Origin: a virus
Taxonomy: Duplodnaviria > Caudoviricetes
Direction: 5' to 3' (one strand)
Virus record (IMG/VR): IMGVR_UViG_3300017774_002751
Location: 1-28,335 of that record
Length of the DNA stretch: 28,335 nt
Shown here: positions 1 to 28,335 of the stretch, one piece after another
Layout: every line of letters begins with the position of its first letter
Position numbering within the stretch: the first letter of the stretch is position 1
Notes under the pieces: model-generated
Databases searched by the model: none
What the model saw: the letters and a program-made list of their open reading frames with translations, nothing else
Told to the model about the DNA's origin: nothing
Position numbers and translations under genes: made by a program

Positions 1-177
1 ATGAATGCACCATGCAGCAAACAGGCCGCACCACGGCACACTGTCAGCCGTGTATTTGATACCCAGCACTCGAGCGCCAAGCCTATCAGCCCAGCCCATG
101 ATGACTGGGTTGTTTGCTACACCCGGCACCTCATTCAAACCAACATGACGGCGCGCTTCTGTCATCCACCTGGTCAT
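1..177 (-). CDS. Endolysin, TIGR02594 family (NlpC/P60-CHAP-like peptidase); 3' end outside window
   Basis: Not in the ORF track. Translated by hand from ATG 177 (ATGA overlap with the upstream stop): MTRWMTEARRHVGLNEVPGVANNPVIMGWADRLGARVLGIKYTADSVPWCGLFAAWCIH. The W..A....G..E.PG...NP.I..W and D.vPWCG (catalytic Cys) motifs fit this family. Confidence 0.85.
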   Translation of the reverse strand, partial: MTRWMTEARRHVGLNEVPGVANNPVIMGWADRLGARVLGIKYTADSVPWCGLFAAWCIH

Positions 178-1226
178 ATCTTGCTCCGTTTCCATTTAAG
201 ATATTCAACACCCTCAAAGGGATCAAGGAAACACTGCACAGCGTTCGGCTTGCTTGCATCTGGATCAACAACGACCAGACCAGACGCGCCAAACTGGTGC
301 TCACCAAAGCCGTGCAACTCAGCGTATTCGTCCATGAACTTGTAGCCACGCACCCGCATTAGCCAATAGCAGAACTGCCGATGGGGATTCTCACCCTGCC
401 TCAAGCCAGTATCGTGATGGTGACCAGCAACATACAGGTGCGCCCAGTCCTGCATCTGAGCCGCCTTCTCGAGCCCGTGTAGATTGTTCCACACTGAGTT
501 GCCTTTGAAGTTGTGGGCTGCCCATACGCGGAAGTCAAAGCCATTCGGGGAGCGCAACGTAAACTTAGATTGCCAGTCGTCCATGTGCACATGGTGAGGC
601 TTAATAGCATTGAACCAGGTGGTGCTTACCGGCCCATCCCACATGTCGTGGTTACCATGCAGCCAGATAAACCACGGCACACCGCTGTCATGAAGCAGCC
701 ATTTGGCCATCTTACGCGCCGTGCTAGCTGACGTATCTTGATTAGCCCACAGCTTGGCAAGTCGGCCTACCCAGTTATTCGTAGTGTCCCCAATATTGAT
801 GGCATAGAGGCCTTCGGTATCCCGAGCCAACTCGCAATGCTTCTGCAGCAGCGGCCAATGGCAACCGTTGTCGTCAACGTGCGGATCACCAAAGAACATG
901 AGGGCATACGGGCCCGCAATCGGCACATCAAATTGACGCCAACGCTTTGCCTTCTGATGCTCTAGAGCTTTCTCAAAGCGCCGAGATTGCAGTGCAATGA
1001 TGTCCTCGATTGGCACGTCATCATCGGGCAGATTGGGTGCGCTTGGCAAGGATATGGTGCTTACCTGTGCAATGCGTTCCTTGTGCCGCCTAGCTGCGGA
1101 GATGATGGCCCACCTACCACCATGCTTATTACCACGCGCCAATGCTCGAGCGCTTCCCGCCTCTTGCAGTGCAGCAAATATCTCAGCGTCACGCGCCGGA
1201 TCTATGTCGTGCGCGTTCGTTGCCAT
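174..1226 (-). CDS. Calcineurin-like metallophosphoesterase with a possible N-terminal HTH
   Basis: Motifs GDPH, GDTTN, GNHD, AAH and AGHHH match DxH / GDxxD(N) / GNH(D/E) / H / GHxH. Confidence 0.88.
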   Translation of the reverse strand: MATNAHDIDPARDAEIFAALQEAGSARALARGNKHGGRWAIISAARRHKERIAQVSTISLPSAPNLPDDDVPIEDIIALQSRRFEKALEHQKAKRWRQFDVPIAGPYALMFFGDPHVDDNGCHWPLLQKHCELARDTEGLYAINIGDTTNNWVGRLAKLWANQDTSASTARKMAKWLLHDSGVPWFIWLHGNHDMWDGPVSTTWFNAIKPHHVHMDDWQSKFTLRSPNGFDFRVWAAHNFKGNSVWNNLHGLEKAAQMQDWAHLYVAGHHHDTGLRQGENPHRQFCYWLMRVRGYKFMDEYAELHGFGEHQFGASGLVVVDPDASKPNAVQCFLDPFEGVEYLKWKRSKI

Positions 1227-1420
1227 TACTCAGGCTTTCGCCCGAGCATCCGCTGGACCGTATCCATCTCATAGATGCGTAGCACAAGCCATACAGCTGA
1301 AAGGATTTGCAGGATTGCCGGAAATATCTCGACACCTACCCATGATACGAGACCCACTCCCGCAGCAGCAGCATCCATAACCGTCTTGGCTATAGCGTTA
1401 AAGTCATGGCTCTCGTTCAT
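1226..1420 (-). CDS. Small membrane protein, putative holin
   Basis: 64 aa with hydrophobic segments (AAAAGVGLVSWVGV, IFPAILQILSAVWLVL) and a basic C-terminus; two genes upstream of the endolysin. Confidence 0.6.
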   Translation of the reverse strand: MNESHDFNAIAKTVMDAAAAGVGLVSWVGVEIFPAILQILSAVWLVLRIYEMDTVQRMLGRKPE

Positions 1421-1450
1421 GGCTTATCCTTGCTATCTGCTTAGTGTTAG

Positions 1451-1777
1451 TCACGCGCTCCAGGGCGCAGGCAAATTCACAACAGACGGGTTGGCCAGTT
1501 CAAAAATATGCTCAACAATGTTGGCTTCGTAAGCTGAAACCTGTTCATCACCCAGTGCATTCTTGACCCAGCCAATTACCTGATCTTCTGTCAGGTCCTC
1601 ATAGGGAGTAAACGGCGCATCGGGATCAACCGTTACACCAACAGAGCCATAGATGCCGGCACTGTAAAATCCGTCTGTGCCAGTGAGTCTCCAGTGAACG
1701 GTAAAGACGACATTAGTCTTGCCATCACGTTCGGGGTAGGCCTTCATTTGAGCAACGGACCAGGTGCTGATAGTCAT
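1451..1777 (-). CDS. Conserved small tail-fibre-associated phage protein (DUF7936-like)
   Basis: VVFTVHWRL...YGSV...FTPYEDLTEDQVIGWVK...LP.PW pattern often seen next to fibre genes; AGGAG RBS. Confidence 0.6.
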   Translation of the reverse strand: MTISTWSVAQMKAYPERDGKTNVVFTVHWRLTGTDGFYSAGIYGSVGVTVDPDAPFTPYEDLTEDQVIGWVKNALGDEQVSAYEANIVEHIFELANPSVVNLPAPWSA

Positions 1778-1790
1778 AACTTAATCTCCT

Positions 1791-2417
1791 TTAGGTGTAA
1801 GCAAACGAAACTTGGCCACGCGCACCCGAGCCAGAGGTAACAATCCCCTCATCAGGTCCACCACCACAACCCCCACCCCCTGGGGCTATACCATTGACGG
1901 AAGAAGTAGTGCCTCCTGCTGCGCCACTTGCTCCGGCACCCCCAGCGCCAAGACCGGGAATTCCAGAAGCGCTACCCGCAGTGCCTGTAGTATTAGTGTC
2001 GCCACCTGTAGCCGTACCACCAGCGCCACCGCTACTTGTAGAGCCACCATTTCCGCCATTGGCGGTCATAACTACGGAGCCACCTGAAACGCTACCCACT
2101 ACGCTTGAGGTAAGACCTGTGCTCCCGGTGCCGGTAATGGTACGCCCTCCCCTCGTATCGCCCACCGTGTAGATCATGGAATTGCCGCCGACCACCGCAA
2201 TAGTCTTGACAGAGCGAGCGCCGCCGCCACCACCGCCGCCTTGCGCGCTGCTGTTAAAACCCCCAGCACCACCGCCGCCGTCCAAGGTAATAACAACTTG
2301 CGTAGCGCCAGTGGGAACTGTTTCAGTAGCAGAGGTGCCAGACGTGTATGTGTTTGTGACGGGGGTGAAGCCTGTGTTCCCAACCGACCCAAGCAGCGCC
2401 ATTTGGATGCCGCTCAT
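1791..2417 (-). CDS. Glycine-rich tail-tip/adhesin protein
   Basis: Start revised to ATG 2417 (MSGIQMALLG; TAATG overlap with the fibre stop). GGGGAGG, GGNGG and APGGGG runs and a C-terminal G.GARG.V motif. Confidence 0.75.
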   Translation of the reverse strand: MSGIQMALLGSVGNTGFTPVTNTYTSGTSATETVPTGATQVVITLDGGGGAGGFNSSAQGGGGGGGARSVKTIAVVGGNSMIYTVGDTRGGRTITGTGSTGLTSSVVGSVSGGSVVMTANGGNGGSTSSGGAGGTATGGDTNTTGTAGSASGIPGLGAGGAGASGAAGGTTSSVNGIAPGGGGCGGGPDEGIVTSGSGARGQVSFAYT

Positions 2418-4615
2418 TAGCTGACTCCCGCACCAGAGATGATCGCTTCGGTCGGGCTGTTGAACCAAACGGTAGCCATACCCCGCGCAGCCAGAGTGCG
2501 ATTGCCTGTGTTAGCGGTGCCGGCCTGTCGGAGGGTAGTCACCCCAGCCGTGATTGTGACAGCCGACGCGCTATCGTTATAGATAGAGATGGCGTCCCCA
2601 GCAGCGAAGGTGCTGTTCGGGATCGTGATACCAGCAGTGACCGCGATGCACTTACCAACGTCTGCTACGACAGCAATGGTAGTTGTCGTGGAGCGAGGGA
2701 TGCTGCGGTAACCAATAGTAATGCCATTGATAGTTGCCGTTGTAGCCACAGAAGTAATGCTACCGCCCAGCGTAATGTCACCGCTACTTGTAACGGTGCC
2801 CGAAAGAGACAGACCATTGACCGTGCCGGTGCCTGTTACAGAGGTAACCGTGCCGCCACCACTGCCGGTTGCAGAAATTGTAATTGAGCCGGTGCCATTA
2901 GTGATGCTTACGCCAGAACCAGCAGTCAATGTGGCTTTGGTTAGTGTGTTGCCAGTAGTGTTGCCGATGAGCAGTTGGCCATTGGTGTAAGTGGTCTGGC
3001 CCGTACCGCCGTTGGCAACAGACAGAGCAGTATCTAGGGTTAAAGCGCCTGCAACGTGGAGCTTTGTAGACGGCGAACTTGTCCCAATTCCGACGTTGCC
3101 TGAGATTGTAGTCGTTTGATTGGCACCCGATGTAGCCGAACCAATGTTGATGTTAGTGGTGCTACCGCTGGCTCCATTTGTGCCAATGTTAATGGTCTTC
3201 GTTGATCCACTGGCGGTTATGCCAGCTTGAATGTTGGTAGTTTGACTGGCCGTAGATTGACCAAGCGTAATGATGCCGGTGCCATTGGTGACCCCAACAG
3301 TAAAAATCGAAGTTGTAGCGCCAGCTGTAAAAGACCAACTACCTTGACCCGAAGTTGTAGACCCAAGCGTCGAACCAATTGTAATAGCAGTCGTGCTTCC
3401 AGTTAAACCACCTGTGCCAAGATTAATTGTTTTGGTCGAACCAGAGGCTGTTGCGCCAGCTTGGATGTTTGTGGTCTGGCTGACCGTAGACTGGCCAAGG
3501 GTGATGATACCAGTGCCGGCAGTATTTCCGAAAATGAGTGTGCCAGTAGTCTGACTAGTGCCAATGTTGATTGCGCTTGCAGCAGTACTAAAAGTAACGC
3601 CACCAGTTATCGTAATGTCTGCAAGTCTTGTATTGCCTTCAACGTGAAGCTTGGCAGACGGCGTTTGTGTCCCGATCCCAACTTCGCCTGCGCTGGTTAC
3701 GCGCATACGTTCGGAGCCGTTAGCGGAAATAGTAATATTGCCAGTGCCGTTGTTTATAAGATCAAGATCGCTGTTAGCGCCAGCATAGCGAATGAAGCGA
3801 GCATTAAACGCAACGGCATCAACAGGCGTGTAGAAATTTATGGACGCATCGCCAGCAGCAGCACGGGCAATACCAATTCCAACATCACTAGCGGATACAA
3901 ATGTGCCTCCAAAATTTACAAGGCCAATTACATCCAAACTTGTAATTGGATCATTTGTCCCAATTCCAACCTTGCCATCAACGATACGCATAGCTTCACT
4001 ACCGCCGATGCTAAAAGCAAGCACATCAGCGCCAGGTGACCACATGCCGGTGTTGAGATCGCCAATGAAAGTATAAGTTGGAGCAGTCACTGAGCCTTGA
4101 CCCAGTGCTATAAAATCTAGAGGACCAATTGGGTTTGCAGTTGCTGCCGGATTTCCATTGGCGTCCCAATAAAAATAGCGGTTAGCTCGGTTAACCAGCG
4201 TTGGGATTGCCGAAAACGTAGAAGGCTTGTCAAACTCAGAGAGCAATGGAACGCGTGTCGTTATAAGTGTGCTTACCTCCTGGATCATAGCCGTCAGCTG
4301 ATCGAGTTGGAGGTTCAAGGCGGTGATGTTGAACGGGCCAGACAGTGGGAAGTCCGTCACGCGCTTGATCGGAATGTCACGCACAATGGTGATAATGTCA
4401 TTGAGCGTTACGCCGGTAACAAACGTCAGGTTGCCACCGCCGGTTACGCCTGCGCCAGTTAGGGTGTAGTGGGTCGTGATGGTCTGCAACGTGCTGTTGC
4501 GGTACACCTTGAGGTCGCTGTTTTCGAAGAACTCAAATGGCACAGCAAACGTGGTCTGTCCGCTGGTCGCGGTGTATTGGACTCGAGCCGTGTTGTCGTT
4601 GATAAGAATGGCCAT
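2417..4615 (-). CDS. Tail fibre protein with a T7 gp17-like N-terminal anchor
   Basis: N-terminus YTATSGQTTFAVPFEFF..SDLKVY...LN.QLDQLT; three VGIGT..P repeats; Thr/Gly/Ser-rich beta repeats; AGGAG RBS. Confidence 0.9.
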   Translation of the reverse strand: MAILINDNTARVQYTATSGQTTFAVPFEFFENSDLKVYRNSTLQTITTHYTLTGAGVTGGGNLTFVTGVTLNDIITIVRDIPIKRVTDFPLSGPFNITALNLQLDQLTAMIQEVSTLITTRVPLLSEFDKPSTFSAIPTLVNRANRYFYWDANGNPAATANPIGPLDFIALGQGSVTAPTYTFIGDLNTGMWSPGADVLAFSIGGSEAMRIVDGKVGIGTNDPITSLDVIGLVNFGGTFVSASDVGIGIARAAAGDASINFYTPVDAVAFNARFIRYAGANSDLDLINNGTGNITISANGSERMRVTSAGEVGIGTQTPSAKLHVEGNTRLADITITGGVTFSTAASAINIGTSQTTGTLIFGNTAGTGIITLGQSTVSQTTNIQAGATASGSTKTINLGTGGLTGSTTAITIGSTLGSTTSGQGSWSFTAGATTSIFTVGVTNGTGIITLGQSTASQTTNIQAGITASGSTKTINIGTNGASGSTTNINIGSATSGANQTTTISGNVGIGTSSPSTKLHVAGALTLDTALSVANGGTGQTTYTNGQLLIGNTTGNTLTKATLTAGSGVSITNGTGSITISATGSGGGTVTSVTGTGTVNGLSLSGTVTSSGDITLGGSITSVATTATINGITIGYRSIPRSTTTTIAVVADVGKCIAVTAGITIPNSTFAAGDAISIYNDSASAVTITAGVTTLRQAGTANTGNRTLAARGMATVWFNSPTEAIISGAGVS

Positions 4616-4657
4616 TTGAATCTCCTATTGCGTCATCACTGCAAAGAACATTGACAG

Positions 4658-4667
4658 CAATGGACTA
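4658..4667 (-). promoter_or_regulatory. TAGTCCATTG motif, copy 1 (putative late promoter/activator box) upstream of the tail fibre gene
   Basis: Exact 10-mer found four times at late gene boundaries; 43 nt upstream of the ATG. Confidence 0.7.
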
Positions 4668-7600
4668 CTCGACAGGTTGGATTTCTACTGATTCAAAATC
4701 GCTTTCATCAAACTCTGCAGATGGTTGTCCAACGTCCTCAAGCATACCGGAATCCGCTGCCCAGTTTGAAAGCTGTTTCATGTAACTATCCCACCATATA
4801 AGGCCGGACATTGGAACAGCGCGGCGCGCCAAACTAGCACGTTCACGCTCACTTAGATCGGGGCTGTCACTAACAAACGCCTCAATCAAGCCAGCGATTA
4901 CACCGGGACCAGGACCGCCAATTGCGCCAATTTTTTCGGCCACAGTACCATCACCTGGACTTTCAATGCCGAGCGCAGCCCGAGGTCCATAGCCAGATAT
5001 ATCTTCAATTCGTTTATAAATGTCAGGAAGATAGGCTAAGACACCGCTATTCTCGAGCGTGTTGAGCGCAAACTCTTCGGGCTCCATATAGTCAAAGCCA
5101 CTAGAGGACTTAAGCCACGTTACAAATGCACCGCCCATTATTAATGCCGTCAACGATGTAGCAACACTACGATCCCGGCCAGAGAGCATTGAGTGTGTTA
5201 GTTTAGCAGAGCTTGCCATCGTAAAGCTCATCAACTGAAAAGGCAGCGAAAGAATGGGAGCCTCTACTCGCTTGCCACCTACGCGGAACACGCCATCCAT
5301 AATAGCCGCGCGTTGCAGAGGCCCAGGCGTAATAGTCGAAGAGCGTGCCGTGCCAGAAATAGCGCCCAGAAGAATATCGCGGGCGCGCTCCCCATCCCTA
5401 CCCGTCCAGTTTTCCATGTTGGCTAGAAGAAGATTGCCGCCCTCGAGCTTCTCGACTGGCATGTCTGCAATCGTCTGTGCCGTGCGAAGATCGATGCCCC
5501 AACTGTTTAGTCGAGCAACAGTCGCCCGTTCCTTCTTGGTCATGGTCTGCAAAGTCCTGCCGCTACGCACAACAGCAGCCACTTGCCTTGCCTCAGTCAG
5601 CAGCACATGGGTCTGGATTGTGCTCGTGAACTCCTTCCAAATAACGGTAAAGGGGTTCATCAGGTTCAATTGAAAGAACGGAGACTGTGCAGCTGCCAAG
5701 CCACGCTCGAGCGCAGTCTGATTGGTGACAGTTAAGGCGCTGTCGTTGTCAATTAATTGTGCCATCCAGCGCGCGTTGATAAGCTCCATAGCTTCTCCAG
5801 CCTCCTTGGCATAGGAGCCGCGCTGAAAGTCTTTAAGTTCGCCACGAAATATGGTCAGCATACCTTGCCACACTGGCTTGTAGCCTTCAGTAGAAATTGT
5901 TCGAGCAACATCAAGCATCTGAGATTTGATGCCACCACCCATTGTTGTTAGGCTCGTGTAATTCTTAATTGCTCGAACAATGCGGTTATTCCAACTCATC
6001 GGATCTTTTCCATGAAAGCGGCCAAGCACTCGGTCGCGCAAGTCCTCTTCCTGCTGGAGAATCTTGCCAATCCGTTTCTCATCGTAGCCATCACGACGAA
6101 GCGCAGCCTTAAGATCATCAAACTCCTTGTCGAGGAAGCGGCTGCCATAACGATCAAACATCTCAATGGTAGCGCCCATGCGACGGGCATACAGGCCCAT
6201 CACAAGTTCGGAATCCCACACAATGTAGTCAGCCAACTCTTCGTTGGTCAGTGGAATCTGCCTGCCCTTAAGGTGCTTTGGCGTTCCCATGCCAGGAACA
6301 AACTCCTCGCCGCCTTCGCCCAGGATGCGATCCACAGTAACTTTGGCACGAGCCAGTGCATCGTCGCCACCGTAGGCGTCAGCAATGCGCCTCACAAAGT
6401 TATCGTAGTCAGCGCGAATCTTGCCAACGTCAAAGATACGAGGGAAGTAGTATTGCTCACCGGCAGGAACGATGGGCTCTGCCTGCATCTCCTCAAGTTG
6501 CCTCTCGAGTTCGGCAATCTTGGCCTCTCGATCCGCAATCTCTTGGCGAATAATGTCACGCACCCTGGGTGATCTAATGCTTTCCAGTCTGCTGAGATCA
6601 CGCTCATTTGCAGCCCTACGCCATTGAGCTTCCTGACTCACACGAGCTTGAGTATCAAAGATACCAAGATCACGGGCCTTTGCTTCAAACTGGGCATAGA
6701 GTGCGCGCTGTTGTTCAGCTGCCTGCCTAACAATGACCATGTCAGCATCGGACAAAAGCCTGCCAAACATTTGGAAGGGCTGATCGCCATTAATAGCTCG
6801 ACCCACATAAGCGTTAAACTCAGCGCGAGTAAGTTTACCCTCTCGAGCAGCGCGGCCAATCAAAGGAAGCCCAACGCGGGTTGCCTCAAAGGCGTTGCCA
6901 GCCACATTGGCCGCTGCCTTGCCGGTAACGTACTGCGTGTAAGCAGCGTTGTTTGTGATGCGAGTAATGTACATCGACATCATCCAGCGCTGCGCTCGTT
7001 GGAACACAGAACCGCCCGGCGTAGTAGGGCGATTTCCCCTATTGCCTACAGTTTGAGTTGAGTGATCGCCGGCAATCCCCTGTGCCAGATCGTGCGTCTC
7101 TACATGATCGGGAGCAAGGCGCTGCAAGGTGCCGCTAGGCGTAGGCAGAATTGCTAGACTCTGCAGCACGTTGTCTGTTGTTGGGGACAGCGGTAGGCGA
7201 CCAGCATTGAATTCATCCATCGCCAATTGGTTGATGCGATTCTCATATCCACCGCCCCCACCTCCACCACCTATAGTGGTTCCACTATAACCCCCAGCGC
7301 CACCCGCAGTCTCACCCTCAAGACGCGGCGTTGCTTTTCGGTTTAGCTCCTTTAAGATTAAGAAGTTGAGCCAAGCCTCCTTGGTCTTGAAGGCGTCATC
7401 CGCAAGCGGCGTCACGCCATCCAAAGTAAGGCGCGTCCAGGGCTTTGATTCAAATCCAGCCAGGATTGCAGAGCTATCGATTATGATGGTATCTTCTTCA
7501 TCAGGCAATATTGCCTTAACCTTCACGTCCTCGACAGGGCCGAAAGAGCGCCTAAGATCAACAACTTGAGGTTGATCGAAAATGTTTTTAAGCAAGATAA

Positions 7601-9329
7601 TTGTCTTGCCATTAAACATGTCGTTGCCAACGCCTCCATCATCAAAGGCAATTACGATCCCGTCAATGCCATCGGCATCAAGCTTGGCGCGCAACTTGGA
7701 AGTGTCCGCTGCCGTAGGATTGCGAACATCTGAAACGCCAGCGCTTCTAGCCAATGCAAGCCAGTCGTCATCACTGCTAACAATAAGGGGGTTAGAAAAT
7801 GACAGCTGATCTGCAGATTCTTCCACCACGTTAGGCCCAAAGTTTTGCGCTTCAGTTTTGCTAAAGCTCATATATCGAGCAGACCCGAATAGGGGGCCGC
7901 CATTTTTTTGGCTGTAGATAGAGCCCTTTTGTGCACGGCCATAGCCGTGAAACAAATTGCGCAGTCTAGGAGACAGCCCTCTTATCTGAGATAGAATTTG
8001 CGTAATAGATGTTTGCGTAGTTCCGCCAACGCGAACGCCGTCTGCATCATCAGCACCAGGGCGAAGATTGACGGGCTCTCCAGTCATGGCGTCCGTCAAG
8101 CGCCACTTGCCAGCCGGGATAACGACAGGCGCATCCGTGTAGATTGCAGCCTCGCCCATTGTCTCACGCTGCAAGTTGGGCACGGCGTCAGCATCAACTT
8201 CGAACACAACCGAGTTGCGAGTAGAACGACCGCCACCAATTACGCGCGTTGCATAATCTGCAGCAACCTGACGCTCGACACCAAACGAAACGCCAGACAG
8301 GCCAAAGTTCTCACCAGGCTGAAGCACTAGATTGCCATTGGCATCAATGAAGGAGTCTACGTTCTCGGTGGACACCCGGCTTCCGTGAAACACGGTCGGC
8401 CCAATCGGCGCATCAATGTCGTATTTAAACGGTTCAGGCTTGGCCAGTTCGTCCTGAAGCAGTTCGTCTGCCGTCTTTGTCGGGGCTCCGGTTTCATCCA
8501 AGCCAGATCGAGCGTTGGCAGATTCAACATCCGCCTTGCTGCGATAGTTTATGGGAAGGTAGTTGCCATCAGCATCTACCCTGCCCGTGTTGCCATCAAT
8601 AATGCGCACCGTCTGGCCATTGATGGTGACAGTGGTTCTTCCGCCAGGAATGCCCTCGACAAGATTAAAGGTTTCATCAAGTCGGCCACCAACATCATCG
8701 GCCTTCTGCCTTGTCTCAGGAGGTAGACGAGTCGTACCAGCAGGCGCTTTGGTTATAGCGGCAATGCCACCAGAGATTAGGCCAGCCGCAAGAAAGCCCA
8801 TCCCAATGTTGATCGACGTTTCCGTTGCAGTCGATGTAGGATCAAGCCTATCGCGCACTATTTCCTGGGCGGCATTGATCGAACCAATAGCAGCGCCACC
8901 CTTCAATGCGCCCTTCACAAAGCCAAGGCCACCAAGACCCGGCACGGGGATAAGGTTGACCGGATCGAGAATACCAGCAATCAAGCCAGTCACTAGGTTC
9001 TGCGACAAACTCAGTTCGCTCTGACGTTGGCGAATGTCCAGGTTCTCCTGAATGTTGCCGGTGATTACATCGACCTCATTCTGATTGCGCGCAAACATAA
9101 AGCTGTCAGCATATTGCTCATAGCCCTTTGGCACATGGTCGAGTGGATCATAGCCGGGGGTGCGTTCGCCAGCCGCCATGAAGCGTTCGCCAGCATCCAC
9201 CATCTGCCCGTATGCGCCAATGGCGTATCCATCCGCTAGGCGAGAGAAGAAGTTCTGCTCCCCAGACTGCACATCTTTGTTCTGCTCAAGAAGGCGATAC
9301 CGATTTGAGCGTTTGGTGCTGACTTCCAT
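4665..9329 (-). CDS. Large internal virion/ejection protein (T7 gp16 positional analogue) with two ADP-ribosyltransferase-like domains
   Basis: 1554 aa; last of three core genes before the fibre. N-terminal Gly-rich hydrophobic helices (LIAGILDPVNLIPVPGLGG), helical C-terminal half and two internal FHG-initiated domains. Confidence 0.8.
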   Translation of the reverse strand: MEVSTKRSNRYRLLEQNKDVQSGEQNFFSRLADGYAIGAYGQMVDAGERFMAAGERTPGYDPLDHVPKGYEQYADSFMFARNQNEVDVITGNIQENLDIRQRQSELSLSQNLVTGLIAGILDPVNLIPVPGLGGLGFVKGALKGGAAIGSINAAQEIVRDRLDPTSTATETSINIGMGFLAAGLISGGIAAITKAPAGTTRLPPETRQKADDVGGRLDETFNLVEGIPGGRTTVTINGQTVRIIDGNTGRVDADGNYLPINYRSKADVESANARSGLDETGAPTKTADELLQDELAKPEPFKYDIDAPIGPTVFHGSRVSTENVDSFIDANGNLVLQPGENFGLSGVSFGVERQVAADYATRVIGGGRSTRNSVVFEVDADAVPNLQRETMGEAAIYTDAPVVIPAGKWRLTDAMTGEPVNLRPGADDADGVRVGGTTQTSITQILSQIRGLSPRLRNLFHGYGRAQKGSIYSQKNGGPLFGSARYMSFSKTEAQNFGPNVVEESADQLSFSNPLIVSSDDDWLALARSAGVSDVRNPTAADTSKLRAKLDADGIDGIVIAFDDGGVGNDMFNGKTIILLKNIFDQPQVVDLRRSFGPVEDVKVKAILPDEEDTIIIDSSAILAGFESKPWTRLTLDGVTPLADDAFKTKEAWLNFLILKELNRKATPRLEGETAGGAGGYSGTTIGGGGGGGGYENRINQLAMDEFNAGRLPLSPTTDNVLQSLAILPTPSGTLQRLAPDHVETHDLAQGIAGDHSTQTVGNRGNRPTTPGGSVFQRAQRWMMSMYITRITNNAAYTQYVTGKAAANVAGNAFEATRVGLPLIGRAAREGKLTRAEFNAYVGRAINGDQPFQMFGRLLSDADMVIVRQAAEQQRALYAQFEAKARDLGIFDTQARVSQEAQWRRAANERDLSRLESIRSPRVRDIIRQEIADREAKIAELERQLEEMQAEPIVPAGEQYYFPRIFDVGKIRADYDNFVRRIADAYGGDDALARAKVTVDRILGEGGEEFVPGMGTPKHLKGRQIPLTNEELADYIVWDSELVMGLYARRMGATIEMFDRYGSRFLDKEFDDLKAALRRDGYDEKRIGKILQQEEDLRDRVLGRFHGKDPMSWNNRIVRAIKNYTSLTTMGGGIKSQMLDVARTISTEGYKPVWQGMLTIFRGELKDFQRGSYAKEAGEAMELINARWMAQLIDNDSALTVTNQTALERGLAAAQSPFFQLNLMNPFTVIWKEFTSTIQTHVLLTEARQVAAVVRSGRTLQTMTKKERATVARLNSWGIDLRTAQTIADMPVEKLEGGNLLLANMENWTGRDGERARDILLGAISGTARSSTITPGPLQRAAIMDGVFRVGGKRVEAPILSLPFQLMSFTMASSAKLTHSMLSGRDRSVATSLTALIMGGAFVTWLKSSSGFDYMEPEEFALNTLENSGVLAYLPDIYKRIEDISGYGPRAALGIESPGDGTVAEKIGAIGGPGPGVIAGLIEAFVSDSPDLSERERASLARRAVPMSGLIWWDSYMKQLSNWAADSGMLEDVGQPSAEFDESDFESVEIQPVE

Positions 9330-9338
9330 CTTTGTTCC

Positions 9339-11486
9339 TTACGGTGCGCCGCTTCCGGTCATGCTAGCTGCAACAGAGGGGTTTGTCATTGCCGCGCCCT
9401 GCCGACGTTCGATGCTCGTCCTATTCAGTCTTGCCTGCTCAATAGGATTAGGCGCTTGCACAGCAGGCTGCCCCTTCGCCCACTTGCTAAGCTCGAGGCC
9501 AAGGTCAATTTCAAAGTTGTCAATAAATGCACTGGGATTCTGAGGATCAAACAAATCCACACGATAACGGCCAATACCGCCAGCGCTTTCATCAAGGGGG
9601 GTCAACTTGATAGTGCCGTTTTTCCCAATCACATGATTGCGTAGCTTGCCGTCAGTGCCTTTAACAGGAGGCACCAATGATTTCCCATTCTCTTTAGCCG
9701 CGCCAAAAAATGCACCAAGATCGGTAATGCGATAAGAACGAGTCAGCGCGCTAGGACCAAGCCCCTCAGAGAAAATGGGCGACATAGTGTACACTGATTT
9801 GTTCTGCGTAATTGCCTTTTCCAAAGCAATTGCAGGATCGCGGTTATACACGTCAAGGCTAGCAGCATAGCTTACGTCAACGCGCTTTGCCAATGCGGCC
9901 GGTACAGGATTACGTTCAGGAATACCGTATGCCCGCTTAATAAGCTTGTCTCTCTGAGTAGAGTAAGTGCCAGGCTTGCCATCCCCTTCAATGTTGTTGA
10001 AGGCGCTTACTGCATCTGTAGGAGTAAAGGCATTGCCAGAGCGCATCCGTTCAACATATGCAGCAGCAATTGCAGGTGGTTGTCCAGCCGCCATAAGATC
10101 ACTAGCAGCGGTCAAAAGGGCACGGCTTCGCGGGTCTACTTTTTCAAGCAGCATGTCCCCCACGTTTGCGCCACCTACATTTACAATCTTAATGTTGTTG
10201 TAGAACTCAAGGGCTGCAAAGGGGTCGCCAGAACGAATCCCATTGGCCATAAAGTTGACTAGTGGACCAGGCACATACTGACGGATGCTAATAAACTGCA
10301 ATGCTTTCTGACGCTCTTCGGGCGTATTCAGCGCAGCAAGATTAATTAACTTATTAAAATCCTTATCCATTACGCCTCTTGCTTCCGCATCCCAACCGCC
10401 GCCAAGGCCGTTTGATAAAAGGCCATTGATCAAATTGCGCGTTGCATTTTCCGCAGCAATCAGTCTGTTAGTTTGTCTTTCCTGTGCTGCAAAAGCCCGA
10501 GCCTCTGCTGCTTCTTCGGCAAGTTTTCGCCTGCGATCAGTGGCAATCCCGCGAACGATGTTCTTGGCAAAATCGCTCAACCCATAAAGCTTTTCAGTTG
10601 CAAAGATGGGAAGCTCTTTACGTAGGCTTCCTCCTGAGCTGACATTATCTAGCCGCTGTTCAACTATTTGCAGTTCATCACCTGAAAGGCCGAGGATAAG
10701 GGGAGTCGCCTCGTTAACGGTACGCATACTGATTGCGTTGTTAACTGCTTCTGCATATTCGACCTTTTGATCCTCCTCCATTGACCCTGCAAACTTTTCT
10801 CCAATAGTGCCTGCCTTTATTGCCTTATCAGTTAGAGTTTTCATTTGAGCTTGGTAATTAGCTACCTGGGCTATATCGCCTTTGCTAGACGCATCAGCCA
10901 CCAGCTTAGTAAGCCGAGCATAGTCGTTGTTCAACGCGCTTATCAAATCCTGTCGTGCACGTTGACCAGCTTCGCCGTAGACAGCACGAGTGCGCTCCTG
11001 CGCTTCACGGCCAAGCGTTTGCTCAAGTAGTGGGCGAACACTAGGATCAACAACCTCGAGCATACCTTCGAGGGTGCCGCTAACAAAGGCGCGATAAGAC
11101 TCGGCATCTAGCTTCTTGCCATTGTCACCTTTACGCATGGCTTCAATTTCGGCATCAAGCTTTGACTGGAAGTCCAGCGAGACGTTGGAAACATAACGCG
11201 CCTGTGCCACTTCCTCAAACGCCTGTTGATACAGCAAGCCAACATCTTTGGGCGTCTCGATAGGAAGCGCACGACCTTTCTCGTCGCGTTTAATTTCCGC
11301 CTGGCCTGCAGCAATCTGGCCTTTCTTTACAGCCTTTGCGCGCAGTTCAGGTTGGTAAGCTTCAAATATCTGACCAGCTGCACGAGAAATTGATGGACCA
11401 ACGTCAGCAATCTGCGGAGCGTTACCAGACAGCAGACTGCCAGGGCTGGTAATGCCAATGCGACGACGAAAAGGTTCAATAGCCAT
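9339..11486 (-). CDS. Internal virion/ejection protein (T7 gp15 positional analogue)
   Basis: 715 aa, Ala/Gln/Glu-rich and helical; lies between the gp14-like and gp16-like genes. Confidence 0.7.
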   Translation of the reverse strand: MAIEPFRRRIGITSPGSLLSGNAPQIADVGPSISRAAGQIFEAYQPELRAKAVKKGQIAAGQAEIKRDEKGRALPIETPKDVGLLYQQAFEEVAQARYVSNVSLDFQSKLDAEIEAMRKGDNGKKLDAESYRAFVSGTLEGMLEVVDPSVRPLLEQTLGREAQERTRAVYGEAGQRARQDLISALNNDYARLTKLVADASSKGDIAQVANYQAQMKTLTDKAIKAGTIGEKFAGSMEEDQKVEYAEAVNNAISMRTVNEATPLILGLSGDELQIVEQRLDNVSSGGSLRKELPIFATEKLYGLSDFAKNIVRGIATDRRRKLAEEAAEARAFAAQERQTNRLIAAENATRNLINGLLSNGLGGGWDAEARGVMDKDFNKLINLAALNTPEERQKALQFISIRQYVPGPLVNFMANGIRSGDPFAALEFYNNIKIVNVGGANVGDMLLEKVDPRSRALLTAASDLMAAGQPPAIAAAYVERMRSGNAFTPTDAVSAFNNIEGDGKPGTYSTQRDKLIKRAYGIPERNPVPAALAKRVDVSYAASLDVYNRDPAIALEKAITQNKSVYTMSPIFSEGLGPSALTRSYRITDLGAFFGAAKENGKSLVPPVKGTDGKLRNHVIGKNGTIKLTPLDESAGGIGRYRVDLFDPQNPSAFIDNFEIDLGLELSKWAKGQPAVQAPNPIEQARLNRTSIERRQGAAMTNPSVAASMTGSGAP

Positions 11487-11489
11487 ACG

Positions 11490-11984
11490 TTAGCCGCCTT
11501 TGGTTTTTTGGTATTCTTTGCCAACCGAAGCGGCAGTTCCAACGAAGCTGGCAACTGCTCCAACTTTTTGCATCGTGGCATTAAACCCAGCTACATCACG
11601 CGAGAAACGATTGACTCGAATCTGTGAAGCAATGCGATTCTGGCCAGCAATGTCACCCATACGAATGTTGCCAATGTCTAAACGCAGAGCTCGCTCCTCC
11701 GCAGGCATTACGCCCTGGAGAAAGCTGATGTTCTCACGCACACCCGATGCAGCCAAGGCAGCGGCGTTGCTGGCTCTCTGTCTGCGAAAGTCATTAAGAC
11801 GCTCAATCTCAGTTTCCTGCGCCTGCAGGCGGGCAATCTCACGCTCTTCCTTAAGTTGCTTTTGCTGCTCATCAAGCATGTTTTGTTGCGCACGTTTATT
11901 TGCATTGGCGGCACCAATAGAAGCGGCGGTACTAGTGCCTGCTGCAACTAAAGTCGCAACAGCAACGGCTGCTGAAACGCACAT
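11490..11984 (-). CDS. Internal virion protein (T7 gp14-like)
   Basis: Met-Cys start, hydrophobic Ala-rich N-terminus, coiled coil and A.LAASGV motif; follows the nozzle gene. Confidence 0.75.
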   Translation of the reverse strand: MCVSAAVAVATLVAAGTSTAASIGAANANKRAQQNMLDEQQKQLKEEREIARLQAQETEIERLNDFRRQRASNAAALAASGVRENISFLQGVMPAEERALRLDIGNIRMGDIAGQNRIASQIRVNRFSRDVAGFNATMQKVGAVASFVGTAASVGKEYQKTKGG

Positions 11985-14161
11985 TAGAAAGACACCTCCA
12001 TGTTCATCCCTAGCACCCTCAGTGGCAGGGGCTCATCCTGCGTAATCGTTACCTTCGCCTCTCGATTGTAACCAAGCAAAAAGAACTCCTTGATCCCGGT
12101 AAAGAGGGCGGGCGCAACAGACAAGTCATCCGTCACCTGACGCAGAAGCAGACGATTGTTCGAAACTACGCAAGACAGGGTGCTATTCAAGCCAACAAGC
12201 ACACGGTTGATTCGTTTAGGCATACCCAGCAGTGAGCCGGTAGGAAGCTGCAAGTGCACGGGTAACGTGGTAATTTCTACCGGATAGGTGAAGCCTGCAA
12301 TCACCTTCGTCACTGCATTGGGAAGCGTGATAACGCCAGAACCGTTTGCCGTAAATTTGCCAAGATACATGTTGCTTGAAACAACATCGACTTCCATGTT
12401 GGCATAGTAAACACCCAGCGTCCAGGTCGTGCTTGCCGATCCAGTCAGGCTTATTGCACTATCAACCGTCAAAGCCTCGGCATCAGAAAGCAACTCGAGC
12501 GTGTATGTCAGGTTGCGCTGCACCGCGACAAATACCAATTCGCCCAAAGTGCACACCGAGCGGAACAGATTGATTGCCTTGGTTCCAAACTCCCACGTGG
12601 TCCATCCTGCCACGTTCTCTGATCGCGCTGAGTTAAACACTGCCATTGTGCCATCGTTGTTCACAACCAGGGCATACTGTTCGCCTCTCACGGTCGAGCC
12701 AAAGAGCACTGCCATATCAATGGGACTGTTGATGAGATGGCTAGATAGCAAGGTAATGTCGGTTGATGCGTAACCATTTACAGCATCGTTATACACAAAC
12801 TCACGTACGGATTTGCCTGAGCCCTGCACAAACAGGGTGGCCCCGTCAAATGGAAGCGGAGTAACATCGCTCGAGCCAAACGGTGTCTGCCTTGATATTC
12901 GAATGGCAGTGGGCGTAACTGTTTGAGTGCTTGAGCGCGGCACAAAGAACTCGCCGCTTGCTGTAAAAATCTGCAAGTCGCGGTTCGATACGATGTGCTT
13001 TACGTTCGAAATGTCCTCACTACCAATGGTGATCTGAATGCTCTCATCATCGAGGCCTTCGCCCACATCGAAGTTGAAGAACAGGCCAATCTTGGAAGCC
13101 CACAAACCATCAGGCACGGCGCTGCTACCACCAAACCAAAGGCGGTTCTCGTGGAAAGCAACTGCTCCAGGATAACCATTGACCGCAGAGTAAGTCTGCT
13201 CAGACCAATCTCGGGTTGACGTTGTGCTGCTTGTGAACTTGACCGAAGGACCACCGCCATCTTCTGATGCGTTTGCGTTATGTCCGGTCGAGTAACTATA
13301 GCGATTATCGTCAATCACAGTGATTGAAAAAGTGCCATTAATCTGAGCAAAGCTAACCCCAGCAAAACCATTAGCACCGCTAATCGTCACGCTCTGCCCG
13401 GTGGCAAAGCCGTGCAAGGCATGAGTCACTTCAACAACGTCACTCGTATGCTCAGTGCGAAGCGGGTTAATATCGAGAGAGCCCTCAAGCGTTCCCTTGA
13501 TGTTGCCAACCAAAGTCGTGCCGTTTGTGTATGCGGTGATGAGAATCTCAACATCTTTCCAGCGCACAATCGTGCCCACATAGGCAGATGTGAATACGGA
13601 ACTTGATGCAGTAATAGTCCTGCCTGTGCCCGACACGGCGTTGACGCTGATCGTCACAGTGTCATCGGCAAATTTGTAATAGGGCTGATAAATCTTGTTA
13701 CCGTCTAGGCTGGTATCAAACGCAAATGCGCTGATCGTAAAGCTGGATGCACCCGTCCGACGCACCACACGCGGTGCCCAAGATGGATGACACAAGATCA
13801 TTACGTCCGCCGCTTGGGTGTAGCTAATCTGCCGAAGCTGTGCGCCTGTCCACGGAACGCCACTGGTAATTGTAGTTAGCAGTGTGCCCGAAGTGCTGAA
13901 CACATCGAGGCGGGCATTGCTCAGAGCAAACACGTAGCGCTCCGACGAAGAGAACTCGAACGGCAAAAGCCTGCTATCGGTAGGCAGGGTAGCAAGGTAG
14001 CGGGTGCCCGCCCGCCTGCTTACGCCGCCAGTGTTAAGCAGTGAGCAGTTACGCAAAGTCGCTGCGCCGTTCTGGTATGCGCCAGTGTCCACACGCATAC
14101 GCAGCAGCGGATCAACCTCCCCCGATGAGAAGTTGGTTTGGACTTGCTTGATAGTGGGCAT
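11984..14161 (-). CDS. Tail tubular protein B / nozzle (T7 gp12-like) with an inserted FCCH-like beta domain
   Basis: QTNFSSGEVDP, GGVSRRAGT, GYPGAVAFHENRLWFGG, LWASKIG.FFNF and C-terminal Q.EPLPL.V motifs. Confidence 0.9.
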   Translation of the reverse strand: MPTIKQVQTNFSSGEVDPLLRMRVDTGAYQNGAATLRNCSLLNTGGVSRRAGTRYLATLPTDSRLLPFEFSSSERYVFALSNARLDVFSTSGTLLTTITSGVPWTGAQLRQISYTQAADVMILCHPSWAPRVVRRTGASSFTISAFAFDTSLDGNKIYQPYYKFADDTVTISVNAVSGTGRTITASSSVFTSAYVGTIVRWKDVEILITAYTNGTTLVGNIKGTLEGSLDINPLRTEHTSDVVEVTHALHGFATGQSVTISGANGFAGVSFAQINGTFSITVIDDNRYSYSTGHNANASEDGGGPSVKFTSSTTSTRDWSEQTYSAVNGYPGAVAFHENRLWFGGSSAVPDGLWASKIGLFFNFDVGEGLDDESIQITIGSEDISNVKHIVSNRDLQIFTASGEFFVPRSSTQTVTPTAIRISRQTPFGSSDVTPLPFDGATLFVQGSGKSVREFVYNDAVNGYASTDITLLSSHLINSPIDMAVLFGSTVRGEQYALVVNNDGTMAVFNSARSENVAGWTTWEFGTKAINLFRSVCTLGELVFVAVQRNLTYTLELLSDAEALTVDSAISLTGSASTTWTLGVYYANMEVDVVSSNMYLGKFTANGSGVITLPNAVTKVIAGFTYPVEITTLPVHLQLPTGSLLGMPKRINRVLVGLNSTLSCVVSNNRLLLRQVTDDLSVAPALFTGIKEFFLLGYNREAKVTITQDEPLPLRVLGMNMEVSF

Positions 14162-14742
14162 TAGCGAATCGTCCTACGCGCCTTGTCAAATCGGCTAAGA
14201 TCAAAGCGGCGCGAAGTCTGTGCCGTGCTATCAATGTTGCGCGCCAGAGCCATCTGCCGCAAAGCCTTTTTCTCCATGAAGTCAGCCGTATTAATCTGGT
14301 TGGCCACCGAGTAGGCGAAGATCGAGGCAAGCTGCAGTTCGACTAGCGTCACAAAGTAGGGAGGCCATAGGTCCTCTTCCGCTTGGAACGTGTAGTCAGC
14401 AACCACCACATCCTCAGTTGTCGCATCGCAATAGACCAGATTCTGGTAGCGATCATAATCAATCTGATTGTCGTTGATGGTCACATCATGCAGCAGCAGC
14501 AGATCGGCTGGAAGATTGTAAGCCGCATCCCATTTGGATTCCGGCTCATCTACGCGGCGAGACAGTTGCGCCTGACCAGAGGCAAAGCGCCAACGGAAAC
14601 GGGACAAAAGATCGCGCACCGTATCTTCATATAGGTTGGCAGCCACCGTGCTCTCAGTCGTGCCATCCGCAAAGGATGTGATGGGTGCAGCACCGATCAG
14701 CACCAGGGCGCGAGAGCAAATATCAATGTCGGTAACTGCCAC
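14161..14742 (-). CDS. Tail tubular protein A / adaptor (T7 gp11-like)
   Basis: IDICSRALVLIGAAPITSF, W.FA and YNLPAD.L motifs; GTG start with AGGAG RBS. Confidence 0.88.
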   Translation of the reverse strand: MAVTDIDICSRALVLIGAAPITSFADGTTESTVAANLYEDTVRDLLSRFRWRFASGQAQLSRRVDEPESKWDAAYNLPADLLLLHDVTINDNQIDYDRYQNLVYCDATTEDVVVADYTFQAEEDLWPPYFVTLVELQLASIFAYSVANQINTADFMEKKALRQMALARNIDSTAQTSRRFDLSRFDKARRTIR

Positions 14743-14754
14743 GGTGCGCTCCTA

Positions 14755-14820
14755 GAGAAAGGGCCAGCCCTGCACAAGACAAGGCTGGCCCGGGAGAGGT
14801 CAGGGGGGAGAACCTCTCCC
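14755..14820 (-). terminator. Twin hairpins downstream of the capsid genes; the second is followed by TTTCTC (probable leaky intrinsic terminator)
   Basis: GGGAGAGGT(14792-800)/ACCTCTCCC(14812-20) and GGGCCAGCC(14761-69)/GGCTGGCCC(14783-91), both perfect 9-bp stems. Confidence 0.65.
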
Positions 14821-14826
14821 TGTTGC

Positions 14827-15087
14827 TTACGAGGTGGTGACGCCTTCCAGAGCGGTCGTCGTAACGGTCGCCGCGCCAGTCGCGCTCGTAACGCAAACAA
14901 CGTCAACCGTACGAGTGCCGCCCGTCGAACCCACAACCAGAATAACATCATTCTGCTTAAGGTTGTTGGTCACCGTGTTGAAGTAACCCGAAGCCACAAT
15001 CGTAGCGATTGCATCGGAGTTTGTGTAGATATGCAGAGCCGGTTCAGCACCAGCCAGCTTAATCAAAGTTGCGGGAGTGAAAGCCAT
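14827..15087 (-). CDS. Small capsid-associated (decoration/cement) protein
   Basis: Directly after the MCP with its own AGGAG RBS; Y...DA.ATI..SGYFN...L..ND.I motif. Confidence 0.65.
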   Translation of the reverse strand: MAFTPATLIKLAGAEPALHIYTNSDAIATIVASGYFNTVTNNLKQNDVILVVGSTGGTRTVDVVCVTSATGAATVTTTALEGVTTS

Positions 15088-15099
15088 TTTCTTTGCTCC

Positions 15100-15924
15100 T
15101 TAAGCGTCGTAGGCCTGAACTTCGTACACACCAGTGCCATCAATTAGCACAGCACCCTGCGACATCATTGAGGTTGCAAGGTGGGCGGCCTTTTCCGGCA
15201 CGTAGTTCATTTCGGTCTGCACTTCCGAACCAGCGCCCATACCAATAGCCGAACGGTGATAGGCAAAGTTCTTGCGAATGCTCGAAGCAATCGGCAGACC
15301 GGAGAACACCATCCACATGAAGCCCATCCAGCGCTTGGCTACCATGCCGCCCTTGTACGGCAGTTCGTCGGGACCAACAAAGTCGGCGCTCGAGAAAGCA
15401 GTGATGCCGAGCAGATTAGTCCAACCGCTTGGTGAAACCACAAAGTAGCGTTCGCCATCATCCGGCACATCGTTGTTACCGAAGTAATCAAACACCGTGT
15501 TGATCTTGGTCTGCGTCAGCACGGCGGTACCACCTTCGGTGATGGTGTTGCTGGTCGAATCCAGGGCGGTAACGATGAGTTCGTCCGTCTTGCGGCCCAT
15601 AGCAGCAGCGGCAGACTGCGTAACAACCATGCGTTCGTCATGGTTGATCTTCAGTTCGTCCAGCTTGTCGATGTAATCGGCAGCATAGAAGTCGGCCATG
15701 GTGCACTCAACCGGGGTGTGATCGATAGTCATCACCGGCACGTTGCCGTGACGCGACTTCGTGCCGGCGGTACCTTTGCCAACCTTTTGGAAGGTGGTGC
15801 TGGAACCGCGAACATTGCCCTTATAGCGAATGGTATTGCGGAGCTTGGAGCCCATACGCTGATACGCCATGTGCACTTCGCTCTCGAACTGCTTTACAAA
15901 GGCGTCATTAATATCGATTGCCAT
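15100..15924 (-). CDS. Major capsid protein
   Basis: AFVKQFESEVHMAYQRMGSKLR, D.LDELK, AMGRKTD.LI and terminal GAVLID..GV motifs, as in BPP-1/HTVC010P-like capsids. Confidence 0.92.
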   Translation of the reverse strand: MAIDINDAFVKQFESEVHMAYQRMGSKLRNTIRYKGNVRGSSTTFQKVGKGTAGTKSRHGNVPVMTIDHTPVECTMADFYAADYIDKLDELKINHDERMVVTQSAAAAMGRKTDELIVTALDSTSNTITEGGTAVLTQTKINTVFDYFGNNDVPDDGERYFVVSPSGWTNLLGITAFSSADFVGPDELPYKGGMVAKRWMGFMWMVFSGLPIASSIRKNFAYHRSAIGMGAGSEVQTEMNYVPEKAAHLATSMMSQGAVLIDGTGVYEVQAYDA

Positions 15925-16056
15925 TGTTTAATCCCTTCATTCAGGCTTGCGAAAAACTGGTTTTTGCCGGTTATCCGCAAACGATGCGAAAGGAGTTGTC
16001 CTGGCGGGCTCCATAGCCAGACCTTGCGGGCCTGCCTGTCATCTCTTGCAAATACA

Positions 16057-16536
16057 TTAAGCCGGCAATGGACTAATTCCTTTAGAGTAAAGGGCACCAC
16101 TATCGACGTAACCCATGCGTAGCAGAAACCGTCCTGCCACATCGCCATTGATTCCGGTGGTTACGCCAATCCGCACACGTTTTGTGCCAACGGCATTCGA
16201 CCAAACTTCAAGCAATGTTAGCATTTTGATAGCGGCTGATGTGCCTCGGAATCCTGGCATCACATAGAATGCCAAGTCCTCAGTGAATCGATCAGGCCCA
16301 AAGAAGGTTTCCACTGCGGCAGCCACAAGAAATCCGACAATTCGAATCTCGCCGTTTACCTCAGTCTCCGCAACGATTGTTGACCAATCCCTTTCAGAGA
16401 GACAAACCCAAGCAAGGCGCTCGAGCTTGTCCTCATCAAACTGAAAGTCAGCATACTCAGGCGCTTCACGGTGCATTAAGCTGCCAAGCGTAACGACAAC
16501 GGGAATGTCCCGTTCCTCCATAAAGCGGACGCGCAT
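16057..16536 (-). CDS. GNAT-family acyltransferase
   Basis: VRFMEERDIP, IVGFL, FYVMPGFRGTSAA (motif A, V.P..RG) and FLLRMGY. Confidence 0.85.
   Translation of the reverse strand: MRVRFMEERDIPVVVTLGSLMHREAPEYADFQFDEDKLERLAWVCLSERDWSTIVAETEVNGEIRIVGFLVAAAVETFFGPDRFTEDLAFYVMPGFRGTSAAIKMLTLLEVWSNAVGTKRVRIGVTTGINGDVAGRFLLRMGYVDSGALYSKGISPLPA
16066..16075 (-). promoter_or_regulatory. TAGTCCATTG motif, copy 2, upstream of the major capsid gene
   Basis: Exact 10-mer within the last codons of the GNAT gene, 142 nt upstream of the MCP ATG. Confidence 0.7.
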
Positions 16537-17276
16537 TAGCGGAAGGTCTTAGCGAAGAACTCTTCCACCTGACGAACAAACGCAGGATCACGATCAGCCG
16601 GGTGCCAGTAGCGGCGATCCTGCATCATCTTCTCTATCTCTGCACGGGTAGGTTCCGGCTTCTTTTCAAACATGGCATTGTCAACCACGCCTGAACCCTT
16701 AAGGGCAGACATTAGCTTTTCCATTGCGGCCACACCGGCAGCGCTGGTGCAAGCAGCAGAAATTGCAACTTGCTCTTCTTCGTTGAAGTAGTTGTTGGCC
16801 CACAGCTGCACCGCCTCAATGCGAGCGGTCGCGCTTTCTCCGAGCTTTTGGAACTCGCGCTGATAACTTTCCTCAATCTCCTTCACCTGTAGATCGGCGT
16901 AGGTATTGATGGCAGTCTCAAACTGTTCCTGATTGTAGCCCTGATCGTGAGCGAACTGCCGCCACCACTGGACAACGCCCGAAGTCTCAAGCTGCTCCTG
17001 GTCGAGCTTCTCATGTTGCGGCAACTTATAGGCATCGGGTGCCTCAGGCCGCGCAGCTAGGCGCTCAGTCGTCAATTCCTCAACGAGCTTCTCGCGTAGA
17101 TTGCCGCGCATCTTTTCAAGCTCACCGTAGGATTGAGCCAGCTTATCGTAGGCAGGCTTGCCCTCAACCCAAAACTTCTCAGGCAGCCACTCAGGACGGG
17201 ACTCTTCAGCGGGCGCTGCACTCTCAATGGGTGCGCCGCCAGTTTCGCCAGTGTTACCTTCTGTCATCTCAGCCAT
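16536..17276 (-). CDS. Capsid assembly scaffolding protein
   Basis: Acidic; RPEWLPEKFW, L..SY.ELEK, PE.PD.Y and C-terminal M.D.RYW..D; between portal and MCP. Confidence 0.88.
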   Translation of the reverse strand: MAEMTEGNTGETGGAPIESAAPAEESRPEWLPEKFWVEGKPAYDKLAQSYGELEKMRGNLREKLVEELTTERLAARPEAPDAYKLPQHEKLDQEQLETSGVVQWWRQFAHDQGYNQEQFETAINTYADLQVKEIEESYQREFQKLGESATARIEAVQLWANNYFNEEEQVAISAACTSAAGVAAMEKLMSALKGSGVVDNAMFEKKPEPTRAEIEKMMQDRRYWHPADRDPAFVRQVEEFFAKTFR

Positions 17277-17529
17277 TTTGCTTCCCCTTGTTTATGCGCT
17301 GTTCAATAATAGCCACGAGATAGCGCATACCTTCTCGGTGCCGTAACTCATCTGATCCAATGTGTGGACCGGCAACTGCCTCAATAGTGATCGAGCGCAA
17401 GTAAGCCAAGAACTCTCGACCCCCATTGCTACTGAAGGTCGAAGCTGCCAGTTCGTTTAGCTTACGCTCCTCAACGGGAGCTCGAACGAGGCCGTCAGGC
17501 CCCAGTAATTTGGCTTGTGTCGATGCCAT
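17269..17529 (-). CDS. Bbp19-like small protein
   Basis: FSS.GG..FLAYLRSITI...L.HREG.R.LV..I..RI; directly after the portal. Confidence 0.75.
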   Translation of the reverse strand: MASTQAKLLGPDGLVRAPVEERKLNELAASTFSSNGGREFLAYLRSITIEAVAGPHIGSDELRHREGMRYLVAIIEQRINKGKQNG

Positions 17530-19066
17530 TCTGCCCCATTTGCGCTATCTGACCAACAAGTTGTTCCCGTTCCGCCTCATCGCGGATCAGTCTCTCTGGC
17601 ACACCAAACTTGGCAGCCAGATACTTGGTAGTCTCGTCGCCCTTTACGTATAGGTTGACCATCTGCGGACCGAAGCGGCCCTGTACCATTTCAAGGAATC
17701 GGTTGATGGCATTAATATCTTCGAATGCCTGCGCCTGAGCAAGCGGACTTGTCGAGCGCACCTTCACTTCACGGCCATTGATGACCGGGATAGAGATGCG
17801 ACCCTGCTTCTTGAGGATGTATACCACCCGGCGAAGCACGGGGTTTACAAACTCTGCCTGCAAACGACCAAAGGCGCTGCCAATCTGCCGTGACAAGTCA
17901 GCCATACGCTGCGCCACCTCGGTTGCAGACATTGGCGTTGTGTTCGGATTGCCAAGCATCTCGTTGTAGAGCGCCTTCTTGATGTTGAGGCGCATGTCGG
18001 AAAGCACCAACTGAGCCACATCAAAGTTACCGGCACTACCAACGGCGCGCAGGCCAGAGCTACCCGGAGCAACGGGAATGATTGTTCCAGGCACAAGCCG
18101 AATCGTTGCGGGGTTCACTACGCCGTCATCTTCTGCGGTGTAGATACCCGAGATTGCCATCTGGGCATTCTCGAGAATCATCTGCACCACAAGGTTAGTG
18201 GTCTTTACAGCAGGCATAGCAGACAGAAGAGGGCCACGGCCCCAAACTTCACCAGCAGCTTTAGACCAACGGAACGCAACATAGGGATTGGAACCAATAC
18301 CTTTATAGGTTTCCGTGAAGAGCATGTGGTTCCGCTGAGGAAGGAACACGGCAAGCATGTTCACTTCCTCACCGGGAGCCGACCAATCACGGTACACGCA
18401 CTCAACTAGAGACTCAAAATTGTCCACGCCAGCTGCCAACTCACGCTCAAGATCGGCAGGCAGGACAGCCTTCGGGTAAGCAATCTTAATGTTCGAAGTG
18501 CGGATAGAACGCTCACGGAAGATCGTGTCGAGCTTGTCGTCGGGCCCAACGTCCAATGCCAATTGAGGCAAGGGCACAGCAGTAAACATCACAGGATTAA
18601 GGGCATCGCCCTCATCAATCCTCATGCAAGCAGTGCCAAGGGCAATGTCGAGCAGCGTCTCGTTTGCTTCTTGAGCAAAGTTGCTGTTCTGGATTACTTC
18701 GAACACATATTCAGTGACGGCCTCGAGCGCCTCGTTCACTTCAGAGCGATCATCTTCCGGCACCTCGCTGCCAGACACAAGCTCTGCCCACCGTGCATAG
18801 TTAGGGATCAGACCAGCCTGAAGGCGAGATGCAAACTCTTGCACACCCACCACCGCAGTCTCATCAAAAATCTTGTCGGTGCGGCTTTGACCAGCAGCCT
18901 GAGCATAGAAGCTTTCACGGCTAGGCAGCGCATACTCGTAGCATTCTTCATACTCCGAAATCCACGGCTCACGCAGTTGCTTGGCCCGAGCATATCGAGC
19001 TTGCAGTTTGCCAAGTAGCCCAGCGCTAGCTGTGACCGGAACAATCGGAGTCGGAATTACCGGCAT
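17495..19066 (-). CDS. Portal (head-to-tail connector, T7 gp8-like)
   Basis: IFDETA, FRWSK..GEVWGRGP, MSATEV..R, FGRLQ.E and SPLA.AQ motifs. Confidence 0.93.
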   Translation of the reverse strand: MPVIPTPIVPVTASAGLLGKLQARYARAKQLREPWISEYEECYEYALPSRESFYAQAAGQSRTDKIFDETAVVGVQEFASRLQAGLIPNYARWAELVSGSEVPEDDRSEVNEALEAVTEYVFEVIQNSNFAQEANETLLDIALGTACMRIDEGDALNPVMFTAVPLPQLALDVGPDDKLDTIFRERSIRTSNIKIAYPKAVLPADLERELAAGVDNFESLVECVYRDWSAPGEEVNMLAVFLPQRNHMLFTETYKGIGSNPYVAFRWSKAAGEVWGRGPLLSAMPAVKTTNLVVQMILENAQMAISGIYTAEDDGVVNPATIRLVPGTIIPVAPGSSGLRAVGSAGNFDVAQLVLSDMRLNIKKALYNEMLGNPNTTPMSATEVAQRMADLSRQIGSAFGRLQAEFVNPVLRRVVYILKKQGRISIPVINGREVKVRSTSPLAQAQAFEDINAINRFLEMVQGRFGPQMVNLYVKGDETTKYLAAKFGVPERLIRDEAEREQLVGQIAQMGQNGIDTSQITGA

Positions 19067-19069
19067 AGT

Positions 19070-19303
19070 TTAAGAGCCTAGCATGGAGCGGAGGAAGCCC
19101 TGACCACCACGGCGACCAGAAATAAGTGAGCGCATACCAGAGCCACGAAAACGAGAAAGCTCAGATTCGAGTCGGCTCTCTTTGGCTTCAGAAAGAGCGC
19201 GGCGGCGTTCAGCAGCCATAGATTCGCGCTGAATCTTAGCATCCTGTTCCATTGCCCTTTCTTCAGCAGTCGGAACTGGAGGCTTGGGGGTTTTCATGCA
19301 CAT
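19070..19303 (-). CDS. Small virion protein (T7 gp6.7/7.3-like position)
   Basis: Start revised to ATG 19303 (AAGGAG RBS): MCMKTPKPPVP...G.RSL.SG..G.G; immediately upstream of the portal. Confidence 0.65.
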   Translation of the reverse strand: MCMKTPKPPVPTAEERAMEQDAKIQRESMAAERRRALSEAKESRLESELSRFRGSGMRSLISGRRGGQGFLRSMLGS

Positions 19304-19350
19304 ACCAGAAGCTCCTTGCCATCCTATTGGGTAAACTGATCGCAATATAG

Positions 19351-19360
19351 CAATGGACTA
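19351..19360 (-). promoter_or_regulatory. TAGTCCATTG motif, copy 3, upstream of the portal block
   Basis: Exact 10-mer whose TAG is the terL stop; 48 nt upstream of ATG 19303. Confidence 0.7.
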
Positions 19361-20866
19361 AAAAACGGATCGACGTACCGAAGGCTGCCTACGGAACACA
19401 TCGAACATTGCTCGAGCCACTACAGGCTTGGTATCGCCCCTACCAACGGTCAGTGTTCGAGATTCGCCACCCCCACACAGGGCATATTGCAGCGCGTCAT
19501 GGATGTGACTGTATTTGTTTTTGTCAGGCTTGTCCTCATAGCGATTGCCGCCAGAAACTTGAAGGCGTCGATACTGGTAGCCACCACGGAAACCCTTGAT
19601 AAGATTGACGCATCTCTGGTCGATCATGAATCCAGGCTGACCATCAACCATGCGATTCAGGGGGTTACTTACTGCTTCGATTCGAAGAGACGGATCGTTT
19701 GTTGGGGCAATGTAGGCCTTGAGTCCAGCTTGCCTTAGAATCTGGAACGGTGTGCGTTCGTCAGTCTGAGCTCGATAGTCGCCAGCAGGGTCGCCATAGA
19801 TTACGAACTGAGCGCCGGGGAATCGCTGCGCCATCTCTATGCGGAGTATCTCGGCAAAGCGAACAATGCCCATGTCTTGGGCAACCAACTCATGCAGCAC
19901 AAACCAACGCCCTCGGACGTTCTGGCAAAAGGCGGCAGCGGGCGTAAGACCAAAGTCGAGGCCTATGATGATAGGCACACCCGGCGTTGAAAGGATTGGC
20001 TCCTTGGATACATGGGCAACCTCATCAAACATCTGATAGATTGCCTTGCCATCGGTCAGGCTGCCCAGCCTATTCAAGACGTAGACATCAATCCAGCTTT
20101 TGGTTTTGCCGGTAATGATTGAAGGATAATAGTTGGGCGTAAGATTTTTAAGATTCTCTGCCTTCGGATTCAGCTGATAGTCAGTGACCACGCCTTCGTG
20201 ATCCACGTTAGCAACCATACCACCGGGCTGCGTAAAGAACGCCCAGGTATCCGGCTTGATAAGCATGAGGGATTCTTCCCTACCAATATGGTCAGGGATG
20301 GGAGCCTCGCCCGCCATGATTGGCCACCAGTGATCTTCGTCAGGCGCGTTTGTATCGGCAATGACGCCATACCACGTAGGCCCGCCATCCTTCATCGAGG
20401 GAAAGCGGCCAACGCGCATGGTGCAGGCATCAACAATCTGCTTGGGAACCTCGCGCGCCTCATTGATCCACACGCCGGTAAGCTCGAGCGAGAGCAACTT
20501 CTTTACATCTTCTGGCCTATCGAGAGCCAAGAAGATAACCTCCATATCAAGATCGCCCTTCTTGATATGATGGGTATAGGGTGGCGGATGCCACAGCATC
20601 TTGCCCCAAATGTTTTCCGGGAACCAATCCAGCCAAGTCTTAATCGTTGTGGTTCGCAGCTGCGGATTGGTGTTACGCACCACAGCCCACCTTGTGCGGC
20701 GGATACCCTGCTCGTTAGGTTCTTGAGCAAGAGCGCGGCGGAACATTTCAATAGCGCAGCAGGCAGACTTGCCACTTCCTACCGGACCACGCAGGCCACG
20801 GAAAAAATGGTCGTCCTTCATAAAAGCCTTGAGTGTATCACCACCCGGCTTGTATTTGAGACTCAC
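19358..20866 (-). CDS. terL: Terminase large subunit
   Basis: Walker A GPVGSGKS, Walker B GVWINEARE, DTN motif, and nuclease motifs IGLDFG, GDPAG and HIHDALQY. Confidence 0.95.
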   Translation of the reverse strand: MSLKYKPGGDTLKAFMKDDHFFRGLRGPVGSGKSACCAIEMFRRALAQEPNEQGIRRTRWAVVRNTNPQLRTTTIKTWLDWFPENIWGKMLWHPPPYTHHIKKGDLDMEVIFLALDRPEDVKKLLSLELTGVWINEAREVPKQIVDACTMRVGRFPSMKDGGPTWYGVIADTNAPDEDHWWPIMAGEAPIPDHIGREESLMLIKPDTWAFFTQPGGMVANVDHEGVVTDYQLNPKAENLKNLTPNYYPSIITGKTKSWIDVYVLNRLGSLTDGKAIYQMFDEVAHVSKEPILSTPGVPIIIGLDFGLTPAAAFCQNVRGRWFVLHELVAQDMGIVRFAEILRIEMAQRFPGAQFVIYGDPAGDYRAQTDERTPFQILRQAGLKAYIAPTNDPSLRIEAVSNPLNRMVDGQPGFMIDQRCVNLIKGFRGGYQYRRLQVSGGNRYEDKPDKNKYSHIHDALQYALCGGGESRTLTVGRGDTKPVVARAMFDVFRRQPSVRRSVF

Positions 20867-21054
20867 GCAACAAGCCCTTTGTCCAAGGCTGCCTTGACAA
20901 TGTTGCCAGCAACCTCGGGCCCCCAGGCGTCGATCAACTTATCACACTCGTAGTTATCCAGCATGTGCTGCGGATAGTGCGAGAGATGCACCTTGCGGAC
21001 AATCGCGCGAAGGCGAATGCGATCCGCAATAGTCAGTTCCCCTGTGAACGCCAT
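20863..21054 (-). CDS. Hypothetical protein coupled to terL
   Basis: 63 aa; stop overlaps the terL GTG start (GTGA). Confidence 0.7.
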   Translation of the reverse strand: MAFTGELTIADRIRLRAIVRKVHLSHYPQHMLDNYECDKLIDAWGPEVAGNIVKAALDKGLVA

Positions 21055-21071
21055 AACTTATGCCTGATCGA

Positions 21072-22364
21072 TCATGATGAAGATGAAAGCGCCTGCAACT
21101 CTGCGTTAGTCAGACGGACAGGGTAGTAAGTGATAGTGCGGATATGACCATTGAGGTTTTGAATAGATGCGTGGGACGTTCCAATGTTCATTTGTGAAAC
21201 AGTAGGCAGCAACCCAGCGTCGTCTGGCGTTTGAAGCACACCTCTAGTAGCTTGTGCAAAATTGTTTAGAGCGTAGGCAAACGCTGTTGTTCCTGACGGG
21301 CCGCCTGAAAGAGTGCCGCTGTTAAAAGATACTAGTTCAGAGCCACTTACCGTAACAATACCAAGCGCGTTAGTGGACGAAAAATAACCATAGATACGGT
21401 TTGCCGCCGAATTGTTGTTTATGTTAACAACACCATTTGCCGCAGCAGTTGAAAATGTATCTGCATTCCAGACAATCGTGCCTTCGGTTTGATTGTACCA
21501 AGACGAAAAGTTCGTACCAGTCATTACCGCCGCATCGGCTACGCGGGTAACTTGTGCTGTTGTAGTAGGAATAACGCTAGTAGCAAACGCGCCCAGTTCT
21601 ATCTGCGATAGGCCAATGCGGAGAGTAATATCAAATGGCACCGAAATTGTTGTAGAAATACGCAGGCGTGGCTGCACGTTGGTCGTCGAGGCATTGGCAA
21701 GCGTTGCCGTAAGAAACAGCCGAGATGCCACAAGATTTGCAGGAGTGCTTGTGATGTTTGTACTTCCAAAACTTTCGAGTCCACTTGTGCCGTCAGTACC
21801 CAATATGCTTAAGGTTGTTTGCGTTCCAGCAAACGAACCAGCTTGCAATGTTACATAGAGACTCTGAGTCCACGTTTGACCGCTTGCTGCTGTAATAAAA
21901 TTTGCCGCTTCAAATGCAATATTTATTGGAATGGCTAAGGTTGGAGTTCCAGAGTATCTTATGTCGATGTAGGGGACGCCATCTTCCGTTCCCGTGCCGA
22001 TAATCTCTCGCGTTATGCCAGAAGCCGTAGTGGCCGCTGTCCAATTTGTAGGCAAAGTTCCTGGGTTGCCCGATACCGATCCAATCCCAGTGCTGTTACG
22101 GATGCTGTTAGTCCGCTGCGACTCAATCAGCAGGCCAAGCGGGGCCCGCGTGATAGGATCATGGTCGAAGCGCGGAGTATTAATCGCTGCCGTCTCAAGC
22201 ACCCCACTGCTATTCACAAACGTGGCAAGCCCTGGACCAGCGCGGGTAAACGTGATGCGGCTATCCAGCGGCGCACCAAGTAAAAAATCCAAATGGAGCG
22301 ATCCAGGCCCAGTGGTATTGTTAGTATACCTCTGAGGTAACAGAATGCCTCCACCAAAAGTCAT
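21072..22364 (-). CDS. Head spike fibre (RcGTA Rcc01080-like arrangement) with a C-terminal ConA/LamG-like domain
   Basis: ITFTRA, PRFDHDP...GLLIE.QRTN, QIELGAFATS.IPT...VTR.AD and LNGHIR.I.YYP.RL motifs; coupled (TAATG) to the spike-base gene. Confidence 0.75.
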   Translation of the reverse strand: MTFGGGILLPQRYTNNTTGPGSLHLDFLLGAPLDSRITFTRAGPGLATFVNSSGVLETAAINTPRFDHDPITRAPLGLLIESQRTNSIRNSTGIGSVSGNPGTLPTNWTAATTASGITREIIGTGTEDGVPYIDIRYSGTPTLAIPINIAFEAANFITAASGQTWTQSLYVTLQAGSFAGTQTTLSILGTDGTSGLESFGSTNITSTPANLVASRLFLTATLANASTTNVQPRLRISTTISVPFDITLRIGLSQIELGAFATSVIPTTTAQVTRVADAAVMTGTNFSSWYNQTEGTIVWNADTFSTAAANGVVNINNNSAANRIYGYFSSTNALGIVTVSGSELVSFNSGTLSGGPSGTTAFAYALNNFAQATRGVLQTPDDAGLLPTVSQMNIGTSHASIQNLNGHIRTITYYPVRLTNAELQALSSSS

Positions 22365-22603
22365 TAGGACAGCGCCACAATGTTAGTAGCAGTGCTGGCA
22401 GCCTTCACGCGAGTTGCCTTAATCCAAAGGGTGGTACCACTCGGCACGTTGGCAAACGTCACGTTGGTGTCAGCAATCGTGTCGATCACCACGCTACCAG
22501 TAGTACCAACATAGAGAGCAACGCAGTTAATCAACGTCGAATCAGACGGCGTGACTGCAACAGCACCCTGAGGCACCCAAGCTTCGTTATAGCTAATCGA
22601 CAT
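22364..22603 (-). CDS. Head spike base protein (RcGTA Rcc01079-like)
   Basis: 79 aa with AVTPSDST, ALYVGTTG.V, VTF..VP.G..L and RV.A..TAT.IVAL. Confidence 0.8.
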   Translation of the reverse strand: MSISYNEAWVPQGAVAVTPSDSTLINCVALYVGTTGSVVIDTIADTNVTFANVPSGTTLWIKATRVKAASTATNIVALS

Positions 22604-22648
22604 GATAATCTCCTTATCGCACCGCTACACCTCGCGCAAAGCTAGTCT

Positions 22649-22658
22649 CAATGGACTA
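22649..22658 (-). promoter_or_regulatory. TAGTCCATTG motif, copy 4, upstream of the head-spike/terL block
   Basis: Exact 10-mer whose TAG is the upstream stop; 46 nt upstream of ATG 22603. Confidence 0.7.
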
Positions 22659-22973
22659 GTCCTTCTTGCGCTCCTTGGCGGCCTTGTATCGGGCCAGCAG
22701 TGATCTGCCCTTGGCCACCGCACTTGCCTTGTCACCGCTATGCCCCCAGGCCACCAGAGACAGCTTTAATCGGGTAGGCCTACCCTTCTCATCCTTGAGC
22801 GGGCCAGCACCACTACCCATGCGAACAAGGAAGCTACCTTTGCGCCGCATCTTCTCGGGCGTATCGGCAGCACCCTTGACCGGGGCCTTCAGGTTCGCAC
22901 CCGTAGTGCGCTTGAAGAAGGAGCGGCCAGCAGCGGTCAGGCCGCCAGCAGGGTTCTTATGTTCCTTCCTCAT
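22656..22973 (-). CDS. Small basic protein (DUF6321-like)
   Basis: HKNP.GGLTAAGR..F....GANLKAPV, RR.SF..RM, G.PTRL.L.L.AWG. Confidence 0.7.
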   Translation of the reverse strand: MRKEHKNPAGGLTAAGRSFFKRTTGANLKAPVKGAADTPEKMRRKGSFLVRMGSGAGPLKDEKGRPTRLKLSLVAWGHSGDKASAVAKGRSLLARYKAAKERKKD

Positions 22974-23215
22974 CGGAACTTCCTTGTCTTTTTGGCTACC
23001 GAGGCAGGCTGCTTAACGAACTGCTTGCCAGCCTTCGATCCCTCGCGCTTGGCCTTTGTCGTCGCCGCATACTCACTGGCAGACAATGCCTTGATCGCCT
23101 TGGCAGGAAGGTAACGCTCACCAGTAGCATCCTTCCCTTGAGTCGAAGGCTTGCCAGACTTGGTGCGCCAATCTTCCTTGGTCCACTTGGCCAGTGACTT
23201 CTGGGGCTTCTTCAT
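22970..23215 (-). CDS. Small basic protein (DUF5872-like, C-terminal half)
   Basis: QKSL.KWTKEDWRTKSGKPS...TGERYLP..A...LS..EYAAT..AKR.G...GKQFV.QP. Confidence 0.75.
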   Translation of the reverse strand: MKKPQKSLAKWTKEDWRTKSGKPSTQGKDATGERYLPAKAIKALSASEYAATTKAKREGSKAGKQFVKQPASVAKKTRKFR

Positions 23216-23397
23216 CAGTCTCGATAGCCCCCGCCCTTAGCCTTGTAGTCCTTGGCCAGCATCTGTGCCTTACGAGCACTCCACTGACCGGGCTTCCCTC
23301 CCTTGCCTCCAGCCTTGATCGCTTCGAACAAAGACTTTCGCATTCCAGGCTTGGTGTAGTTACCAGCCTCGTTCACACGAGAGGGAGCCTTGGCCAC
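23215..23397 (-). CDS. Small basic protein (DUF5872-like, N-terminal half)
   Basis: NYTKP.MRK.LF..IKAG.KGG.PGQWSARKAQ.LA..YK.KGGGY; GTG start. Confidence 0.75.
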   Translation of the reverse strand: MAKAPSRVNEAGNYTKPGMRKSLFEAIKAGGKGGKPGQWSARKAQMLAKDYKAKGGGYRD

Positions 23398-23398
23398 C

Positions 23399-23536
23399 TT
23401 ACTTCTTGCCCTTAGCCATCGGCTTGGCAGCAGCCTTTGTCATCTTCATCGGCTTACCAGTCTTGGCAGCTTCCTTCTTGGCAGCAGCCATACCAGCACC
23501 ACCATAACCAAACATCTTACCACCAACCTTAGGCAT
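23399..23536 (-). CDS. 45-aa Lys/Ala-rich basic peptide
   Basis: Not in the ORF track. GAGGAG RBS then MPKVGGKMFGYGGAGMAAAKKEAAKTGKPMKMTKAAAKPMAKGKK*, ending 1 nt before the next start. Confidence 0.8.
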   Translation of the reverse strand: MPKVGGKMFGYGGAGMAAAKKEAAKTGKPMKMTKAAAKPMAKGKK

Positions 23537-23549
23537 CACAGTCTCCTCT

Positions 23550-23680
23550 CACCAAAAACAACATCGAAAGATTCAGAGGGGAAAAAAATATCAGAGCAGG
23601 TGCTCGAAGGTTTTCGGGGAAAAATACATACCGAGGACCACTTGCCATACCACCAGCCCCGTTTTTGGACCCCCACCCCC
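23550..23680. other. Candidate packaging-initiation (pac)/terminus region
   Basis: Probably non-coding gap right after terS with ACCCCCACCCCC (23669-80) and a direct repeat GGGGA5-7TA (23578-90, 23616-26). Confidence 0.35.
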
Positions 23681-24073
23681 TCAACTAAGGTCAATTTGCA
23701 CCGAGATCTCGCCGGAAACACGATGGTCTACGCGGTCAGGAGCCCTCAAGCCCGCACGATTGAGCAAATCTACAGCCGCTTCAAGGCGAACCTTGTCACT
23801 ACGTGAGCTTTCTGCCAGCCGCTCAACTACATCCAATGCCCTTGGAGCGACCACTGCTACACGACCCATGGTCCGCCTGTATATCTCGGACAACACTTTG
23901 TCTTGCTTGAGCAATCTCGAACCCAGTGTTCGTGCAGAGTCCTGCGAGTAACCCGCCTCAATTGCAGCTGCTTCTATACGCCCACCATTGGTCACATACG
24001 CATCGACAAACCTGTCCTGGAGGTCTGTCAGCGGACCGTTGGGTGTTTCAGCAACGTAAGGCACATTACCCAT
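23681..24073 (-). CDS. terS: Terminase small subunit
   Basis: LT..Q.RFV.AY..NGG....AAIEAGYS..SA...GSRLL HTH motif. Start revised to ATG 24073 because GTG 24136 lies inside the predicted promoter. Confidence 0.88.
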   Translation of the reverse strand: MGNVPYVAETPNGPLTDLQDRFVDAYVTNGGRIEAAAIEAGYSQDSARTLGSRLLKQDKVLSEIYRRTMGRVAVVAPRALDVVERLAESSRSDKVRLEAAVDLLNRAGLRAPDRVDHRVSGEISVQIDLS

Positions 24074-24114
24074 GGGAGTTCTCTTGTGATTGTTACTGCT
24101 GCGCGCGCGACCCT

Positions 24115-24150
24115 TATGTGACCCCTTCCAAAACACCTGTCAATGCACGA
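24115..24150 (-). promoter_or_regulatory. Putative terS promoter: TCGTGCATTGACA-N17-CACATA (degenerate TAGTCCATTG box overlapping a perfect -35)
   Basis: TTGACA at 24143-24138 with 17-nt spacer; 8/10 match to the repeated late motif. Confidence 0.55.
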
Positions 24151-24186
24151 AACTGATAGTGACACGCGCCACTCAAAGGGAGAGGG

Positions 24187-24471
24187 CTATGCGCCCTCTT
24201 CCTCCAGTTGCCATATCAGCATGGAAGACGCTTCGGCATAATCTCCCGGAGTCATTCCCCGAACATTCTCGTCAAGTTCCGCTCTTGTGTTTTTGCGATT
24301 GGCTGCGATCTCCTTCTTGATCCGAGGGATTTGGCGAGCGCACCATGCTGGGTCCCGAATCTCATTCGCAGAGAAATGCAGCTGCCACCAATCACCCAGC
24401 TCATCGATCAGCTCTTCCTTTGCAGCCTGCCGGACGTGTTGATTGCGAAGGCTGATGTAATAGATGTTCAT
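24187..24471 (-). CDS. Hypothetical protein (94 aa)
   Basis: Start revised to ATG 24471 (GGAG RBS; MNIYYISLRNQ...). The upstream extension crosses the structured non-coding DNA. Confidence 0.65.
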   Translation of the reverse strand: MNIYYISLRNQHVRQAAKEELIDELGDWWQLHFSANEIRDPAWCARQIPRIKKEIAANRKNTRAELDENVRGMTPGDYAEASSMLIWQLEEEGA

Positions 24472-24493
24472 GACCAATCTCCATGCTACCCGT

Positions 24494-24733
24494 GCGCTAA
24501 TCACACGGTGGCGTCGGGTTTCACAGCCGCAGCCCTGTGTCAGGGATGTCGCAAGGCGACACCGCAACGCGGTTTCCTTGACGCAGGGACCGGATGTGAC
24601 ACCCTTAGACGTCCCGAGTGATGCGCCAGTGAGGCCGAGAGCATGATGCCGCAAAGCGAATAGCATCATGCTTCGACAGGCCGAACAACTCGTATCGCAG
24701 TGATCCTGATAAACGTCGGTTTCCAAGACTGAC
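24494..24733 (+). other. Left fold-back element (multi-hairpin; G-T wobbles on the + strand)
   Basis: 14-bp stem 24533-46/24575-88 closing two triloop hairpins, an extended lower stem, and further hairpins at 24618-24698 and 24715-24733. Confidence 0.75.
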
Positions 24734-24761
24734 AATCAACACAGATATAGAACAGACAGGC

Positions 24762-25025
24762 TGGTGCAGACCGCCTTGAACATGGGCAACCATTGTTTGC
24801 TGGCAGTTCCATGTGCCCACAGGAACCGCACCGGCAGCACCCTTCTTGCACGGGTTCGGAACCTGTCTCAAGGGAACCCCCTTCGGGGGTGCCGCCAAGG
24901 CGTCACCCTTGAGCCAGAACCACGAACGCCCTGCTACGGGGTGCTACGCCGGGGGCGGTCCCCGGTGGTCACACGGAGAACTACCATGACTTCAGTTGCT
25001 GCCATGTCCAAGGCGATCAACACCA
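24762..25025 (-). other. Right fold-back element (about 260-nt imperfect inverted repeat; G-T wobbles on the - strand)
   Basis: About ten nested helices from CTCAAGGG/CCCTTGAG out to TGGTG/CACCA, with a branched apex. Confidence 0.8.
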
Positions 25026-25489
25026 TTGCGGAGTTTATGACTGAGATTGAAGAGTATCAGACGAAGGAAGGACAAATCGTTCGTCGTAACAAGCTCGGTT
25101 ACGCACAGAAGCGCATCCTCAACGGCATCTGCTACGCCGCCGCAATGACGCTTCAGACCAGCAAGACCAGCCACGATGAGGCTGTTGCCAAGGTTCGCCT
25201 GGCAGCCAAGTCGCACCGGGGTGACGAGCTTTCCGAGGTTCAGTTGACCCGCGCAATCGAGTGGGCCCAGCGGATCGAGACGCAGATCGCCCACCTCGAG
25301 CAAGTGCTTGAAGCTGCAACATACCGCTACGAGCAACACACTGACGAACGCTTCGTCACTCCGACCATCAAGCCTCAGGCAGAACGTCGGTTTCAGAGCG
25401 CGGCACTCGATGCTGCCAAGCGCTACGGCATCGACGGTGAGATGACACGCGGTGGCGGTGTTGAGGTGGCTTCGGAGGAGGCCGCCTGA
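24986..25489 (+). CDS. First early gene, hypothetical helical/coiled-coil protein (167 aa)
   Basis: Start revised to ATG 24986 (GGAGA RBS); followed by a strong terminator. Confidence 0.8.
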   Translation: MTSVAAMSKAINTIAEFMTEIEEYQTKEGQIVRRNKLGYAQKRILNGICYAAAMTLQTSKTSHDEAVAKVRLAAKSHRGDELSEVQLTRAIEWAQRIETQIAHLEQVLEAATYRYEQHTDERFVTPTIKPQAERRFQSAALDAAKRYGIDGEMTRGGGVEVASEEAA

Positions 25490-25496
25490 CACCCAC

Positions 25497-25525
25497 GGGG
25501 AGGGCTTCGGCTCTCCCCTTTTTTT
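25497..25525 (+). terminator. Rho-independent terminator
   Basis: GGGGAGGGC-TTCG-GCTCTCCCC followed by T7. Confidence 0.92.
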
Positions 25526-25542
25526 GCACCAGGAGAAACATC

Positions 25543-25794
25543 ATGACTCAACTATTGTCTCTTAACCATCAGATGAAACTCAACGCTTCATTAGCAGCAA
25601 GCGACCACGCTTTAGTCACTGCTCGTGCCAAGCACCGTCGCGTCGTTGATACCACTGTCGATCTGTTACGTGACGCACTCGATGCGCTTGAAGCCGATGA
25701 TCAAACTGAATTCTCTGGATACATTCGTCAGTGCATCGAGTCTGCCATAAGCAACTTAGCAAAGTCCAAGCCAGAACCTGGAGCCTGGACATAA
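25543..25794 (+). CDS. Hypothetical early protein (83 aa)
   Basis: AGGAG RBS and ATG. Confidence 0.75.
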   Translation: MTQLLSLNHQMKLNASLAASDHALVTARAKHRRVVDTTVDLLRDALDALEADDQTEFSGYIRQCIESAISNLAKSKPEPGAWT

Positions 25795-25833
25795 CTCGCC
25801 GCCCCGCCTGCGGCGCTCTGAGGAGAAAACATC

Positions 25834-25923
25834 ATGAGCACTGCTTACTACATCATGGTCGAAGGCACCCTAGTCGTTGCGTTTGCTTACGCTTGGATCA
25901 GCATACTTTCAGGGAGGAAGTGA
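25834..25923 (+). CDS. 29-aa single-pass membrane peptide
   Basis: Not in the ORF track. GAGGAG RBS; MSTAYYIMVEGTLVVAFAYAWISILSGRK*; TGATG overlap with the next gene. Confidence 0.6.
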   Translation: MSTAYYIMVEGTLVVAFAYAWISILSGRK

Positions 25924-26195
25924 TGGGGAGAATGAAAGCACTAGAGCTCGAGGCATTCGAGCGGCAGTCCCAGGAGGACGCTTGGCTTGCCGATGTCTAC
26001 GAGAACATTGAGCGCGAGGAGATTGAGAAACTCCTAGCCATCCAAGATCAAGTGAAAGAGGCGCTACAAATTGCAGATGCTTTGATGTTGCACGTCAACA
26101 TTCAGCAGATGCTGCCGTCCGCCATCTATAACTTGTCGAACAAGTTGCGCGATCAGCTCGAGCGTAGCCTCGATGTTGTTAACCGCTGCCTGTAA
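25923..26195 (+). CDS. Hypothetical early protein (90 aa)
   Basis: Start revised to ATG 25923 (GGAGG RBS; MGRMKALELE...). Confidence 0.75.
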   Translation: MGRMKALELEAFERQSQEDAWLADVYENIEREEIEKLLAIQDQVKEALQIADALMLHVNIQQMLPSAIYNLSNKLRDQLERSLDVVNRCL

Positions 26196-26207
26196 CTGGA
26201 GCAGATC

Positions 26208-26402
26208 ATGAGCCAGAAGTTTAAGCTCGAGGTGGAGTGCGGCAATGACGCGTTCGCAAACTACCTATACGAGTTGCCACGCATCATGCGTCAGGTAGCA
26301 GAACGTATCGAAGCAGGCGTTGACCAGGGCAAATGCTACGATTGGAACGGCAACGTGGTTGGCCAGTTCCGCATCTACACTGGAAGGGAGAGAAACAAAT
26401 GA
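26208..26402 (+). CDS. Conserved small phage protein
   Basis: F.L......N.AF...E..RI...VA..IE.G...G...D.NGN.VG pattern; GGAG RBS. Confidence 0.75.
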   Translation: MSQKFKLEVECGNDAFANYLYELPRIMRQVAERIEAGVDQGKCYDWNGNVVGQFRIYTGRERNK

Positions 26403-26749
26403 AAGCTATCTTGATTGATCCGTCTGCCAGAGAGGTGACGGAGGTTGAATACGACGGCAACTGGCGGCAGATCAGCAAGCTTATTGGCTGCGATCTGTTT
26501 GCGCCTGTCGGCCTTAGCAGTGGCGACACCATCTACGTTGATGACGAAGGCTTGTTTAAGGAAGAGACTGCCTTCTTCATGCACCGTCATTATCCTCAGC
26601 CTCTCGCTGGCAAGGGGTTAATCCTTGGCACGGATGGCGATGGAGAAAGCGTGATGCCCGAGCTAACTCTGCTCGAACACAAGGCACAGATTGCCTTCGT
26701 CACCCCGTTGAAAATCAACGGTCGAGTTCTTTGGTTGCCTGCAGATTAA
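26399..26749 (+). CDS. DUF3846-like protein
   Basis: Start revised to ATG 26399 (ATGA overlap); MKAILIDP, IYVDDEGL and PLAG.GLILG.D.DGE. Confidence 0.8.
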   Translation: MKAILIDPSAREVTEVEYDGNWRQISKLIGCDLFAPVGLSSGDTIYVDDEGLFKEETAFFMHRHYPQPLAGKGLILGTDGDGESVMPELTLLEHKAQIAFVTPLKINGRVLWLPAD

Positions 26750-26785
26750 CCCCCTACCCAAACCACACATTCGGAGGAGAATACA

Positions 26786-27037
26786 ATGACTTACGAGAAT
26801 CGCTACGTCATCCTGGTTAAGTGCGGATGGGACAACTACATGTTGCCCTTGAATGACATGAACCTAAGCATCGTGCGTTGCATGATAGAGGACGCTCGTG
26901 CTGTCGATTATGAATACATGTCAACTGATGGTTACGTGTATTTCCCCAAGGCAAAGAACGAAATTTCGTTCGAGATTAAGTCGGTGCAGTGGGCAGACAG
27001 CAAGCCCGAGAAGCCGGTTGAACCAACCGAGAAGTAG
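26786..27037 (+). CDS. Hypothetical protein (83 aa)
   Basis: GGAGGAG RBS and ATG. Confidence 0.75.
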   Translation: MTYENRYVILVKCGWDNYMLPLNDMNLSIVRCMIEDARAVDYEYMSTDGYVYFPKAKNEISFEIKSVQWADSKPEKPVEPTEK

Positions 27038-27041
27038 TAAC

Positions 27042-27070
27042 TTGTCATGCCTGCGCCTTTGCAGTAAACC
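27042..27070 (+). promoter_or_regulatory. Putative sigma70 promoter TTGTCA-N17-TAAACC
   Basis: Canonical 17-nt spacing; overlaps a 20-bp inverted repeat upstream of the HTH gene. Confidence 0.55.
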
Positions 27071-27087
27071 AACTGCGGAGGCGCAGC

Positions 27088-27339
27088 ATGAAACTCATAT
27101 CATACATCGACCAGTTGGAAGTGCTTGCCGATAGCCAACACATCAGGCTCAAGCAAGCCTTCCTTCAGGCCGGTATCCCAGACAGCACGTATTATCGCGT
27201 GATGAATGGCCAAGACTTGCGCTTCGACACGGCACTGAAAGTTGCCAATGCAATCAGGAGCGCAAGCGATGCAACTACCACCGATCAGAGTTGTTCATAC
27301 ACGACAGGTCAGTTCGGAAGAGCAGAAGTTTTACGCTGA
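27088..27339 (+). CDS. Cro/XRE-like HTH protein
   Basis: LKQAF..AGIPDSTYYRVMNG.DLRFDTA.KVA.AI; GGAGG RBS. Confidence 0.75.
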   Translation: MKLISYIDQLEVLADSQHIRLKQAFLQAGIPDSTYYRVMNGQDLRFDTALKVANAIRSASDATTTDQSCSYTTGQFGRAEVLR

Positions 27340-27529
27340 TCTTATCGGTGAGCTCGTATCCAAACGGAAGCAACTTGGCATGAGCCAAGCTGAACTGAAT
27401 GACCGTCTTGGTATGAGCGAGGCAATGGTTGCCAAGTGGGAAAGCATGGCCCGACTTCCTGGTGCGTTCTTTCTGATGTGCTGGGCCAAAGCATTAGGGA
27501 TCAAGTTCGTTGCGAAGGAAGAAGCATGA
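27269..27529 (+). CDS. XRE-family HTH transcriptional regulator
   Basis: Start revised to ATG 27269 (AGGAG RBS); RKQLGMSQAEL...LGMS...VAKWE...R.P......WA.ALG. Confidence 0.85.
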   Translation: MQLPPIRVVHTRQVSSEEQKFYADLIGELVSKRKQLGMSQAELNDRLGMSEAMVAKWESMARLPGAFFLMCWAKALGIKFVAKEEA

Positions 27530-28032
27530 GTCAAAGCCAAAAGTTGAGCGAGTCCGAGGACCTATCTTCAAGCAGTGCACCTGTTGCGGAGACACCCGAA
27601 ACGCCTGTCTCAGTCAAAACAGTGGCGAAACGTGGTGGTGTTCGCCGTGCTGGAAAGGCTGGAACTCGCAAGAATAAATACAACGCAGCCGGTGAGCGCA
27701 TCGATGGCATGTGGTTTGCTAGTGCTGCCGAAGGCAAACGCTATCTTCAGCTTAAGTCTATGATGAAACGTAACATGATCGACAACCTACGTTGTCAGGT
27801 CAAGCTGCCATGCGTGGTCAATAACCGATTGATCTGCACATACATTGCCGACTTTGCCTACGTTGTCATTGATGATCGAGGCGTTGGCATACGTTCCATC
27901 TGGGAGGATGTGAAGGGCATGGTCACGGACGTTTACAAGATCAAGAAGAAGCTCGTCCAGGCTGTGCATGGCATCGAGATTCTAGAGATACCCGGTAATT
28001 CGATAGCCAATTGGGCTGACAAACCGGGGTAA
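27526..28032 (+). CDS. DUF1064-family PD-(D/E)XK nuclease
   Basis: Start revised to ATG 27526 (ATGA overlap); NKYNA...IDG..FAS..E..RY, TYIADF.Y and EDVKG..T.VYKIKKKL. Confidence 0.85.
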   Translation: MSQSQKLSESEDLSSSSAPVAETPETPVSVKTVAKRGGVRRAGKAGTRKNKYNAAGERIDGMWFASAAEGKRYLQLKSMMKRNMIDNLRCQVKLPCVVNNRLICTYIADFAYVVIDDRGVGIRSIWEDVKGMVTDVYKIKKKLVQAVHGIEILEIPGNSIANWADKPG

Positions 28033-28066
28033 AAACTGGGGAGCCCGCTACCACACAGGCTCCCCA
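28031..28066 (-). terminator. Hairpin oriented as a minus-strand terminator upstream of the replication gene
   Basis: Perfect 9-bp stem TGGGGAGCC(28037-45)/GGCTCCCCA(28058-66), preceded on + by AAAAA. Confidence 0.45.
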
Positions 28067-28104
28067 AGGTCCCACACACGGAAGGGTCCAGCAATGGAGG
28101 AAGA

Positions 28105-28335
28105 ATGTCCATAGAGATGCTGAACTGGGCTTTCCAGTTACCACTCGATAGCCCTGCTGACAAGGCTGTCCTAATAGCACTCGCAAATCATGCCGATCCA
28201 ACAGGTGACTGTTGGCCATCGGTTGCCCGTGTCTGCCTATATACCTCACTGTCTGAGCGGGCCGTTCGCATGGCACTGCGTCGGCTCGAGGAGCGGGGCC
28301 TTGTCACCACCACCCACAAGATAGGACGTAGCTCC
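28105..28335 (+). CDS. Phage replication initiator, N-terminal winged HTH (HTH_36-like); truncated by the window end
   Basis: Not in the ORF track. MSIEMLNWAFQLPLDSPADKAVLIALANHADPTGDCWPSVARVCLYTSLSERAVRMALRRLEERGLV...; K.VL..LA..AD..G.CWPS...S.R.V...L..LE..GL is the typical motif. Confidence 0.85.
   Translation, partial: MSIEMLNWAFQLPLDSPADKAVLIALANHADPTGDCWPSVARVCLYTSLSERAVRMALRRLEERGLVTTTHKIGRSS

Follow-up and report, generated by a model that had tools for sequence, protein, structure and literature searches.

A conserved fold-back over the start of the first early gene of a podophage as a candidate single-stranded DNA promoter

The stretch of DNA analyzed here (the window, 28,335 nt) comprises most of a podophage genome, with the genes for terminase, portal, capsid, tail and internal virion proteins on the - strand, up to position 24136, and small early genes on the + strand, from 24986 rightward. 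The space between these divergent arms is filled by two long, imperfect fold-backs, which raises the question of what such structures do next to the earliest genes of a double-stranded DNA phage. A preliminary description of the sequence had taken them for a mirror-image pair of strand-specific elements and had offered four readings: (a) promoters that fire only on single-stranded DNA, (b) paired priming sites similar to ssiA/ssiB of RSF1010, (c) folded overhangs at a genome end, and (d) convergent antisense RNAs. The nearest cultured phage is Pelagibacter phage EXVC031P Hodr, whose portal and capsid proteins are 60.6% and 58.7% identical to those of the window, and which carries the same first-early-gene family together with a rod-shaped fold-back. 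The sequencing runs holding this stretch are mostly freshwater metagenomes (24 runs were covered, all as contigs), and the G+C content of the window is 53%. One relative resides on a contig binned as Nitrospira, an assignment that a binning effect may explain. The features discussed below are collected in Table 1.

Table 1. Features in and around the gap between the late and early arms (window coordinates).
Feature	Coordinates	Strand	Remarks
Terminase small subunit gene (terS)	23681..24136	-	First late-arm gene in relatives
Predicted ordinary late promoter of terS, TTGACA-17-CACATA	24115..24143	-	Outside the insertion
Polymorphic 568-bp insertion with 94-aa ORF and left element	24160..24727		Strain comparison
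94-aa ORF	24187..24471	-	Three homolog clusters
Left rod, 133 nt	24494..24626	+ (template of 94-aa ORF)	Predicted fold slightly better on +
Separate hairpin, 11-bp perfect stem	24637..24675	+	Inside the insertion
A-rich spacer, starting with a CTGA(C/T) motif	24728..24761		Motif recurs left of the rod in many relatives
Right element, conserved rod-shaped fold-back	24762..25025	- (template of first early gene)	Folds, top window score, tracking and covariation in relatives
-10 position, CAAGAA, 17 nt after TTGAGA	24843..24848	-	Largely unpaired (internal loop) in the predicted fold; putative function
Upper stem	24860..24921	-	GGTT opposite GGTT (24918-24921 with 24860-24863), giving G.T wobbles
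-35-like TTGAGA on the fold-back (non-template mimic) arm, paired with the template by the apex	24866..24871	-	Putative function
Two apex mini-hairpins, C-GAA-G and C-TT-G loops on the template strand	24876..24902	-	
Duplex sense counterpart, TTGAGC	24909..24914	+	-77 from the ATG; no (T/C)A at spacing 15-18
Small hairpin just past the predicted start site (~24945)	24947..24967	+	Likely 5'-terminal stem-loop of the early mRNA; putative role
Shine-Dalgarno GGAGA of first early gene	24975..24979	+	Within the rod
First early gene, 167 aa, helical hairpin fold	24986..25489	+	
Intrinsic-terminator-like site closing the first early gene	25497..25525	+	

The two fold-backs of the window

Folding of both elements was scored on each strand, with DNA and RNA parameters, against 200 dinucleotide shuffles. 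The left element yielded z-scores (DNA/RNA) of -7.2/-7.6 on the + strand and -5.2/-4.3 on the - strand, and the right element -6.4/-7.3 on the + strand and -9.3/-10.7 on the - strand. Each element hence folds best on the strand that the preliminary description had named for it (left +, right -), but the strand asymmetry is one of degree, with both strands of both elements folding far better than their shuffles. A strand-neutral scan of the whole window ranked the right element first among its inverted repeats, with a score of 79, and the left element second, with 54, where the median was 19 and the 99th percentile 30. All 12 oppositions previously listed within the helices are indeed G-T or A-C, each located between Watson-Crick pairs, and the two -35-like hexamers lie where they had been placed (TTGAGA on the - strand at 24871-24866, TTGACG on the + strand at 24578-24583). 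Rfam 15 covariance models and tRNA scans returned no match beyond a single chance one (19 bits versus a cut-off of 100), and the one site found when 23400-28335 was scanned with the sigma-70 consensus falls outside the gap.

The right element is not intergenic, as had been assumed. Homologs of the 167-aa early protein begin at the same methionine (24986) and, since the first early gene starts there, the 3' arm of the rod on the + strand covers its ribosome site, from the Shine-Dalgarno sequence through the ATG, and about 13 codons. An N-terminal extension of the gene through the rod, where the reading frame is open from 24764 to 25489, was considered and rejected because the upstream frame differs in the closest relatives. 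The 167-aa protein matches no Pfam, PHROG, NCBIfam or PADLOC family, no solved structure at E 0.001 and no usable Atlas entry; its matches in BFVD are four uncharacterised phage proteins. The small hairpin that follows the predicted start site is present in most relatives, Hodr and L060 being the exceptions. In close strains (runs X13 and X19), the apex of the rod (24874-24942) is swapped for a different sequence of 72-78 letters, with the flanking stem kept. Contigs from the four RNA-library runs extend over the early gene and none over 24255-24839, and one contig of run X20 starts at 24973; this pattern is at most a weak hint, given that the shares are 0.06-0.08, that the source may be DNA, that strains may lack the insertion and that hairpins copy badly.

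The left element belongs, together with the 94-aa ORF, to a polymorphic insertion. The insertion is missing from two contigs with a 96% identical early protein, and one contig of run X19 passes over it (joint 24159 to 24728); it is present in runs X3, X5 and X13. A mirror-image pair is therefore unsupported as a feature of the family, and the reading as ssiA/ssiB-like paired priming sites is weakened. The left half had also been treated as one element. Its preference for the + strand stands, but it resolves into a 133-nt rod plus separate hairpins, with a small strand difference (-45.4 kcal/mol and three G.T pairs on the + strand versus -40.6 kcal/mol and none on the - strand) and with AAG, AAC and AAA loops, not GNA. 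On the fold-back arm of this rod, TTGACG is followed after 16 nt by CACCCT (24600-24605), which is preceded by TG (TGa-CACCCT); the duplex counterpart is CTGACA, 72 nt before the ATG of the 94-aa ORF. The left rod ends short of the ribosome site and leaves the Shine-Dalgarno sequence uncovered. For the 94-aa ORF, three homolog clusters were found, but no viral contig and no family. A pattern describing the left closing stem was found at 40 viral loci, none of them among the blastn matches to the insertion (E 1), all of which are early-gene loci. Probably, the left element is another promoter of the kind proposed below for the right rod, shorter than that rod and acquired together with its own gene. 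Copies of the CTGA(C/T) motif, often two or three, occur left of the rod base in relatives (-235 to -315), and the insertion of the window lies between two of them (24152-24158 and 24728-24734), possibly a terminase or recombination site.

Distribution of the right rod and its link to one gene start

Alignment scans with the early protein identified 24 viral and 32 metagenome loci, and 47 of these 56 were examined, leaving aside the window's own contig, seven duplicates of viral contigs and one locus without upstream DNA. Together with the window and Hodr, and minus one exact copy of the window, the 47 loci form 22 groups, or 23 representatives when L073 is included. A rod is present in 18 of the 23 non-redundant representatives, with its apex about 95-130 nt before the ATG. 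In each of the 18, including two ties, the Shine-Dalgarno sequence and first codons are matched best by the far arm of the same rod, typically from -20 to +40, and this is the case in none of the five rod-less loci. No comparable tracking was detected at the other ORF starts inspected (27 in the window, 37 in Hodr and 19 in part of relative G005). The lineages are related, and these counts are hence not independent. Covariation, which the preliminary description had put forward as a check, was found in an alignment of 11 related sequences: 19 of 48 pairs have changed on both sides, 94.3% of cells are paired and 0 of 500 shuffles reach as high, in a test that is inflated by the relatedness of the sequences. 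Two of the G.T wobbles of the upper stem are kept in all 11.

The association of rod and gene extends to distant members. The early protein of Hodr is only 16% identical by alignment, yet it matches the family profile at E 3e-15, and the Hodr rod scores 133. On a protein tree with a midpoint root and a long Hodr branch, the five rod-less loci are nested among rod-bearing lineages and require two changes. A pattern of the right-rod core matched only seven viral contigs that were already in the survey and five genomes with neither rod nor gene. No sequence similar to the right rod was found among 72,556 plasmids (blastn, E 0.1) or 50,697 phage records, and no rod in MEP301, Vibrio phage 237E40-1 or 9 kb of Greip. 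The HTVC010P-type pelagiphages (in the accessible portion of PMC8477408) and Hodr share divergent early and late arms with the window phage and, for the HTVC010P type, that source likewise reports no encoded RNA or DNA polymerase. HTVC010P differs in lacking the early-gene family, and the window in its 53% G+C and freshwater origin; although the gap of HTVC010P scores 73, it was left out of the count because of its AT-rich sequence, the missing gene family and a divergent ORF that starts in the gap. The HTVC010P record opens (L075:3-287) with an ORF that is not annotated; it is about 94 codons long, has a Shine-Dalgarno sequence and diverges from gp64.

Strand preference, loops and promoter-like boxes

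With DNA parameters and eight shuffles each, 17 of 18 rods exceed their shuffles by more on the template than on the sense strand, the margin being narrow in Hodr and L012. Isolated wobbles, counted on a strand-neutral alignment, point the same way, with 78 on the template strand (A.C on the sense strand) versus 16 sense-strand G.T, against an early-arm background of 363 to 291; by locus, 14 rods lean towards the template strand, two towards the sense strand and two are tied. The consensus fold scores -49.8 on the template strand versus -39.0 on the sense strand. Among apex triloops on stems of at least four pairs, GNA accounts for 11 of 15 when read on the template strand and for 1 of 15 when read on the sense strand, compared with 18 and 28 of 344 in the background; seven of the 18 rods have neither a GNA nor a C-TT-G apex loop. 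According to the part of PMC13037366 that was available, GNA was the only one of the DNA triloops tested to form mini-hairpins, and the RNA counterpart was much less stable. Hodr, the sole cultured member, has a near-perfect rod with wobbles 0 to 0 and no GNA apex loop.

These observations bear on two explanations that place the function of the rod in RNA. In the first, long + transcripts would hide the Shine-Dalgarno sequence and start codon in a hairpin, and only short transcripts from an internal promoter would be translated, as described for T4 e, soc, 49 and I-TevI (PMC3014915, in the portion available). The rod shares with these T4 hairpins an upstream arm complementary to the Shine-Dalgarno sequence and start codon and a promoter, here putative, inside the repeat. 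The tracking of the Shine-Dalgarno sequence and first codons by the far arm is what this explanation expects, the sense RNA folds well (z = -7.3), the predicted unpairing of -14 to +15 is lower in long than in short RNA (0.35 versus 0.48 in the window, 0.19 versus 0.48 in Hodr), and Hodr is strand-neutral. The wobbles, however, are mostly A.C on the sense strand, the apex carries triloops and not RNA tetraloops, so that both features favor the opposite strand and DNA; moreover, the rod has no co-directional upstream gene, and the rods have no good -10 on their sense strand. As the main function of the rod, an mRNA hairpin is distinctly unlikely. Even so, the sense strand greatly exceeds its shuffles in folding as well, and in a long transcript it conceals the ribosome site; such hiding, predicted to operate in whatever long transcript is made, may serve as an additional function. 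The other explanation, a structured antisense RNA made from the - strand against the translation start of the early gene, appears extremely improbable: the best RNA fold is on that strand (z = -10.7) and its 5' part is complementary to the Shine-Dalgarno sequence and first codons, but this part is locked within the stem, the loops are triloops, with no UNCG or GNRA on the - strand in 22 groups, and no Rfam family matches. Reading (d) is hence a poor fit to the loops.

Promoter-like boxes were located relative to the stem. Of the 18 rods, 17 have a stem-paired TTG or TTT at -66 to -82 relative to the ATG; L059 has no paired TTG. Further counts were made on the 15 rods with a clean register; L032 and L073, in which the register is lost at side hairpins, were dropped and, if counted, would add a worse hexamer and no (T/C)A. 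In seven of the 15, the hexamer of the fold-back arm resembles TTGACA more closely than its duplex sense counterpart does; in eight the two are equal, and in none is the fold-back hexamer worse. A (T/C)A at -12/-11, located 15-18 nt further on, occurs on the fold-back arm in 15/15 and on the duplex sense strand in 3/15, with chance values of 0.38 and 0.33 for a search that permitted four spacings. In the window, the fold-back arm reads TTGAGA-17-CAAGAA, with AAGAA unpaired in the predicted fold. A T at -7 is found on the fold-back arm in only two of the 15 rods. The predicted late promoters of the family have TTGAC(A/G) in 20 of 23 cases, followed at 16-18 nt by (T/C)A in 15 of these 20 and with a T at -7 in 5 of 20, and the putative fold-back promoters and these predicted ordinary ones look alike in their missing T. 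A T at -7 is not known as a feature of alphaproteobacterial promoters.

Some relatives have replaced the rod. In the rod-less L020, L021, L052 and L029, TTGACT-17-(C/T)ATTCT is found at -69 to -75, within flanks that resemble the rod arm of L023. As far as sequence comparison goes, this natural swap of the rod for what looks like an ordinary promoter is the strongest hint that the rod has a promoter role. L060 combines a weaker ordinary promoter near the gene with a displaced rod, the fold-back arm of which reads TTGCAA-16-CATAGT versus GTGCAA-16-CATTTC on the sense strand. In L020, L021 and L029, the region about -80 to -60 from the ATG holds a perfect palindrome, GTATAGT-TG-ACTATAC, that overlaps with the -35 of the ordinary promoter and constitutes an operator candidate common to two distant early-protein lineages. 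The template strand of L020, L021, L029 and L052 retains clustered short hairpins at about -150 to -380; C-TT-G loops occur in some of these, and the cluster may be another element or a decayed one.

In duplex DNA the boxes of the fold-back arm point left and could form an ordinary leftward promoter. The rod might then be the relic of an inverted duplication of promoter and gene start, homogenised by template switching, a process that can correct quasi-palindromes. In sequence, the far arm amounts to a degenerate version of the 5' region of the sense strand, at times with Shine-Dalgarno sequence and ATG, and its boxes are oriented towards terS in duplex DNA. Further left, however, 20 of 23 representatives have a separate leftward TTGAC(A/G), and neutral homogenisation predicts neither the strand bias nor the GNA loops, which makes this origin very improbable.

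A putative single-strand promoter and its relation to known systems

The comparative evidence (strand bias, DNA-type loops, paired TTG, fold-dependent -12/-11 and promoter replacement) supports reading (a) for the right element, although not for a mirror-image pair. We propose, with a probability of about 0.5, that the right element is a Frpo-like single-stranded DNA promoter for the host sigma-70 RNA polymerase, positioned over the start of the first early gene. Promoters of this type are established in conjugative plasmids, whose DNA enters as one strand. When exposed, the template (-) strand would fold back on itself, with the far arm replacing the missing partner strand, and the fold would present the host polymerase with a paired -35 and a pre-opened -10. 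Transcription would begin near 24945 and proceed down the stem, and the re-annealing arm would displace the new RNA from the template, freeing the ribosome site. On bare single-stranded DNA the RNA would otherwise be left hybridised, which could explain why the stem extends past the Shine-Dalgarno sequence and first codons. The same RNA could also prime second-strand synthesis. If this is correct, tailed double-stranded DNA phages have a regulated single-stranded stage and time expression by the state of their own DNA, and a stem that spans the ribosome site would provide one solution to the problem of how a transcript of a single-stranded template can be translated. The existence of a cultured member (Hodr, on Pelagibacter HTCC1062) and of natural rod-less variants makes the idea directly testable. 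No description of a host-polymerase single-strand promoter in a tailed phage with double-stranded DNA was found in the literature searched, which consisted of titles and the beginnings of abstracts and included few subscription papers.

A truly single strand appears to be needed, since supercoil-driven extrusion of a cruciform from duplex DNA was considered and rejected as too costly (about 252 kcal/mol versus 85-182 gained, with a 34-kb circle and the energy constant as assumptions). Relatives of the window phage encode a lambda-exonuclease-family nuclease, ERF, SSB and ArdC, which makes single-stranded intermediates plausible. The most speculative step of the proposal is how the strand would become exposed, either by 5'-to-3' resection of the entering genome end or on the lagging side of a replication fork. 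The genome end is near terS in many phages. With an end near terS, resection of the early end would expose the - strand and that of the late end the + strand, so that both elements would fit; a leftward replication fork would likewise expose the - strand. Tentatively, and with considerable doubt, the fold-back promoter may even act as a sensor of attack on the entering DNA end, with a protective 167-aa protein being made only while the DNA is single-stranded and the left cassette behaving likewise at the opposite end.

Proximity to a genome end also underlies reading (c), in which the rod would be a folded 3' overhang or nicked end that protects or self-primes the terminus, or a terminase signal, and the left element would serve the other strand. 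In members of the 23-representative set with enough flank, the rod is adjacent to terS; in several relatives pairing is best in the basal stem; the rod base is flanked by CTGA(C/T) repeats; and the 3' arm of both elements faces the spacer. The contigs, however, continue through the gap with no strand-switch joint listed, a feature that contigs tend to drop; the left element is optional; and the fixed TTG, the (T/C)A and the promoter replacement are left unexplained. We consider an end structure decidedly improbable. A rod serving mainly as a single-strand origin, in which host RNA polymerase or primase would prime the folded - strand, either to repair ends or to start lagging-strand synthesis, and gene expression would come second, is also unlikely. 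The strand and loop evidence fits it equally; mini-hairpins are present in the priming sites of G4 and RSF1010 (PMC13037366, available part), and Frpo transcripts are able to prime (bioRxiv 10.64898/2026.01.09.698686, available part). No primase or polymerase was identified among the 36 proteins of the incomplete window and 14 scanned proteins of relatives, whose genes are partly covered. An origin, on the other hand, need not track the ribosome site of one gene as the rod does, the rod-less relatives place an ordinary promoter at the same distance from the ATG, and the opposite-strand partner is optional.

Among known systems, the proposed fold-back promoter has most in common with the Frpo/ssi family of class 2-3 single-strand promoters (F, ColIb-P9, pESBL), described in the accessible parts of PMC12672017 and PMC11541004 as large stem-loops that rebuild -35 and -10 and are active on the incoming strand. 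Shared features are a stem-loop of a few hundred bases on the template strand before early genes and neighbours such as SSB and ArdC, found in relatives of the window phage. The stem may likewise rebuild -35 and -10 positions, with TTG/TTT paired in 17/18 and (T/C)A in 15/15, but T at -7 in only 2/15. The right rod differs in lacking a blastn match to any plasmid record, in occurring as one copy per genome in a tailed double-stranded DNA podophage with no conjugative strand or leading region, in a -10 without T at -7, and in being a promoter predicted from sequence; its stem also covers the ribosome site and first codons, the extent of Frpo stems not being given in the text compared. Judged by these comparisons, the right rod likely works like Frpo, yet it lies outside the Frpo family by sequence and location.

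Coliphage N4 (PMC13037366 and PMC4496689, in the parts available) also has GNA mini-hairpins on the template strand before the earliest genes of a double-stranded DNA podophage, but these hairpins are short and are read by a 3,500-aa virion RNA polymerase. The phage rod is about 265 nt long, has sigma-70-type boxes and is predicted to be too costly to extrude fully from duplex, and sequence searches of the scanned proteins, including virion proteins of 1554 and 715 aa, gave no RNA polymerase hit or motif. The priming hairpins of RSF1010 ssiA/ssiB and G4 (PMC13037366, same portion) share GNA-type mini-hairpins in DNA that acts single-stranded. They differ from the rod, which is far longer, is bound to one gene start and has an optional opposite-strand partner; no cognate RepB' primase was found among the same 36 window proteins and 14 proteins of relatives.

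Several observations concern the surrounding genes. ArdC is encoded in the early arm of Hodr and G005, G005 also encodes a 578-aa ParB-N protein, and L008 has a weak DUF932 match (coordinates L011:13573-14457, L072:3131-3985 and 1162-2898, and L008:1034-2113); ArdC, ParB-N and DUF932 are gene types of plasmid leading regions. The small early genes at 25523-25828 and 26196-26386 are gained and lost as cassettes among co-occurring strains, with joints in runs X3, X5 and X19. Upstream of a small HTH gene, TTGTCA-17-TAAACC (27038-27066) is likely an ordinary promoter, again without T at -7. On the late side, a CGCGCG run (24100-24109, - strand) follows the predicted late promoter and is present in several relatives.
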